Source: Candidatus Colwellbacteria bacterium CG10_big_fil_rev_8_21_14_0_10_42_22 (GTDB lineage: Bacteria; Patescibacteriota; Minisyncoccia; UBA6257; Colwellbacteraceae). From it: 64,000 nucleotides of DNA. A program made the translations under genes and the position numbers. The stretch covers positions 59,590-123,589 of the forward strand of contig PFAH01000002.1 in NCBI GenBank assembly GCA_002773725.1, read 5' to 3'. The notes beneath the pieces were generated by a model that saw only the letters and a program-made list of their open reading frames with translations, was not told the DNA's origin and made no database searches. The number at the start of each line of letters is the position of its first letter. Positions within the stretch are counted from its first letter, which is position 1. Shown piece after piece: positions 1-64,000 of the stretch.

Positions 1-491
1 TGGAGGGAAAGCTTAATATTGTCTTCTATTATCTTTTTGAATCCCTGAACCGTTGTTCGGCTATAAAGAGAAAACCCCTTATTTAAATCATCACCAGACG
101 CTAAGTAGGGCACAACGCGGGCTTTAATATAGCGTTCCAAAAACTCCACATCCACTAAGTTGCCCGGATCTTCCATGGCCACCAATATTGACCCATCTTG
201 ATTGCGTCCAAAAGGCACAGTTCTCTTCTGGCGAGCAACGTCTTCGGGTAAAAGATTTAATATATTTGTATCAATATCTTTTTCTCCCAACTGGGCAAGG
301 GGAACATTTAAATATCTCGATGCTAAGTTAAGAAAATACTCATTAGTAATAATATTTCTAGATATTAGAACTTCGGCAATAGTATTGCCGAGGCGAGTCG
401 CCTCCTCTGCAATGGAGTTGAAAGATTCTTCTGTTACTAGCCCGTCGGCTAGAAGCATTTCTTTTAATTTTGAATCTGGAATTGTAGTCAT
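1..491 (-). CDS. pilB: Type II/IV secretion-family ATPase (PilB/GspE-like), N-terminal part only; the gene runs off the window edge
   Basis: Hand translation of the minus strand from ATG at 491-489 gives MTTIPDSKLKEMLLADGLVTEESFNSIAEEATRLGNTIAEVLISRNIITNEYFLNLASRYLNVPLAQL..., the typical N-terminal (MshEN/GspE_N) domain of pilus assembly ATPases. It is absent from the ORF track because it is truncated at position 1, and it sits beside the pilin gene. Confidence 0.6.
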   Translation of the reverse strand, partial: MTTIPDSKLKEMLLADGLVTEESFNSIAEEATRLGNTIAEVLISRNIITNEYFLNLASRYLNVPLAQLGEKDIDTNILNLLPEDVARQKRTVPFGRNQDGSILVAMEDPGNLVDVEFLERYIKARVVPYLASGDDLNKGFSLYSRTTVQGFKKIIEDNIKLSL

Positions 492-547
492 ACTAAGAAA
501 TGGGGTGATAAAACCCTTCTTTATTCAATTTTAACACAAACCCACGT

Positions 548-1144
548 TTAGATTTTGAGCAAAAGCCAAATATCAGACTTCACGAAGGGTGAGTACCAGA
601 TAAACGTCATTAACAGAGCGGCTGTTGACCATAAATAGTAAAGGGGTAGTCTGGCATTTCTTGCCTCTTTAACCATTTCGAATATATGCCAGAACAAATA
701 TACGACCAGTATTGAAAAAAGATATATTAGAATCCCCGGATAACTAGATAGAAACATAAAGAGCCCCGCAATATATGATTCTTCTTCTTCAAATATCAGT
801 CCGCCTCTTTTAGCATTAATAGCTTCTAGGGCTTTTATAAAAATAAGGGCTAAAAGAAGTGCAATTAAATAAGGAAAAAAGAAATGATAAGAAATGTACT
901 TAAAGTAATATGTGCCCTGTTCTCCAAAAAAAAGGAATCGGCCCAACTCATTGCCTTGCCAAATTTTATATTGCAGATATGAAAGGTATGAGCTATAAGC
1001 CAAAACAGCTCCTCCAAATATATAAAATAAACGCTTCGCACGCTCAACTGCCCTAACTGAACCAGCTTGGAACAACCCCAAAACTATACCAACCGCCACA
1101 AGAACAAGGGCGGTCGGTATAAAACTAACAAAAAATTCGCTCAA
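548..1144 (-). CDS. Hypothetical polytopic membrane protein within the pilus locus
   Basis: 198 aa with several hydrophobic helices (VLVAVGIVLGLF, LIALLLALIFI, ILIYLFSILVVYLFW). It lies between pilin and the PilB-like ATPase. No prepilin-peptidase Asp motifs were recognised. Confidence 0.45.
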   Translation of the reverse strand: MSEFFVSFIPTALVLVAVGIVLGLFQAGSVRAVERAKRLFYIFGGAVLAYSSYLSYLQYKIWQGNELGRFLFFGEQGTYYFKYISYHFFFPYLIALLLALIFIKALEAINAKRGGLIFEEEESYIAGLFMFLSSYPGILIYLFSILVVYLFWHIFEMVKEARNARLPLYYLWSTAALLMTFIWYSPFVKSDIWLLLKI

Positions 1145-1151
1145 ATTGATA

Positions 1152-1703
1152 CTAGTCAGTTATAAGGTCTAACCCCGGATCGTTACCAATCTCGTAAACT
1201 GCAGCATCTGTTCCTCCATCACCACCATCTAGGTCTTCGGTAGTGGCATATTTGGTGCTCTCTAGAACGGTTGTTAACTCCCAAGTGTCAGTAGTGCTAG
1301 AGCCGTTATAACAATAAGCATAATTTCCACTGTTTGTGGGATCTATTGGCAAGACGGACAAAGGAGACCCTCCCGTAAGTTCGTCAAAATCAACATAAAC
1401 CCATCCAACGCCACCCGTTGTTCTAACAGCCGTTGTGCTAGCAGTCATAGCTTCATCGCACGCTCCCGAGGCCTGCGTTACGGTCGTCACTCCAGTACCA
1501 ACAGCGGGGCTAGAGGTTGAAACCAGATAGAGACCAAGGGCAGAATTGATACTAGACAAATCCTGCAACCTCTGTGAGTCCCTCGCCTGCTTCAAAAGCT
1601 CAGCGGGGTTTAGAACTACTACTACTGCGGAAGCCAAAACACCCAAGATGCCAATGACAATCAGCAGTTCAACTAAAGTAAAACCTTTTTTTGTTTGTTC
1701 CAT
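1152..1703 (-). CDS. pilA: Type IV pilin / pseudopilin with prepilin N-terminal cleavage-methylation motif
   Basis: The N-terminus MEQTKKGFTLVELLIVIGILGVLASAVVV is the classic G/FTLxE class III signal plus hydrophobic helix. The C-terminal part is Thr/Gly-rich. Confidence 0.85.
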   Translation of the reverse strand: MEQTKKGFTLVELLIVIGILGVLASAVVVVLNPAELLKQARDSQRLQDLSSINSALGLYLVSTSSPAVGTGVTTVTQASGACDEAMTASTTAVRTTGGVGWVYVDFDELTGGSPLSVLPIDPTNSGNYAYCYNGSSTTDTWELTTVLESTKYATTEDLDGGDGGTDAAVYEIGNDPGLDLITD

Positions 1704-1743
1704 TTTATTAAGCTTAAAAACGACTTTTTATTTTATTACTCTT

Positions 1744-1767
1744 ATTATACCAAATATATGGGGGGGG
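1744..1767 (-). promoter_or_regulatory. Putative pilin promoter: extended -10 (TGGTATAAT on the minus strand) with an 8-nt homopolymeric C tract (G8 on plus, 1760-1767) in the spacer/-35 region
   Basis: Minus-strand reading is ...CCACCACCCCCCCCATATATTTGGTATAATAAG...ATG; the TATAAT lies about 40 nt upstream of the pilin start. Confidence 0.4.
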
Positions 1768-1784
1768 TGGTGGATAATTAAGAT

Positions 1785-2189
1785 TTATTTATTTACTACT
1801 TTTTTAATCTCCTCTACTAGTGTATCTATGGGCATTTGGGCTTTTACGAAATAGTTAATTACGCCTAATTGTTTACCTCTTTCAATATCGCTACTCTGTC
1901 CTAAATTAGATGTAATAATGACAGGCGCCCTATCTAAGGTTGGATCTGCCTGAATTTCTTCCAGTACTTCAAACCCCGATTTTTGAGGCAATATAATGTC
2001 TAAAAGTATCAAATCCGGCTTAGTTTCAGCTCTTAATATAGATAGCGCTTCTTCACCCGTCATAGCCCTAACTACCTTCAAACCGGCTTTTTGCAAACGA
2101 GTTGTTAGAAGGCTCGACAAAAAGGGGTCGTCTTCGACTAGAAGAATTGTCTTGTCTCCCATTTCTGCTTGTATTTTATCTTCGGGCAT
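1785..2189 (-). CDS. Stand-alone response regulator receiver domain (CheY-like)
   Basis: 134 aa: ILLVEDDPFLSSLLTTRLQKAGLKV...PDLILLDIILP...GFEVLEEI...PVIITSN...; the acidic pocket and phospho-acceptor Asp context are typical of REC domains. Confidence 0.8.
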   Translation of the reverse strand: MPEDKIQAEMGDKTILLVEDDPFLSSLLTTRLQKAGLKVVRAMTGEEALSILRAETKPDLILLDIILPQKSGFEVLEEIQADPTLDRAPVIITSNLGQSSDIERGKQLGVINYFVKAQMPIDTLVEEIKKVVNK

Positions 2190-2213
2190 ATCTCATTAAT
2201 TGTATGCTAAAAG

Positions 2214-2241
2214 AAAAGTCCGCTCAAATGAACGGACTTTT
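2214..2241. terminator. Symmetric hairpin with T-tracts on both strands; probable terminator of the 16S transcript
   Basis: AAAAGTCCG-ctcaaatgaa-CGGACTTTT followed by TCTT on plus and TCTTTT on minus. Confidence 0.5.
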
Positions 2242-2367
2242 CTTAAAACGCTTTTTAGTTGTCCCAAGATATCTTGGCAACAAAATCTTTTAATCCAGTA
2301 ACTCTGGATAATCGAGACTTGAAGACTCCTCGATCAACATCTCCCCGATTTAGGTCGGGGACCTATT

Positions 2368-3848
<1,481 letters not shown>

Positions 3849-4114
3849 ATTAATTCTCTCTGAAGTTGAGCTCCAAAGGGAATAGACTTTGTCTACCTAA
3901 TGTAGATCTACCTGCCGATGGGCAGGTTTGGGACAACTAAAAAGCGTTCTGCTTTTTCTATAAGAAAATTCCACCTCTACAAAAGCTTATATATTTTGCC
4001 GAAGGGGCATAAGCATCTGTAGAGGTGGAACCTCTATTTCTTAAAGTTCTCGTATGTCAGTTGTCTTTATGGCTGTTCCATAATGTATAACAATTCATAA
4101 CCGACCGTCTCCAT

Positions 4115-4142
4115 ATTATATGAGTCAAATGTATGTCGTCAA
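4115..4142 (-). promoter_or_regulatory. Near-consensus sigma70-type promoter for the 16S rRNA (TTGACG-N16-TATAAT)
   Basis: Minus-strand reading is TTGACGacatacatttgactcaTATAAT about 250 nt upstream of the 16S 5' end; the leader contains an 11-bp stem (3971-3981 with 4018-4028). Confidence 0.5.
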
Positions 4143-4184
4143 CCCTGCCTGCCGGTAGACAAGGATCGGGGCAAGCCCCATCAG

Positions 4185-4209
4185 AAAAGCCCCCACTACG
4201 GGGGCTTTT
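4185..4209. terminator. GC hairpin (AAAAGCCCCC-actac-GGGGGCTTTT), a bidirectional intrinsic terminator downstream of the 4287-6791 gene
   Basis: Perfect 10-bp stem flanked by an A-tract and a T-tract. Confidence 0.6.
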
Positions 4210-4286
4210 CTTTTAAGAGTTCGTTTTGTCTAGGACACTCACTTTACCAACACGCCTACTCGTAGGCAATGCTGGTTCAACACAGG

Positions 4287-6791
4287 TTACACTAGTGCGG
4301 CAGACCTTTTGTCACGTCCAGCGACAAAGTAACGAACTGCAAAGTAGATCAAGAGGATGAGTAAGAACAGCCACAAGATCGGGCTCGTGAAGAAATCACG
4401 CAAGCTGTCTAGAAGTAAAGCGGTGAAAGTTCCGCCAACCCTACCGCTAATCAACTCTCCAAAAGTGTGTTCGTCAATAACGGTCACAACTTTACGAGTT
4501 CCGCTGTCTGTGTATTCCACGTCAGCAGTAAAGCGGATAGTGTCATTTACATCGACACTGTTGCTTACCTCTGTGGTAATCACGAATGAATCTTGTTCGT
4601 CCGGACTGATGGTGCCGATATTAAATGTCAGCACATCATTTCGGTCATTGTCGGCATTCGGATCTGCATCAACGAAATCAAGCTCACGAGGGAGATCAAC
4701 TAACAGTTGTGCATCGGTGAAGGTTTCATCGGTGCGATTCTCGTAAGAAACTGTGTAGCTAATCTCGCGACTATCCTCAGCGCCGATTCTGTCAGCGTCA
4801 AGGGTAATTATGAGAGCTTCTATTTCTGGCTCTTCTTCTACTTCAACCGTCCTGAAAACTTCAACAATTCGGGTAACTACGTTTACTATCGGAGCTCCAG
4901 TACGGAAACTTCTAACAAAACCGTAGTCGGTACCCTCACTGTTTCTAGCTACAGCGCGGTAGTAGTAAGTAGTTTGAGAAGCGAGACCGGTGATTCTGTA
5001 GTCGAAATCGATATTATCGTTATCGCCTATATCATCGCGAGAGGTCTCCCTGTTAAGATTAGAGACACTAGTGCCCCATTGGAACCACACATCTGTGTCG
5101 TTACCATTGGCATCAACATCGCCCTCTAGAGTAGCTTCGTTTTGTCCAACTCCAGTCGGAGCCAAAGTAGTTACATCGGGCCCTTCGTCAGATGAACTTC
5201 CACCGTTTTCGTCTGTAGTAAAGCTTCTAGTAGAACCCTCATCTTCCTCACCACCGTCATCTTCTATAAAACAACGGAAGTAATACTTAGTGTCCTCGTC
5301 GAGACCAGAAATGATCTTTGTAACTATTTCATTTGTCTCTCCATCTTGAACACTTATTTTAGAGGTCTTTTCATCTAAGTCGGTGTCTTCACCCCACTCA
5401 AACCAAACATCGGCATCGTCGCCATTAGTATCAACTTCACAGCGCAAACGGGCGCTATCTTCATCTATCCTATCGGCAGACAAGGTTGTGGCGCTTGGCT
5501 TGTCGCCTGATCCACCGCCGTTATCGTCTGTAGTGAAGTTCAAAATATTACCCCTGTCTGTGCCTTCGCTATTTTTAGCTACACAGCGGAAGTAATACTT
5601 AGTGTCCTCATCCAAGTCGTCAATGTCTATTTCAACTCTTTCGTTAGTTTCATCAGCATCAACATCAACCTTAGATGTGTCTTCATCGAGATCATCGTCG
5701 TCCTCGCCCCACTCAAACCAAACTTCAGTATCATTGCCATTAGCATCTACATCACAACGCAAGGTTGCACTATCTTCGTCTACGTCAGTAGCAGAGACAG
5801 TAGTTGCCTCGGGCGCGTCTTCTGTTGGTCCGGGATCGTCATCGTCTGTAGTGAAGTTCAAAATATTACCCCTGTCTGTGCCTTCGCTATTTTTAGCTAC
5901 ACAGCGGAAGTAATACTTAGTGTCTTCGTCGAGACCGGTAGCAACTCTAGTAAAAGAGAAGGTGTCATTGTTCTTGCCAATAATTCTTACACTGGTCTCT
6001 TTATTTAAGTTGTTGCTATTCTCACCGTACTCAAACCAAGCTTCTGTGTTGGCTCCATTGGGGTCAACATCACAATGCAATGTAGCACTGTTTCTATCTA
6101 CGTTTGTAGCAGAGACAGTGGTGGCTTCGGGTGCACCCCCTGTTGGTCCAGGATTCTCGTCACCATTAACCCTGAAACTAACTACGACGAAGCCAGCGTT
6201 TCTCTCGCCGGGCTTAATATTCCCGACTGAAAGACCGCTACTATCAAGCACGTCCTCTGGGTCGCCCGAGAGAGGAACTTCGTGCACTGGGTTCCAGTGA
6301 GTGGTCTGAACAGTAGCAAGATGATCCACATCTGTAATCTTTCCGTCTCCGGTTAAATTAACAACCACTGTTTCGGCTTTCTGGGGAGCGTTATTCGCCC
6401 AGATATAACCCCTGATAACCACTTTGCGACCATCAGATGAAATAGTCGGATATATCCTCACTTTGGCACCGTTGGCTCTATCGTCACCGGTATTATTGAA
6501 AAATAATACGGCAGCAACTTTATCACCAAGTTCGGCGTTTACGCTTTGATTTTGCCAATTATAGGTTCCTCCTTGATTAGTGGAGCTCCCTACTCGTAGA
6601 AAATCATAAGGTTGAGAGCCCTGATTAAATACGGCAGCGGCGAAAACGGTGTTAATCAACGGTAGCGCTAAGTTAGCTGCCACAAATAAACCAGTTACAA
6701 TGGCTATCAATCCTTTTCTTTGACCTTTTAACAAATTAGTCATTTGTTTTTTGTATTTATTTTTAACCTTTATGCGAGCTTTATTACCCAC
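4287..6791 (-). CDS. Large acidic cell-surface repeat protein with N-terminal signal anchor, four tandem ~106-aa repeats and a C-terminal TM plus basic tail
   Basis: 834 aa. N-terminal hydrophobic segment GLIAIVTGLFVAANLALPLINTVFA. Repeats of ...ATTVSATxVDxxSATLxCDVDxNGxDTEVWFEWGED...DTKYYFRCVAKNSEGTDRGNILNFTTDD (fibronectin-III/Ig-like feel). C-terminus ILWLFLLILLIYFAVRYFVAGRDKRSAALV. Confidence 0.65.
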   Translation of the reverse strand: MGNKARIKVKNKYKKQMTNLLKGQRKGLIAIVTGLFVAANLALPLINTVFAAAVFNQGSQPYDFLRVGSSTNQGGTYNWQNQSVNAELGDKVAAVLFFNNTGDDRANGAKVRIYPTISSDGRKVVIRGYIWANNAPQKAETVVVNLTGDGKITDVDHLATVQTTHWNPVHEVPLSGDPEDVLDSSGLSVGNIKPGERNAGFVVVSFRVNGDENPGPTGGAPEATTVSATNVDRNSATLHCDVDPNGANTEAWFEYGENSNNLNKETSVRIIGKNNDTFSFTRVATGLDEDTKYYFRCVAKNSEGTDRGNILNFTTDDDDPGPTEDAPEATTVSATDVDEDSATLRCDVDANGNDTEVWFEWGEDDDDLDEDTSKVDVDADETNERVEIDIDDLDEDTKYYFRCVAKNSEGTDRGNILNFTTDDNGGGSGDKPSATTLSADRIDEDSARLRCEVDTNGDDADVWFEWGEDTDLDEKTSKISVQDGETNEIVTKIISGLDEDTKYYFRCFIEDDGGEEDEGSTRSFTTDENGGSSSDEGPDVTTLAPTGVGQNEATLEGDVDANGNDTDVWFQWGTSVSNLNRETSRDDIGDNDNIDFDYRITGLASQTTYYYRAVARNSEGTDYGFVRSFRTGAPIVNVVTRIVEVFRTVEVEEEPEIEALIITLDADRIGAEDSREISYTVSYENRTDETFTDAQLLVDLPRELDFVDADPNADNDRNDVLTFNIGTISPDEQDSFVITTEVSNSVDVNDTIRFTADVEYTDSGTRKVVTVIDEHTFGELISGRVGGTFTALLLDSLRDFFTSPILWLFLLILLIYFAVRYFVAGRDKRSAALV
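5165..6125. repeat. Tandem near-identical DNA repeats (period about 318 bp, 3+ copies) inside the surface-protein gene
   Basis: Identical about 75-nt blocks (gtgaagttcaaaatattacccctgtctgtgccttcgctatttttagctacacagcggaagtaatacttagtgtc) start at 5533 and 5851; related copies occur near 5270 and 5908. Confidence 0.7.
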
Positions 6792-6935
6792 ATTTAAACC
6801 CTTGACGCTTTATTTTCAAGAGTTTAGGCGTAGGTCCCTCCGACTATTTTGTGCGCGAACACACATTTCGTCGGAGGGATTTTTCGGATCTTAGACAGAC
6901 CCGAATATAGCCAGGACGCTACCTACACGGAATCG

Positions 6936-8195
6936 TTACGGGATAGTCGGCTGACTACCACCACCCTCGGTGGTGGCGGACGACTCTGTCGGGATGGTGG
7001 GCTGTCCGGAGCAAGCTTCGGGGTTCTCCACCTCCGGGACGTTGAACCTATAGGAGCGACTCGTCGATGCTCCAAGGTTGTCCGTCGCCGTCACGGTGAC
7101 GGTGTGCCGACCCAAGTAGTACGGGCCATTTGCCAGAGAGAACACAACCGACCTCACGCCGTCTGGATCGGAAACGTTCGCTCCGAAGACGACCTCTGCG
7201 AAACCTTCACAATTCGTCTCCCCGAGCGTCGCCGAAATCGAGATGATTTCAGGGCCGACATTTGGGGTCGTAGTCGTGGTCGGTTCAGTGGTCGTCGGCA
7301 CCTCGGTCGTCGTCGAACCCTCGGTGGTCGTCGTTGAGCCACCACCCCCTCGGGTTGTCGGCGGTTCATAGGGCGCCGTCGACGAAGGAACCTCGCAGGT
7401 GCGGCATGGAATGCCGCACTCATTGAGAACGCCGAGCACCATCAGACGAAACTCGTCCGCTTCCCACGCTCCGGGGTGATCCAGAAGATGAGCATCGATG
7501 AGGGCGTACACCCTGTCGATGTCTCCTTGGATGTAGCCGAGCTTTTCGCTCAGCCACCCGCGAAGATTCGCGATTTCCTGGTCGTTGCCAGCCACGTCCG
7601 CCTTCAGGGCGCCAACACGCGGACCGAAGTCGAGTGTGAACCGCTCGAAGTCAGAGCGAAGGTTGGCGATGGAAGTCACGACTCCGTCGATGCGGTCGTC
7701 GACGGCGCTGATATCACCGGCATTCCGGCCGGCGATGGCGAGCGCCAACACCGTGCCAATCGTGGCGATCAAGATCGCCACGGCACCAAGACCGGCGAGG
7801 AACCGACGACCGTTCCGGCCGTGGGCCTCACCCCGCAAACGCTCATCGCGCTCGCGGTCGAGGTCTCGACGGAGCCGGTCTTCGACGGCCTGATCGGCCG
7901 CCTGGACTTGACCCCAGAGACGACCGAATGCGTTTGTGATCGCATTCGCCGTCTCTCCCGGAATCCGAGCCACGTCGGCACGGATGTCGGAGACCGCGGT
8001 CTCCACTGCATTGATACGGCGACGCGCCGACTTGTCTTTGGACATCTTGTTTCCCTTCTTTCGGGGAGCCTGACGCTTATGGTGATAACAGTAGGGCGGG
8101 TTGGTACCCACTCTAATGCGATTACCGCAGTGGGCTCCGTCCTTTCTATTACCATTGCACAGCATCAGACCCTCCTCTCTAGGGAGTGCTAGCAT
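6936..8195 (-). CDS. GC-rich island protein: cytoplasmic N-region, single TM, extracytoplasmic domain, Thr-rich linker and Ig-like C-terminal domain. The start is uncertain; the internal Met (MSKDKSARRR) at about 8045 may be the true start.
   Basis: 419 aa. TM segment FLAGLGAVAILIATIGTVLALAIAG. Linker TTTTEGSTTTEVPTTTEPTTTTTP. C-terminal beta-rich VVFSLANGPYYLGRHTVTVTATDNLGAS. The region's GC is markedly above the flanks, so overlapping opposite-strand ORFs (7476-8192+, 6849-7337+, 7154-7423-, 7585-7893+, 7769-8155-) are taken as stop-poor GC artefacts. Confidence 0.45.
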   Translation of the reverse strand: MLALPREEGLMLCNGNRKDGAHCGNRIRVGTNPPYCYHHKRQAPRKKGNKMSKDKSARRRINAVETAVSDIRADVARIPGETANAITNAFGRLWGQVQAADQAVEDRLRRDLDRERDERLRGEAHGRNGRRFLAGLGAVAILIATIGTVLALAIAGRNAGDISAVDDRIDGVVTSIANLRSDFERFTLDFGPRVGALKADVAGNDQEIANLRGWLSEKLGYIQGDIDRVYALIDAHLLDHPGAWEADEFRLMVLGVLNECGIPCRTCEVPSSTAPYEPPTTRGGGGSTTTTEGSTTTEVPTTTEPTTTTTPNVGPEIISISATLGETNCEGFAEVVFGANVSDPDGVRSVVFSLANGPYYLGRHTVTVTATDNLGASTSRSYRFNVPEVENPEACSGQPTIPTESSATTEGGGSQPTIP

Positions 8196-8240
8196 GTGCT
8201 AAGTGTCCACCATTTCTGACGGACACTTAGCACATGCTAG
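8189..8240. repeat. Perfect 20-bp inverted repeat (CTAGCATGTGCTAAGTGTCC ... GGACACTTAGCACATGCTAG) with a 12-nt loop at the right edge of GC-rich island A
   Basis: Both arms read directly; the reverse complement of the right arm equals the left arm. It overlaps the annotated ATG (8195-8193) of the island ORF. Confidence 0.8.
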
Positions 8241-8557
8241 GTGTAGATTTTTTGTCCTGCTATTTTCCTATATGAATAGGTTGATAAATGTACAAAGCAG
8301 AAAGCGACAGAATTACTGCCTTTTACCTCTTATTTGGTACTTTCTACCATATGGTAAGTTTATACCACGACTTGACTAAAAAGTCAAGACATATGTGGCC
8401 ATTACTATTCTACCTCGTTAGAAGCAGGGCGCAAGAGTACGTCCGACAGCTCCCTAGGGGTAGCTTGATTTTAACGGGGCTCAAGTAAACGGGATTGACT
8501 ATATCCCCATAATTACTGATAATAAGCCCGTTAAACCTTATGCCGTTAGAGATTATT

Positions 8558-8581
8558 ATGTATTACGCATACGTAATACAT
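8558..8581. promoter_or_regulatory. 10-bp perfect inverted repeat with 4-nt spacer (ATGTATTACG-cata-CGTAATACAT) about 80 bp upstream of rpmE; candidate operator
   Basis: Read directly. The half-site words resemble the CGTAAT/ATTACG words of Firmicutes Zur boxes, but in swapped order. Confidence 0.3.
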
Positions 8582-8663
8582 AGCAAAAAGGGGTTTTAAT
8601 GAAGAATTTTAGATTTCTTTAAGCTAATCTAATCACGAAGTCATTACAAATAAGTTAAATTTA

Positions 8664-8987
8664 ATGAAAAAGGATACCCACCCAACATACTACAAAAACT
8701 CAAAAACTCTGTGTTCATGCGGGAAAACGCATGAAATTGGCTCTACTCGGGAGAAAATGGAGGTAGAAATTTGTTCTAACTGTCACCCCTTCTTCACGGG
8801 TCAAGAACGACTTGTTGATACTGCTGGAAGAGTAGAAAAGTTTAAGGCGCGACGAGCGAAGGCGGAACTCACAAAGGCATCTATTAAAAGCAGGTCTGCT
8901 TCCAAAAGAAAACCAAAAATAGCCAAAACCGAAAAAATTAAGCCCACTAAGAAACCCAAGAAGACCCCCGAAAAGACATCCAAGTAA
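8664..8987 (+). CDS. rpmE: 50S ribosomal protein L31 (zinc-ribbon C+ form) with an unusually long Lys-rich C-terminal extension
   Basis: MKKDTHPTYYKNSKTLCSCGKTHEIGSTREKMEVEICSNCHPFFTG matches the L31 HPxY...CxCG...CxxCH signature. An extra tail of about 35 residues follows (KRKPKIAKTEKIKPTKKPKKTPEKTSK). Confidence 0.85.
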   Translation: MKKDTHPTYYKNSKTLCSCGKTHEIGSTREKMEVEICSNCHPFFTGQERLVDTAGRVEKFKARRAKAELTKASIKSRSASKRKPKIAKTEKIKPTKKPKKTPEKTSK

Positions 8988-9036
8988 ATCCCCCGAAAGG
9001 CGCTTACTTTGTAAGCACCACGAGGCAGGTGGACCT

Positions 9037-9777
9037 ATGAGTGACAAAGCAATACTCGAAATAAGGGCTGGTGCGGGCGGTGACGAAGCCGCTATTTTTG
9101 CGGGCGACCTAGCCCGCATGTATCAGCGTTTCGCTGAAAATGAGGGTTGGAAATTTACTGTTTTAGACACAAGTCAAACCTCCTTGGATGGCTATAAATC
9201 TTTCGTGGCTCAAATTAGGGGTGAGGGAGTATATGAAAAACTTAGGCAGGAATCTGGAGTACATCGTGTCCAACGTATTCCTAAAACAGAAAAGTCAGGC
9301 CGTATTCATACGTCAACTGCTTCTGTAGCAATAATGCCCGTAGTTGAGGCCCAAGAAGTAGCTATTAATCCAAGCGATCTAGACGTTTCTTTCTTCCGTT
9401 CAAGTGGTCCGGGTGGTCAAAACGTTAATAAAGTAGAAACGGCCGTAAGGATAGTCCATAAGCCAACCGGGGTTGTTGTAAGCTCGCAAGCTGGACGAAG
9501 TCAACAAAGTAATCGTGAGGTTGCCCTAGAGGTCCTTCGTTCTAAACTCTATGAAGCTCAAATCGAGAAACAGGGGCAAGAGATGGGAGAGTTGAGGCGT
9601 AGCCAAATAGGATCAGGTGACCGATCGGAGAAGATTCGCACATACAATTTTCCTCAAGACCGCATCACCGATCATCGTATCGGTAAGAAGTGGCACAATT
9701 TAGAAAAAATCCTTGAAGGAGATATAACGCCCATCATTAAGGCCTTTCAAAAAGCTAAAAAGGAAAGCGAGGGTTAA
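9037..9777 (+). CDS. prfA: Peptide chain release factor, RF1-type (PxT motif PKT, GGQ motif), lacking the N-terminal domain 1
   Basis: 246 aa begins EIRAGAGGDEAAIFAGDLARMYQRF, which corresponds to about residue 105 of canonical RF1. It also carries RVQRIPKTEKSGRIHTS and SGPGGQNVNK. An in-frame stop (8986-8988) lies 48 nt upstream, so there is no room for domain 1. Confidence 0.7.
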   Translation: MSDKAILEIRAGAGGDEAAIFAGDLARMYQRFAENEGWKFTVLDTSQTSLDGYKSFVAQIRGEGVYEKLRQESGVHRVQRIPKTEKSGRIHTSTASVAIMPVVEAQEVAINPSDLDVSFFRSSGPGGQNVNKVETAVRIVHKPTGVVVSSQAGRSQQSNREVALEVLRSKLYEAQIEKQGQEMGELRRSQIGSGDRSEKIRTYNFPQDRITDHRIGKKWHNLEKILEGDITPIIKAFQKAKKESEG

Positions 9778-9780
9778 AAA

Positions 9781-11220
9781 TTAACTTTCTAATAGCTTGA
9801 TATCTCTCTCGAATTGAGCTGCATGCTCTATAACGGCACGCCCATAAACATCGGTGCACACATATCTTTGCCAATTACCTCCACAATAATATCTAGCTGC
9901 CGCAGCCAACTCGTTTGATGAAGCTCCAGAATCTTTAAGATAAAGTCCTGATGCTACGAAGGCGTCCAAATTGTTCCACGGATTGGCGGGTCTATTGCCA
10001 GTTACCGCCTCCACGCGCGCCTTATACCCTATCCAAGTTGATGGAATGAACTGGGCAGGACCCATTGCGCCTCCATAAGATCCGTCTGATGTAATCGGAC
10101 AAGAGACATAAACTTTGTCCGGGTCTATGTTCAGTTCTTTTACGATTTGTAAGAATGGAGTTATATCGTCTCGTCTGGATTCTGGGGGTCCAGGCGCCAT
10201 AGCGGTCTTATAATTACACTGCCCCACATTCCTACCAAGGGCGGACTCTCTATCAAGCACAGCCAAAATAAGAGCAGCCCTCACGCCCGTTCTCTTTTCT
10301 GCATACTTAGCAAAATTGTAGGCCTCTTCAAATGTCATTTGCCCACCACCCAATAGGCGAAAGATTCTAGCTCTAATTTCAGCAGCGCTTCTTTCGGTAA
10401 CGGTTAGGAGTTGTTGGTAAGTGGCCTCTTCGCCCTTGGTCACATTAAGCAAGGTGTCTTTTTCTGACTTCACAGAATCAACTTCCTGTTTTTGCTTAAC
10501 CTGATAAAGACGAAGCGCCTCCACGTCGGATTTCTCAAGAGCCAGTATTTCTTTATGAGTAATCAACTCCTCTTGGGACTCGGCAAGCTCTATTAGGGTA
10601 TCTTTTAAGCCCTCTTGCACCACCAGAAGATCATTAACGCTAGTAAAGAAATCGGAAAGGTTTTGGTTAGCTAATAAGATTTCTAATATACCCTTTTCGT
10701 CGTCTCGGTTCATTCGTTGAACTACGTCCGAAAGGATGGTCTTGCTACGCCCGATCCTGCTCCTAACCTCTTCTATTTTTGAGGCAGTGCTTTTGATTTG
10801 TCCATTTAATTTATTTAAAGAAGAATTAATTGTATCTATCTGGCCATTAATACTGGCTATACGAGCATTGAGGCGGTTTATCTCTCCCTGAAGGGTGTCT
10901 CCCTTTTTTTGATATTCTTTAATCGTCTCCTGATATTGCTCTATCTGATATTCATACTGTTGAAGTTGGTCTTCCAGCTGTTCACGTTCTTGCTCAACAG
11001 TTAAGGCCCTAACACCTCCGCCAATCGGAGCAAAAACAGAACCGTTGGTCATAAGCACAAATCCAATAGCCACCAAAGTTCCTAAAACAGGCCTTATATA
11101 AGGAACTCGTGTCTTTGTCTTAGAGATAGGACTCAAGTTAACGCGCCCCGAACGTGGGGCAAAAACATCAACCCTCGACCCTCTCCTTATATCTATCAAT
11201 AAGCGAGGTTTGGGTCTCAT
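9781..11220 (-). CDS. Membrane-anchored coiled-coil protein with a C-terminal MltB-like lytic transglycosylase domain
   Basis: N-terminal TM (VLGTLVAIGFVLM), a long heptad-rich coiled coil, and a C-terminal ...SDGSYGGAMGPAQFIPSTWIGY... (the GAMGxxQFMPSTW motif of MltB-family enzymes). Confidence 0.6.
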   Translation of the reverse strand: MRPKPRLLIDIRRGSRVDVFAPRSGRVNLSPISKTKTRVPYIRPVLGTLVAIGFVLMTNGSVFAPIGGGVRALTVEQEREQLEDQLQQYEYQIEQYQETIKEYQKKGDTLQGEINRLNARIASINGQIDTINSSLNKLNGQIKSTASKIEEVRSRIGRSKTILSDVVQRMNRDDEKGILEILLANQNLSDFFTSVNDLLVVQEGLKDTLIELAESQEELITHKEILALEKSDVEALRLYQVKQKQEVDSVKSEKDTLLNVTKGEEATYQQLLTVTERSAAEIRARIFRLLGGGQMTFEEAYNFAKYAEKRTGVRAALILAVLDRESALGRNVGQCNYKTAMAPGPPESRRDDITPFLQIVKELNIDPDKVYVSCPITSDGSYGGAMGPAQFIPSTWIGYKARVEAVTGNRPANPWNNLDAFVASGLYLKDSGASSNELAAAARYYCGGNWQRYVCTDVYGRAVIEHAAQFERDIKLLES

Positions 11221-11318
11221 TGCTATTTATTATAACGTATCAAGGGCCCCCTTAGTTAGCGTCTTTGTCCCCTAAATCAGTTTTACCGATCGGGCAGACC
11301 ACCTCCTTGAGCGACGCT

Positions 11319-12002
11319 TTAGGCGTTTAGCTTGGCGGTTTTATCCTCATCATCATCTTCACCTTCTTTTGTTTCGCCATCTCTATCTTTCTTCTCGCCT
11401 TCAACCTCAATATCTTCTGGAGATAGCTCTTCCTCTAGCTCCTCCTCTTCTTCTCTCGGCTCCGTAATGCTTGCCACTACTGTTTCGTCATCCGTTAATA
11501 TTTCAAACTTAGCTCCAACTTTTAGGTCAGCCACCGTAATCGATTTACTAAAGTCATCTAAGACAGAAATGTCCACTTTTATCTCGTGAGGAATGTCTGA
11601 CGGCAATGCTTCTACTTCTACTTCATCCAAAACCTTGTTTAAGATTCCACCCAGTTCCTCAACTGCACGTGATTCTCCAACATATTCCAAAGGCACATGA
11701 GTCGTTACCTTTTTCTTTAAATCAACTTGGTAAAAATCAATGTTTAAAAGCTCGTCCGTAACAGGATTAATGTGAACTTCGTGAACTAATACCGGCCTTG
11801 TCTCTTCACCAAAAACCAAATTTATCATAGTGTTTTCTCCGGCCTCTTTATAAATTCTGGAAAAGTCGGCTTCTTTTATCTGAAGATGTTCGTTTTGGGC
11901 ACCGCTTCCATACAATTCAGCAGGAATCAAGCCATTTTTACGTAGGGTTTTTGTTTTTTTACCTAAAATTTCGCGCTTTTGCGCCTGAATCTCTAAAGTC
12001 AT
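11319..12002 (-). CDS. rplY: 50S ribosomal protein L25 / general stress protein Ctc with an acidic C-terminal tail
   Basis: MTLEIQAQKREILGKKTKTLRKNGLIPAELYG... matches the L25/Ctc N-terminal beta-barrel; the tail EEEEELEEELSPEDIEVEGEKKDRDGETKEGEDDDED is acidic. Confidence 0.8.
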   Translation of the reverse strand: MTLEIQAQKREILGKKTKTLRKNGLIPAELYGSGAQNEHLQIKEADFSRIYKEAGENTMINLVFGEETRPVLVHEVHINPVTDELLNIDFYQVDLKKKVTTHVPLEYVGESRAVEELGGILNKVLDEVEVEALPSDIPHEIKVDISVLDDFSKSITVADLKVGAKFEILTDDETVVASITEPREEEEELEEELSPEDIEVEGEKKDRDGETKEGEDDDEDKTAKLNA

Positions 12003-12013
12003 AGCAGGAGGGA

Positions 12014-12886
12014 TTATAGCATCCCGTTAAACAATTTCAATCTGTCTTTAACCACTTCATACACCCCCTCTTCTGATGCTGGGAAAACTTTATAAGGAGC
12101 TACTTGGGTTTTATCTTCCAACGCTCCTTCTATACCTTTGCGCCAAGCTACTCTTAATTCTGTATTTATATGAATTATGCGTATCCCCGCTTCTATGGCA
12201 GATCTGAAATCCTCGTCACTAATACCCGAACCGCCATGCAAGACCATGGGCACGCCGATTGATTTACCAATTGAACGAATCAATTCTATATCTAATTCGG
12301 GATTGGGAGTATTTTTAAACATTCCATGGAGATTGCCTACTGCTGGAGCAACTAAATCTACTCCCGTTTCTTCCACAAATCTTTTAACTTCTTCGACTGT
12401 CGGTAGCGCATCCCCACTTACCACCGCTCCTTCGGGAACTTCCTCTAAAATCTTGGATGATTTTCCTATATATCCCAACTCTCCTTCCACAAACACATCT
12501 TTGTCTATTCTTTTAACTAAACCGACCGCTTCTTTTGTTTTGTTGATATTCTCTTCTAAACCCTCGCTGGCTACGTCAAAGATAACAGCATCGTAGCCAG
12601 CCACCACTGCCTCCTTTATTTTCTCTAAAGATCTAAAATGGTCAGCATTTAAAAATATTGGATGATCTAGTTCTTTGCGAGCGTCCAAAACCATTGAGAC
12701 AGCTACGTTTAAATCTATGAATTCTGCTTCGCCTTCAGAGGTGCCAATGATTACAGGCACGCCCAACTCTTTCGCAGCTTTAGTAATGCCATGAAAAGCC
12801 GCTATGTCTGAAGTATTAAAATGCCCTAAGGCCACCTCTCTTTCTTTAGCCCACTCAAGAGCAGCTCTTAAAGTTTTTATCTTCAT
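12014..12886 (-). CDS. fba: Class II fructose-bisphosphate aldolase
   Basis: ALGHFNTSDIAAFHGITKAA..., ...NADHF..., ...LHGGSGISDEDFRSAIEAGIRIIHINTELR are characteristic of class II FBA / tagatose-bisphosphate aldolase. Confidence 0.8.
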   Translation of the reverse strand: MKIKTLRAALEWAKEREVALGHFNTSDIAAFHGITKAAKELGVPVIIGTSEGEAEFIDLNVAVSMVLDARKELDHPIFLNADHFRSLEKIKEAVVAGYDAVIFDVASEGLEENINKTKEAVGLVKRIDKDVFVEGELGYIGKSSKILEEVPEGAVVSGDALPTVEEVKRFVEETGVDLVAPAVGNLHGMFKNTPNPELDIELIRSIGKSIGVPMVLHGGSGISDEDFRSAIEAGIRIIHINTELRVAWRKGIEGALEDKTQVAPYKVFPASEEGVYEVVKDRLKLFNGML

Positions 12887-13878
12887 ATTTTACAGGGCTT
12901 ATATGATTTTGGAGCTCGAGCTAAATATGACTCAAGCTGATGTTTAATTAGAAGTCCTGCCCTAGCGCCGGTTTTCTGCACTACTGCCATTGAATTAATG
13001 GGGGCTCGTAGGAGCGCTTCTTCGATAGTGCCATTGCCAGCTAAAATAGCAGTGAAAGTGCTTGAGAATGCATCTCCTGCCCCGGTTCTTTCAAATGGAG
13101 GTTTGGAATCAGGATAAATAGGCATGAACCAATAATTGCCACCCTCTTTTACGTAGGCGCCCTCTTTACCATCCGTAATCACAACTATTTTAGGACCGAG
13201 TTTAGCTAAATTGTTTAAAAGTTTCTTAATATTCCCTTCTTTGGTATTGAGAATTCTTTGCGCCTCTTCTTTGTTAGAAAAGAAAAGTTCTGTGTGACGA
13301 TATATGCCCCTTAACTTCTCCTTGCCTAATTGCATCTGGAAAGTGCCTGGCTGAAAAGCAAGTTTAACTTTTGGGTGTTTTTCTAAATATTTTTGAACCT
13401 CCTTATGAAAAGAAAGCGTATTTTCCCCAACAGAAGAAAAGTAAATCCATTTGGGCTCGCCGATGAAAGGTAAAGAGTATTTGTATGTTTCGTGTTTAAT
13501 AAGGATTGTTCTCTCTCCCTTGAAGGATAAAACGTAGTGGTAGTTGCTCTTCTTGCCTTTGTGTACCTTTATAAAATCTTTGGCTACTTTCTCTTTTTTA
13601 AACACAGCTAGGGCCTCTTCTCCGTTTCTATCGTCGCCGATATTTGATACAAAGGCACTCTTGAGGCCTAAACGGGCGGCACAAACGGCAGCGTTTGCGG
13701 CGTTGCCAACTGCTGGCACTACTTCTACGCTTTCGTAAGGTATCTTATCTGCAAAACGCATACAAATTAGTTTGTTACCGTGGTCAATACTGTGGACCTT
13801 CGCCTCTTGAAGCTTGATGAAGGCATCTGTGGTCTGATCGCCGATGGCGATGAAATCATATTTTGTCTTATTTGCCAT
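12883..13878 (-). CDS. PfkB-family carbohydrate kinase (ribokinase superfamily; probable sugar-phosphate kinase of the glycolytic block)
   Basis: FIAIGDQTTDAF... at the N-terminus and the C-terminal GAGDAFSSTFTAILAGNG (PfkB anion-hole motif). Confidence 0.75.
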   Translation of the reverse strand: MANKTKYDFIAIGDQTTDAFIKLQEAKVHSIDHGNKLICMRFADKIPYESVEVVPAVGNAANAAVCAARLGLKSAFVSNIGDDRNGEEALAVFKKEKVAKDFIKVHKGKKSNYHYVLSFKGERTILIKHETYKYSLPFIGEPKWIYFSSVGENTLSFHKEVQKYLEKHPKVKLAFQPGTFQMQLGKEKLRGIYRHTELFFSNKEEAQRILNTKEGNIKKLLNNLAKLGPKIVVITDGKEGAYVKEGGNYWFMPIYPDSKPPFERTGAGDAFSSTFTAILAGNGTIEEALLRAPINSMAVVQKTGARAGLLIKHQLESYLARAPKSYKPCKI

Positions 13879-14869
13879 TTTTTCTTTTAATCACTCTTTT
13901 AACTGCCAATTTGATATCTTTAACAGCCATGCCATATTTATCAATCAATTCTTCGGGCTTGCCAGATTCACCAAAAACCCCTTGTATTCCAATGAATTCT
14001 TGGGGCGTTGGCAATTGGTTAGCCAAAAGTTCTGCTATCGCACTACCCATGCCACCTTCGATTTGATGCTCTTCAACCGTCACTACGGCTCCACAACGCT
14101 TAACCACATCCAAAACTCTAGTATTGTCCATAGGTTTAATAGTGTGATTATTCAAAACCAACGTTTCTATTCCTTCACTTTCAAGCTCTTTAGCTGCCAC
14201 AAGGGCATTATAAACAAGAGAACCGCAAGCGATAATAGCGCATTTGGGATCTTTTGAGTCCCAAAAAACCTCGGCTTGGCCAGGATAAAAAGGCGTATCG
14301 GGCGATGTAATGACGGGCGTTTCTTCTCTAGTATATCTAATATAGACCGGCCCCCAAACGTCGGTAGCTGAAAGGGTTGCTTTACGTGCTTCGTGAACAT
14401 CGCAGGGAACAATCACGCGCATATTGGCCATCACTCGCATAGTGGCAATATCCTCAATGGCCTGATGTGTCGCACCATCGGGACCCACACTAATACCCGC
14501 ATGGTGTCCGGCAATTTTAACATTGGCATTGTTGTATGAAATATTTGTTCGAATCTGCTCCCAATTTCTGCCCGGAGAAAAAGTAGCGTATGAAGCTATA
14601 AAAGGAATTTTACCCGAGACCCCTAAGCCAGCTGCTACACCAGCCATGTTTTGTTCCGCTACTCCAAGCTCAAAAAATCTTTCCGGAAACTTTTTAGCAA
14701 AAGCCGTGCTTTTAGTTGAATCTTTCAAGTCCGCACAAAGCGCCACCACTTCTGGATGTTTTTCACCGGCTTCGACTAGGCCTTCACCGTAACCGTTTCT
14801 AATCGGAATTTTTTCAGGATTCTTATTAAAAACCGTCTTATTTAATTTTTGTTCTCTTGCTAATGCCAT
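13868..14869 (-). CDS. Transketolase, C-terminal (pyrimidine-binding) subunit of a split enzyme
   Basis: ...FFELGVAEQNMAGVAAGLGVSGKIPFIASYATF..., ...HHAGISVGPDGATHQAIEDIA... are typical of the Tkt C-terminal half. Confidence 0.85.
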   Translation of the reverse strand: MALAREQKLNKTVFNKNPEKIPIRNGYGEGLVEAGEKHPEVVALCADLKDSTKSTAFAKKFPERFFELGVAEQNMAGVAAGLGVSGKIPFIASYATFSPGRNWEQIRTNISYNNANVKIAGHHAGISVGPDGATHQAIEDIATMRVMANMRVIVPCDVHEARKATLSATDVWGPVYIRYTREETPVITSPDTPFYPGQAEVFWDSKDPKCAIIACGSLVYNALVAAKELESEGIETLVLNNHTIKPMDNTRVLDVVKRCGAVVTVEEHQIEGGMGSAIAELLANQLPTPQEFIGIQGVFGESGKPEELIDKYGMAVKDIKLAVKRVIKRKNGK

Positions 14870-14870
14870 C

Positions 14871-15728
14871 TTAGTCGTATTCTGATCTAATCTTGCCCTT
14901 TATGCTTCTTAGTTCTTTAATAGCCCTTTCTTTTTCCTGACCGTTAGGCACCTTACCGTGCCAATTGAAATCATACTCCATAAAGCTTACTCCCTTACCG
15001 GGAATGGTGTGCGCAATTATCAAAGTGGGCTGATAGGAGATGGCTTTTGCTTCATTGGTGGCATCTATTATCTCTTCCATGTTGTGACCGTCTATGTCTA
15101 TAACGTTCCAGCCAAATGCTTCGTATTTTTCACGTAACGGTTCGAGGGGCATCACGTCCTCTGTTAAACCATCTATCTGGATATTGTTTCTATCTATGAT
15201 GGCGGTGATGTTTGAAAGTTTGTTTTTGCCGATAAACATAGCCGCTTCCCAAATCAAACCCTCCTGCTGTTCACCATCAGACATCAAACAATAGATTCTG
15301 TGTTTTTTTCCATCTAACCTAGCCGCTAAAGCCATCCCGGCTGCCTGCGATAGTCCAGCGCCTAGAGGACCTGAAGTGGCATCAATACCGGGCAAGGTTT
15401 CTCGATGGGGGTGGCCCTGCAATCTAGAATGTATCTTCCTCAAACTTTTTAATTCTTTCAGGGGAAAATAACCGGCGTATGCCATGGCAACATATTGCAC
15501 AGGAACGATATGTCCGTTAGATAAAATTAACCTGTCTCTATTTTCCCAATTCGGCTTTTTGGGATCATGCTTTAACACATGAAAATAAAGGGCGGTAAAC
15601 ACATCGGCCATACCCAAAGACCCAGCAGAGTGTCCGCTACCAGCATCTTCAAGAGCTTCAACAATCTTACGTCTAATTTTGTTAGCTGTTTTTTCTAAAA
15701 ACTCCTGTTCTTTTTCGCTTAAATACAT
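14871..15728 (-). CDS. Transketolase, N-terminal (thiamine-diphosphate-binding) subunit
   Basis: ...GSGHSAGSLGMADVFTALYF..., ...LSNGH..., GDGEQQEG are the Tkt N-terminal TPP-binding motifs. It overlaps the downstream subunit gene by 2 nt. Confidence 0.85.
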   Translation of the reverse strand: MYLSEKEQEFLEKTANKIRRKIVEALEDAGSGHSAGSLGMADVFTALYFHVLKHDPKKPNWENRDRLILSNGHIVPVQYVAMAYAGYFPLKELKSLRKIHSRLQGHPHRETLPGIDATSGPLGAGLSQAAGMALAARLDGKKHRIYCLMSDGEQQEGLIWEAAMFIGKNKLSNITAIIDRNNIQIDGLTEDVMPLEPLREKYEAFGWNVIDIDGHNMEEIIDATNEAKAISYQPTLIIAHTIPGKGVSFMEYDFNWHGKVPNGQEKERAIKELRSIKGKIRSEYD

Positions 15729-16360
15729 TAGATAAGTAATTCTAATTCTCTATATGCTTGGCTCGGATCCGGACTTTCAAAGATATAACTGCCAGACACC
15801 AGTATATCAGCGCCAACACCTAAAAATTGTATAGCCGTCTCCGGATCTACCCCTCCATCTACCTCTATTTTAACACCCCGATTTTCCCCTCGCAAAAATT
15901 CTATTTTTTTAGGAGCACCAGAACTCATTTTATGTCCACTAGGACCAGCCGGAACAGTTAATAAATTCACGTAATTAAATTTATTAAGATAGGGCAAGGC
16001 ATCCTCTTTGGCGGTGTTGATATCCAAAGATGGTACCAACTCCGCACCGCCCGCTTTAACTTGCTTTATAAGGTCTTCGTTAATTTTCTCCACCGGTACA
16101 ATAATTCGCCTCGCGCCCACTCGTAACCAATCATGAACTCTCTTTTCTATATCTTCTACCATTAAATGAACTTCTATGTTTAGGCGAAGATTAAGGGTTA
16201 TGAAGTCATGCACATCTCCCCAACTTTTCGTTTTGGTATATTTACCATCTGAAACATCTATATGTATCCAACCGATAGAAGGTGGCAAAAATCTCTCGGC
16301 TAAGCGAATGTTTCTACTGGCGCCCGTGAAATCCGGGCAATTAATGGCTGGTATGATCAA
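15728..16360 (-). CDS. rpe: Ribulose-phosphate 3-epimerase
   Basis: TIM-barrel with IHIDVSDG, HLMV, GVDGGV, which correspond to the RPE HxDxMDG / HLMV motifs. Confidence 0.7.
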   Translation of the reverse strand: MIIPAINCPDFTGASRNIRLAERFLPPSIGWIHIDVSDGKYTKTKSWGDVHDFITLNLRLNIEVHLMVEDIEKRVHDWLRVGARRIIVPVEKINEDLIKQVKAGGAELVPSLDINTAKEDALPYLNKFNYVNLLTVPAGPSGHKMSSGAPKKIEFLRGENRGVKIEVDGGVDPETAIQFLGVGADILVSGSYIFESPDPSQAYRELELLI

Positions 16361-16796
16361 GGGCTTTTAGTTGTTCTATTCTTCGTTTATGGTTTTCCTC
16401 TTCAGAGAAAGGTGTTTGCATCCAAACGCTAACTGTTTTAAGAGCTACATTCGCCTCAATAAAATCAGCTCCTAAGCATAAAATATTTGTATCGTCGTCA
16501 CTTCTACTAACCATTGCATGGTCTGGCGACATTGCCAAAACGCTTCTAACGTTTGCAAATTTATTGGCGGCAATATCCATCCCCACGCCCGAGGCGCAAA
16601 CCAACACCCCCCTACTGTTTTTAGAATCCATTGAAACTCTTTCTGCTACAGATTTTGCATAGTCGGGATAATCGTCGTTCTCAAGAATCGCTTCAGCACC
16701 CATATCGTGGACGGCATAACCGCTATTTTGCAAAAGGGCTTTTATTTGTTCCTTGAGGTTAAAACCACGATGGTCGGCACCTAAATATATAACCAT
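16341..16796 (-). CDS. rpiB: Ribose-5-phosphate isomerase B
   Basis: MVIYLGADHRGFNLKEQIKALL...GVLVCASGVGMDIAANKF... gives the RpiB/LacAB signature. Confidence 0.8.
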   Translation of the reverse strand: MVIYLGADHRGFNLKEQIKALLQNSGYAVHDMGAEAILENDDYPDYAKSVAERVSMDSKNSRGVLVCASGVGMDIAANKFANVRSVLAMSPDHAMVSRSDDDTNILCLGADFIEANVALKTVSVWMQTPFSEEENHKRRIEQLKALDHTSH

Positions 16797-16802
16797 TTTA
16801 AG

Positions 16803-17819
16803 TTAGACCAAGCTTGAAGCGTTTTCGACGTGGCGAACAAGCGTAGATACATATCCGGCTTCATTGTCATACCACGAAATCACCTTAACTAAACTGCCAT
16901 CCACCACTCGAGTGAAAGCCAAATCCACCACCGCTCCATAGGGCTCACCGATAATATCAGTAGAGACCACCTGTTCGTCAGTTACTTTCATGATGTTTCT
17001 CCAGCGTGGGGAACCAGCCGCTTTTTTAAGTAAATCATTAACTTCTTTAACGCTGGTTTTCTTTTTAGAGATAAAGGTTATGTCCGCTAAAGAAACTGCT
17101 ATCACCGGCACCCTAAAAGCTACTCCGTCAAACTTACCGTCCATCTCGGGAATGGCCCTGCCCACCGCAATAGCTGCTCCGGTTGATGTGGGAACAATAT
17201 TTTGAGCTGCCGCCCTACCTTTTCTAAAATCCTTTCCCTTGGTCTCTGTGTCTACCAGTCCCTGGCTGGCAGTGTATCCATGCACGGTTGATAGCATCGC
17301 CTTTTCAATACCTAGTTTTTCAGATAAAGCAGAGATAACTGGCGAAGTGGCATTCGTCGTGCAAGAACCATTTGAAGTCAAAACCACCGATTCAAGTTTC
17401 TTTTCATTCACTCCAACTAAAACCGTAGCCCCCTCTTTACCATCAGCGTCTTTCGAGGGAGCGGTAATAACCACTCTTTTAGCCCCAGCCCTAAGGTGTG
17501 GTTTAGCTTTCTCATAGGAGTTGAAAACACCAGTTGCCTCAACCACAATATCCACTCCCAACTTTTTCCAAGGCAGTTTAGCGGGATCGGATTCTTGAAG
17601 AACCTCTATTTTCTTATTACCAATTACCAACTTCCCACTCGAAAATTTAACTAAATCTTCGTATCTACCATAAACGCTGTCATATTTAAAAAGATAGGCA
17701 AGATTTTCCGGATCTCCTAAATCATTAATAGCGACTATTTCTAAATTCTTATTATTAAGGGCCTGCCTTAAAAAAAGCCGACCAATTCGGCCAAAGCCGT
17801 TTATTGCTACTTTGCTCAT
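16803..17819 (-). CDS. gap: Glyceraldehyde-3-phosphate dehydrogenase (type I)
   Basis: MSKVAINGFGRIGR NAD-binding N-terminus and the catalytic SNGSCTTNATSPV (the SNASCTTN block). Confidence 0.9.
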   Translation of the reverse strand: MSKVAINGFGRIGRLFLRQALNNKNLEIVAINDLGDPENLAYLFKYDSVYGRYEDLVKFSSGKLVIGNKKIEVLQESDPAKLPWKKLGVDIVVEATGVFNSYEKAKPHLRAGAKRVVITAPSKDADGKEGATVLVGVNEKKLESVVLTSNGSCTTNATSPVISALSEKLGIEKAMLSTVHGYTASQGLVDTETKGKDFRKGRAAAQNIVPTSTGAAIAVGRAIPEMDGKFDGVAFRVPVIAVSLADITFISKKKTSVKEVNDLLKKAAGSPRWRNIMKVTDEQVVSTDIIGEPYGAVVDLAFTRVVDGSLVKVISWYDNEAGYVSTLVRHVENASSLV

Positions 17820-17837
17820 ACAATTATTATACCCTAT

Positions 17838-18302
17838 CTATTCAAATCGAATGCTAACATCTGTACCCTTTTTTATACCTAGAGCACTAGCTCTACCCGA
17901 TGCTATTTCCAACACGTAATTTACTCTCTGCGGAGAGGGATATCTCTTCTTTTTATAAAGTGGCACATTAATCTCGGGATCAACCCGGTGCTCAACTCCG
18001 ACCACTTGATTATCTTTAATCCAAATAATATCTATAGGGATTAACATATCCTTCATCCAAAACTTTCTATTTGTAGGTGAGTCAAAAACAAAAAGCATGC
18101 CTTCGTTTTGAGCTAACGCATCTTCGCCCCCCAAACCCTTAGCTTGTTGAATGGCCGTGTTTGCGACATCTACCCTAAACTCCTGCCCACTGACCACAAT
18201 GGTCGCCTTTTTATATTGCGCTTTTGGTAACCAATCGCCTCTTAGAAACCAAAAGATAAGAAACGCTGTTGCTACTAATCCTAATATATAAATGGATTTC
18301 AT
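17838..18302 (-). CDS. DUF192 (COG1430) family protein with N-terminal signal/anchor
   Basis: ...GMLFVFDSPTNRKFWMKDMLIPIDIIWIKDN... matches the conserved DUF192 core. Confidence 0.6.
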   Translation of the reverse strand: MKSIYILGLVATAFLIFWFLRGDWLPKAQYKKATIVVSGQEFRVDVANTAIQQAKGLGGEDALAQNEGMLFVFDSPTNRKFWMKDMLIPIDIIWIKDNQVVGVEHRVDPEINVPLYKKKRYPSPQRVNYVLEIASGRASALGIKKGTDVSIRFE

Positions 18303-18772
18303 TTTTTGTTTTTATATTTCAAATTATACGCCACGATACTAAAGGCGACGGCTACGTTTAAGGATTCTTTTATGCCTCCCATTGGAATCTCTAACACCTT
18401 GTCCGCTCTTTTTAAAACAGAAGCCGGCAATCCTCTCACCTCATGCCCCATCACTAGAGCGTATCTCTCGTTTTTAGGGATGTATTTATAAAAAGGAATT
18501 GAGTTGTCCGCCTGTTCAATCGCTATAACTTGGTAGCCATCTTTTTTAAGTTTGTCTAAAAGGCGAGTGGTAGAAACACGTTTTTCATACGACACGGATG
18601 ATTCTGAACCCAAGGAGGTTTTTAAAAATTTAGGTCTTATTCTCCCAAGTTTATCCAGGGGTGAGGGCGTAACTCCACAAAGATATATTTTCTCCACGCC
18701 TAAAGCATCGGCTGTTCTAAACACAGAGCCGGTGTTGAACATGCTTCTTACGTTGTCCAAAACTACTATCAT
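18299..18772 (-). CDS. SpoU/TrmH-family RNA 2'-O-methyltransferase
   Basis: MIVVLDNVRSMFNTGSVFRTADALGV...ALVMGHEVRGLP...LEIPMGGIKESLNVAVAFSIVAY gives SPOUT class motifs 1-3. Confidence 0.8.
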   Translation of the reverse strand: MIVVLDNVRSMFNTGSVFRTADALGVEKIYLCGVTPSPLDKLGRIRPKFLKTSLGSESSVSYEKRVSTTRLLDKLKKDGYQVIAIEQADNSIPFYKYIPKNERYALVMGHEVRGLPASVLKRADKVLEIPMGGIKESLNVAVAFSIVAYNLKYKNKK

Positions 18773-18794
18773 TTATCTAAATCATAACACTCAA

Positions 18795-18868
18795 AAATAA
18801 AACAAGACCCACGTAGGGTCTGTTAGAGGAAACGGTAGGGATGAAACCCTTTCCGTTCCCTCCAACGA
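18795..18868 (-). terminator. Two tandem hairpins then a U-tract on the minus strand: terminator for GC-island B genes
   Basis: Minus-strand GAGGGAACGG...CCGTTTCCTC nested stem, then AGACCC-tacgt-GGGTCT followed by TGTTTTATTTTT. Confidence 0.5.
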
Positions 18869-19255
18869 TTAGTCGATGGAACGAAGTCCGTTGAGGCGAC
18901 GCATCACCTCTCGTGGAATTTGGTCGAATTCTTCGATCTGAAGAATCCTTGTTCCACCGGCACAGTTGCGCTTCGTGACTCCCTTCAGGCATTCACCCTC
19001 AAGGAGAACACGGCCTGTATGACAGGAGACATCCCTCCGCAGACGGACGTCATATGCCAAGGCCCTGCCTCCAAGAAAGTTGACGGGTGGATCAAATTCC
19101 CCCTGAACTCTGCGATGGTCAGGACCATCATCAGTCCACTCGTCGCCACGAAGGCGCTGGCGCAATGCATCCAAGATGTAGCGGAAGATCATCTCTTCCT
19201 CTCCTATCGAAGGCGCATCGCCCAATCTGTAGTAGTGGGTACGTTTACTTCCCAC
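18869..19255 (-). CDS. Hypothetical Cys/His-containing protein (GC-rich island B)
   Basis: 128 aa, ...SCHTGRVLLEGECLKGVTKRNCAGG... (possible small metal-binding fold). Coding-like on the minus strand. The overlapping ORFs 18920-19333+, 18985-19170-, 19087-19296+ are treated as GC artefacts. Confidence 0.4.
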   Translation of the reverse strand: MGSKRTHYYRLGDAPSIGEEEMIFRYILDALRQRLRGDEWTDDGPDHRRVQGEFDPPVNFLGGRALAYDVRLRRDVSCHTGRVLLEGECLKGVTKRNCAGGTRILQIEEFDQIPREVMRRLNGLRSID

Positions 19256-19358
19256 GGTTTTCTTCCTTTCTTCCCCGCCGTGGGCTCTCCTTCTAGCGAC
19301 AGCGCTAGATTGTTTTTATATCACATTCAATAGTTTTGTGTAAACCCCAAAAACAAAA

Positions 19359-19395
19359 AAAAGCCGTTCCATATGGATACGGCTCCTGGGAATTG
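19359..19395 (-). terminator. Intrinsic terminator (minus strand): AGCCGT-atccatatggaa-CGGCT then T8
   Basis: The plus strand shows aaaaaaaagccgttccatatggatacggct; on minus the hairpin is followed by TTTTTTTTGTTTTTGGGG. Confidence 0.6.
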
Positions 19396-19447
19396 ATTTA
19401 AAGACTCAATTCCTACAAATTCCGGCTTTCGGAATCTGCCCCATAGG

Positions 19448-19573
19448 TCTTTGGAAGCTATTGCCTCTCATTCAACTTCTCCTTCTCTTTCTCAGGATCT
19501 GACGCTCCCTGAAGAGCGCAGAACAGAAGGAGAAGCGCGATTCCGACAAGGAACGCGACCACTCCAAAGATGA
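19448..19573 (-). CDS. Putative 41-aa single-TM micro-protein (below the ORF-track length cutoff)
   Basis: Hand translation gives MGWVIFGVVAFLVGIALLLLFCALQGASDPEKEKEKLNERQ*. It sits between the 65-aa membrane ORF and the terminator at 19359-19395. Confidence 0.3.
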
Positions 19574-19653
19574 CCCATCCCATTTCCCCTCCTCCCAAGG
19601 GTTTTAAGGAGGGGCGACCAGCGCGGTCGCCCCTCCGGGATTATGCGAATTAC

Positions 19654-19851
19654 TTACTCGTCCGGACTTCCCAACACAAGGGTGATGTAGTAAATCCCTG
19701 CCCCCACAAGGGCAAAAATCAACGAATCGACCCAAACGTTGGCTGTCGGATTCAACTCCTGCCAACCATCCACGCTCTTAACGAGCCAAACGATGAACAG
19801 GTAGAAGGCCCCGAAGAAGAAGACCCGACGGATAAGAGAATACCGTTGCAC
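19654..19851 (-). CDS. Small two-TM membrane protein (GC-rich island B)
   Basis: 65 aa: ...VFFFGAFYLFIVWLV...LIFALVGAGIYYITLVL... A candidate TTGACA-N17-TAGTGT promoter on the minus strand lies at about 19955-19983, just downstream of tRNA-Ala. Confidence 0.4.
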   Translation of the reverse strand: MQRYSLIRRVFFFGAFYLFIVWLVKSVDGWQELNPTANVWVDSLIFALVGAGIYYITLVLGSPDE

Positions 19852-19996
19852 GATACATCCTCTCTGTAATCCGCCCGCTTTTTCACCCCGGTGGTAATGT
19901 GCGTATCATAAGAATTCCAGCGCGGAACCCTGTGCCTAGACCTTCTAGACACACGTTTACACTACCATATTTGATATCCTTTGTCAATTCACTATT

Positions 19997-20070
19997 CGGT
20001 GGACCTAGGCGGAATCGAACCGCCGTCTGCGCAATGCGAATGCGCTGTTCTACCACTGAACCATAGGCCC
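19997..20070 (-). tRNA. tRNA-Ala (anticodon CGC)
   Basis: Reverse complement GGGCCTATGGTTCAGTGGTAGAACAGCGCATTCGCATTGCGCAGACGGCGGTTCGATTCCGCCTAGGTCCA folds as a cloverleaf with G3:U70, anticodon loop TTCGCAT and T-loop TTCGATT. CCA is not fully encoded (CCG). The ORF 19981-20457+ is spurious. Confidence 0.8.
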
Positions 20071-20163
20071 AAACTCATCTTACTAACCAAAGAAGTCGGA
20101 CCGCCGGCCTGCCTGCCGGTAGGCAGGGATTCGTTTATCACCAAGACTAGGAAAACCCGATTG

Positions 20164-20234
20164 TCGGGCCGGGGAGAATCGAACTCCCACTACAGGCACC
20201 CGAAGCCCGCGTACTACCACTATACTACGGCCCG
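20164..20234 (-). tRNA. tRNA-Pro (anticodon CGG)
   Basis: Reverse complement CGGGCCGTAGTATAGTGGTAGTACGCGGGCTTCGGGTGCCTGTAGTGGGAGTTCGATTCTCCCCGGCCCGA has the C1:G72 typical of bacterial tRNA-Pro, anticodon loop TTCGGGT and no encoded CCA. Confidence 0.75.
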
Positions 20235-20364
20235 AAGTGAGGAGATATATAAAAAGATCCTCTTTCTATATATTCCGAACAATCGGGACGAAAAGCAAAT
20301 TATTGGAAGACAATTTGCGACGGTCCGAACAGTAAACCATACAAACAACAAGACGTTTATTCCG

Positions 20365-21900
20365 CTATTTCACAAAGTATTTCTCTTTGATAGCGTCGTC
20401 AAGGCGGTCTTGTGCTTCTCTTGCCATCTCTTTTGCTTTGTCGGCCATCTTCTTTAACTTATTTTCGTCCATTTCCATAAGCTCTCGCGCTCTTTTAAGA
20501 AGCGCCTCTTCCGTATTAAGCTCCGGGCTATCCAAAACCTCTTCTAATAAAATCGCTAAAACATACCCCATTTGAGGACCGGGCTTCATACCCACTTCGT
20601 TCATAAGAACTTTCCCATCTATTTTTAATTGCTTCACGCCAACCGGCTCTTTCTTAGCCATCTCTATTTTGGCTTGTAAATCACGGAGGCGATATGGTTG
20701 AGCTTTAGGGACTCCTGAACCTATACGATCTGCTTCACGCAGTTTAACAAGATCATCTATATTCTCTACGCCCACTCTTCTTAAAAGACGTCTCACGCCC
20801 TTCTCCGTCACCACTTCGGGATCATAAACAAACATATGCTCACGCACTAAAAGAGCTACTTTTTTAATCATCTCTTTCGGGAACTTCAGGCGATTCATAA
20901 CTTCCTTAACTATCTTTTCTCCCAAGTATTGATGCTGATAAAAAGTCCAATCACCCTTTTTACCTTTCTTCGTTCTATCGCCTCTGGGGTCATCTTTCCA
21001 TTCACGTGTTCCAACCTTTCCAATGTCATGAAGAAGTGAGGATATGCGTAAATGAAGAGGAAATCCTTTTTCTACTGCGTATTCCAAAGCCCTCACGTTG
21101 TGTTCAAATACCGTATATATATGATGTTTGTTTTGCTCCATCCCCACCCCCTCTTGAAGCTCAGGTATCACTTGTTCTAAAAGCCCGACTTCCGACATCA
21201 ATCGAATCCCACCTCCCGCCCCATCTGTCATTAAAAGTTTTATTAATTCATCCCGTATTCTTTCGGGCGCTATTTCCGCCAAAGTTTCTGCCTGTTTTTG
21301 AATGGCCTTTTTTGTTTTTGCTTCAATATCAAACCCAAAACGAGCAGCAAACCTAACCGCCCTCATCATTCTCAAAGAATCCTCACCGAACCTATCCTCA
21401 GGACTACCCACCGCTTTAATGATGCCGGCCCTAATATCAGCTTGTCCACCATACGGGTCTATGATGATTTGCTCGTCCGACACGATGTCCAGGGCGATAG
21501 CGTTCATCGTAAAATCTCTACGCGAAAGATCTTCTTCAATCGTGTCTGTGAACTCCACCGCATCGGGATGTCTATGGTCTGAATAACTATTTTCTTTCCT
21601 AAAGGTGGTTACTTCGACTATGTCTAGTCCTTCTTCTTCGGAACCCGTCTTCACTAACACGGTTCCAAACTCATTTTCATAAACGCTCTCGGGGAAAATT
21701 TCTTGAATATCTTTCGGTTTAGCGCTCGTCGCGATATCCCAATCCTTAGGATTTTCTCCCATCAAAAAATCCCTCACGCATCCACCAACTAAATATGCTG
21801 AAAAACCAGCCTCTTTAAGAGCTTTTGCAAGTTCTTTAACTTCTTGAGGTAGTTCCATAGAAGTTTCTGATTCCCACAATTTACGTTCTCCTTTCATTAT
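20365..21900 (-). CDS. cca: CCA-adding enzyme (tRNA nucleotidyltransferase with HD domain). The start is probably at the internal Met (21900 or 21858), not 21990.
   Basis: ...GFSAYLVGGCVRDFLMGENPKDWDIATSA... (Pol-beta NT head), ...RDFTMNA..., an HD motif (...LLHDIGK...) and a C-terminal tRNA-binding region. The annotated N-terminus at 21990 would overlap the tRNA-like fragment. Confidence 0.8.
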   Translation of the reverse strand: MMKGERKLWESETSMELPQEVKELAKALKEAGFSAYLVGGCVRDFLMGENPKDWDIATSAKPKDIQEIFPESVYENEFGTVLVKTGSEEEGLDIVEVTTFRKENSYSDHRHPDAVEFTDTIEEDLSRRDFTMNAIALDIVSDEQIIIDPYGGQADIRAGIIKAVGSPEDRFGEDSLRMMRAVRFAARFGFDIEAKTKKAIQKQAETLAEIAPERIRDELIKLLMTDGAGGGIRLMSEVGLLEQVIPELQEGVGMEQNKHHIYTVFEHNVRALEYAVEKGFPLHLRISSLLHDIGKVGTREWKDDPRGDRTKKGKKGDWTFYQHQYLGEKIVKEVMNRLKFPKEMIKKVALLVREHMFVYDPEVVTEKGVRRLLRRVGVENIDDLVKLREADRIGSGVPKAQPYRLRDLQAKIEMAKKEPVGVKQLKIDGKVLMNEVGMKPGPQMGYVLAILLEEVLDSPELNTEEALLKRARELMEMDENKLKKMADKAKEMAREAQDRLDDAIKEKYFVK

Positions 21901-21921
21901 ATATGAGATTAATTTATACGG

Positions 21922-21982
21922 TCCGCGCGGGAGGAATCGAACCTCCAACCTTCTCCTTAAGAGGGAGCTGCTCTGCCGATTG
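21922..21982 (-). pseudogene. tRNA-Lys(CTT)-like 3' two-thirds (anticodon arm, T-arm, acceptor 3' strand) lacking a matching 5' acceptor and D-stem
   Basis: Reverse complement ...CAATCGGCAGAGCAGCTCCCTCTTAAGGAGAAGGTTGGAGGTTCGATTCCTCCCGCGCGGA parallels the neighbouring intact tRNA-Lys from the D-loop onward. No CCGCGCG / GCTC partner was found upstream; the 5' side is occupied by a 28-bp palindrome. Confidence 0.4.
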
Positions 21983-21983
21983 T

Positions 21984-22011
21984 CCGCCAAAGGCGGATCC
22001 GCCTTTGGCGG
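21984..22011. repeat. Perfect 28-bp palindrome CCGCCAAAGGCGGA|TCCGCCTTTGGCGG centred on GGATCC
   Basis: Read directly. Each half is itself a hairpin (CCGCC-AAA-GGCGG). Confidence 0.8.
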
Positions 22012-22031
22012 AAGCTATTCAACGCACGCTG

Positions 22032-22104
22032 TCCGTCTCCTGGGAATCGAACCCAGAACCTTCGGCTTAAGAGGCCGCTGCTCTGCCAGTTGAGCTAGAG
22101 ACGG
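22032..22104 (-). tRNA. tRNA-Lys (anticodon CTT)
   Basis: Reverse complement CCGTCTCTAGCTCAACTGGCAGAGCAGCGGCCTCTTAAGCCGAAGGTTCTGGGTTCGATTCCCAGGAGACGGA has a 7-bp acceptor, GCTC/GAGC D-stem, CTCTTAA anticodon loop and TTCGATT T-loop. Confidence 0.8.
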
Positions 22105-22105
22105 A

Positions 22106-22180
22106 TGGTGTCCCCGGAGGGATTCGAACCCCCAACGGCTGGTTCGAAGCCAGCAATGATATCCATTTCACCACGGGGAC
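22106..22180 (-). tRNA. tRNA-Arg (anticodon TCG), CCA encoded
   Basis: Reverse complement GTCCCCGTGGTGAAATGGATATCATTGCTGGCTTCGAACCAGCCGTTGGGGGTTCGAATCCCTCCGGGGACACCA. It lies 1 nt from tRNA-Lys. The ORF 22105-22491+ is spurious. Confidence 0.8.
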
Positions 22181-22264
22181 AAACGATGTTCCCGCAAGCA
22201 ATCGCGCCACGGGGACTTTGGCTTCGCGCATTCACGATAGCAAAATCCCATACTACTAATCAAT

Positions 22265-22621
22265 ACAAAACACCCCGACTTGGGTCGGGGCGTTTTGGTT
22301 TCCACTCGGTGCCTTCTCTCATGAGTCTGCGAAGGGGGGTTCGCGGACTCATGAGAGAAGCGGAGAGAGGACGAACGAGATTATCATTCGTTCCCTCTCC
22401 GTTGAAGTTTGTGGGGTGGTGGATGGACGTTAATCCACTGCGCTTTGACGCCAAGCAGGCGTGGGAGAACTTGTTCCCACAGGGACCATAACTAGCGTGT
22501 GGTCGTAACCACACGGCGCTCTAGCCGTCCTCTATCCACCACCCCGGCTAATTAATCCGAATATTCAGATGAATTAGTCGAAGTAGTGGAGCCACTCCAT
22601 CGTTTCAAATTTTCAGGGTAC
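22265..22621 (-). ncRNA. Candidate structured RNA of about 350 nt and unknown class, running from a consensus promoter to an intrinsic terminator (hairpin 22274-22290 plus U-tract)
   Basis: Contains a 12+5-bp closing helix (GGGGUGGUGGAU...GGACG / CGUCC...AUCCACCACCCC, 22413-22547) enclosing a multi-branch junction with two internal hairpins. Two further long hairpins follow (22318-22366 and about 22370-22410), then CCCCGAC-ccaa-GUCGGGG-UGUUUUG. The only long ORF (22260-22514, GTG start, 84 aa) runs through the hairpins into the terminator and is not protein-like. Confidence 0.45.
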
Positions 22622-22627
22622 ACGTGC

Positions 22628-22656
22628 ATTATAACACAAGATATCCATTTTGTCAA
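22628..22656 (-). promoter_or_regulatory. Perfect consensus promoter: TTGACA - 17 nt - (TGT)TATAAT on the minus strand
   Basis: Reverse complement of 22626-22660 is GGTGTTGACAAAATGGATATCTTGTGTTATAATGC: -35 and -10 hexamers both match consensus, the spacer is 17 nt, and TGn (extended -10) is present. Confidence 0.6.
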
Positions 22657-22692
22657 CACCTCTACTCTTTGCTCTCTATTCTCCAACAAAAA

Positions 22693-22712
22693 CCGCCCCA
22701 CATGGGGCGGAT
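22693..22712 (-). terminator. Intrinsic terminator of the 22735-23067 gene (CCGCCCCA-catg-TGGGGCGG then TTTTTGTTGG on minus)
   Basis: Read directly. Confidence 0.6.
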
Positions 22713-22734
22713 GTCTTTCTATATTAAGAGTTTC

Positions 22735-23067
22735 TTAAGAAAGAATATCTCTCATCGCCAACATCTCGTTTCTCAACCTGTCATTTAGGTCATCGTAAAA
22801 AGTCGGCATAGCAGAAGCATAAAGCTCTATTTTTTCTTCCATCTCCTCCGGCCTAGCCATTGATTCTTTTAAGTCCTTAAGTTGTTCGGTGGTTAACCTA
22901 TTAAGAAGCGTGTCTAGCACAATATCGTCAAAGTGGTCCCTGATTTTTTCTGCTAACACTTTTTTCTTTTTTTCATCAAGGCCCCGTAATTCAGAACTAT
23001 CAAGCACAACTGCTATCATGCTATCAAAGTATCTTTGTACATTTTTTTCTGTTAAATCTTCTGTCAT
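22735..23067 (-). CDS. Hypothetical small alpha-helical acidic protein
   Basis: 110 aa with no recognisable motif. It is adjacent (2-nt gap) to the upstream 688-aa gene and followed by a terminator. Confidence 0.5.
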   Translation of the reverse strand: MTEDLTEKNVQRYFDSMIAVVLDSSELRGLDEKKKKVLAEKIRDHFDDIVLDTLLNRLTTEQLKDLKESMARPEEMEEKIELYASAMPTFYDDLNDRLRNEMLAMRDILS

Positions 23068-23068
23068 A

Positions 23069-25135
23069 TTAAGATGATTTTTCCGTTAATATTTCTAATA
23101 AGGTCGCCCTTGTTCTAGCTCCAAAATTCATTTCATAACCAACAGGTATCGCTCTGTGGTCAACCCAATTTTCTCCCGTTACACCCGCTTCTGGCCAAGC
23201 AATCTTAGAATCCATACAAAGCGCCCTATCTATCCTTGCAATATCTGCATTCGTAAAATTACCTTCTCCGAAGAATTGGTCTAACCATTTGTGGCTCTCA
23301 TTCCATGGGTTAGACCCCTCCATCAAAGAAAAGTTTCTTGGCAACATGCCGATGGTCTCCGGGATACCATCCATGGCGCTAAGAGCATCTTCTCCCGAAG
23401 CTAATTCGTGCATAAACCCGTTCATACCCGACATATCTAGGGCCCTACTACCAGTGAATATCTCATCTGCACCAGCCGGACCGTATATCTGATCAAGTCC
23501 CAAACCATTGCCTTCCATCACTTCAGATAAAGCGCCTTGAAACTCTAATGGTGTCGGTTCTACGCCATTAACGTCTACAAAGTATTCTCTGACGGCATCT
23601 GCTATCGAGCTACCCTCGGGAACGTCAACGCTAGCAAGCTCTCCTTGAAGAGGAATATATTCCGGAACACCAGCAAGCCCACCATCGGCACCAATATCAA
23701 TTATCGATTCTCCGGTTCCTGGAACACCAGCAATCTCCCCAGGATCAATACCACTCCCATCAGGCACACCAGCATCTCCAACCTCAATTACAATTGGGTT
23801 AGGACTACTGGTAGCTTCGGCCTCGCCTAAAAGGCCCAACTTCTTACCCAAAGCTTCCGTTCCTTCATCAACCGCCGCTCCGCCAGCCCCCCTAATCGCC
23901 TCTATTACTTCTAATGCGGCTGCCGCTAAACCACCACCAACTGCTCCCCAAATAGCACCTCTTTTGGCTGCCTTTAATATCCTGGCTCTTGTTTCACCTT
24001 TAGCAGCTCGAATTTCTGCAATCAAAGCCATCCTTTCGGCGGTCTCTGGATCAATTTCAGGCGTGCTCTCTTCACCTCCTTCAATATCCATATCCCCCAT
24101 GGCATCAACCATGCTTTCGGGAGTTTCCAACTTACCCATCTTTTTACCCAAGGCCCAAAGGAGATGTCTACGCCTATCTCTAATATGTTCAACCGCCCTT
24201 ATTCTTTCCCGTGCCTCTGCTTCCTCAAGTTGTTTTTCTAAAAGCTTCAACTCATTTTTAATATCGACTTCTGATAATTCTCCTAAACCACCCTCACCTT
24301 CATTCAGTTCTTTAATAACTCTCCTACGAGCAAAAGTTTCTGAAACTCTTTCTCGAATTGCACCCGACGCATAGCCAGCTGCAGCACCACCACCAACTGC
24401 TCCAATAAAACCACCGAAGACAAAAAAGGCCGTTCTAGCTCCTCGACGAATAACCATTCTAGCGGCGCCACCGGCAACACCACCGGTCAAAAATTCCGTT
24501 ACGGGTTTACCAAAAATTTTAGTTTCTCCTAAACGAGCGCTTAGCTTGCCAAGAAAACCCTTTCCTTCTTTATCTGCCTCGGCTTCTTTTCTAAGGGCTT
24601 CTAATAAAAACTCTCTTAGCTCCTCCGGGTTTTCAGAACGAGAGCCCTTGCCACCCAAAAGTCGATATTGTGCTTTTAACAACTCCTCGTCTGTGGCTCT
24701 CTCTACCCACGCCTCCAGAACTTTGGCTCCTTTTTTATCAATTTGCTCCCGAAGCCTAGTGGTGCCTTTAATTCCTTCTAATAGTTCTCCGCGAACGGCT
24801 TCTTGCGTAGCGATATAATCATCGAGTGATTCTAATAATCTAGCCCTAATTTCTTCTGGATCACCCGTTAGAGCACCTTTGCCCACTAATCTACCTTTAG
24901 CAAAACGAGCTACATCTTCCGGGTTCAGCATGGCCAGGGTTTCTCGCCAACCCTTCAACGATTCTAAATCAGAATATTCCCTAGCTAGTCGTTTTTGATA
25001 TCCTGAACCTATCCTAAAAGCTGGACCCTCTGGTTCTTTCTCAACTTTCGGCTCTTCAGCCGGCTCTTCCAGGTCTAAACCTTCTTCTGTATCAGAATCC
25101 TCGCTCCTTCCTCTGAATTTATCGAAAAATCCCAT
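23069..25135 (-). CDS. Hypothetical large protein: acidic N-terminus, coiled-coil segments, two glycine-zipper-like hydrophobic segments, Gly/Asp-rich linker and a C-terminal globular domain
   Basis: 688 aa. AFFVFGGFIGAVGGGAAAGYASGAI and AIWGAVGGGLAAAALEVI are GxxxG-rich. Linker GVPDGSGIDPGEIAGVPGTGESIIDIGADGGLAGVPEYIP. C-terminus ...NPWNESHKWLDQFFGEGNF...WPEAGVTGENWVDHRAIPVGYEMNFGARTRA. Divergent from recG. Confidence 0.5.
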   Translation of the reverse strand: MGFFDKFRGRSEDSDTEEGLDLEEPAEEPKVEKEPEGPAFRIGSGYQKRLAREYSDLESLKGWRETLAMLNPEDVARFAKGRLVGKGALTGDPEEIRARLLESLDDYIATQEAVRGELLEGIKGTTRLREQIDKKGAKVLEAWVERATDEELLKAQYRLLGGKGSRSENPEELREFLLEALRKEAEADKEGKGFLGKLSARLGETKIFGKPVTEFLTGGVAGGAARMVIRRGARTAFFVFGGFIGAVGGGAAAGYASGAIRERVSETFARRRVIKELNEGEGGLGELSEVDIKNELKLLEKQLEEAEARERIRAVEHIRDRRRHLLWALGKKMGKLETPESMVDAMGDMDIEGGEESTPEIDPETAERMALIAEIRAAKGETRARILKAAKRGAIWGAVGGGLAAAALEVIEAIRGAGGAAVDEGTEALGKKLGLLGEAEATSSPNPIVIEVGDAGVPDGSGIDPGEIAGVPGTGESIIDIGADGGLAGVPEYIPLQGELASVDVPEGSSIADAVREYFVDVNGVEPTPLEFQGALSEVMEGNGLGLDQIYGPAGADEIFTGSRALDMSGMNGFMHELASGEDALSAMDGIPETIGMLPRNFSLMEGSNPWNESHKWLDQFFGEGNFTNADIARIDRALCMDSKIAWPEAGVTGENWVDHRAIPVGYEMNFGARTRATLLEILTEKSS

Positions 25136-25207
25136 TTGCTTTAAATATCATATATATAGGACTATAAATCAATTCTGTTGTCCACAATAACTGTTAAAAT
25201 AAGATAG

Positions 25208-27340
25208 ATGTCTGAGATTAAGCTACTCGACCCTTTAGAAAACGTAGCTAATGGTATTCAAAAACGTTTTTTAAACCATCTTTCACGCATGGGTATTAAA
25301 ACCGTTAAGGACTTACTTTGGCACTTCCCCGTTCGTTACCAAGACCGGTCCGAAATCTCCAATATCTCCGGACTAAAGGAAGGCGAAGAGGCCACTATTT
25401 ACGGCATTGTCCAAAGCGTAAATACTAGGCGCATCCCTACCCGCAAATTAACTCTCACCGAAGTCCAAATAGCCGACGATGAGGGCAAGGTCATGAACCT
25501 CACTTTTTTCAATCAATCTTACGTAGCTAACGCCCTCACTCCCGGTAAATCTGCCAACTTCTCCGGCAAAGTGAAAGAATATAAAGGCAAGCAAACACTC
25601 CAATCTCCCATTTACGAGTTCACAAAGGCGCGCGGAAAAGAAAAAGAAACCCAACATACTGGTCGTCTCGTCCCAATTTATGGAGAAACCCGAGGACTTA
25701 CGTCTCGCGGTATTCGCTATATTATCAAACCCCTTTTAGACAATCTTGAGAAACTCCCCGAATACATCCCAGCTAAAATATTAAAAGATTTAGGCCTACC
25801 CGATATTAACGTTGCTATCCAAGACATCCATTTTCCCAAAACACAAAAGGATGCCCTCAAAGCACTTGAAAGTTTTGCTTTTCGTGACTTGTTTCTTCTT
25901 CAGCTTCGCAATGCCGAAGAAAAACAACGCCTCCGCGAAGAACAAGCTCATCAAATTACATATACGGACAAAGAATTAAAAGAAATCTTAAGCTATTTAC
26001 CTTTCGAACTCACGGCTTCTCAAAAGAAATCCCTCGACGAGATTCTTCAAGATATAAAGATGGGGCACCCCATGAATCGCCTTCTTCAAGGAGATGTGGG
26101 CTCTGGCAAAACAATTATTGCCGGCATTGGCGCCCTCCTTACAGTTCGTCGAGGATACCAATCTGCCTTCATGGCACCTACCGAAATCCTCGCCCGCCAA
26201 CATTTCAAAACACTTATTAAATTTTTTGAAGAATACGATGGAGGCATCGCCCTTCTTATCTCTAAAGAGGCGCGCGTCTTCTACGGCGATGGACTTGAAT
26301 CAACGGTTAAAAAATCCGAACTGATTAAAAAAATCCGCACAGGCAAAGTGGGTATTGTTATCGGCACTCACGCCCTCATCCAGAAAAATGTTGTATTTAA
26401 AAACTTGGCTTTCGCCGTAGTAGATGAACAGCATCGCTTCGGCGTTGGTCAACGCGCCAACTTGGCTGGAAGTGAGAAGATTTTGCCCCATTTTCTTTCT
26501 ATGAGTGCTACCCCTATCCCACGTACCTTAACCATGACAATCTTTGGCAATCTTGATCTTTCTCTCATCAACGAACTCCCTAAAGGTAGAAAATCCATTA
26601 TCACTAAAATTGTTGATGCCAAAAATCGTAATAAAGCATATGACTTTATTCGCGAACAAATTAAATCAGATCGGCAAGTATTCGTAATCTGTCCTCGTAT
26701 TGAAGATCCCGAAGAACAAGTTGAAACTACTTCTAGGCAAAAATCTGCTTGGGCTGTTAAAGCTGTTAAAGTTGAACACGAAAAACTATCTAAAGAAATC
26801 TTTCCAGAATTCAACGTGGTCATGCTCCACGGCAAATTGAAAACCGAAGAAAAAACAAAAGCTATGCGCGCTTTCGCTGAAGGTAGGGCGGATGTCCTCG
26901 TTTCGACATCTGTGGTGGAAGTGGGAGTCGATATTCCCAACGCCACCATCATGATGATAGAGGGCGCTGACAGATTCGGCCTCGCTCAACTCTACCAATT
27001 CCGCGGGCGGGTCGGCAGGGGTGAACATCAATCGTATTGTCTACTTTTTACGGACTCTAAATCTACTCAAACCCACGAACGTCTTAAGTCGCTCGTTACC
27101 GCTAAAAACGGCTTCGAACTTGCAGAGATGGATCTTAAACTTCGTGGTCCCGGAGAATTCCTGGGGCAAACCCAAACTGGCATGCCCGACCTAGCTCTTA
27201 AAGCCCTTCAAAATCCGGAACTTCTCAAAACTGCCGAAGAGAAAACAAAAGACCTCCTCAAAGAAGACCCTCAATTCAAAAATTCTCCTCTTTTAGAAAA
27301 GAAACTCGCACAATTCAAGCGCGAGATTCACTTAGAATAG
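25208..27340 (+). CDS. recG: ATP-dependent DNA helicase RecG
   Basis: 710 aa with an N-terminal wedge/OB region, Walker A DVGSGKT, DEQHRFGV, and helicase motifs ...LSMSATPIPRT..., ...VLVSTSVVEVGVDIPNAT..., ...QLYQFRGRVGRG.... Confidence 0.9.
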   Translation: MSEIKLLDPLENVANGIQKRFLNHLSRMGIKTVKDLLWHFPVRYQDRSEISNISGLKEGEEATIYGIVQSVNTRRIPTRKLTLTEVQIADDEGKVMNLTFFNQSYVANALTPGKSANFSGKVKEYKGKQTLQSPIYEFTKARGKEKETQHTGRLVPIYGETRGLTSRGIRYIIKPLLDNLEKLPEYIPAKILKDLGLPDINVAIQDIHFPKTQKDALKALESFAFRDLFLLQLRNAEEKQRLREEQAHQITYTDKELKEILSYLPFELTASQKKSLDEILQDIKMGHPMNRLLQGDVGSGKTIIAGIGALLTVRRGYQSAFMAPTEILARQHFKTLIKFFEEYDGGIALLISKEARVFYGDGLESTVKKSELIKKIRTGKVGIVIGTHALIQKNVVFKNLAFAVVDEQHRFGVGQRANLAGSEKILPHFLSMSATPIPRTLTMTIFGNLDLSLINELPKGRKSIITKIVDAKNRNKAYDFIREQIKSDRQVFVICPRIEDPEEQVETTSRQKSAWAVKAVKVEHEKLSKEIFPEFNVVMLHGKLKTEEKTKAMRAFAEGRADVLVSTSVVEVGVDIPNATIMMIEGADRFGLAQLYQFRGRVGRGEHQSYCLLFTDSKSTQTHERLKSLVTAKNGFELAEMDLKLRGPGEFLGQTQTGMPDLALKALQNPELLKTAEEKTKDLLKEDPQFKNSPLLEKKLAQFKREIHLE

Positions 27341-27390
27341 ATATCCATAAATTAGAGGAGCCCGACTTGGAGTTGGGCTCCTCATCGGGC

Positions 27391-27861
27391 TCATATGGGC
27401 GATTTGACCTCGGCGACGAAAGTCGCACCACCAGACCACACGGCGGGGAATCCGGCAGCGTCAAATCTGAATTCACGCGGATTGTTGACAATTTCTACGA
27501 AGGACTCGGTTTGTCCTCTGCGAAGAACTTCTCGCCGAACCTTGTCCAACACCTCCTTGGACAAGTCGCCGTCCAAGGAACGAACACCCCTCATCTTGGC
27601 AGTGTTGATGTCAAGAACAACATCGGCAGAGAAAAGCTGTTTGGGATGTTTTCCAACCGGGAACTTCGCGGACACCCCATTTTCCTTGAAGAAAATGGGG
27701 TCATAGAAGAACCACGGCCTCATGACAAATCGTTCTCCGGGGTAGAAGACCTTCCCCTGAAAGACAACGATGTGCCCCTTGCTTATCACGGGGCGAGACC
27801 AAACGGTCAGCTGGCCAGCAACTGCGACGGCTATGGAAATCAGGGTCCCATAGATAATCAC
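27391..27861 (-). CDS. Hypothetical membrane-anchored protein (GC-rich island C)
   Basis: 156 aa with N-terminal TM (MIIYGTLISIAVAVAGQL) then a soluble domain (...FQGKVFYPGERFVMRPWFFYDPIFFKENG...). The opposite-strand ORFs 27367-27936+ and 27395-27706+ are low-complexity GC artefacts. Confidence 0.4.
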   Translation of the reverse strand: MIIYGTLISIAVAVAGQLTVWSRPVISKGHIVVFQGKVFYPGERFVMRPWFFYDPIFFKENGVSAKFPVGKHPKQLFSADVVLDINTAKMRGVRSLDGDLSKEVLDKVRREVLRRGQTESFVEIVNNPREFRFDAAGFPAVWSGGATFVAEVKSPI

Positions 27862-27888
27862 CCTGGAAGCGGGCTCACTCAGGTTGGC

Positions 27889-28239
27889 TTATTTGGTCAC
27901 CCCAATCCCCAACACGAGCATGAAAAAGCCGAGTAGACCCGCCGCAAAGGTCGCTACACCACAGACAAATCGCAGAACATTCTGCCACCACGCTCCGCCG
28001 TAAACCACGACGGAACGAGAGAAATTTGTCCACCAGAAAAGGGGCGTCATTACCCACGTGAGAGCAACCGAACCAACAACGATCATCCAGGGTGTGAATC
28101 CCGCGTAATCGGAGCGCATCGCCACGTCCAATTGCATGAACCACGAAAGGAACCAAAAAAACCCCGAGAGCAAAACCCCCATAATGGGAGTGAACCAATT
28201 CAAACGCTTCTCTTTCTTCACAATAGACCTCCAGTCCAT
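27889..28239 (-). CDS. Hypothetical Trp-rich polytopic membrane protein (GC-rich island C). The start was moved to the internal Met (MDWRSIVKK) because the first 18 codons of the ORF are AT-rich flank.
   Basis: ...WFTPIMGVLLSGFFWFLSWFMQ...TPWMIVVGSVALTWVMTPLFWW...FVCGVATFAAGLLGFFMLVLGIGV gives 3-4 TM segments. The overlapping ORF 27875-28273- is an alternate frame. Confidence 0.4.
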   Translation of the reverse strand: MDWRSIVKKEKRLNWFTPIMGVLLSGFFWFLSWFMQLDVAMRSDYAGFTPWMIVVGSVALTWVMTPLFWWTNFSRSVVVYGGAWWQNVLRFVCGVATFAAGLLGFFMLVLGIGVTK

Positions 28240-28295
28240 GTTGAATATGTGTAGAACTACGAACTTCGTACAATATTCATAATAGAATGTCAATT

Positions 28296-30848
28296 CTATA
28301 TTTCCCCATATAAAAAGCTATGTATTATATCTAGATCTTCTTCATTAATCACAGCATCCTGGTTGCTAACCAAATAAACCATCCCTCCGGTATTCCCCAG
28401 CGCCTGACTCCAAGACATATCCACCCCCTCACAAGGGATGGCTCCACTACAATTCAGCCCAATCACAAATTCTTCACCGCTCTCAACTTGATGGCCACTT
28501 TCAAAGTTTTTCTTTTTGAGATTAGTAAAATCGCCGGTCGTACTTAGATACTGAATGGAATAACTTTCTAAAATCACGGTTGAGCTACCGTTGTTTTTAA
28601 TCACTATCCTTTCTTGACCCTCATCAGCCCCTTCTACATCGTAGATGACTTCTTCTATCTCTAGGTTTAAAATTTCTTCGTTTGTATCACTCTCCCCATT
28701 TCCATTACTATCTTCTTCTAATTCTGGCGACGAGTCGCCCTCGTTTTCGTCTTGGTCTTCATCTTGATCTTCTTCTTCGGACTCATCCTCAATTTCATTA
28801 TTGCCTGAATTTTCTGACCCAGGCGTGCCCATAACTCCATTTTCGCCAGCACCAAGATATGTTTGCCACGCGCCTACCCCTGCTCTTTCCGCTGTTTTAT
28901 AGTCCGGCGAAGCAGTTCCACCGATGTTTATCCAACTAGAACCAACATCCACTACCTCGTCCACCAAGTTACATGAAGCATCAAAAAGGCGCAGATTCTC
29001 ATCCTCGTTTTGAAGAACGCCCGTATATGTATAATCAACACCCACACCTCCAATAAAATAAGAACCGTTGAGGTCATCTGTTGTTAAAATTCTTTTTAAT
29101 AGGATATATTCGTCTATCCTATCATCCGTTCCAAACTCAATTTGTATTTCCCTATTCTTATCAAGCAACTGCCACCCCGAAAGAGATAATCCTCCCTGAA
29201 TGGATGTGTATAGCTCAAACCATTCCTCATTCGTAGAAGAGGCGCTCCCCGCCCAAGCTATTTCATTTATATAAACAATGTGGGTTGGTGAACTTAAGTC
29301 ATCTTGAGAACAAAAACTAGTTTCTTCCTCTGGAGAACTTTCTATATCTGGCGAACTAGAAGAACCACTCGATCCACCAGAACCACCACCCGAAGGTATT
29401 GTAATAATTTCGGGCGTACTATTTTGACTCCTAGGTGTTCCCATTACCCCTCCATTTCCCGAACCACTATAGGTGTGCCAATTTTCAATATCGGTTCTCT
29501 CTGCAGTTCTATAGTCGGGTGAGGCGGTCCCACCAACACGATTCCAATTACTTCCCACATCGCTCACCCTATCTACTAGACGACAAGATTCGTCAAAAAG
29601 CATTAGTGATTCCTCGCTATTTTGAATTACTCCCGTATAGGTCCTATCTGCCACGACGCCACCAACTTTATATTCTTTACTTGGATCATCGGTTGATAGA
29701 ATTCTCTTAAGTAGCAAATAATTATCTATCGCATCTTGTTTATTAAAAATGATTACGATTGAGGACTCTTTATCTAACAATTGCCAGCCGTCTAAATCAA
29801 TTTCTTTGTTTGTCGGATTATAAAGCTCTATCCATTCTTCCGATGTATTTTCGCTTTTCCCCGCCCAAGCAACTTCATTAATCAATATTTCATATGTGGG
29901 CATTGATGGCACTCCTTGGGAACACAGAGAAAACTTACTGCTTATGGACTCTGCTTCTGTCTTTTGCTTATCTTCATATTCATTAACTATTTCAACCACC
30001 GCCATGCTATTCTCGCGTCCAGGCGTTCCTAAAATACTGTCAATCAAAGCACCGCTATATGTATGCCAGTCCAAATCCGGACTACGCTCCATAGACCTTC
30101 TATTTTGGGCGTCTCCCGCTAGCCAAGAACCCTCCACAATTACCTCATCTTCAAGAAGACATTCTTTATTAAACAATCTTAACCCCTCATTTTCATTAGA
30201 AAGATTTCCACTATATATCAAATCAGCTATCTCGCCCGGCACGCTATCATCGTCTGTTCGCTCAAGTAAATAGAAACTTCTGGGAAGTATGATCGACCCT
30301 TCGGGAAACAATATCTTTATTTGATCGTCTTTATCCACCAGCAGCCAACCGCTCAAATCAATTGATCTATCAGATATATTTTTAAGTTCAATCCACTCAT
30401 CGCTAGCGCTTAAATCTTCGCTGTCCAAGCCCCCCATCCAAGCTATTTCGTTTATCAAAATAGTGTTTCTTTGCGTTTTACCACCTTGGCCATAGAAACA
30501 CCTAGTACCTAAAACATTGTTTTTATTCAATGTGTCTTTCTTTTGATTAATGTGAGCAGGGGCGCTGTCTGATATAATTCTGTCCGGCTCTTTAGACAAA
30601 ACATTGTTTGGTGAGAACTGATCAACATTCACCACTTCTACAAATTGTCCTTTATTAGGAAAAATTTCTTCCCACGCTTCTAAAAAAGCGGCTAAGAACT
30701 TCGGCGGTGCGTCCATATTGCCGGCTGTATATCCAAAGATTCCGACTAGAATAATCGACGTCACCCAAAAAGTAGGCAATAGATATCCCTTAAATGAGTT
30801 AATTTTTAAAACTTCCTCGTGAAACTCTTTTCCAAGAGGCCCCTCCAT
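28296..30848 (-). CDS. Large secreted/anchored protein with three tandem lamin-tail-domain (LTD) repeats, an acidic linker and a C-terminal LTD-like domain
   Basis: 850 aa. N-terminal TM LLPTFWVTSIILVGIFGYTAG. Repeats ILINEIAWMG...DEWIELKN...LSGWLLVD, ILINEVAWAG...EEWIELYN...LDGWQLLD, VYINEIAWAG...EEWFELYT...LSGWQLLD (the INEx...EWxELxN...GWxL LTD signature). Linker EDESEEEDQDEDQDENEGD. Confidence 0.7.
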   Translation of the reverse strand: MEGPLGKEFHEEVLKINSFKGYLLPTFWVTSIILVGIFGYTAGNMDAPPKFLAAFLEAWEEIFPNKGQFVEVVNVDQFSPNNVLSKEPDRIISDSAPAHINQKKDTLNKNNVLGTRCFYGQGGKTQRNTILINEIAWMGGLDSEDLSASDEWIELKNISDRSIDLSGWLLVDKDDQIKILFPEGSIILPRSFYLLERTDDDSVPGEIADLIYSGNLSNENEGLRLFNKECLLEDEVIVEGSWLAGDAQNRRSMERSPDLDWHTYSGALIDSILGTPGRENSMAVVEIVNEYEDKQKTEAESISSKFSLCSQGVPSMPTYEILINEVAWAGKSENTSEEWIELYNPTNKEIDLDGWQLLDKESSIVIIFNKQDAIDNYLLLKRILSTDDPSKEYKVGGVVADRTYTGVIQNSEESLMLFDESCRLVDRVSDVGSNWNRVGGTASPDYRTAERTDIENWHTYSGSGNGGVMGTPRSQNSTPEIITIPSGGGSGGSSGSSSSPDIESSPEEETSFCSQDDLSSPTHIVYINEIAWAGSASSTNEEWFELYTSIQGGLSLSGWQLLDKNREIQIEFGTDDRIDEYILLKRILTTDDLNGSYFIGGVGVDYTYTGVLQNEDENLRLFDASCNLVDEVVDVGSSWINIGGTASPDYKTAERAGVGAWQTYLGAGENGVMGTPGSENSGNNEIEDESEEEDQDEDQDENEGDSSPELEEDSNGNGESDTNEEILNLEIEEVIYDVEGADEGQERIVIKNNGSSTVILESYSIQYLSTTGDFTNLKKKNFESGHQVESGEEFVIGLNCSGAIPCEGVDMSWSQALGNTGGMVYLVSNQDAVINEEDLDIIHSFLYGEI

Positions 30849-30887
30849 TAAAAATTATTATAACGAAAACCTGCTCGGTAAAATAAT

Positions 30888-31817
30888 CTATTCTGTAGGT
30901 TGGCTAGTTATTTGATCGTAGATGTCTAAAACTGCCTTAATAGCATCACCAGCGGAGATATTATTTTGCTTATACAAAACTTCCGATGCGTCACCGGCCG
31001 ACCAAATGCCAGAGTCGGAAGATTGCATAGTTTTGTGGTTCACCACAACTTCGTCTCGCTTATTAAGTTTCACTAGTTTTTTAACAATATCTGTATTGGG
31101 CACAGAGCCGATTTCTACAAACACACCTTCTAATTTTAATTCTACATCTTCTCCGGAATTCATATCTTTATATTTGAGTCCGGACACAAACTGCTTACCC
31201 ACAATCTCTTGGATATCTACACCAAACCTAATCTCTACTTTATCGGACTCTTCTATTTTCTTTTTAGTAACCGCGTCTCCTCGAAGATGGCCGTTTTTTT
31301 CTAGTAAATAAATCTTGGAAGCATAGGGCATCAAATCTATAACCGATTCCAAACCGGCATTACCTCCTCCCACTACCGCCACTACTTTGTTTTTAAAAAG
31401 AGGTGCATCGCATGTAGCGCAATAAGCTACTCCTTTACCGTCGAACTCTTCTCCTCCCGGCACATCTAACCGACGCCTCCTACTACCCGATACAAGCAAT
31501 ATTCTCTCCGTCTCGTATTCTTTGCCATCTCTAGTCGCCACCTTGAAATGATTCTCGCCTAATTTTTTTATTTTGATAACTCTATCACCTTCTAGGAGGT
31601 CAATATCTTTTTGCGCCTTAAGATGCCCTTCCAAATTATTAGCTAGTTCAAGACCAGAAATGGATTTGGTTCCAATCCAATTTTGGATATCATCCGACAC
31701 AACTGATTGCCCGCCAAACTCTTCGGCAATCAACAGGGTTTTTATTTTCTTTCTGGCGGCATAAACACCCGCAGCCACTCCTCCAGGGCCACCGCCGATA
31801 ATAATTAGCTGATACAT
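30888..31817 (-). CDS. trxB: Thioredoxin-disulfide reductase
   Basis: IIIGGGPGGVAAGVYAARK FAD motif, redox CATCDAPLF (the CxxC of TrxB) and NADPH motif AVVGGGNAGLE. Confidence 0.85.
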   Translation of the reverse strand: MYQLIIIGGGPGGVAAGVYAARKKIKTLLIAEEFGGQSVVSDDIQNWIGTKSISGLELANNLEGHLKAQKDIDLLEGDRVIKIKKLGENHFKVATRDGKEYETERILLVSGSRRRRLDVPGGEEFDGKGVAYCATCDAPLFKNKVVAVVGGGNAGLESVIDLMPYASKIYLLEKNGHLRGDAVTKKKIEESDKVEIRFGVDIQEIVGKQFVSGLKYKDMNSGEDVELKLEGVFVEIGSVPNTDIVKKLVKLNKRDEVVVNHKTMQSSDSGIWSAGDASEVLYKQNNISAGDAIKAVLDIYDQITSQPTE

Positions 31818-31851
31818 GGAGTTATATTTTAACGGATGCTCTTACAAAATA

Positions 31852-31873
31852 AAACCTCCCCATAAGGGGGAGG
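31852..31873 (-). terminator. Intrinsic terminator (CCTCCCC-ataa-GGGGAGG plus T-tract) after the 31902-32183 gene
   Basis: aaaacctccccataagggggaggttttatt. Confidence 0.6.
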
Positions 31874-31901
31874 TTTTATTTAATCCGATTGAATTACTAA
31901 T

Positions 31902-32183
31902 TTAGACAACTGGAGGCGCTTCCTCTGCAGGAGCTTCCTCATCAGCTGGCATAACTTCGGCTGGGGTCTCTACTGCAGGAGCTTCGGGAGCTGGTTCTGG
32001 AGCAGCCATTGGCTCTGTAGTAGGAGCATCTATTTCATCAGCAGTAGGGGCGTCAGTAGCAGGAGTTGCTACTGGGTCCATTGCTGAATCGTCTTGTAAT
32101 CTAATGTCCATTGGTATGTTACAAACCGGGCAGACTCCGGCTTCTCTACTAATCCGCTTGCATTGTCGGCATTCGTAAGCCAT
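31902..32183 (-). CDS. Small zinc-ribbon protein with a Pro/Ala/Glu-rich low-complexity tail
   Basis: MAYECRQCKRISREAGVCPVCNIPMD (CxxC...CxxC), then PVATPATDAPTADEIDAPTTEPMAAPEPAPEAPAVETPAEV. Confidence 0.5.
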   Translation of the reverse strand: MAYECRQCKRISREAGVCPVCNIPMDIRLQDDSAMDPVATPATDAPTADEIDAPTTEPMAAPEPAPEAPAVETPAEVMPADEEAPAEEAPPVV

Positions 32184-32197
32184 AACTGCCCGAAGTT

Positions 32198-32431
32198 TTA
32201 AGCGACCTTTATTGCTTTCTCAAGCTTCGTTCGATTGAAGCCTACAAGAATCTCTCCATCAATGTCAAATACAGGCACAGACATCTGCTGTGACTTACTC
32301 ATCATTTCCTTCATGGCCTTATCGTCTTTTGTGATGTCAACTTCAGTAAAAGAAATGTTTTTTGTTTTGAAAAACTCCTTAGCCACCTTGCAGTACTTAC
32401 AAAAGGGTGTTGTGTACATCTTTATAGTCAT
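32198..32431 (-). CDS. Glutaredoxin-like protein (NrdH/Grx family)
   Basis: 77 aa, ...YTTPFCKYCKVAKEFF... (CxxC in thioredoxin fold) and ...VPVFDIDGEILVGF.... Confidence 0.75.
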   Translation of the reverse strand: MTIKMYTTPFCKYCKVAKEFFKTKNISFTEVDITKDDKAMKEMMSKSQQMSVPVFDIDGEILVGFNRTKLEKAIKVA

Positions 32432-32447
32432 AATCTTTCTAGTTAGC

Positions 32448-32948
32448 TTATTGAGCAGGCACTTCCTTTAACTTTTGGATAACGTTCATTACCTGACTGT
32501 CTTTACCAATCTTAGCCGTAAATATAATTTGGGCGCGGTTTAGCTGAAGTTTGTCGGGTCCCCAAAAGGCGATGAGGTTTAGGGGCACCACTTGAAGTGA
32601 TGTTTGGTCTGGATTCTCAGCATCGGCAACCGGCTGGATAACGTGGACGTCTCTCAACTCAAAATGTGGAAACCTATAGAGCTGGCCAAAGTACGTATCG
32701 CCATTAGAAAGGTGAACAGCAACATAGGGCCTTTCAAAAATTTTGTCCCAATACAAAAAACCAATTACTATCAACACGCCAATTAAAAGCACCAGTAGTA
32801 TAGCTGTTAATCTTTGACTCATTAATCCTTTGTTTATTCTTCCTGGCATGTTTATAGATTGAACACTAGTCATTATAAATCTATGATTAGAGATATGGCA
32901 AACTCCAAGTTGGGGAAATTCCTTTTTCACAACACAACTACTTCTCAA
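32448..32948 (-). CDS. Hypothetical signal-anchored protein. The start is probably an internal Met at about 32822-32849, so the true CDS is about 32448-32822.
   Basis: TM LTAILLVLLIGVLIVIGFLYW followed by a soluble domain. The annotated N-terminal 40 codons would overlap the divergent flippase gene start. Confidence 0.4.
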   Translation of the reverse strand: MRSSCVVKKEFPQLGVCHISNHRFIMTSVQSINMPGRINKGLMSQRLTAILLVLLIGVLIVIGFLYWDKIFERPYVAVHLSNGDTYFGQLYRFPHFELRDVHVIQPVADAENPDQTSLQVVPLNLIAFWGPDKLQLNRAQIIFTAKIGKDSQVMNVIQKLKEVPAQ

Positions 32949-34355
32949 ACCATAGCTAAAAACACGTTTTGGCTTTCTTTTGGTGAAATCTTTGGACGAT
33001 TCTTAAGAGTTATCCTTATATTCTCTGCTGCCCGCATTTTGGGAGTAGCGGGTTGGGGTACTTTTTCTTATATGGTAAGTATGGCAGCTATTTTAACTGT
33101 CTTTTCAGATATTGGACTCACTAGCATTGTAGTAAGGGAGGGTTCTAAAAACAGTGAATTGCGAAAAACATATTTTGCAACCTCTCTATTCTTAAAACTA
33201 ATCTTAATCTTTCTAAGTTTTCTGTTGATTGTTTTTGTGACTCCCCGCATTAGTGATATAGGTCTTTCTCCAATATTAGTTTATGCAGTCGGGTTCTTAA
33301 TGGTATTTGATGCCTTGCGCGTTTTTGGAAACTCTATTTTTAGATCTGAACAACAAATGCAATTTGAGGCCGGCACCAACATTTTTACACAAGTATCAAT
33401 ATTCAGTTTGGGATTTTATGTTCTGCTTAGAAATCCTTCGCCGGAATTATTGGCGGTAGCTTATGCGGCTGGTTCCGGTATCGGTTTGTTGGTTATTACC
33501 TTTCTAATCAGAAAATATATTAAGGTGGTTTTCAAATATTTCCGTAGAGATATTATCAAAAATATTTTGGCATATAGCTGGCCGATAGGATTTTCTGCCA
33601 TCTTTGGGGGATTAATGGTGAACATAGACACCGTTATGGTTGGTTGGTTTAGAGACGCAACGCATGTCGGGCTATATGCGGCTGCCCAAAAACCTATTGC
33701 CTTTCTTTATTTGTTGCCAGCACTTATAGCTGGAGCGCTTTTCCCAGTTTTAGCCAAGAGGGCAGAAAAGGACAAAGATGGGTTTAGGAAGGTATTGGAG
33801 AACGGAGTTGCCGCCACCCTGCTAGTTGCCTATCCAATAGTGGTTGGTCTGTTGATGACAGCCGATCAGATAGTTAATTTCGTTTATGGACAAGATTATC
33901 TTCTCTCTGCAGGTCCTTTGCGCATCTTGGCAATGACACTAATTATAACTTTTCCAAGCACCATCATAGTTCACGCCTTCATAGCATATAATCGTCAAAA
34001 GGAGCTGGTGCCGTTATGGACGATGGGCACAATTTTTAATATCTTAACCAATTTTATGCTCATACCTATCTTTGGTATTGTCGGAGCCGCCTGGACAAGC
34101 TTTTTCACTCAAGTGGGAGTAAACACTGTTCTTTGGAGAAAAATGATTAAAATCAACCCCTTTGTTGTTCATAGAAGAATGAAAACAATTTTATTAGCGT
34201 CTCTTTTAATGGCTTTAGCTGTAATGATAACTAGGTCGCTTGGATTGCATGTATTATTAACTGTGGGGGTGGCTTGTGCGGTCTATTTCGCATCGCTCTT
34301 AGCTCTTAAAGACCACACTCTTTTGGAAATTAAATCAATTATTAGAACCCAATAA
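32859..34355 (+). CDS. Polysaccharide biosynthesis flippase (Wzx-like, MOP superfamily)
   Basis: 498 aa with about 12-14 TM segments; the N-terminal ...NTFWLSFGEIFGRFLRVILIFSAARILGVAGWGTFSY... is typical of Wzx/PST-family oligosaccharide flippases. Confidence 0.75.
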   Translation: MNTSHYKSMIRDMANSKLGKFLFHNTTTSQTIAKNTFWLSFGEIFGRFLRVILIFSAARILGVAGWGTFSYMVSMAAILTVFSDIGLTSIVVREGSKNSELRKTYFATSLFLKLILIFLSFLLIVFVTPRISDIGLSPILVYAVGFLMVFDALRVFGNSIFRSEQQMQFEAGTNIFTQVSIFSLGFYVLLRNPSPELLAVAYAAGSGIGLLVITFLIRKYIKVVFKYFRRDIIKNILAYSWPIGFSAIFGGLMVNIDTVMVGWFRDATHVGLYAAAQKPIAFLYLLPALIAGALFPVLAKRAEKDKDGFRKVLENGVAATLLVAYPIVVGLLMTADQIVNFVYGQDYLLSAGPLRILAMTLIITFPSTIIVHAFIAYNRQKELVPLWTMGTIFNILTNFMLIPIFGIVGAAWTSFFTQVGVNTVLWRKMIKINPFVVHRRMKTILLASLLMALAVMITRSLGLHVLLTVGVACAVYFASLLALKDHTLLEIKSIIRTQ

Positions 34356-35036
34356 ATGATTCTTAACATAAACAAACCCGCCGGTATCACCTCTCACGAT
34401 GTTGTCGATAGGGTGCGTAAAATAACCGGCGTAAGAAAAGTTGGGCACGGCGGGACGCTTGATCCTTTTGCTACAGGTGTTTTAGTAGTCGGAGTCGGCA
34501 GAGAATCCACAAAAAAACTTGGCGAAATATCAAGAGGGACAGTTAAAGAATATGAGGCAACGATCGAGCTTGGTAAAACAAGCACCACCGGAGACCCCGA
34601 AGGCAAAATCATAAACACGGCTAATGAAGCAACCGTCAGTGCTATCGGTCTTCAAAGAGTTGAAGAAGTATTAGTTGGTTTCTTGGGAGAAACTTCTCAA
34701 ACGCCACCGATATATTCGGCTCTTAAAATAAAAGGTGTCCCTGCATATAAACTGGCGCGCAAAGGATTAATACCCAAACTTGAAAAAAGAGATATTAAAA
34801 TTGATGCACTAGAAATTGTTAAACATCATCCACCCTTCCTCCAAATCAGGGTGGCAGTTTCATCCGGAACCTATATAAGATCGTTAGCTGGAGATATAGG
34901 CAAAGCCCTTGGTGTTGGCGGTTATCTTAAAAAGCTCAAACGCACTCGAGTTGGGGAATACACCGTTGATCAAAGCCAAAATTTAGCAGATTTGCAAAAA
35001 GAATTTGTAAAGAGTAGTAGTAAATTAAATGAATAA
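34356..35036 (+). CDS. truB: tRNA pseudouridine-55 synthase
   Basis: MILNINKPAGITSHDVVDRVRKITGVRKVGHGGTLDPFATGVLVVGVG is the TruB catalytic-Asp motif (HxGTLDP). Confidence 0.85.
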   Translation: MILNINKPAGITSHDVVDRVRKITGVRKVGHGGTLDPFATGVLVVGVGRESTKKLGEISRGTVKEYEATIELGKTSTTGDPEGKIINTANEATVSAIGLQRVEEVLVGFLGETSQTPPIYSALKIKGVPAYKLARKGLIPKLEKRDIKIDALEIVKHHPPFLQIRVAVSSGTYIRSLAGDIGKALGVGGYLKKLKRTRVGEYTVDQSQNLADLQKEFVKSSSKLNE

Positions 35037-36366
35037 GGGTCTTTTTAGAAAAACCTTACTTTTGTTGGGTGACTGGACGCTTCTTTACGCTTCTTTATTT
35101 GTATTAGTTCTTCTAAGGTATGGTGGGGATTGGTTGGCAAATTGGCGCCTTCACTTTAAACCTTTTTCTATCATTTTTCCCCTTTGGATATTATCAATCT
35201 ATGGAAACTATCTTTATGAAACAAGGTTTTTCAGGCAGAACCTAGATGCGCTAAGAGCTATGGGGGTGTCCATTTTTATAGCTCTTGTCACGAGTATTTC
35301 GGCATTTTACCTATTTCCACCCGGCCTCATACACCCTAGACGAAACTTGGTTATTTTTGCACTTATTTATGGTGTAACCATTGTTATTTGGAGAGCAATT
35401 TTCTATAGAATTCTTCGCAATAGCATCGAAACAAAGCTTCTCTTTTTGGGGGGAGGAAAAGAAGTCAAAGAACTCATCGTCTTCTTTAAGAAAAATCCTC
35501 ATCTTAAATACGACAATCGAGGCGTTTTTGATAAACCGCCCAGCAATTTTAAAGAAGTGACTGAAAAAATTAGCAAAGAAGGTGTCCGTTTAATAGTGGT
35601 TAAACCAGACCAAAGATCACACTCCATCAAAAACCTATTCTCGCTTCTATCTAGCGACGTGGTTGTAATTGACTTAAGCACTTTCTATGAACAAATATTT
35701 AATAAGGTAGCTCCAGGACTCGCTGACGACGCTTGGTTTATTAAAAATATGGAGAATGTCAGTTTGGGTGTCTATGAATTTGGCAAAAGAATTGTTGACC
35801 TTATAATTGGTCTTTTTGGAACCATTCTTTTTATCGTTTCCTACATACCATTGGCAATAGCTATAAAGCTTGAGTCAAAAGGACCAGTCATCTTTAAACA
35901 AAAGCGAGTCGGCAAAGGTGGTGAAGTTTTTAATATCTATAAATTTAGAAGTATGGAAGCACTCAGCCGAGATGGTTCAGCTGAAACTTCGGGAGCAACC
36001 TGGGCTAAGGTCGATGACAAAAGAATCACAACGGTTGGAAAACTTATGAGAAAAATGCGCTTGGATGAATTACCCCAATTCTGGAATATTCTAATTGGGG
36101 ATATGAGTTTTGTGGGTCCTCGACCAGAACGTCCAGAGTTTGTGGAATCACTGGCACAAAAAATTCCCTATTATAATATGCGTCACTTAGTAAAACCGGG
36201 GCTTACTGGTTGGGCACAGATCAACTACAAATACGGAGATAGCGTTAAAGATGCGGGTATAAAATTAGAATATGATATCTTCTATGCCAAAAAACGCTCT
36301 CTGACGCTGGATTTAGCAATTTTTTTAAAGACCATCAAGGTTATCTTAACTAGACAGGGGCAATAA
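35029..36366 (+). CDS. Polyprenyl-phosphate hexose-1-phosphate transferase (WbaP/bacterial sugar transferase family; priming glycosyltransferase)
   Basis: N-terminal TM bundle plus C-terminal ...KRIVDLIIGLFGTILFIVSYIPLAIAIKLESKGPVIFKQKRVGKGGEVFNIYKFRSM...DELPQFWNILIGDMSFVGPRPERPEF.... Confidence 0.85.
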   Translation: MNKGLFRKTLLLLGDWTLLYASLFVLVLLRYGGDWLANWRLHFKPFSIIFPLWILSIYGNYLYETRFFRQNLDALRAMGVSIFIALVTSISAFYLFPPGLIHPRRNLVIFALIYGVTIVIWRAIFYRILRNSIETKLLFLGGGKEVKELIVFFKKNPHLKYDNRGVFDKPPSNFKEVTEKISKEGVRLIVVKPDQRSHSIKNLFSLLSSDVVVIDLSTFYEQIFNKVAPGLADDAWFIKNMENVSLGVYEFGKRIVDLIIGLFGTILFIVSYIPLAIAIKLESKGPVIFKQKRVGKGGEVFNIYKFRSMEALSRDGSAETSGATWAKVDDKRITTVGKLMRKMRLDELPQFWNILIGDMSFVGPRPERPEFVESLAQKIPYYNMRHLVKPGLTGWAQINYKYGDSVKDAGIKLEYDIFYAKKRSLTLDLAIFLKTIKVILTRQGQ

Positions 36367-36378
36367 ACCTTTCTCTGA

Positions 36379-37200
36379 TTAACCTCTTTTGTAGATTGAG
36401 AAAATTCTGACCTTAATAATCTTAGGCATTAAATTGTAAAAAACATACAAAACGTTTCTTATATAAGAAAAGATTAAGTATTTGGAATACCCTGGATAAT
36501 TTTTTCCGTATTTTTTAATTAATTTGGTATTTTTTGATAACTGTTCTTTCTTGTTTTGAGAGCTAATGCCACCGCTATCTAAAAGAAAGGATGTGCAGTT
36601 ATGATTAATCCCTGCAAACTTTGCATGCCCCCCAACACGCAACCAAAGATCATAGTCCTCTAGATGTAGCGTCTCTTCAGATTCTGAATATCCTCCGAGC
36701 TTCACAACTAGATCTTTTCTAAACATAACCGATGCATGAATATAGGGATTCTTCTTTAAAATTTTCCTCCTTATCTCGCTATCCTTAGTGGCCAGCTCGT
36801 ATTTAAAAAGTTCGTTACCTACTTTATCTATGATTATTGCCCCCGTACCAACAACACCAATATCAGGATTAGAATCTAAAAACTCGACTTGTCTTTGTAG
36901 TTTGTCTTTACAATTCCACCAATCATCATCGTCTAATCGAGCAACATATTCACCTTTCGATTCTTTGAGGCCTCTATTTAAGGTTTTTTGGATGCGTAAA
37001 TTTTTCTCATTTTTAAGAACTCTAACTCGCGAATCATCAAGGTATTTCTTTTCGATAGTAGCATCAATCGCTGGACTAGAGCCGTCGTCAATGATAATCA
37101 ATTCCCAATCAACATATGTTTGCTCAAAAACACTACCAATTGCTCTGTTTATAAACTGATGCCCATTATAAGTGGGCAGGACTATAGATACTTTAGGCAT
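36379..37200 (-). CDS. Family 2 glycosyltransferase
   Basis: VSIVLPTYNGHQFINRAIGSVFEQTYVDWELIIIDDGS (the GT2 DxD context). Confidence 0.8.
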   Translation of the reverse strand: MPKVSIVLPTYNGHQFINRAIGSVFEQTYVDWELIIIDDGSSPAIDATIEKKYLDDSRVRVLKNEKNLRIQKTLNRGLKESKGEYVARLDDDDWWNCKDKLQRQVEFLDSNPDIGVVGTGAIIIDKVGNELFKYELATKDSEIRRKILKKNPYIHASVMFRKDLVVKLGGYSESEETLHLEDYDLWLRVGGHAKFAGINHNCTSFLLDSGGISSQNKKEQLSKNTKLIKKYGKNYPGYSKYLIFSYIRNVLYVFYNLMPKIIKVRIFSIYKRG

Positions 37201-37887
37201 CTATTGAATAGAGGCATATCTTTCGGGAGTTCCAATATCTAAGAAGTCATCTTCTATAACGTGACCATAGCACGGTTTTTCTGCAACTATCTTCGGAAAG
37301 AAATCATACTCAATTGAGAATTTGCCATCGGGCATAGAGAGTAAAAGTTCTTTCTCAAAGATATACTGTCCAACCGATACCAAGGCCTTTTCTACTTTTT
37401 CACTTTTCTCAATAAAATCTAAAATTTTATAATCATCGCCTATAACAACAGATCCAAGATCTCTATTCTTTTGTTTCGTCAAAAGCAAGCTAAGAGCGCT
37501 TCCTTTCTCCAAATGGCTATTCAAAAAATCGTGGTGGTGAGCTTTGAAAATGATGTCTCCATTTAGAGTAAAAAACCTGTTTCCTTCGATGTGGTGTCCC
37601 GCCAACTTAATAGCCCCACCTGTTCCAAGCTCTTCTTCTTCCTTAGATATTATGAAATCTATATCCCTATATTTACCGCGAAGCTCTTTATTCAAATATT
37701 CTTCTATTTTTTCAGATAAATGCCCTGTGGCCAGAATAATCTTCTTGACTGGTCCTTGTTTGACCAAATCATCTATCATCAAATCTAAAATTGTTCCCTT
37801 ACGAGTGGGCGCTAACACTTTCGGCATATCACTTAAAACCGAATTAATCCTCGTTCCCTTGCCGCCACAAAGTATAATTGCTTCCAT
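37201..37887 (-). CDS. Sugar-1-phosphate nucleotidyltransferase (NTP_transferase family; candidate HddC/RmlA-like)
   Basis: MEAIILCGGKGTRINSVLSDMPKVLAP is the G-loop GGxGTR. Confidence 0.75.
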   Translation of the reverse strand: MEAIILCGGKGTRINSVLSDMPKVLAPTRKGTILDLMIDDLVKQGPVKKIILATGHLSEKIEEYLNKELRGKYRDIDFIISKEEEELGTGGAIKLAGHHIEGNRFFTLNGDIIFKAHHHDFLNSHLEKGSALSLLLTKQKNRDLGSVVIGDDYKILDFIEKSEKVEKALVSVGQYIFEKELLLSMPDGKFSIEYDFFPKIVAEKPCYGHVIEDDFLDIGTPERYASIQ

Positions 37888-38008
37888 ACTCTTAATCTTT
37901 TATATAGGGTTTATCTATAATCCGTCTCAATATCGCAGTCTATATCTTTGTTGCGCGAAACGTCAATAATAACAGGAAGGGCTGTGTGGTGTTTGTAATT
38001 AAACGTTT

Positions 38009-39352
38009 TTACAATTCAAAACCTTGTGTTGAGTTAGATCTCTCTGCACCACTAAGTTCAAGCGTGGCATATCCTACAATCATACCCATAATAAACCACA
38101 GCCCCTTTAGAGTTAGTATATCAATAAATATTCCGCTAATCAGAAAAAATAAAAAAATTATTGATAGGGTTATTCCAATAAAATCTTTCTTTTTTGATAT
38201 CTTAATAGCATTCCGAGAAACTACACCAAGAAATATAATCCACAGAAGAAATCCTCCCCATCCAGCCGTAAGTGGGACTTGGAGCCAAAAGTTATGTGCT
38301 CCTTTTCCGTGCTGAATTGGGTTCCAGTTTTGGTATGCCGGGCCAAATCCGAGTGGAGACTTTATTATATTGTCTAAACCCTGCCTCCATAAATCTCCGC
38401 GAGAGATATCAAAAGAATCTATTTGAGTATCTTTATAAAAAGAGGCGTACAATTCATTATCCCCTTCTAAAATCCAATCTTTTACGACTATCTCGCGTAA
38501 ATTCTCATTGGATAGAACCGGTCTTATAGATCTTTCATATATAGAAATTTGAGTATCTTTAGGCAAAACAATAAATGCCATTGAGATCGAAAAGATAAAA
38601 AGGCAAAAAAGGATAAATATGGCTTTGGTTCTTTCTCGTGAAAATCCTTGAGATAAATACAAGATTAAAAGAAGAATAAATGATGCGACGAAGGCAAGAA
38701 TACTACCTCTTGAATTTGTCCATAAGAAAAGGGGCGTCACGAGAACAATGTGGAAAACGCCAAGCCACCGTAAATGCGATTCCCTATAGAGATATAGAAC
38801 GGAGGCAATCAAAAGGCTAATAGCAATGAAGCTCGCTGTGATATTGGGATCATCTTGCATCCCAACAAGTCGTGCATTGTCAATAAAGAAACTCTCCCAC
38901 CTTGGAACAAATGCAGCGAAAAATAACAACGGCGAGGTCAGCATCGCCAAAAGCCCCCAACGAAGACCTCTCTCGTGCCTAATAACAACATACGTTGAGA
39001 TAAAAAAGACCAGAATAGCAAGGGCGATGTTGGCGTATCCAAGATATACTTGTGGCGCAAATAATAACCATTTAGAAAACACCGATATGCTTCCTATAAG
39101 CATAAAGAGGCATAACGCACCAAGGAGCATACCATAAAGAACCCTCGTCGATTTTAAGCTATACCACAAGGAACGACTTTCCGCAGATATTATAAATTCA
39201 AATAATATAAGCAAAAAGAGGGCCACTAAAAAAACCTCGAATGGTTTTAGCGTACTCGTTAAGAAGGGTTTACCTTGTCGCCAAACAAGACTAAAAATTG
39301 TCAGAGCAAATATGGCAGGTGTTACGTAGCGACGATAATCAGGCAAGCTCAT
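38009..39352 (-). CDS. O-antigen ligase / Wzy-like polytopic membrane protein
   Basis: 447 aa with more than 10 TM segments, ...WTNSRGSILAFVASFILL... and ...HGKGAHNFWLQVPLTAGWGGFLLW... (Wzy_C-like). Confidence 0.55.
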   Translation of the reverse strand: MSLPDYRRYVTPAIFALTIFSLVWRQGKPFLTSTLKPFEVFLVALFLLILFEFIISAESRSLWYSLKSTRVLYGMLLGALCLFMLIGSISVFSKWLLFAPQVYLGYANIALAILVFFISTYVVIRHERGLRWGLLAMLTSPLLFFAAFVPRWESFFIDNARLVGMQDDPNITASFIAISLLIASVLYLYRESHLRWLGVFHIVLVTPLFLWTNSRGSILAFVASFILLLILYLSQGFSRERTKAIFILFCLFIFSISMAFIVLPKDTQISIYERSIRPVLSNENLREIVVKDWILEGDNELYASFYKDTQIDSFDISRGDLWRQGLDNIIKSPLGFGPAYQNWNPIQHGKGAHNFWLQVPLTAGWGGFLLWIIFLGVVSRNAIKISKKKDFIGITLSIIFLFFLISGIFIDILTLKGLWFIMGMIVGYATLELSGAERSNSTQGFEL

Positions 39353-40011
39353 AATTTAGACCTCTGTGTAATCGTGGATCTCTCTGCGCCGACAACTTCC
39401 TTAATTACAAAATCTTTGCCGTCAAATTCAAGCACGGCATATCCTCCGGTTCTAAGAGCCCCGTCTCTCAAGTTTTCATGCTTTCCCAAACTGAGATGCA
39501 ATAGAAACATTCTTATAGCATACCTATGAGCGACTATTAAAACTTTTTCCCCGAGATGGCTAGTGGCTACTTCTCTTAAGTAAGTAATGAACCTATCAAG
39601 TAGTTCTTTGTCGGATTCGATGGATGGATGCGCTTTATGCACCCACCTCTCTTCAGTACTTAATTGATTATCAAATTTCTCAAACTCGTCTTTTAGAACC
39701 TCCATATATTCACCATGATTCTTGCCTTCAAATATTCCAAAATATTTTTCTCTTAAGAATGGAGACGTCTTAATTTCTATACCTCGACTTAACCTTATTA
39801 TTTCCGCGGTACGCCTTGTCCTATCTAAATCAGAAGAATAAATAGCATCAAATTTAACACCCTTAAAAACATCGGCCACTTCTTCCGCTTGTCTTTCTCC
39901 TTTCTCAGTTAACGGTGAGTTCGTGTGCCCTTGAACGATTTTATTGACATTGGCTTCGGATTCTCCATGTCGAACCAAATAGATTGTACACACCCCATTT
40001 TCTTTATTCAT
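39349..40011 (-). CDS. Histidine phosphatase family protein (phosphoglycerate-mutase-like)
   Basis: IYLVRHGESEANVNKIVQGHTNSPLTEKGERQAEEV is the RHG catalytic motif. A 4-nt overlap with the upstream gene indicates an operon. Confidence 0.8.
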   Translation of the reverse strand: MNKENGVCTIYLVRHGESEANVNKIVQGHTNSPLTEKGERQAEEVADVFKGVKFDAIYSSDLDRTRRTAEIIRLSRGIEIKTSPFLREKYFGIFEGKNHGEYMEVLKDEFEKFDNQLSTEERWVHKAHPSIESDKELLDRFITYLREVATSHLGEKVLIVAHRYAIRMFLLHLSLGKHENLRDGALRTGGYAVLEFDGKDFVIKEVVGAERSTITQRSKL

Positions 40012-40466
40012 TTACCCAACTTGTCCTGATAATTTTTTAAGAAGTTATCGATTAGCCATGAGCTTGACTGCACTTTATCGCCACCAATGCCAGCCACCAT
40101 TTTGCACCCTATTTCTTCACAAGCCGCAATCTCAAATTCATTAGTAATACCTTTATCGCCACCGTTTACAAAAATGTCTGGCTTAACTTTTCTTAACGTA
40201 AATCCTATATGCCCATAGTCCGCATTCTTTGGATGCTCTGTTAAGACAACCCCGTCAACAGATTTTAGCGCTTTTATAATTTCTACCCTTTCTTTCTCCG
40301 GCATAAAGACATACCCCTTTTTCTTCATAAGCCAATTGTCGTTGTTTAAAATTACAACCAATTTGTTTCCAAGCTTTTTGGCCTCTTCGAACAAACGAAT
40401 ATGCCCAACATGAATTGGGTCAAACCCACCTGATACTGCTACGGTTATTTCTTTTTTTTGAACCAC
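40008..40466 (-). CDS. Cytidylyltransferase-like nucleotidyltransferase (HIGH-motif family; HldE-domain-II / TagD-like)
   Basis: ITVAVSGGFDPIHVGHIRLFEEAKKLG gives the (H/T)xGH motif of the cytidylyltransferase superfamily. Confidence 0.75.
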   Translation of the reverse strand: MVQKKEITVAVSGGFDPIHVGHIRLFEEAKKLGNKLVVILNNDNWLMKKKGYVFMPEKERVEIIKALKSVDGVVLTEHPKNADYGHIGFTLRKVKPDIFVNGGDKGITNEFEIAACEEIGCKMVAGIGGDKVQSSSWLIDNFLKNYQDKLGK

Positions 40467-40485
40467 TTAGTTTTTTATAAAACTC

Positions 40486-41472
40486 TTATTTCGGTTGGTA
40501 ATGAATAATCTGACTGCCAGAACTCTCGAACTTAAACGGGACATGAACTAAATCGCTTAAGGCCTCTCTAACTTTATCTTGGAGCTCTGGTTTAACAAAA
40601 AATAATATGAATCCTCTGCCACCAGCACCGAGCAGTTTGCCTCCAAGCGCGCCGGCTTTAGTACCCTTATCATAGATCTCATCTATTTTCGAATTCGAGA
40701 TAAGGTCGGCTAATGTTCTTTTGAGCTTCCATGTCTCGTCTAAAAGATGTCCGAAATCTTCAATACTATCGTTCTTAAATAATATTTTTTCTGCATCAGT
40801 AACTAAACTGGCCATTTTTTGAAGTTCTGTGCTTTTCTTGGGAGTGTTTTTTATTTGCTCGGCCGCTACCTTAAGGCCCATCTTAGTAGTGCCGGTAAAA
40901 AATAGCATAAGGTGGCTTTGCAACTCATCAATTCTTTGTTTTTGTAATGCTAGTGGAACCACCTCGAATTCTTCTTCTCCACCAAAGATAATTTTATTAA
41001 ATCCGCCGAAGGCGACGGCGATTTGATCCTGAATTCCCCCATCTTCTTTCAAAACGTTCCGTTCTATGTGAATAGCTTCCGAAGCAAGCTGTTCTTTACT
41101 AGGCAGATGTCCTTTCAGTGTATGTAGAGCATTTAGAAGGCCGACTGCGAAAGAAGAGCTGGAGCCCATCCCGGACCAAGCTGGTAAATCTGCAGAATTG
41201 TGAATCTCCATACCATCAGAAATATTTAAAAATTTTAAAACCTCGCGGACAACCGGATGCTCAATTTCATCAATATTTTTAACCGCCTCTATTTTAGACC
41301 AAACAATTTTATATTTATTATCAAAAAATGGCGGAAGGTAACGACAGTTAAGATAGGAATATTTGTCTATTGTCGTTGAAAGGACAACTCCTCCGTTTTC
41401 CCTATACCAAACCGGATAATCAGTCCCTCCTCCGAAGAAAGATATTCTAAATGGCGTTCGTGAAATAATCAT
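40486..41472 (-). CDS. GHMP-family sugar kinase (COG2605; D-glycero-D-manno-heptose 7-phosphate kinase HddA-like)
   Basis: RTPFRISFFGGGTDYPVWY and ...PAWSGMGSSSSFAVGLLNAL... (GHMP ATP-binding loop). Confidence 0.75.
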   Translation of the reverse strand: MIISRTPFRISFFGGGTDYPVWYRENGGVVLSTTIDKYSYLNCRYLPPFFDNKYKIVWSKIEAVKNIDEIEHPVVREVLKFLNISDGMEIHNSADLPAWSGMGSSSSFAVGLLNALHTLKGHLPSKEQLASEAIHIERNVLKEDGGIQDQIAVAFGGFNKIIFGGEEEFEVVPLALQKQRIDELQSHLMLFFTGTTKMGLKVAAEQIKNTPKKSTELQKMASLVTDAEKILFKNDSIEDFGHLLDETWKLKRTLADLISNSKIDEIYDKGTKAGALGGKLLGAGGRGFILFFVKPELQDKVREALSDLVHVPFKFESSGSQIIHYQPK

Positions 41473-42431
41473 GTCTTTATTTCTAACACAATCTTTTCGT
41501 TGTGATCTAAAAACTTAATAGTTTTTTGACCTTTAAGTTTGTTTCTGAAATCCGCAACTTTTTTATTATAACTTTCTGTTAACTCAGTATCGAGCTTTCT
41601 CAAATCCTGTCCCTCTATATGCATTCTACTGAAATTACCCGCGAGCGGTAGTCCATAAGCTAAGTAACCTCTCGTGTTGAAATTAAATGTAAAATCCAAA
41701 AGTGCAGAGTTCGTCATTGTTTCTTTTGGAAATCTAGTAGTATTTCTTACATACACGTCTTTGCGCACACACATATTTTGCTCAGGAAAGGCACGGCCGG
41801 TCTTTAACCAATAATAAAACCACTTCTCTTTCTGTGGGATGTCTTGCTTGAAAAAACTGCGAAACACCATTCCAACCCGACGAGGCGTTAGTTTACGAAC
41901 TATTCGTAAGAAATGAAGAGGCGCCGATATACTATGCCAGCTCACTTTTGAAACAGCCGTAGAAATAGGTCTAGTGTTTTCTTTATATCGCTTATCTTTA
42001 AGAAACTTCGCGTAGGCATAGTGCGGACCCAATAACTTGCCGTCCTCGCTCATATTAAATGGAATTCCCCAAACCAAAGAAACCTCTGGATGTTCTTTAA
42101 GAACCTCGATGCAACGCTCAAACCAATCATTATCCAAAAATCCATCCTGACCACAAAGCTGAAACAAATATTCTCCCTTAGTAAGAGCGAGGGCTTTATC
42201 TAACCCATGCCACTGTCCCTTATCAGGCTCAGAAACAACGGTGATGTTTTTATATTTTGATGTATATTCATTTAATATATCTAAAGTTTTATCAGTTGAT
42301 GCTCCATCCATAATGATTAATTCCCAATTTGGATAAGTTTGGCTAACCACTGATTCCAGCGTCTCATGAATGAATTGCGCATCATTACGAACGGCGCAGA
42401 TAATAGAAACTAGAGGTTTTTCTGATGCCAT
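41469..42431 (-). CDS. Family 2 glycosyltransferase
   Basis: PLVSIICAVRNDAQFIHETLESVVSQTYPNWELIIMDGASTD. Confidence 0.8.
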   Translation of the reverse strand: MASEKPLVSIICAVRNDAQFIHETLESVVSQTYPNWELIIMDGASTDKTLDILNEYTSKYKNITVVSEPDKGQWHGLDKALALTKGEYLFQLCGQDGFLDNDWFERCIEVLKEHPEVSLVWGIPFNMSEDGKLLGPHYAYAKFLKDKRYKENTRPISTAVSKVSWHSISAPLHFLRIVRKLTPRRVGMVFRSFFKQDIPQKEKWFYYWLKTGRAFPEQNMCVRKDVYVRNTTRFPKETMTNSALLDFTFNFNTRGYLAYGLPLAGNFSRMHIEGQDLRKLDTELTESYNKKVADFRNKLKGQKTIKFLDHNEKIVLEIKT

Positions 42432-43228
42432 ATTTTCGCTTCTTTAATTACCTCGTCAACACCTTGTTCTAAGGAAAATGCCGGTTTCCATGATTTTAGA
42501 AGTATTTCTGGAAAATACATCGGGGACTTGCCAGGGTTAGATCCAAGCACAACCTCTGCGTCCAATTTTTCTCCGATCAAGCTGGCAATGTGTTTAACAG
42601 AGACCCATTCGTCGCTTGTAACATCCGCATGTTTTTGACCGATATCAAACTGATGAACGAGTGCCTTGGCACAGTCCTTCACATATAAAAACTGACGCTC
42701 CTCTTCGCCATTACTCATAAGTTCAATCGTCCCTGTTGTTATGCCTTTCCAAATTAAATCGGGGATAAGGTGGCTCTTTTCACCAATTGGTTCCCATCCA
42801 TATACATTCCAGAGTCGAGCAACATGTCCCCCAAGAATCCATGTCCACATTTCACCAACACGCTTAGTTGCACCCAACGTCGTCATATTTGAAGATGGAG
42901 CCGCTTGGGAACTAACAAAAAGGAATGGTTTTTTCGTTTGCTGTAAAACTCCAAATACCGACTGACACAACCGAAGATTAGAATTCAAAATTTCGGATTC
43001 ATACTCGGGTAGATTTTCTTTTTTCCAAACTCCAACATCCCAAGCTAAGAACCAGACCCTGTCTGCCCACTCAAACTTATCAATATATTTTTCGGCCTCC
43101 CTAAGATCATGGTCATCTCCACGAGAAAGAATAGAAACTTTTTCTCCTTTTTCTTCTAAAAGAATGGCTAAATGTGAACCGATTAGCCCTCTTCCCAAAA
43201 TCAAATTTTTCCTAGCTTTTGCCTTCAT
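42410..43228 (-). CDS. NAD(P)-dependent epimerase/reductase-like protein (Rossmann fold)
   Basis: NLILGRGLIGSHLAILLEEKGEKV glycine-rich loop; an atypical short SDR-like protein. Confidence 0.55.
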   Translation of the reverse strand: MKAKARKNLILGRGLIGSHLAILLEEKGEKVSILSRGDDHDLREAEKYIDKFEWADRVWFLAWDVGVWKKENLPEYESEILNSNLRLCQSVFGVLQQTKKPFLFVSSQAAPSSNMTTLGATKRVGEMWTWILGGHVARLWNVYGWEPIGEKSHLIPDLIWKGITTGTIELMSNGEEERQFLYVKDCAKALVHQFDIGQKHADVTSDEWVSVKHIASLIGEKLDAEVVLGSNPGKSPMYFPEILLKSWKPAFSLEQGVDEVIKEAKIWHQKNL

Positions 43229-43333
43229 CGCTTAAATATACTACGAATTTGGGTATCTATGAGCAAGTAAATTCATTTTTATTTAAAAATCATCGATTAA
43301 ATCGACGATTTTCACCTCTTAAAAACTGTTTAA

Positions 43334-44272
43334 TTAAATATTAGACAGCCCCTCTTTAGAATCAATCTCCTGATAACCTTTAATAAGTTCTCTAATTCCA
43401 TCTTGGATAGAGTGGTCTGGTTTAAATCCAGTTTTCTCGATTTTCTCATTTGAAACAATATAGTCCCGCTTATCTGGATCTTCCCCTTCTGAAATCTCGT
43501 ATTCGAATTCCGAAATCTGTTTTTTAATTTCCTCGCAGAGTTCTTGCTTGCTTAAATTCGCGGTTGATAAACCAACGTTATACGGCTCATTTTTCATCTT
43601 CTCAAAGTTGTTCATCGCGTGAATAAACGCCTTAACAACATCCCGAACATGAATGTAGTTTCGCTTAGCGTGGGGCTGAAACACTTTCATCCTCCTCTCT
43701 TTAACCGCAGTAAATACAAAATCGTTGACCAGGAGGTCAAGACGCATCCTCGGACTGATGCCAAAAACCGTAGCAAGGCGTAAGGTTATCGCCTCTCCAT
43801 CATCTAAAAGTGCTTTCTCTGCATCAACCTTAAGTTTTCCATAGAGAGAAACTGGGTGAAGAGGGCTCTGCTCGTCACAGAAGCTTGTTCCCTCTTCCAT
43901 ATAGCCATAACCGCTATTGGTGTTTGGAAATATTATCTTCTGAGTATCTTTGTCGCGAAGCTTAATAATTAGTTCGATAGCATCGAGATTCACTCCCTTT
44001 GCCTCCTCGGGACTCTTGTCACAAAGAGGCGCACCAACAAGTGCGGCCAAGGGAATTATAAAATCTTTATCCTTCATATGTTCACTCATCAAATCTTCAT
44101 CACGAACATCTCCTTTAAGTAAGTTAAGGTTTCTATTATACATCACATCAAAGAGCGATCGCTGACCGAACATGAAGCTATCTATGACGGTTACTTCGTG
44201 ACCTAATTCTAAAAGCTTGGGAACCAATACAGAACCAATATATCCAGCGCCTCCTGTAACCAAAATTTTCAT
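43334..44272 (-). CDS. NAD-dependent nucleotide-sugar epimerase/dehydratase (extended SDR)
   Basis: MKILVTGGAGYIGSVLVPKLLELGHEVTVID; a YxxxK context is present. Confidence 0.8.
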   Translation of the reverse strand: MKILVTGGAGYIGSVLVPKLLELGHEVTVIDSFMFGQRSLFDVMYNRNLNLLKGDVRDEDLMSEHMKDKDFIIPLAALVGAPLCDKSPEEAKGVNLDAIELIIKLRDKDTQKIIFPNTNSGYGYMEEGTSFCDEQSPLHPVSLYGKLKVDAEKALLDDGEAITLRLATVFGISPRMRLDLLVNDFVFTAVKERRMKVFQPHAKRNYIHVRDVVKAFIHAMNNFEKMKNEPYNVGLSTANLSKQELCEEIKKQISEFEYEISEGEDPDKRDYIVSNEKIEKTGFKPDHSIQDGIRELIKGYQEIDSKEGLSNI

Positions 44273-44284
44273 AGCAAATCTATT

Positions 44285-45529
44285 CTACACTTCCTTGGGA
44301 TTAATGGGAAAATAAAATTCCACTCCATCCTTAATTAGCTCTTGATTATTGGCTAAAATTTCCTTTTTGAAATTCCAGGCAAGCACGTAATAGACGTCTG
44401 GTAATTCTTTTAATTCTTTTTCAATCAGAATCTCTAGGTGCGACCCAGGCGAATAGAGCCCACGACGTGATTCGTTCTTTTCTACAAGATAATCAAGATA
44501 TTTCGAGTCGACTCCAAAATAATTCATTAACGTATTGCCTTTCACCGGAGCACCCATGCCGTAGATCTTCTTGCCTTCTGCTTTCTTTTGCTCAAGATAT
44601 GCAATATTTTCCTGCTTCATCGTTTCAAGTCTTTTCGCAAACCCCAAATATGTTTCGTATTCGTTGCTCTTATCTCTTTTCTCCTGCTCAACGTAAGCTT
44701 TGAGTTGTTCCGAGGGCGTTTTTGCGTCCCTATGTGTTACATACGCCACCATTGAACCTCCATGAGCTGGCGTTAAATAGGCGTCAAACGTAGAAAGGCC
44801 ATGACGATTCAGAAGTGTTTCTACGTTCTTTAGGTTGTAATAGAGTAGGTGCTCGTGATAAATCTGGTCAAAAGCCAAATTTTCCACAATTCGCTTCATA
44901 TATAGAAATTGAATGACGAATACTCCATCTTTTGCCAAAACTTCTTTTATCCCTTCGCACACGGAATGCAATTCTTCAAGATGGAAGAAAAATCCGGCAG
45001 CGTTAACGACGTCGAATTTCTTTCCTAAGTTTTTAGCAGATTCGAGGTTAAAAAAAGCATGCACGGTGGGAATACCAGCATCATTGGCAATTTGTGCCGG
45101 CACCGTAGCTGATTCTACTCCGAGCACGTCGTAGCCAAGGTTCTTAAAATGCTTGAGTTGGGTGCCGTCATTAGAACCAAGATCCAACACCGATTTATTC
45201 TTAATTCCGTTAAAGAATCTCCTATCGACCTCTTCTGCAACTGACTTAAAGTGGTCGCTCAATGTTTTTGTAACTCCCGATAAATAAGTATGTTCGGCGA
45301 ACATTGTCTCTTTAGGAACGGTATAGTCCAACTGTGGGGTCTTGCAGTCCATACAAAAAACAACACGTAGAGGATAGAAGGGCTCTTTGCCGACTTCTTC
45401 TTTTTTGAGAAAATGATTACCCCAAGGCTGAAAACCCAGATCGATAGCAAGTTCGAGATTCTCTGAGTCACATACTCGACAATTCTTAATCAACCTCTTT
45501 GGGTCACAAACGATGTTCTTGTAGTTCAT
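44285..45529 (-). CDS. SAM-dependent C-methyltransferase with N-terminal zinc ribbon (NDP-hexose C-methyltransferase-like). The start was taken at the internal Met MNYKNIVC.
   Basis: CRVCDSENL...CMDCKTPQL Zn-ribbon, class I MTase motif VLDLGSNDGTQL, C-terminal C-methyltransferase-type domain. The annotated 45568 start would overlap the upstream gene by 26 nt. Confidence 0.65.
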   Translation of the reverse strand: MNYKNIVCDPKRLIKNCRVCDSENLELAIDLGFQPWGNHFLKKEEVGKEPFYPLRVVFCMDCKTPQLDYTVPKETMFAEHTYLSGVTKTLSDHFKSVAEEVDRRFFNGIKNKSVLDLGSNDGTQLKHFKNLGYDVLGVESATVPAQIANDAGIPTVHAFFNLESAKNLGKKFDVVNAAGFFFHLEELHSVCEGIKEVLAKDGVFVIQFLYMKRIVENLAFDQIYHEHLLYYNLKNVETLLNRHGLSTFDAYLTPAHGGSMVAYVTHRDAKTPSEQLKAYVEQEKRDKSNEYETYLGFAKRLETMKQENIAYLEQKKAEGKKIYGMGAPVKGNTLMNYFGVDSKYLDYLVEKNESRRGLYSPGSHLEILIEKELKELPDVYYVLAWNFKKEILANNQELIKDGVEFYFPINPKEV

Positions 45530-45542
45530 CTTGTCCTGTATT

Positions 45543-46754
45543 TTAACTCGACTGAGGAGAAATCTCATAGAGCTCTTCTACATATCCTTTTCGCAACCAA
45601 AACGGAAAGCGATACACCCTCTTAAATCCGCCCACCTTTTCTATCACTTCGGGCACTACCAAGTTTCGACCTTCCGATCCCGGGAAAAGTGGTGCTTGGT
45701 GCTCATTATTAATGCTCAGGAAATACTTTGTAGCTTTCCTTATATCTCTTAAATATCGCTCAATCACACCTCTTTCTATTTCGGGAAAAGAGTCTTGGTT
45801 CAAAACCAATCCGTATTTCTTCTGCGGAAACAGCCAGTATGGTAAAACACGAATCACATCCTCCCGATTAGGCTCTCCATATAAGGTAATGGCTTGTCCA
45901 GGCAACGACTTAATGAGATGCCATGCAGTCATGGCGTTCATAATCGGAAGATCAAACAAAGAATAATCTTTAAATCCAAATCTTGATGTATAAATCGCAA
46001 CCTTCCCGAGACCACCTCCTATCTCAGCAATCGAGATACCCTCTTCAATATTTTTGTTGATTCTCCAAGCGGCATATAACGACCACATATCCCTGTAATC
46101 CAAGAATCCCTCTCTAAATTTCAATTTAAATAATCCCCCTTCAACGGGGGGGAGAAAAATTTCTATACCCATATATTTACTAATCTTCTCGGCAAGCATA
46201 TCCGAATCTATATACATGTTCTTTTTTTCAACATAGGGCACAACCGCCTCAAAAGGCAGAATCCCAAGCGACTCAGCCAAGGAAACCAAGATGTCTTTCA
46301 TCCATGTGAGTTCTTTATCCCTTAAAAAAGAGCTCCTCTTCAGCCTTCTATTCTCTACAACGCTCCCCGAAATCCCATAGGTTGATTTCCGACGATGCAT
46401 GTTTGCAAAATAATAAGCAAGACCTAAAGAATCTCTAGAATGCAAAAGGTCTAGAAGCTCCCCGTAATAGACTTCGTGATTATTATCCCAAGCATCAATA
46501 TAACTCTTACTAGCACCCTCTTCATCTGCAATCGCTCGATGAAATGCGGCTATGATTCTTTCGGCTATTGCCTCATCGCCGTCGCCCACTAAAATGCTAA
46601 TCTCCTCCAGCTCACCCGGTGGCACACCGTGGGGCAATTCATGAAAAAAATAATTAGTATCATATCGTGCGGTCGCACGCATCCAAATCTTTCTTACCAA
46701 AAGCCTGCCCCCCCCTTCTTCAATTATTGATTTAAATCTTTTATATGTCCTCAT
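45543..46754 (-). CDS. Putative SAM-dependent (sugar O-)methyltransferase
   Basis: 403 aa with ...ISIAEIGGGLGKVAIYTSRFG... (motif I-like ExGxGxG). The remainder is unrecognised; the assignment is by context and motif only. Confidence 0.4.
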   Translation of the reverse strand: MRTYKRFKSIIEEGGGRLLVRKIWMRATARYDTNYFFHELPHGVPPGELEEISILVGDGDEAIAERIIAAFHRAIADEEGASKSYIDAWDNNHEVYYGELLDLLHSRDSLGLAYYFANMHRRKSTYGISGSVVENRRLKRSSFLRDKELTWMKDILVSLAESLGILPFEAVVPYVEKKNMYIDSDMLAEKISKYMGIEIFLPPVEGGLFKLKFREGFLDYRDMWSLYAAWRINKNIEEGISIAEIGGGLGKVAIYTSRFGFKDYSLFDLPIMNAMTAWHLIKSLPGQAITLYGEPNREDVIRVLPYWLFPQKKYGLVLNQDSFPEIERGVIERYLRDIRKATKYFLSINNEHQAPLFPGSEGRNLVVPEVIEKVGGFKRVYRFPFWLRKGYVEELYEISPQSS

Positions 46755-46777
46755 GAGAACAAATGATAATCTGTTAG

Positions 46778-47866
46778 TTATAGCGGCTTGCCCATCATCT
46801 TAAAGATATCCTCAAAGCGCTGTTTGGTAGAATGTTCGCGTATAGTGCGCTCGTATCCAGCCTTGGCAATTGCTTCACGTTCTTCGTCGTGCATTAAATA
46901 ATATTTGATTTTTTCTACTAAGTCCTCTTTATTCTCGTACACAACAATCTCTTCCCTTAGTTTGTAATAATCTCTCATATCATCTGCATCTTGAGTCATC
47001 TCCAATGTTCCACACGCCGGTACTTCAAAATGGCGCGATTTAACCTGGGCATTTCTTTTCATGAACCACGAACGTATGTTGTCAAAGAAATTGTGAATAT
47101 CCAGCTTGATGGGTAGGCCTCCCTCCCCAAAATATGCCCTACGGAAAAATAAGCGCACTATCGGACGCCAACCGAAATAAAACGCCGGCGTATTTAAAGA
47201 AAGGGCTATCTTGCTTCGATTAATAATCCTGATTAGCTCTTCTTGGCTAACTGGTCCCTCGGGCCAACCCACACCGCGAACAAACACATCGATACCCTGT
47301 TTTCGCAGATAATGGATGAGTTGTTCTCTTGGTTTAGACCAAAGGCCAACAAAACTGACATCGATATCTTTTTTGGCATTCTCCAACTTGTGATACGTTT
47401 CTAAATCTACACCGGGCTGATGATGAATGATGTTCTTGCATCCAATGCTTTTATACTTCTTTATCGCCCGACCATCATAAGTGAGAATCCAATTAAAACA
47501 ATCTGCAAAATGGCGACTTACTCGCTCCCAACGCCAAGTATCGTCGTCCCCAATATAAACAAGTTCTGTGGAGGTCTCGTTTTTTACCCTACAATAAACT
47601 TTTTTACCAAGATCATATTCATTGAACCCCGCTAGACATACATCTGGTTTTTTAGTCATAATGTATTCCCAAAACATTTTTCGGGCTCCCTCAATCCCCT
47701 TAGTCATAATGGCTTCGTCGATATAAAAGATGTCTGCCGAGTGCCCATGCTCTTCCGCAACAGCTTTAAGAGGTAGATATTCCAAATAGTAGCTCGTAGA
47801 ACGTCTCCCTAGATTATTCCAGCCCCTATCGTATTCGTACTTATAATTGACTAATAATATTTTCAC
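46778..47866 (-). CDS. CgeB-like glycosyltransferase (GT1-fold; DUF3880 + Glyco_trans_1_2-like), paralog of 49576-50619
   Basis: Shares long blocks with 49576-50619 (e.g. ...DVSFVG...VFVRG.GW.EG..S..E...I...SKIALSLN...FE..A.G......D..DM..Y......EIV.Y....DL..KIKYYL.H.EER.AIAKAGYER...EH). Confidence 0.6.
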   Translation of the reverse strand: MKILLVNYKYEYDRGWNNLGRRSTSYYLEYLPLKAVAEEHGHSADIFYIDEAIMTKGIEGARKMFWEYIMTKKPDVCLAGFNEYDLGKKVYCRVKNETSTELVYIGDDDTWRWERVSRHFADCFNWILTYDGRAIKKYKSIGCKNIIHHQPGVDLETYHKLENAKKDIDVSFVGLWSKPREQLIHYLRKQGIDVFVRGVGWPEGPVSQEELIRIINRSKIALSLNTPAFYFGWRPIVRLFFRRAYFGEGGLPIKLDIHNFFDNIRSWFMKRNAQVKSRHFEVPACGTLEMTQDADDMRDYYKLREEIVVYENKEDLVEKIKYYLMHDEEREAIAKAGYERTIREHSTKQRFEDIFKMMGKPL

Positions 47867-48408
47867 TCTGTGTTTATGTATTTCTCATCAGCGTCACGCG
47901 AAGATAAAATCGGATTTTCTACCGGCCAATCGATGCCAAACTCGGGGTCGTCCCACTTATACCTAAATTGTCCATCAGGATTGTAGTGTGAAGATTGTTT
48001 GTATTGGAAGATAACCTTATCGGTTAGGGCTAGATATCCATTGCCATACATCGGCGGTACTAAAATTTTCCAGCGATTTTCTTCATTCAAGTCAAATGAT
48101 TCCCATCTTCCAAACCCAGAGGACTCTTTGTTACAGTTAACCACCACAAAGAAAACTTTTCCGTGAACACATGAAACTAACTTCCATGTTTTATCGTCTC
48201 CATGGATACCGCGGAGCACATTCTTCTTAGAAACGGAAATGTCGTCTTCAACAAAATGGATTTTAATATCGTGGTCTTTATACTTTGACTCGTTATAGGT
48301 CTCAAAAAAAGACCCACGCAGATCCTCAAAAAACTCACCTCTACCATCAATGACTAGTTCAGGTTTAACAAGCAATACTCCCTCGAGAGACGTTTTTTCC
48401 ACTTTCAT
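47863..48408 (-). CDS. dTDP/NDP-sugar 3,5-epimerase-like cupin (RmlC family)
   Basis: ...LEGVLLVKPELVIDGRGEFFE...LRGIHGD...KLVSCVHGKVFFVVVN... is the RmlC-type beta-jellyroll. Confidence 0.65.
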   Translation of the reverse strand: MKVEKTSLEGVLLVKPELVIDGRGEFFEDLRGSFFETYNESKYKDHDIKIHFVEDDISVSKKNVLRGIHGDDKTWKLVSCVHGKVFFVVVNCNKESSGFGRWESFDLNEENRWKILVPPMYGNGYLALTDKVIFQYKQSSHYNPDGQFRYKWDDPEFGIDWPVENPILSSRDADEKYINTE

Positions 48409-48410
48409 AT

Positions 48411-48995
48411 CTATTCAAAAATTGTAGGCTTAAAAAGGCCTATCTCTACGAGTTCGCACATAATATGTCCAACAGCAATGTGCGCTTCTTGAATGTGTCC
48501 CGTAACATTCGAGGGGATATTTAATAAGATATCTACTTTATCTTTTAATTCTCCTCCACTCTCACCAGTAAATCCAATTGTTTTTGCACCCATCTCTCTT
48601 GCTTTAAGAATGCCTCGAATAACATTTCCTGCGTTACCACTTGTGCTAATCCCAATTACAACATCACCGGGACGAACAACCCCTTCTACTTGTCTCTCAA
48701 AAAGAGAATGATAATAATAGTCGTTTGAAAGCGCTGTCATAATTGATACGTTTGTATTCAATGCAACCGCGGGCAAGCTTTTTCTTTCCATTGTGTATCT
48801 ACCAATCAGTTCTCCAGCGATATGTTGAGCATCAGCTGCTGAACCTCCATTTCCAAACAGAACCAACTGGCCATTGTTTTTATAGCAATCGATAACGGCA
48901 TTAGCTATTTCAACAATAGTATCTGCGTGAACATCTACAACCTTAGTCATAACATCAACGTGGTTGCGTAGATAGTTTTCGGTTGTTTTCTTCAT
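48411..48995 (-). CDS. gmhA: Phosphoheptose (sedoheptulose-7-phosphate) isomerase
   Basis: SIS domain: ...NNGQLVLFGNGGSAADAQHIAGELIGRY...VVIGISTSGNAGNV.... Confidence 0.8.
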   Translation of the reverse strand: MKKTTENYLRNHVDVMTKVVDVHADTIVEIANAVIDCYKNNGQLVLFGNGGSAADAQHIAGELIGRYTMERKSLPAVALNTNVSIMTALSNDYYYHSLFERQVEGVVRPGDVVIGISTSGNAGNVIRGILKAREMGAKTIGFTGESGGELKDKVDILLNIPSNVTGHIQEAHIAVGHIMCELVEIGLFKPTIFE

Positions 48996-49066
48996 ACAGT
49001 CATTAAGTTACAAATTAACCCTTTTGACGTCAATACTTTGGGGCTTTCTTTAACTCTACGGTTTAT

Positions 49067-49576
49067 TTATTTAAACCCTCCTTGCTCCAGCAGGTCACAC
49101 CTATTTTTTAGGTGTGGGGGTATAAACCCCGCTTTTTCTAAACAATGCCTAACGTAGGGGTGCCAATTTTTGTTTATCTTTTCAAACCACTTAATTTCGG
49201 AAAAGTCGGATATACCAGATTTTTCAAAATTCATGTCTGGTTTTTTGATCAGCTTTACTAAGTAGGCCGCATTAACCGTGTGTCTCACATATCCTCCTTT
49301 AGAATTCTTGAAGATAGTTTCTTCCGTTAATAAAAACTTGGGCTCACGATATCCTGTCCTAAGGCCTAGGTCGTCTTTAAGCTTTCTCTCGGTAGCATCT
49401 AAGAGTTTTTCCCCGATTAAAACCCTTCCTCCGGGTGGCCACCATTTCCCCGCCTCTGGTTCAATTCTACGTTTCCCTAAAAGAAACTTTCCATTGTAAA
49501 CGACTATAAGATCAACACATGGAAGGGGAACAAGCGTAACAATCTTTTTATAAAGTTTCTCTGGAATTAACTTCAT
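49067..49576 (-). CDS. NUDIX-family hydrolase (variant Nudix box; GDP-sugar hydrolase-like)
   Basis: ...PGGRVLIGEKLLDATERKLKDDLGL... approximates GX5EX7REUXEEXGU. Confidence 0.5.
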   Translation of the reverse strand: MKLIPEKLYKKIVTLVPLPCVDLIVVYNGKFLLGKRRIEPEAGKWWPPGGRVLIGEKLLDATERKLKDDLGLRTGYREPKFLLTEETIFKNSKGGYVRHTVNAAYLVKLIKKPDMNFEKSGISDFSEIKWFEKINKNWHPYVRHCLEKAGFIPPHLKNRCDLLEQGGFK

Positions 49577-50619
49577 TATTTTAAACCGAGTTCCTCAAAT
49601 ATCTTTTCGAGTCGTGCTTGATATGTGTGCTCTTTTAATGCGCGCTCATATCCTGCTTTTGCAATTGCCCTTCTCTCTTCTTCGTGCTCTAAATAATATT
49701 TAATCTTCTTGATTAGATCTTTCGTGTCTTTATAAATGACTATTTCTTTGTCTGGCTCAAAATAACTTTCCATATCGTCGGCATCGCCCGTAATACAAAA
49801 TCCACCCGAACCGGTGATTTCAAACGGTCGTGCTTTAATTTGCGGAATTTTTTTCTGGAAATAGGAACGTATGTTCGGATAGATATGCAAAAAATCTGGT
49901 ACGATCAAATTTCTACGTCTTCTGAAAAAGATTTGAGCGAATGGCTTAAGGGCTAGTGCAGACATAGGTGGGTTTAAGTTCAGATTAATCTTGCTACGAG
50001 AAAATATATCAAGCATCTCAGTAAAACTTGCCCTTCCTTCAGACCATTTATAGCCACGCACAAATACATTAATATCTGCCTTCCGCAATTTATCAATTAT
50101 TTTTTTTCTATGAGACGTTTGCATGCCTACGAAAGAAACTCCTATGTTATGATTTGGAACAACAACTGACTTATAAAGTCCCGGATTAAAACCCCATTGA
50201 GAGCGAATCACGTTCGTAATGCCATATTTTGCGTAACGTTTTTTTGCCTTAGACCAAGTGGTAATTACTTTTGTAAAATGTGGTGCCCAGAATCTAGAAT
50301 AATTATCCAATCGCCAATGGTCATCAGAGAACCAAGCGACACTTGTGGTTAGTTTCTTAATTTCGTCGAGCGTTTCGGGTTCTAATTCATCCGTATACAT
50401 AAAAGCCCAAAAAAGGTCGGGTTTTTCACTCCTTACCGTATCTAAAAGCTCTTGATTATAAGCTCGCTTACCTACTTTAAGTGCCCTATCAAATGGAATA
50501 TATATAACTTCGTTCTTCGGATTACTTTTTAATAATAAATAAAAGTTGTTGTGCTCATTGGTTTTGCCAAGTTCGGGACGATAACGCTCATTCTCTAGTC
50601 CCGTAAATAGAATTTTCAT
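49576..50619 (-). CDS. CgeB-like glycosyltransferase, paralog of 46778-47866
   Basis: See 46778-47866; ...KIKYYLEHEEERRAIAKAGYERALKEH.... Confidence 0.6.
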   Translation of the reverse strand: MKILFTGLENERYRPELGKTNEHNNFYLLLKSNPKNEVIYIPFDRALKVGKRAYNQELLDTVRSEKPDLFWAFMYTDELEPETLDEIKKLTTSVAWFSDDHWRLDNYSRFWAPHFTKVITTWSKAKKRYAKYGITNVIRSQWGFNPGLYKSVVVPNHNIGVSFVGMQTSHRKKIIDKLRKADINVFVRGYKWSEGRASFTEMLDIFSRSKINLNLNPPMSALALKPFAQIFFRRRRNLIVPDFLHIYPNIRSYFQKKIPQIKARPFEITGSGGFCITGDADDMESYFEPDKEIVIYKDTKDLIKKIKYYLEHEEERRAIAKAGYERALKEHTYQARLEKIFEELGLK

Positions 50620-51626
50620 TAAGATTTATATTCTTTGCCCTCTTTCTCGCGTGCATCTTTGACTTGTTTTTCTATCCACCTATAAGTCTCTTCGAGTCCT
50701 TCGCGTAATGGTTTAGATGGAGCCCAATTCAAATGATGTTTAATAAGGTCATTGTGAGAATTTCTACCACGCACACCTAAGGGGCCCTCTATGTGTTTCT
50801 TTTTTATCTTTTTACCAGCAATCTCTGCAACCATATCAGCTAATTGATTGATGCTCACCATTTCTTCAGAACCGATATTAACGGGCCCACTGAAATTCGG
50901 ATGTTTCATTAATTTGCCAATCCCATCTAAACATTCGTCTATATATAGAAAAGAGCGGGTCTGTCCACCGTCTCCCCAAATTTCTATTTCGTCACCATCT
51001 TCTACTTCAGCAATTTTTCTACAAATTGCGGCTGGCGCCTTATCTCTCCCCCCCCTCCAAGCTCCATCCGGACCAAAAATATTGTGAAATCTTGCAATTC
51101 TAACATCTAATCCATAATTACGATTAAAAGATAAGTACATTCTCTCACTAAAAAGCTTTTCCCAACCATATTCACTATCTGGATAGGCAGGATAGGCGGT
51201 ATGCTCAGCCGTGTGCGGGGTTTCTGCGTTTTCTTGATTGTATTTTGGGTAAATGCATGCAGACGAAGAATAAAAGATTCTGCCCACCTTACGTTCTTGC
51301 GCCAAAGTAAGAAGGTTTAAGTTTATAAGAGCGGAGTTGTGCATTATATTCGCATCGTTATCCCCCGTAAAAACATAGCCCGCCCCACCCATATCGGCTG
51401 CCAGCTGGTAAACCTCGTCAAATGGTCTGTCTAAAACAGCGTTCCAAACGGCCGGATCCCTAAGGTCTCCGATAATAAAATCGTCTGCAACGGTTTTCGA
51501 AAACTCTGGATATTTCAGATCAACGCCTCGCACCCAATAACCATCGTTTTTCAAGCGCTTGACTAAGTGTGAACCTATAAATCCACCCGCCCCAGCCACA
51601 ACTGCTGTTTTTTCATTTGAATTCAT
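50619..51626 (-). CDS. NAD-dependent nucleotide-sugar epimerase/dehydratase (extended SDR)
   Basis: AVVAGAGGFIGSHLVKRLKNDGYWVRGVD... Confidence 0.8.
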   Translation of the reverse strand: MNSNEKTAVVAGAGGFIGSHLVKRLKNDGYWVRGVDLKYPEFSKTVADDFIIGDLRDPAVWNAVLDRPFDEVYQLAADMGGAGYVFTGDNDANIMHNSALINLNLLTLAQERKVGRIFYSSSACIYPKYNQENAETPHTAEHTAYPAYPDSEYGWEKLFSERMYLSFNRNYGLDVRIARFHNIFGPDGAWRGGRDKAPAAICRKIAEVEDGDEIEIWGDGGQTRSFLYIDECLDGIGKLMKHPNFSGPVNIGSEEMVSINQLADMVAEIAGKKIKKKHIEGPLGVRGRNSHNDLIKHHLNWAPSKPLREGLEETYRWIEKQVKDAREKEGKEYKS

Positions 51627-51648
51627 AGTGTGTATCTATTTATTTATA

Positions 51649-51900
51649 TTATTCAATGTTCTTTTTCAAGGACTTTGTGTCCGACTCTTTTATAAATATT
51701 TTCATCAAAATAGTGTTGCCTATTACCATCACCGTAAACATAGGCACGGCAACTATTAATTTTCCCGTAAAGATAATACTGACAATAAACCCCCAAACCA
51801 AAGTTGCTATTCGCGTTTTCCAAAATGAACTCATTCTTTTGTTTCTTTCTTTGAGCTTTCTAAGGTTAGAGGTTAATTCCAGAAAAGCCAAACTCATCAA
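51649..51900 (-). CDS. Possible small membrane protein
   Basis: 83 aa, ...RIATLVWGFIVSIIFTGKLIVAVPMFTVMVIGNTILM... It overlaps the neighbouring gene end by 35 nt, so it is low confidence. Confidence 0.25.
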   Translation of the reverse strand: MMSLAFLELTSNLRKLKERNKRMSSFWKTRIATLVWGFIVSIIFTGKLIVAVPMFTVMVIGNTILMKIFIKESDTKSLKKNIE

Positions 51901-54109
51901 ATTTAATTAGACCATTTTTTAGATTATCTACGTCCGAGTCCTGAATCTCTAGAATTAATCTATCCTCAAACTGCTTTGATTGAATATCTAATAAAAGCTC
52001 TTCTATTTTGATTGCGCGCACTAATGTCTTGCGGAAATCAATTAAGTTTTTTTCTTTATAAAAGTATTTGAGGTATCTTTCTCCAATTTTCCTGTAAAAA
52101 ATTAAATATTTTCCTCTAAAAGGAATCTCGTTTTCCAAAAAAAGTTTTTCTATCTTTTCATTTGTTTGATATTCGCCATTCCAATCTATTGGACCTAAAA
52201 GAGCTGTTTCATAAAGCCCGCCCACCATAGAGTTGGGTTCTAGGGCAATTAATTCTCTGGTTGTCTTTTTGACTTCATCTAATTTGCCCTGACTAATTAA
52301 ATTTTGGGCGAGATTATAGTATAAATCTTGCCTACCCGGGGCTAAATCAATGGCTGTACGCAATTTTTCTTCTCCGACCTTGATATAATCTAACCTGTTT
52401 TGTAAGTCGCCAACGCTCTCGTAAAAATAACTCATCTCCAATAAGTGTCGTGGCTCTGCTGGCTCATTTAATATAACTTCTTCCATTAGTTTAATGGATT
52501 TGTTTATAAGGAGAGAGGCCTTGGGATTGTTGAGATTGGCAGTGGCAAAAGAAAATACCTTTGATCTAATTTCCGCTTGAGCATAATTATAAGGTAGGGT
52601 TATTCTATCTATATCCACCGTAACTCCTGTCAGATCTTTAGCTAGCAAGTGCTGAATAAACACCTTCATCTGGAAAGCTGGAATAGCGCTGTTATAGATA
52701 AAGAAAGTTATAAACAATAATGCGAAAGAGGCAAATAAATATTTTATTAGCAAAATACGTCTAGGCGAATCGAACATTGTGGGTTTATCAGATTTATTCA
52801 AATAGATAACAAAACCCAAGAACATAAATAGAGGCACGAACGTAGATACTTGATCAAATAGAAATAAATTTTGGACAAAATAGGCAGTAGCAAAAAACAA
52901 AACCGCTGTATTGATTAGTATTTTTCGCGCAACCAGTTTTTCATCGTTCTCTTGAATTTTCTTAAATGCAGAACGAAAAACGAAAAACCATATACTCATA
53001 AAAGCGACTAAACCAAACAAGCCGTGCATGGTTATCACGTCAATTAATCTGTTGTGAGCTCTGTCAAACCAAAGAGTTTCATATTTCTGAAAAGATGGAT
53101 CAAAATATTTGTTGAAAGCTATATTGAAATTATCTGGACCCCAACCAAAAAATGTCCTACCCCATCCTTCATTACTAGGCCTGATTGAATTTAAACTAAT
53201 CTTGGCAGATATAAGGCGAGATTGAACAGTGCTATCCTCAAAAGATATCTCCGACAACCTATCAAATCCAGGCACCCTATCCCAAACAGGGCTTCTGAGA
53301 GTAAGTCCGAAAATGGATATAAAAATAGCTGTTAGAATAAGTATTTCAATTGATAGGTTACGCATTCTAACGCCTCGAAACTTAACTTTCCCGGCCCTTT
53401 TCGCAAGGTATATAGAAGCAACGATTATGCCAGCGAATATGCCCACAAAAGATCCTCTAGTATTGGCAACCGCCAAACCAGCAATGACAAAAAGCATTGT
53501 TAGATAGACGGCGTAGCGCCAATAGCGCCTATCTTCATAAGCAAGGATCACAAGCCCCGCAAAAATCACAAATATAAGATACGTAGCTATAAAGGCGGGG
53601 TTTCCAACGAAAGAACCGTTCGGACGCCAACCCGTAACAATAAACATTGTTACGGCGTCTAGAGCTACCAGCAATCCAGTAAATACAGACAAAGCCATAA
53701 AAATAAGCCAATCCTTTTTTTCAAAAACTAATAAGGTTCCAATTAATAGGGCTAATAAAACCACTAGGTTCGTATACCCTTCGCCCCTTTCTATTGTGCC
53801 AAAAATAGCCCTGGTTATATTTGGAGCCGTCAAGGTGCTTACAAAAGCTAGTCCGATATAAGCAAAAACGCTTAGAAAAATATAATCTTTAAATAATCCG
53901 AAGTTAATTTTTTCTAAAAAGTTTTTTCCTTTCTTGCTAAATACAAGAAAAGTTAAAATCATCCAGAACAAAGCAACTATTAATCTCAAATATAATGTTT
54001 TTCCGAATATAAAAGGAAAAAGCGTATTTTGAGTGACTATAAGAGGAGTCAATGCTAGTGATATAAGTAACAGCTTTGCCAATTTTGTTATGCTTAGTGT
54101 CTTTGTCAT
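51866..54109 (-). CDS. O-antigen-ligase-like polytopic membrane protein with a long C-terminal soluble (TPR-like) domain; paralog 1 of 3
   Basis: 747 aa, about 12 TM segments, ...FFGWGPDNFNIAFNKYFDPSFQKYETLWFDRAHNRLIDVITMHGLFGL... (Wzy_C-like RAHN block), helical-repeat C-terminus. Confidence 0.6.
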   Translation of the reverse strand: MTKTLSITKLAKLLLISLALTPLIVTQNTLFPFIFGKTLYLRLIVALFWMILTFLVFSKKGKNFLEKINFGLFKDYIFLSVFAYIGLAFVSTLTAPNITRAIFGTIERGEGYTNLVVLLALLIGTLLVFEKKDWLIFMALSVFTGLLVALDAVTMFIVTGWRPNGSFVGNPAFIATYLIFVIFAGLVILAYEDRRYWRYAVYLTMLFVIAGLAVANTRGSFVGIFAGIIVASIYLAKRAGKVKFRGVRMRNLSIEILILTAIFISIFGLTLRSPVWDRVPGFDRLSEISFEDSTVQSRLISAKISLNSIRPSNEGWGRTFFGWGPDNFNIAFNKYFDPSFQKYETLWFDRAHNRLIDVITMHGLFGLVAFMSIWFFVFRSAFKKIQENDEKLVARKILINTAVLFFATAYFVQNLFLFDQVSTFVPLFMFLGFVIYLNKSDKPTMFDSPRRILLIKYLFASFALLFITFFIYNSAIPAFQMKVFIQHLLAKDLTGVTVDIDRITLPYNYAQAEIRSKVFSFATANLNNPKASLLINKSIKLMEEVILNEPAEPRHLLEMSYFYESVGDLQNRLDYIKVGEEKLRTAIDLAPGRQDLYYNLAQNLISQGKLDEVKKTTRELIALEPNSMVGGLYETALLGPIDWNGEYQTNEKIEKLFLENEIPFRGKYLIFYRKIGERYLKYFYKEKNLIDFRKTLVRAIKIEELLLDIQSKQFEDRLILEIQDSDVDNLKNGLIKFDEFGFSGINL

Positions 54110-54169
54110 ACTAAAGATAAAGAAGTTTGCTGTTCGTGAATCATAATTATTAAAAGTTCAAGCAACTAA

Positions 54170-56443
54170 TTACTTCAAATTTATCGCATCTAAACCATAT
54201 TGATTCAAAACACTTAATGCCTGCGTAAATGTCGTCTCCCTTGTATCCACTGACCTCTTAATAAGCCCGTTTTCGGCTTGAAAATTTATAATCTCTTTTA
54301 GAGCTTTTTCTATCTCGATTGTTCGTAATATAAATCTTCGGAAAAGAGCTTCGTCTCTTATGTGGTGTGCATAGTGAAGATGGTTGCTATAGCTTTCTCT
54401 CAGATAGAGAATCTCTGCATCGTTTATAATACGATTCTTCTCAATACTATCTCCTCCTATATAAATCTTCTTTAGTTTTTCTATCGTCCCGTTGCTTCCG
54501 TTCAGGTCACTTGGCGCCAGGTAGCTAAGATAAAATATATCTATATTGGCACCCTCCGGTTCGGCTGCCCTAGCGGCGTCCATCACCTCTTTTACTTCAT
54601 CAAATCTACCCTGAAGCGTTAAGTTCTCCGCCAACATAAAAGCTGTGGTTTGCCTCCCACGAACTAAATCCATTGATTTTCTTAAATGTTCTTCTCCTAG
54701 TACTAAATACTCATTTTTTTCAAAGGCCTTAAAGGCATCGTTGTAGATAACCCCCATTTCATGCTCTCTGCGAGCCCTGTTGTCGGTTTTCTCCAACGCC
54801 TCTTCCCCTAATTTCAGCATTTGAGGAAGAATATCTGTCAGATTTTCTTTCGATAACCTATCTAGGGCACTAAAGAGCATGATTGATCTCACCTCCGCCT
54901 GAACAAAGTTATCTGGTGCGGTTACTCTGCGAACATCATCCGCATCAAGATGCTCCCGTTTCAATTCACCAAACATCGTCCTCATCTGATATGTAGGAAT
55001 AATAGAAGCCCAAATGAACAAAACGATTAATAGCACCCCCAACGTTGCTGAACCCAATTTTACGGATGTAGAGAATCTACTAATCTCAACATCTTCATTT
55101 TGGGGCTCTCTGTTCTTCACGTAATAGGTGTATGCGCTAAAAGAGAGCAAGCTAAAGAGTGGTATATAGATAGCAATTGAATCAAAGAAGAACAGGCTCT
55201 GCACAAAATAAGCCGTAACAATTCCTCCGATTGTTAAAGAAGTCCAAAATTCCTTGTTTGATTGCCCATACTCTTCCTCAGGTTTGACACTAAAGGATTT
55301 CCGGAAGAGAACGCCCCACATAAAAAGATATGCCATTAAACCAAGCACCCCATTCATAACCAACACGTCCAATATCTTGTTGTGGGCTCGATCAAACCAA
55401 GGGGTTTCAAATTTCTGGATGCTTGGGTTGTAAAACTGGTTGTGAGCATTGACATAACCCTCCAGACCCCAGCCAAATAAACTCCTTGTGGCTCCCACAT
55501 TGGCTGGGTTAATGGCATTTAAGCTTATGCCTATGTTGATTAGGCGCGCTTGGGTAGCTGGGTCTGTGCTAGAGATTTCGGCTAACCTATTTAAGCCGGG
55601 AACTCCCTGCCAAATAGAGTTGCTTCTAGTAAAGATAAATACAATTGAGAAGACGGCAATTAATAAAAGTAGTCCGGCTGATAGTTTTCTAGTATTGATG
55701 GATTTTTTGAATAGGTGCAGTTTAACGTATGGTTCTTTAGTCAACACCAAACGTAAAAGCGTGACGAGTATGGCCGCTACCAATCCCACCATCACTCCTC
55801 GAGTCCCCGTTGCAACAATAGTGACCACGGCAGTTATGGCAATCCCTCCACTTAGATAACGCCATATTTTGTTTTTATCTAAGATGCCGACTATTAAGGC
55901 AAAAAAGAGGGTGAAGAGGGCATAGGCGGCGGTCACCGCCGAATTGTCTAAGAAGGCTCCATCTGGGCGGTGAGCTCCCCCAAGCCATTCTATAAACACG
56001 TTTATGGCTATCACGCCTCCTACAAGGAGATTCACCTTGAAAAAGTTTAGCCAGTCCTTCTTATTAAAGAAGAGCAAAGTGCCAAGAAAAGATAGAAGCA
56101 TATAGATTAGTATCAAAAACCCTTCCGAACGCTCTACGTTGCCCCAGAAAGACCTATAGGGATTAACGGATAGAACGGTGCTAGCCAAGACCAAAAGCAT
56201 GAAAACCGCATAGGCAATCATCAGGGGATTAAATAATCTGCCTAATTTAAGGTGAATAGGGTTCTTTTTGTTTAGAATTCCTATAGCAAACAGCACGCCC
56301 GAAACACCTATCATAAATCGTATAAAGACCGCTTTGCCAAACATAAATGGGAAAAGAGTTCCATGGGTAATGGCAAAAGGAGTAAAAGCTAAGAGTATAA
56401 ATGAAAACTTGATTAAATTTTGTACACTAAATGTTTTTTCCAT
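54170..56443 (-). CDS. O-antigen-ligase-like membrane protein with C-terminal domain; paralog 2 of 3
   Basis: 757 aa, ...LFGWGLEGYVNAHNQFYNPSIQKFETPWFDRAHNKILDVLVMNGVLGL.... Confidence 0.6.
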   Translation of the reverse strand: MEKTFSVQNLIKFSFILLAFTPFAITHGTLFPFMFGKAVFIRFMIGVSGVLFAIGILNKKNPIHLKLGRLFNPLMIAYAVFMLLVLASTVLSVNPYRSFWGNVERSEGFLILIYMLLSFLGTLLFFNKKDWLNFFKVNLLVGGVIAINVFIEWLGGAHRPDGAFLDNSAVTAAYALFTLFFALIVGILDKNKIWRYLSGGIAITAVVTIVATGTRGVMVGLVAAILVTLLRLVLTKEPYVKLHLFKKSINTRKLSAGLLLLIAVFSIVFIFTRSNSIWQGVPGLNRLAEISSTDPATQARLINIGISLNAINPANVGATRSLFGWGLEGYVNAHNQFYNPSIQKFETPWFDRAHNKILDVLVMNGVLGLMAYLFMWGVLFRKSFSVKPEEEYGQSNKEFWTSLTIGGIVTAYFVQSLFFFDSIAIYIPLFSLLSFSAYTYYVKNREPQNEDVEISRFSTSVKLGSATLGVLLIVLFIWASIIPTYQMRTMFGELKREHLDADDVRRVTAPDNFVQAEVRSIMLFSALDRLSKENLTDILPQMLKLGEEALEKTDNRARREHEMGVIYNDAFKAFEKNEYLVLGEEHLRKSMDLVRGRQTTAFMLAENLTLQGRFDEVKEVMDAARAAEPEGANIDIFYLSYLAPSDLNGSNGTIEKLKKIYIGGDSIEKNRIINDAEILYLRESYSNHLHYAHHIRDEALFRRFILRTIEIEKALKEIINFQAENGLIKRSVDTRETTFTQALSVLNQYGLDAINLK

Positions 56444-56519
56444 TTCTTAAGAGCAATTACTAATTATTATATTTTGTCCTATTCTGTAGGATAACATGCC
56501 AAAAAACCAGCTAAAGAAT

Positions 56520-58775
56520 CTAAAAACTCACGCCCTCCCATCCAAACTGATCAAATAAGTTTAGGGCCTGTTCAAGCACCTGTTTCATGCTTCCCATCGG
56601 CTCATCCATAAACCCGTTAGGAATCTGCTCCGTCTGAATTGACTGGAGGATATCTTCCATCCTAATGGCCCTTGAGAGCACGCTTCTGAAGGCTCCTCCG
56701 TCGCGCTGGCGAGCATAATGGACTAGATAGAGCCTGTGCATGTTTCGGTAATAAGTAATCTCCTGCTCACTTATTTCTATATAGACGTTAAAAGCTTTCC
56801 TATTTTCGTAGAATAAATCTTTCATAAGTTCGTCTATTCCATGCGCACCACTCCAATCTAATGGAGCCATTATCATTGAATAATAAAGATTAGCATTCGC
56901 CGAACTGGAATCTGTCGCCAAAATATCATCTGCTACACCAAGCGCCTCCTCTAACCTGCCTTGGGTTATTAAGTTTTTGGCTAGCAAGAAAAGCGTTTCC
57001 TGCCTTCCCGGGATAAGTTCCAGCTCCTGTCTGAATAGTTCTTCCGCCCGCTTTATAAGCTCGGGTGATCCGCTATTCTCTCCGTAAGTTTGATATGAGA
57101 GCGCTAAAACCTCCATATTTCTCGGCTCTTGGGGCTCTAGAGAAATTATTTCTTCCATTAAGGCCCAAGATTTATTAATCAGCGGTTTAGCTCTCGGGTC
57201 GTTAATTATATCTGCGAGTGATAAAACAAGCTTTTTTCTGATTTCGGCCTGAGCATAATTGAGAGGGCTGGATATTTCGTCCATGTGCTCCATTATAAAT
57301 GTCGGGTTTTGTTTCCTTAGGCCTTCTGTAAGCTTGCTTGTCTGTCTATACGGAATAAATGCGGTTACATAAAAAGACGCCAGCAAGAACAACCCCAAAA
57401 TTACTGCTATCCATTTAGGGGTCTTGATGAATTCGTAGCTGGGTTTAGATTTTTCTCTCTGCAAAACGTAAGAAGAGAACCCCCAGAAAACAAATACGGG
57501 AACATATGTAGATATTTGGTCAAAAAAGGCCAGGTTGTGAACAAAATAAGCTACGGCAAAGAATATCATTGAGGATTTTAATAATAATTCTTTACCCTTG
57601 TCTTCATTGCTCAAAGAGGCCGTTAGGGTAGCCCTGAAGGCGAAAAACCAAATAGATAGGTACGCCACCAACCCCAACAGACCGTTCATCACAAGCACGT
57701 CCATAACTTGGTTATGTGCCCGATCAAACAATTTTGTCTCATATCTTTGAATCTTTGGGTCGAAGTATTTATTAAAAGCTACATTATAGCTATCCGGCCC
57801 CCAACCAAATAAAAACCTATCAAAACCAACACTGGTCGGATTAATCGAAGCCAAACTAATCTTAGCCGCTACAAATCTGGATTGGATTGTTTGAGTTTGT
57901 GTTGAGAGCTCAGAGAATCTATTCAACCCGGGAACTCTCTCCCAAATAGAATTATTCAATGTAAAGATGAAAATAACCCCGAAGAGGGCTAAGAGTATAA
58001 AGAGTTGAATGACCAAGTTGCGAATACTGATGTGTTTGCCTAATAGTTTGACCCTAGCTCCACCCGCCTTAACGGCTAGATAAAAAGCCGTAGTTAGTAG
58101 GGCTACTATTAATCCTAAAATAATGCTTCTTGTGTTAGAAACCGCCAGACCAATTACAGAAAGGCCTAGAACGGCATAAGAGAACTTCTTCCAACTTCGC
58201 CTATTTTCATAGACCAAAACAATAAGAGCGCTAAAGATTGCAAACAATAGATAAGCCGAAATAAACGTGGGGTTCCTAAGAAAGATCCCCTCTGCCCTCT
58301 CTCCGGTTTGTATATACGACAAAATCGTGTCCGCCGATACCATCGCCCCCGTAACAATGCTTGCTTTGAAAAACTGAAGCCACTGTTTCCTTCTAAAAAC
58401 TAGAGATGTCAATGCAAAGAAAGTGAACATGTAGAGAAGATGCACATACCCTTCTCCTCTTAAAATGGTCCCAAAGAACGACCTATAAGGATTGCCTGCC
58501 AAGAAGGTGCTGATTCCAGCTAAAATTGTAAAAAAAGAGAGGGATATAAAAATCGGACTTTTAAGAAAACTCCAGTTCAAAAAATCAACAAAATCTTTTT
58601 TCTTAAAAAGAAACATAGCTAAAAAAACCAAAGCTAAGGCGATTAAAAACCTGGTGAAAGCCACTTTAGCAATAATCAAAGAAACCAAAGTATTAGAAGT
58701 AATCACCACGGGCACAAATGCCAGTCCTAAAAGAGACCAAATTATAGTTTTTCTATAAAAAGAATCTGTCACCAT
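56520..58775 (-). CDS. O-antigen-ligase-like membrane protein with C-terminal domain; paralog 3 of 3
   Basis: 751 aa, ...LFGWGPDSYNVAFNKYFDPKIQRYETKLFDRAHNQVMDVLVMNGLLGL.... Confidence 0.6.
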   Translation of the reverse strand: MVTDSFYRKTIIWSLLGLAFVPVVITSNTLVSLIIAKVAFTRFLIALALVFLAMFLFKKKDFVDFLNWSFLKSPIFISLSFFTILAGISTFLAGNPYRSFFGTILRGEGYVHLLYMFTFFALTSLVFRRKQWLQFFKASIVTGAMVSADTILSYIQTGERAEGIFLRNPTFISAYLLFAIFSALIVLVYENRRSWKKFSYAVLGLSVIGLAVSNTRSIILGLIVALLTTAFYLAVKAGGARVKLLGKHISIRNLVIQLFILLALFGVIFIFTLNNSIWERVPGLNRFSELSTQTQTIQSRFVAAKISLASINPTSVGFDRFLFGWGPDSYNVAFNKYFDPKIQRYETKLFDRAHNQVMDVLVMNGLLGLVAYLSIWFFAFRATLTASLSNEDKGKELLLKSSMIFFAVAYFVHNLAFFDQISTYVPVFVFWGFSSYVLQREKSKPSYEFIKTPKWIAVILGLFLLASFYVTAFIPYRQTSKLTEGLRKQNPTFIMEHMDEISSPLNYAQAEIRKKLVLSLADIINDPRAKPLINKSWALMEEIISLEPQEPRNMEVLALSYQTYGENSGSPELIKRAEELFRQELELIPGRQETLFLLAKNLITQGRLEEALGVADDILATDSSSANANLYYSMIMAPLDWSGAHGIDELMKDLFYENRKAFNVYIEISEQEITYYRNMHRLYLVHYARQRDGGAFRSVLSRAIRMEDILQSIQTEQIPNGFMDEPMGSMKQVLEQALNLFDQFGWEGVSF

Positions 58776-58847
58776 TTCTAATCCAATTATAGCTAGAATT
58801 TATATTTACAAATAACAGCTAATTTTCGCCTTGATAGAAAACATAGA

Positions 58848-58872
58848 AAGCCGCCTTTCGGCGGCTTTCTGC
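58848..58872 (-). terminator. Hairpin terminator (AAGCCGCC-tttc-GGCGGCTT) after the 58930-60876 gene
   Basis: gaaagccgcctttcggcggctttctg; the minus strand continues tctatgttttct. Confidence 0.5.
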
Positions 58873-58929
58873 CAACCCATCTAGAGAAAATTCTCTAAAT
58901 GTGGATTTACTAGATAACTTAGGAATTCA

Positions 58930-60876
58930 CTATTCCTGGTCGTCCAAGAAAACCGCAGGAGTTCTAAACTCTCCAAGGTTGAGGGTGTACGTAAGAGTAC
59001 CTGTAGCATCTGTCAGGTTATACCTTAGACTGCTCAACGACATGTCTAGGTATCCATCCGCAAGGTCGTCGTCACCATCGCCAACACGGCCAATGACGCT
59101 GAACCTTTCGGTTTGACCCTCCAGTACTGTAAATGCGCTTGCACTTTCACTCGCACCACTATCGGTCCTAATGTCAGTTGTCAGCGTACCTGTGCTGACA
59201 GACGTAGTAACATTGGACTCTGTCGTTCCTGCACGAGTTGGGCTCGTAGCATCGATGAAGATACTTCCGCCCCACGCAGTTACATCAAATGTAATGGTGT
59301 ATTCAGCAGAATCGCTAGTTCCCGTAGAGGCGTTTCCAGCGGTCTTTACAGCTGTCGGAGTCCCTACAAGCGCTATGTCAAATCCTACATCACGAATCTC
59401 GTTTGCTTCACCAGCTGCCGAACCGGTTATCTGGGCATCAGCCAACTGAGTGTTAGATTCGTCTCTTACATCAACGAGAGCGGTTTGGTCAGTTTCGGTC
59501 TCTCCAAGCGTAGCTTGGATTGTGTCACCAACATCAGGGTCTTCATCCAGACCTCTAATGGTAACCTCAATCTGTCCACTGACGGTCTCGCCAGCAGGGT
59601 GAGTGAAGTTAACATCATCAAACAAGATATCCTCGTCGGTACCTACACTGATATCATCAGCATCATCCTGGTAAGAAGCCGTACCATAATCTTCCCCGTC
59701 AAGGACGAGGTAGATCTGCGGTGAAGTACCACCAGCGATGAAATCGTCAACGTCAGCACTACCCGTCACGTCAAGGTTGACGCCAAACTCATTGTATTCA
59801 AGGTCTGTGTCTCCCTTGTTCTCCAACTCGAAGTCAAGGATGGTTACTCGAGTGTTCTCCGTGGCGTGCACGTCAACTAAGTGTGCCTTGTTAACGGCAT
59901 CATTGTCAGCCAACGTAATATGGAGTTCCAAGCTACTCGCTGTAGCAAATGTCTCGAACGAGAAGGTTCGAGTACCTGTGCCTGGGTCTTCAGAAACTGA
60001 AGAACCAGCAGCGTCCATGTAACGAACTTGGGTGAAATCAACTGTCCAGGTTTCGGTTACATCGTTTGAATCGATGTTCCTAGCACCTGAAACAGCTACT
60101 ACTAATTCTCCTTTTTCACCTTCTTCAACAACTGCGCCGCTATCCAAGGCAATCGTGGACTGGAAAGCATTGTCGTCATTAAAGTCATCCGCGTCTACGC
60201 GACCAAACTCTTCTCCATCAAGCCAGATAGAGACCTCGTCAGCGTATTCCTCGAAGTCGTTGTCGGCTGTTCCTTGGTCAAAGTTGACCCTAACAGCTTT
60301 GAGCTCTAAATCAGAGTCGATGGCCTCTACTTCAAGACCGGAAACCTCTACGTCATCAGCGCCTTCGCCAACCTCTTCGCCGGACCAAGTAGAGAGCAAC
60401 TTGTAATCAGCTGAACCAGAACCACCTTCTAAACCACTAGATGTTCCAGGTGTTTCTGGTGTAGCGGGTGTACTGCTACACAATGTGTTGTACTTGGCTC
60501 TTGAAATTGGACCGAAGTATCCAACTGCTGGGGCTATACCATTGGCAGCCTGCCAAGCAGCTACAGCGGTCTGAGTGATCGGACCGAAGTAACCAGTGGC
60601 TCCACCTGCAAAGGTGAAGTGTCCAGTGCCTTGAAGATAATTCTGCAAGGTGGTTACGTCTGGACCCGTTGAACCTACTGTGAGGTCCACATTAAAGGCA
60701 TAGCAAGCAGTTGTGCTAGTACCACCTGTCAAAGCTGCCAATTGTGCTGTAAGTGTGGCAATTTGTGCCTGTAATTCAGCAATAGTAACAGCGCCAGCAA
60801 CAGGAGCTAAAACACCTGCACCAGCTAGAGACAGAACGGTAGCAATTGATATGCCTATTGTTCCTAATTTTCTCAT
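58930..60876 (-). CDS. Secreted cell-surface protein with an N-terminal peptidoglycan-binding (PG_binding_1-like) domain and a long acidic Thr/Asp-rich beta-rich region
   Basis: Signal peptide MRKLGTIGISIATVLSLAGAGVLA. ...VTTLQNYLQGTGHFTFAGGATGYFGPITQTAVAAWQAANGI...GYFGPISRAKYNTL (LxxxLxxxG...G.FG..T..AV..FQ pattern). The ORFs 59113-59724+ and others are opposite-strand artefacts. Confidence 0.6.
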   Translation of the reverse strand: MRKLGTIGISIATVLSLAGAGVLAPVAGAVTIAELQAQIATLTAQLAALTGGTSTTACYAFNVDLTVGSTGPDVTTLQNYLQGTGHFTFAGGATGYFGPITQTAVAAWQAANGIAPAVGYFGPISRAKYNTLCSSTPATPETPGTSSGLEGGSGSADYKLLSTWSGEEVGEGADDVEVSGLEVEAIDSDLELKAVRVNFDQGTADNDFEEYADEVSIWLDGEEFGRVDADDFNDDNAFQSTIALDSGAVVEEGEKGELVVAVSGARNIDSNDVTETWTVDFTQVRYMDAAGSSVSEDPGTGTRTFSFETFATASSLELHITLADNDAVNKAHLVDVHATENTRVTILDFELENKGDTDLEYNEFGVNLDVTGSADVDDFIAGGTSPQIYLVLDGEDYGTASYQDDADDISVGTDEDILFDDVNFTHPAGETVSGQIEVTIRGLDEDPDVGDTIQATLGETETDQTALVDVRDESNTQLADAQITGSAAGEANEIRDVGFDIALVGTPTAVKTAGNASTGTSDSAEYTITFDVTAWGGSIFIDATSPTRAGTTESNVTTSVSTGTLTTDIRTDSGASESASAFTVLEGQTERFSVIGRVGDGDDDLADGYLDMSLSSLRYNLTDATGTLTYTLNLGEFRTPAVFLDDQE

Positions 60877-61323
60877 TTATTTTAATTTGTATTTTTACTT
60901 TTTAGCTTGCGCTAAAATTTTCTCAGGATCTTTTACTCCAAGAACATGCCATCGACCAAAGACAATGTTTGGAAAATCCCCTAGCAGTTTTTTGTGCCAC
61001 AACTTGCGCTAGGCAGTCGTGGACTTTTGCGGTTTTTAATTTCCGCTTGCAAGCGGGACAAGCCGCTACTTAAAGCCCGACAGGCGGACCTTTGTAGATC
61101 AACCGACCTGCCATCCTATGGTTTAAACTGCTAGAATCCTCGCGCCATATAGCGCAGAAGATAAATCCCTTTACAGGGACTTAGAGCAATTCTAGTACAT
61201 CAAGCTACAAGCAACAAGCCCCCTAAAAGGGTGAGCTGTGGAAAAGCTCTTTGGCTCTTGCTTACACTTTACAACGTGCGCTTAAGCCCCTGTGTTACAC
61301 CAAAATATGGCTTAAAAACACGA

Positions 61324-62058
61324 TTATTCAAAAGTGTCAAAAATTCCTACTTTGGGGCCAGAAAGAAGAATTGTTGATCCTTCTTCTATATTTACATGAT
61401 CATTATCCTGCTCTCCTTCCTTATTATATATAGTATCTCTACCCCCCTCTTTTATGGCCTTTAAATAGCTATATGGACCCCTACTCCCAATTCTCTCTAT
61501 GCGCCCTTCCCTTATAAGAGATGATATATCATTGCGAAGAGTCCTCTTGCTAACCTCCCCGAATCTAGTCGCAAGATCGGACATACGGCAATTGCCATCA
61601 AATTGCCGTATGAATTCCAGTATTTCCGTTTGCCGTTTACTTGGCTCTTTGCCAGACCTGGTTTCATTGCCGTTTGAAATTTCCTTTTTAAACGGCAACT
61701 CTTGGCTGTTTTTCTCAAACATTCCGGATATATCTTCATCCGGCATTTCTTCCATATATTCAGCCACTAAAAGCTCCTTGAGGTTGGCGAGCTCTCTATT
61801 TAGAACACTTGTATTAATATCGCTTATTTCCTCAAGAGAATTGGCTAAATTGATTAATCTTTCCAGTTTGTGAATAGAGCTCTCGTCAACGTATGTAGAA
61901 AGCTCAACTGCCGACATTTCTAATTCTTTCCTTAAAAAGGCATGTTCAATTAATGCACTCACGCGGAAAACGGCAAAACTAATATCATGCACTAACTCGG
62001 CAATATATGAGTTCCGAAACATCGGCAATAAAATACCAAACTTGCCTATAAATGGCAA
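61324..62058 (-). CDS. Hypothetical protein with a winged-helix DNA-binding segment (possible transcriptional regulator)
   Basis: ...RQTEILEFIRQFDGNCRMSDLATRFGEVSKRTLRNDISSLIREGRIERIGSRGPYSYL... resembles a wHTH; the N-terminal helical region is unassigned. Confidence 0.4.
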   Translation of the reverse strand: MPFIGKFGILLPMFRNSYIAELVHDISFAVFRVSALIEHAFLRKELEMSAVELSTYVDESSIHKLERLINLANSLEEISDINTSVLNRELANLKELLVAEYMEEMPDEDISGMFEKNSQELPFKKEISNGNETRSGKEPSKRQTEILEFIRQFDGNCRMSDLATRFGEVSKRTLRNDISSLIREGRIERIGSRGPYSYLKAIKEGGRDTIYNKEGEQDNDHVNIEEGSTILLSGPKVGIFDTFE

Positions 62059-62071
62059 GTATTAGGAAAGA

Positions 62072-63646
62072 TTATCTCAAATAGTTGAAAAGACCTATAC
62101 CAGTCATTTCTGAGGGCTTGGGAATACCCATTAATTCCAAAACGGTTGGGGCAACATCAGATATAACACCTGTATTTATCTTCTCTATCTCATCTGCTTG
62201 GGCCTCACTTTTTGGTCTTTCATATCCTCCGGCTACTACATAGATTGGCACAGGCGAAATGTTGTGTCCCGTTTCCGCCATACCCGTTCTAATATCTAAC
62301 ATCTTATCTGCATTGCCATGATCCGAAGTTATCACCATCACAGACCCCGAGCTCAAAACCGCTCTCATTAAAAGACCGACCTGTTCGTCTATATAATTAA
62401 TTGCCTTTATGGTTGCTTCAAAATCTCCCATGTGAGCCATCACATCTGCATTGGCAAAGTTGATTAATATAAAGTCGTAAACGCCTTCGTTAATGGCAGT
62501 TAATGCCCGAGAGCCAACTTCCCTCACCCTCATCTCTGGGTGCTCTGTGATTTTCGCCTCTTCTCTGGAGGGCACCACTACTCTGTATTCATTCTTATAC
62601 GGCATCTCGTGCATACCATTAAAAAAGTATGTGACATGAGCGTATTTTTGGCTTTCGGTTAATCTAAGCTGAACCTTACCCGCATCCGCCAACACCTTTC
62701 CTAGGGGCATTTCAACATTATCCGCCGGAAAGGCGATGGGTAAATTAAATCGATCGCCGTAGTTTGTGAATGTAACGAGATGAAGGTCTTTGGGAATTAA
62801 GTGTTTTTGCGCCTCCACTATGCCCATTGCCGGGTTAGCCCTCCCCCCCGCCTCCTCGTCTATAAACATTTCTGTAATTTGACGCATATTGTCCTCTCGG
62901 AAATTGAAGAACACTACACTATCGCCGTCTTTAATCTTTAATTCATCGCTTATAAGGGTTGGATTTATAAATTCGTCTGTTAAGCCCCTTTCATAGAAAG
63001 ATTCTAAAAGGGTGGGAATCGTATTTTCTCCGAGGATATTCTTTGAAACGCCCACCATCGCCTCATACGCTCTTTTTGTACGGTCCCAATGCAGATCTCT
63101 ATCCATAGCAAAGTGGCGTCCCGACAAACTGGCAATCTTTTCTTGGGGTACTTTGTTTATTAAATTCAGAGCTCCTTTGGGAGCGCTATTAATCCCGTCT
63201 GTAAAAAGATGTAGGGCAAAACCCATCTGCTTTTGTTGCATCAATTCAATTAATGCCTGTAGGTGTTCTAGAGAAGAATGGTCGCTTCCCGCACTTAAAA
63301 GTCCCACCAGATTTACCTTGGCGCCGTTTTCTTTAGCATGGTTTATGGCGCGCATGAGCTCTTCGTTTTCAAAAAAGGTTTTATCCTTAATAGCTAAGCT
63401 AATGCGTGGATAGTCCTGATATAGAACCTTGCCTGCGCCCAATGTTAAGTGTCCAACCTCGGAACTGCCCGGCTCATTCCAAGGAAGACCCACCGCAATT
63501 CCTGATGCCTGCAGGGTGCCTGCTGGATAGTTCAAACGAATATGGTTTAGATTCTTGGGCTCTGCTTTATATATAGAATTGGATGCGTCCTTCTTGCCAA
63601 CACCCCAGCCGTCCAAAATTAGTAGTACCAAAGTTTGCTTTCGCAT
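62072..63646 (-). CDS. gpmI: 2,3-bisphosphoglycerate-independent phosphoglycerate mutase (start taken at the internal Met MRKQTLVLLILDGWG)
   Basis: ...LLILDGWGVG..., ...SEVGHLTLGAG..., ...ITSDHGNAD... are hallmarks of iPGM. The ORF-track N-terminal 34 codons are probably untranslated. Confidence 0.85.
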   Translation of the reverse strand: MRKQTLVLLILDGWGVGKKDASNSIYKAEPKNLNHIRLNYPAGTLQASGIAVGLPWNEPGSSEVGHLTLGAGKVLYQDYPRISLAIKDKTFFENEELMRAINHAKENGAKVNLVGLLSAGSDHSSLEHLQALIELMQQKQMGFALHLFTDGINSAPKGALNLINKVPQEKIASLSGRHFAMDRDLHWDRTKRAYEAMVGVSKNILGENTIPTLLESFYERGLTDEFINPTLISDELKIKDGDSVVFFNFREDNMRQITEMFIDEEAGGRANPAMGIVEAQKHLIPKDLHLVTFTNYGDRFNLPIAFPADNVEMPLGKVLADAGKVQLRLTESQKYAHVTYFFNGMHEMPYKNEYRVVVPSREEAKITEHPEMRVREVGSRALTAINEGVYDFILINFANADVMAHMGDFEATIKAINYIDEQVGLLMRAVLSSGSVMVITSDHGNADKMLDIRTGMAETGHNISPVPIYVVAGGYERPKSEAQADEIEKINTGVISDVAPTVLELMGIPKPSEMTGIGLFNYLR

Positions 63647-63738
63647 ATACATCCAGTTTATCACACCCACACTTCCAAAAGTTGTAAGAGTTACCCTTCT
63701 CGTGATAAGCTTTTGGGCGAAGCTAATACAACTTATTA

Positions 63739-63960
63739 ATGAACACAATTACCGTTTTGCAACTTATAGCCGGCGTCGTCACCATCGTATTGATTTTACT
63801 TCAACAACGTTCATCCGGGGCTGGCGGTCTTTTTGGCGGAGGTGGTTCGGGGGGATTCTATCAACGTCGTAGAGGAATAGAAAGAACACTTTTTATGGCC
63901 ACCATTGGTTCTGTTGCTATATTTACGTTGCTTTCAATTGCAAATCTGATTCCTAACTAA
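63739..63960 (+). CDS. secG: Preprotein translocase subunit SecG
   Basis: 73 aa with two TM helices (LQLIAGVVTIVLILLQQ and FMATIGSVAIFTLLSIANLI) separated by a Gly-rich loop (GAGGLFGGGGSGGF); the SecG architecture. Confidence 0.7.
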   Translation: MNTITVLQLIAGVVTIVLILLQQRSSGAGGLFGGGGSGGFYQRRRGIERTLFMATIGSVAIFTLLSIANLIPN

Positions 63961-64000
63961 TAATCCCCTACACCCCGGGAGAATGAAGATCTTTTTTAAG

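Follow-up and report, generated by a model that had tools for sequence, protein, structure and literature searches.

The minus strand of the window (the whole stretch of 64,000 nucleotides analyzed here) very probably carries a real and so far uncatalogued gene for a clade-specific small RNA (sRNA) of ~360 nt. An independently transcribed, structured and non-coding RNA of no known class had been proposed at this place in the initial annotation, and the comparison with homologues supported this proposal. In related MAGs and metagenome contigs seven further homologues were found as well as one decayed remnant. The promoter, the terminator and the fold are real features and lie far beyond chance. 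From the sequence we infer a high abundance as well as the exact ends of the RNA.

Promoter, terminator and adjacent tRNA genes

The sigma-70-type promoter at 22656-22628 (minus strand) was present exactly as first described, in the arrangement TTGACA-17-TGnTATAAT. It consists of the -35 hexamer TTGACA (22651-22656, minus strand) and, after a spacer of 17 nt, the extended -10 element TGTTATAAT (22628-22636, minus strand). With a score of 12/12 plus the TG of the extended -10 it was the only 12/12 match within the 64-kb window; the promoter candidate of the 16S gene reached 11/12. According to our own arithmetic the expected number of 12/12 matches at a spacing of 16-18 nt is ~0.02 in 128 kb, and ~0.0015 if the TG is included.

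The hexamer TTGAC(A/T) was common to all six full-length homologues. Their -10 elements (TGTTATATA, TGGTATATT, TGTTATATG, TTGTATATA and TGTTACTGT) follow at a spacing of 17 nt too; a weak form, TACGTA, was found in L024. A near-consensus promoter, defined by TTGAC(A/T), the 17-nt spacer and an extended -10, was thus present in five of the six full-length homologues, or 6/7 if the window is counted. A GTAC motif (GUAC in the RNA; 22618-22621, minus strand) is located 7-14 nt past the -10 element in 6/7 full-length sequences, at or near the transcription start, which we infer to be at ~22621 +/- 3. The upstream boundary of the transcription unit is marked by the terminator hairpin of an upstream gene of 110 aa (22687-22710, minus strand), composed of CCGCCCCATGTGGGGCGG with 7 G-C pairs and followed by TTTTTG.

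At the other end an intrinsic terminator spans 22261-22297 (minus strand), with a 14-bp hairpin (22297-22266) and a U-rich tract UUUUGUAUUG that extends to 22261. This confirmed the GC hairpin and U-tract of the initial annotation, shifted by a few bases. The terminator was kept in all six full-length homologues, with 96.4% of the cells paired and two-sided changes in 5/14 pairs. The conservation of both its own promoter (6/7) and a covarying terminator (5 pairs) is what would be expected of a stand-alone sRNA.

Outside the RNA, at 22234-22263 (minus strand), we found a promoter-like block TTGATT-18-TGCTATCGT, which probably drives the genes of tRNA-Arg and tRNA-Lys. In the form TTGA(AA/TT)-16/18-TG(C/T)TATCGTGA the block was kept in the window, L001, L024, L026, L029, L040 and L045. 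It was not present in L030, whose tRNAs are inverted.

These neighbours bear on the possibility that the RNA is a cis-acting leader or attenuator of the tRNA-Arg/tRNA-Lys (and CCA-enzyme) unit, acting via read-through or processing. In six sequences (window, L001, L024, L026, L029 and L040) tRNA-Arg(TCG) follows the RNA on the same strand at a distance of 80-140 nt, and in our reading the UGGN motif of the linker 5' of the terminator recalls the bulge of a T-box. T-boxes are likewise structured RNAs of 200-350 nt that reach from promoter to terminator near tRNA-related genes. However, the present RNA has no Stem I or specifier, no antiterminator was found, no gene follows it consistently on its strand, and no T-box or riboswitch matched at E<=10. 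In L030 both tRNAs are found directly past the RNA terminator on the opposite strand and in L027 an unrelated gene of 376 aa is located between the RNA and the tRNAs. Moreover, the terminator is strong and covarying, and a block of the type TTGAxx-16/18-TGCTATCGT separates it from tRNA-Arg. Because of the inverted tRNAs of L030, the intervening gene of L027 and the promoter-like block of the tRNAs themselves, a role as leader is very unlikely and the RNA appears to be independent of the tRNAs. The read-through into tRNA-Arg/Lys that had been suggested as its role is contradicted by the arrangements in L030 and L027.

The locus as a whole is a hot spot of insertions. In the window, L001, L029, L040 and L045 we found tRNA genes that are split or nested as well as inserted palindromes and ORFs. 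Upstream of the RNA, recG is located in divergent orientation in L024, L026 and L030; unrelated genes without Pfam matches occupy this position in the window, L029, L040 and L027.

Conserved 3' module and variable 5' domain

The minimum free energy (MFE) of the RNA was -173.4 kcal/mol. Dinucleotide shuffles reached -108 +/- 6 (z = -10.9), and none of the 100 was as good. Only the 3' third of the RNA (~110 nt) was conserved. In this 3' module 96.3% of the cells were paired and 13 pairs were changed on both sides, in an alignment of eight sequences from few lineages. None of 500 shuffles matched this covariation, and slid controls were paired to 35-51%. The covariance model of the module scored 106-131 bits on the forward and ~26-41 bits on the reverse strand. 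The strand of the RNA is fixed by this difference together with the G.U pairs.

The two long hairpins initially placed at 22318-22410 were found at 22400-22362 and 22360-22313. The first, here named hairpin D (22362-22400, minus strand), is located directly 5' of the second; its 5' strand is rich in G/A and its 3' strand in C/U. A hairpin with a 5' strand resembling GAGAGGGG(C/U)GG was present in every homologue; its covariation was weak, as a double change occurred only once and several cells were broken.

The second, hairpin E (22313-22360, minus strand), forms a 20-bp helix with the apical sequence GAACCCCCCUUC (22342-22331) and the loop CCCCCC (22339-22334). Its 20 pairs were paired in 96.3% of the cells, with two-sided changes in 8 pairs and no variation at all in another set of 8/20. 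The C6 loop was invariant in 8/8 sequences and wholly unpaired in each partition function. Alignment columns 20/37 form a U.G wobble in 7/8 sequences, which is replaced by C.A in the window. A C.A wobble of the A+.C type is isosteric with U.G.

Hairpin E is joined to the terminator by the linker GCACCGAGUGGAAA (22299-22312, minus strand). Within it, the 11 nt of GCACCGAGUGG (22312-22302) were identical in 8/8 sequences. Across the folds of the family no consistent intramolecular partner, either as pseudoknot or as 5'-3' closing helix, was found for the linker or the loop. L030 pairs CAUUCG with CGAGUG, and the other sequences have other partners or none. When the linker was compared with the 5' domain of its own RNA, 169-200 of 200 shuffles paired as well in 4/8 sequences, which fits a linker that is kept free. 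Its predicted accessibility was moderate and differed among the sequences.

The variable 5' domain (22401-22617, minus strand) starts with small hairpins at 22598-22585 and 22577-22548, which are followed by a multibranch domain. According to both MFE and centroid the latter is closed by a 12-bp helix GGGGUGGUGGAU/AUCCACCACCCC, in which 22545-22534 pairs with 22424-22413, and by an inner GGACG/CGUCC helix. The 266 nt located 5' of hairpin E (22627-22362, hairpin D included) had a z of -7.4. No homology to L001 was detectable 5' of ~22382. The domain ranged from 82 to 283 nt among the homologues and could not be aligned by MAFFT. The total length of the RNA ranged from 188 to 393 nt across the family, and the shortest member of 188 nt consisted of four simple hairpins. 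The 12+5-bp closing helix and junction that had been noted at 22413-22547 is present in the fold of the window but unalignable even with L001, the closest relative. It is specific to the lineage, and the comparison with homologues supports no special importance of it. The 5' domain may be regarded as a fast-changing set of stabilizing hairpins, which in the window would have grown to a multibranch domain of 130 nt.

An ORF of 84 codons with a GTG start (22260-22514) had been considered non-coding in the initial annotation. This was borne out: its reading frame is not conserved among the homologues, and for this reason we regard the RNA as non-coding. The frame of GCACCGAGUGG in the window and in L001 differs from the frame in the other sequences, so that the constraint on the invariant linker would act at the nucleotide level.

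We consider it highly unlikely that the RNA serves as mRNA for a very small protein. The candidates are an ORF of 24-31 aa (MSLRTPLRELMRG.HRVEKQNAP...) starting from an AUG within hairpin E and a mini-ORF of 3-5 codons after a GGAGG box of the 5' domain. The ORF beginning with MSLRTP... is open in L024, L026, L027, L029, L030 and L040, and in our reading its stop codon lies within the terminator loop in three homologues. However, a 1-nt deletion in the window shifts the frame of GCACCGAGUGG (GTEWK, not HRVEK), the ORF of L001 ends prematurely after three codons (GTG AGT CTA TGA), the AUG is buried inside the 20-bp helix and the substitutions compensate the RNA helix instead of being synonymous. 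Such a frame shift, a premature stop and a conservation driven by structure would be expected of a non-coding RNA, and the 24-31-aa ORF was rejected because of its inconsistent frame. The mini-ORFs past a GGAGG-like box encode MHPV (L024 and L027), MHPP (L040) and MRLR (L026 and L029). These sequences vary across the family, and none was found at the matching place in the window. Since neither Shine-Dalgarno (SD) usage nor an anti-SD is apparent in this organism, the GGAGG box would not be a ribosome-binding site here. The combination of an SD with a mini-ORF or leader peptide was likewise discarded, as SD and anti-SD are both missing and the peptides are not conserved.

Distribution and comparison with known RNA families

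The homologues L025-L029 were obtained with the pattern GAACCCCCCTTC-N12-24-CACCGAGTGG, and L030 and L040 through relatives of the CCA enzyme; L001 and L024 are homologues as well. R1, a covariance model built from the conserved module, detected the RNA in 8 of 38 sources in addition to the one remnant. The RNA was found solely beside genes of CCA enzymes at least 68% identical to that of the window, and was missing at the equivalent locus in ~29 other relatives. The remnant in L045 is decayed and without a promoter. Judging from these occurrences, the family is confined to a narrow clade of Colwellbacteria-like Patescibacteria. Weak additional R1 matches (22-29 bits) were obtained in L017, L008 and L018, and inspection of L017 and L008 revealed ordinary terminators. 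A further search for homologues via P0005, P0008, P0010, P0012 and P0001 led to contigs that were without the RNA or ended short. There was no INPHARED match by blastn and no pattern match in IMG/VR that would point to a phage origin, and within the window the RNA is single-copy and not part of a repeat or mobile-element family.

Since the RNA is missing at ~29 equivalent loci and decayed in L045, it is unlikely to be essential. A dispensable RNA with a regulatory role is more probable than a missing housekeeping RNA. The stable, housekeeping-type status implied at the outset is thus unlikely in view of the narrow occurrence, the absences and the remnant, and the RNA does not appear to fill a missing housekeeping function.

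A search of the RNA (22261-22627) against Rfam 15, which covers among others RNase P, tmRNA, SRP, 6S, 5S, T-box, 6C, riboswitches and OLE/ROOL/GOLLD/raiA, gave no match at the gathering score. At E<=10 only chance matches of the miRNA or snoRNA type with 11-21 bits appeared, and the eight homologous loci yielded tRNAs only. The earlier statement that RNase P, tmRNA, SRP and 5S motifs are lacking consequently held in the Rfam cmscan, with no match to these families even at E<=10. In addition, ARAGORN detected a tmRNA neither in the window nor in the 24 related loci, and a T-arm/ACCA end is missing.

It is therefore extremely unlikely that the RNA is a universal RNA (RNase P, tmRNA, SRP or 6S) so divergent that the covariance models missed it. 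In its size of ~350 nt and the great strength of its promoter it does resemble rnpB or ssrA, and the check for canonical genes was confined to the 64-kb window. Against this stand the lack of any Rfam match to these families at E<=10 in the window and the eight loci, the ARAGORN result, the absence at ~29 equivalent loci and the decay in L045. For RNase P or SRP the narrow distribution, the unalignable 5' two-thirds and the minimal member of only 188 nt do not fit, as conservation is limited to the 3' 110 nt. The RNA is also without a 5'-3' closing stem, a T-arm/ACCA end, P4 motifs and a domain IV with GNRA and symmetric loop.

With 6S RNA (ssrS) it shares the non-coding nature, the high degree of structure, a very strong promoter and presumably abundance, and 6S would be an analogue if the RNA binds a protein. 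However, 6S is a widely conserved rod of ~180 nt whose 5' and 3' ends form the closing stem and which has a central bubble. The present RNA is a string of hairpins with its own terminator, varies twofold in length and is limited to a small clade. Seven homologues likewise folded into serial hairpins with a separate terminator, in both MFE and centroid structures.

The 6C RNA (RF01066) is similar in that it is transcribed on its own and presents at least six cytosines in the loop of a conserved hairpin, with a terminator after it. It differs by its size of 60-90 nt, its two C-rich loops and its occurrence in actinobacteria, whereas the present RNA has 188-393 nt, a single C6 loop, a 20-bp helix, a linker with 11 invariant nt and a 5' domain that is both large and variable. 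As neither a second C-rich loop nor a match to RF01066 at E<=10 was found, the RNA is not a member of this family and could at most be an analogue. RsaE/RoxS of Firmicutes and sX13 are highly expressed and pair with G-rich targets by exposed C-rich motifs. They carry several CCCC motifs, chiefly directed to Shine-Dalgarno targets, and have no similarity to the present RNA in sequence or covariance model.

Possible modes of action

Our tentative reading, held with less than even confidence, is that the RNA may act in trans as a riboregulator that pairs with target RNAs. The working part would be the 3' module with hairpin D, hairpin E, GCACCGAGUGG and the terminator. Pairing with target sites that are G-rich or complementary would be brought about by the C6 loop, by the GCACCGAGUGG linker or by both of them, and the long helix and the terminator would stabilize the RNA. 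This is consistent with a C6 loop that is invariant and unpaired, and sRNAs with C-rich loops are established elsewhere. In B11/6C of M. tuberculosis the C-rich loops provide the seed for a chaperone-free pairing with G-rich mRNA sites (PMC6486639), and exposed C-rich motifs of the Xanthomonas sRNA sX13 pair with G-rich target sequences (PMC3771888).

Within the 64-kb window neither the loop nor the linker had complementary sites beyond chance, and the G-runs were intragenic without a pattern of ribosome-binding sites. A second copy of ATCCACCACCCC at 1764-1775 was discarded as a target, as repeated 12-mers are expected by chance (~2.7). The organism appears to be without Shine-Dalgarno sites and without an anti-SD in its 16S rRNA. 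C-rich loops usually target G-rich ribosome-binding sites, and such sites may thus be missing from this organism. Furthermore, the near-perfect 20-bp helix with its conserved sequence and wobble looks more like a recognition site for a protein or RNase III than like a seed hairpin.

It is possible, though rather doubtful, that the RNA binds a protein as a scaffold, as a decoy or sponge or as a substrate of RNase III, and that mRNA pairing plays no part. Helix E, the wobble, the C6 loop and the linker would then be recognition sites. The stem of hairpin E is conserved beyond the needs of pairing, with 8/20 pairs that never vary. A U.G wobble in 7/8 sequences that gives way to the isosteric C.A in the window is what one typically sees at a point of specific recognition. 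For the 11-nt linker no partner RNA was found in the molecule or the window, and the very strong promoter would suit a stoichiometric binder. However, no conserved candidate for a partner gene adjoins the RNA, as the upstream neighbours differ, repeated binding motifs of the CsrB/RsmZ type are not present and the fold is unlike the rod with bubble of 6S.

We regard it as improbable that the RNA is a relic which is still transcribed but has little function, if any, and was left behind in the rearrangement hot spot beside the tRNA genes. Such a relic could stem from, e.g., a mobile element or a tRNA-derived fragment; it would be kept for some time by its strong promoter and drift via the insertion of hairpins. 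The insertions at the locus, the quick turnover of the 5' domain with its fourfold differences in length, the decay in L045 and the damaged -10 of L024 are in line with this, as is the very narrow distribution. At the top of hairpin E, CGAACCCCC (9 nt) also equals the antisense of the tRNA-Arg T-arm, but 38 of 200 shuffles were as good. The match is thus at chance level, and a pairing of loop or linker with the neighbouring tRNAs was rejected. Against a relic, hairpin E and the terminator have been kept by compensatory changes among sources whose CCA enzymes are ~68-73% identical, and the loop and the 11-nt linker stayed invariant while the adjoining intergenic DNA diverged. The near-consensus promoter in 6/7 full-length sequences, the single copy without a repeat family in the window and the absence from viral contigs do not fit a relic either.

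Beyond a trans-acting riboregulator, the RNA could be the founder of a new class of abundant structured RNAs in Colwellbacteria-like Patescibacteria that works within a ribonucleoprotein, which we consider quite improbable. If this were true, helix E, the wobble, the C6 loop and GCACCGAGUGG would form a module for protein docking. Its role might be tied to a 16S rRNA without anti-SD, to mRNAs without SD or leaders and to the rearranged tRNA genes nearby.

Patescibacteria/CPR have tiny genomes and are mostly uncultivated. Their regulatory and structural RNAs are apparently little known, and our search of the literature on structured RNAs or sRNAs in this group found nothing relevant. If the RNA is abundant, it would offer a handle on post-transcriptional control where Shine-Dalgarno initiation seems to be lost; if not, it would be one more lineage-specific sRNA. 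In either case the locus is a clean and well-bounded example: no promoter in the 64 kb is stronger, the 3' module covaries and the 5' domain evolves fast. Its covariance model can be used for searching MAG collections.

A stand-alone RNA gene and its homologues

The RNA gene on the minus strand is preceded by a promoter consisting of the -35 element TTGACA (22656-22651), a 17-nt spacer and the extended -10 element TGTTATAAT (22636-22628). It matches the sigma-70 consensus at 12/12 positions and has the extended -10 TG in addition. A full-window scan revealed no other 12/12 promoter in the 64 kb; the next best, among them a candidate 16S promoter, reached 11/12. Ahead of this promoter lies the terminator (22710-22687, minus strand) of a 110-aa gene upstream. 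Approximately 330 nt downstream of the promoter the RNA ends in a terminator of its own, a 14-bp G+C-rich hairpin (22297-22266, minus strand) with a U-rich tract. The intervening 361 nt fold with -173.4 kcal/mol compared to -108 +/- 6 kcal/mol for dinucleotide shuffles (z = -10.9). The initial annotation had also correctly placed a 12-bp helix enclosing one of 5 bp, a multibranch domain, two long hairpins and an 84-codon ORF with GTG start; its observation is confirmed.

The proposal that the RNA belongs to no described class held as well. At the gathering score, Rfam 15 (cmscan) identified only the 16S rRNA and four tRNAs in the whole window. A search of 21850-22800 with permissive filters (E<=10) yielded only chance matches of miRNA or snoRNA type (11-21 bits) inside the RNA. 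No tmRNA was detected by ARAGORN, eight homologous loci contained only tRNAs according to Rfam, and phage records showed no similarity to the RNA. The RNA is real and uncatalogued; as a bacterial stand-alone sRNA it represents a known kind of gene.

Homologues were collected in several ways. The downstream gene, a CCA-adding enzyme by its Pfam families, gave access to 24 related loci in MAGs of Colwell-, Harrison- and Wolfebacteria and of further Patescibacteria, and only two of these (L001 and L024) resembled the RNA. Their invariant motifs, combined into the pattern GAACCCCCCTTC-N12-24-CACCGAGTGG, led to five metagenome contigs, with no match in viral contigs. Contigs encoding the closest relatives of the CCA enzyme added L030, L040 and a decayed copy in L045. 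The family sampled comprises the window (= L025), L001, L024, L026, L027 (= L028, L032-36), L029, L030 and L040, where L001, truncated at the end of its contig, contributes only the 3' half. Lengths, counted from the -10 to the terminator end, were 188, 236, 244, 314, 329, 367 and 393 nt.

A covariance model of the 3' module (R1) detected no copy beyond these in about 29 other related loci; of its weak matches, those in L017 and L008 proved on inspection to be plain terminators. The remnant in L045 (57.7 bits) is promoterless, has lost the 5' arm of hairpin E and carries two substitutions in the linker. These findings speak against a housekeeping function, which would be most surprising. The RNA is a clade-restricted, apparently dispensable sRNA and not a missing universal RNA.

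Conserved 3' module and variable 5' domain

Among the six full-length homologues TTGAC(A/T) was always kept, and in five it is followed, after a 17-nt spacer, by a good -10 that mostly has the TG extension. In L024 about 17 nt were lost at the -10 and TACGTA alone remains. A GUAC located 7-14 nt past the -10 in 6/7 sequences probably marks the start site.

The last 105-113 nt aligned readily, with a mean column identity of 84%. The structure tested for covariation consisted of the 20-bp hairpin E (22360-22313), the linker and the terminator. Standard pairs occupied 96.3% of the cells and 13/34 pairs were changed on both sides (hairpin E, 8; terminator, 5). None of 500 shuffles reached the observed values, and when the 3' partners were displaced by 1-3 columns, 35-51% remained paired. 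Several G.U pairs and the covariance-model scores (106-131 bits forward versus about 26-41 reverse) assign the structure to the strand of the promoter. We regard a drifting relic as improbable.

The CCCCCC loop of hairpin E was invariant and, in all partition functions, entirely unpaired; its closing A-U pair was broken in L030 only. The 11-nt linker that joins hairpin E to the terminator, GCACCGAGUGG, was likewise invariant. One position of hairpin E is U.G in seven sequences and C.A in the window, a substitution isosteric with the wobble pair, which suggests that the kept wobble is a geometry-specific recognition point. Hairpin D (22400-22362), whose 5' strand is rich in G and whose 3' strand is rich in C, was present in each sequence with little clean covariation.

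Upstream of hairpin E, the 5' domain varied from 82 to 283 nt and could not be aligned by MAFFT; no 6-mer was common to at least six of the seven full-length sequences. Even with L001, the closest relative, the window shares homology only from about 22382 on, and L001, although it covers the region, has nothing that corresponds to the 3' strand of the 12-bp closing helix. The multibranch domain, originally seen as the centrepiece, is thus real in the window sequence but lineage-specific: the part that was most striking at first is not the conserved one. The longer versions were significantly over-structured (z -3.9 to -7.4) and the shortest were not (z -0.8 and -1.7), which suggests that the extra length was gained as stable hairpins.

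Coding potential, neighbouring tRNAs and possible role

The 84-codon ORF had no counterpart in the homologues, in line with its initial assessment as non-coding. A shorter ORF (MSLRTPLRELMRG.HRVEKQNAP) from an AUG inside hairpin E was open in six sequences. In the window a 1-nt deletion shifts the invariant linker to another frame, in L001 the ORF stops after three codons, and the substitutions preserve pairing in the RNA helix; it was rejected. Mini-ORFs after a GGAGG-like box (MHPV, MHPP, MRLR) occurred in some homologues and not family-wide, in a genome without Shine-Dalgarno usage and with a 16S lacking CCUCC, and were dismissed too. A coding function is accordingly very improbable.

In most members tRNA-Arg(TCG) and tRNA-Lys(CUU) follow downstream on the same strand, an arrangement that had raised the question of read-through into them. 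Against a role as tRNA leader, both tRNAs are inverted and abut the terminator in L030, and a 376-aa gene separates them from the RNA in L027. Furthermore, wherever the tRNAs are tandem, a conserved block TTGA(AA/TT)-16/18-TG(C/T)TATCGTGA lies between terminator and tRNA-Arg, most simply read as the tRNAs' own putative promoter. A leader function is hardly tenable.

The RNA gene is stand-alone, single-copy and non-coding, and its selected parts are the helix with the C6 loop, the 11-nt stretch and the terminator. The best-supported reading, still a tentative one, is a trans-acting riboregulator in which the exposed invariant C6 loop, the 11-nt stretch or both would do the pairing. The nearest analogues, both sRNAs with C-rich loops, are 6C (PMC6486639) and sX13 (PMC3771888). 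G-rich ribosome-binding sites appear, however, to be absent in this organism, and no site complementary to loop or linker was found beyond chance within the 64-kb window. The sequence-conserved 20-bp helix and the fixed wobble fit recognition by a protein or RNase III at least as well as trans-pairing; a protein-binding role of the RNA, rather unlikely in itself, ranks second to the riboregulator.

Insertions at the locus and further features of the window

The order recG (divergent), RNA, tRNA-Arg, tRNA-Lys and CCA enzyme appears to be ancestral. In the window two genes without Pfam match (23069-25135 and 22735-23067, minus strand) are inserted between recG and the RNA. Further such genes (L033, 2426-3556; L001, 655-1392) sit at differing points of this segment depending on the lineage, the rest being syntenic; the locus is accordingly an insertion hot spot.

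The tRNAs are affected as well. A degenerate third tRNA-Lys(CUU)-like gene (21930-22030, minus strand; 24.6 bits, below the tRNA gathering score) has intact anticodon and T arms and a D-loop interrupted by the perfect 30-nt palindrome TCCGCCAAAGGCGGATCCGCCTTTGGCGGA (22012-21983). ARAGORN with default settings did not call it even with the palindrome removed, and it is probably a pseudogene. In L001 (~300-605) and L040 (~1044-1290) the 5' and 3' parts of a tRNA-Arg(TCG) are split by inserted DNA holding a complete tRNA-Arg(TCG). In L045 (~625-812) the anticodon arm of a tRNA-Lys-type gene is replaced by a long stem enclosing a complete tRNA-Lys(CUU). Such genes may have been invaded and now carry a replacement copy, or the inserts may be unusual introns; a recent paper devoted to group I introns of tRNA genes in Patescibacteria (PMC13011429) may bear on the split tRNAs. 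In the tRNA-Arg leader, some 25 nt before the gene proper, GTCCCCGTGGCG (~22216-22205, minus strand) repeats the first 12 nt of tRNA-Arg (GTCCCCGTGGTG). L001 and L024 have the same partial duplication, and L029 and L040 carry short palindromes inserted at this point; the pattern resembles a trace left by insertions that duplicate their target.

Directly upstream of the sRNA -35 in L027 (3083-3135, plus strand) lies an element resembling a type III hammerhead, whose CUGAUGA...GAAA core is intact (32.4 bits, below the gathering score of 48.5; E = 1.2e-5 in a local search); the element is absent from the window.

The 16S 3' end (2373-2420, minus strand) reads ...GGAAGCUGUACGUGGAACAAUUAAACU, also given as ...GUACGUGGAACAAUUAAACU; the anti-Shine-Dalgarno tail GGAUCACCUCCUU/CCUCC is absent from it and nearby. 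Almost no gene of the window is preceded at its first start codon by a Shine-Dalgarno-like motif; in several, TATAAT stands directly upstream of the ATG, which suggests leaderless or very short-leader mRNAs. A literature search on missing anti-Shine-Dalgarno or Shine-Dalgarno sequences in Patescibacteria returned nothing. The 16S gene is bracketed by a perfect 21-nt inverted repeat (2247-2267 and 3928-3948), probably a precursor processing stem. It appears to be unlinked from 23S, since the 2.3 kb downstream (1-2372) contain ORFs and no 23S rRNA. Finally, four tandem repeat units of ~318 nt with 61-97% identity (5070-6161) lie within an 834-aa ORF (4287-6791, minus strand), whose predicted product contains an internally repeated ~106-aa domain.
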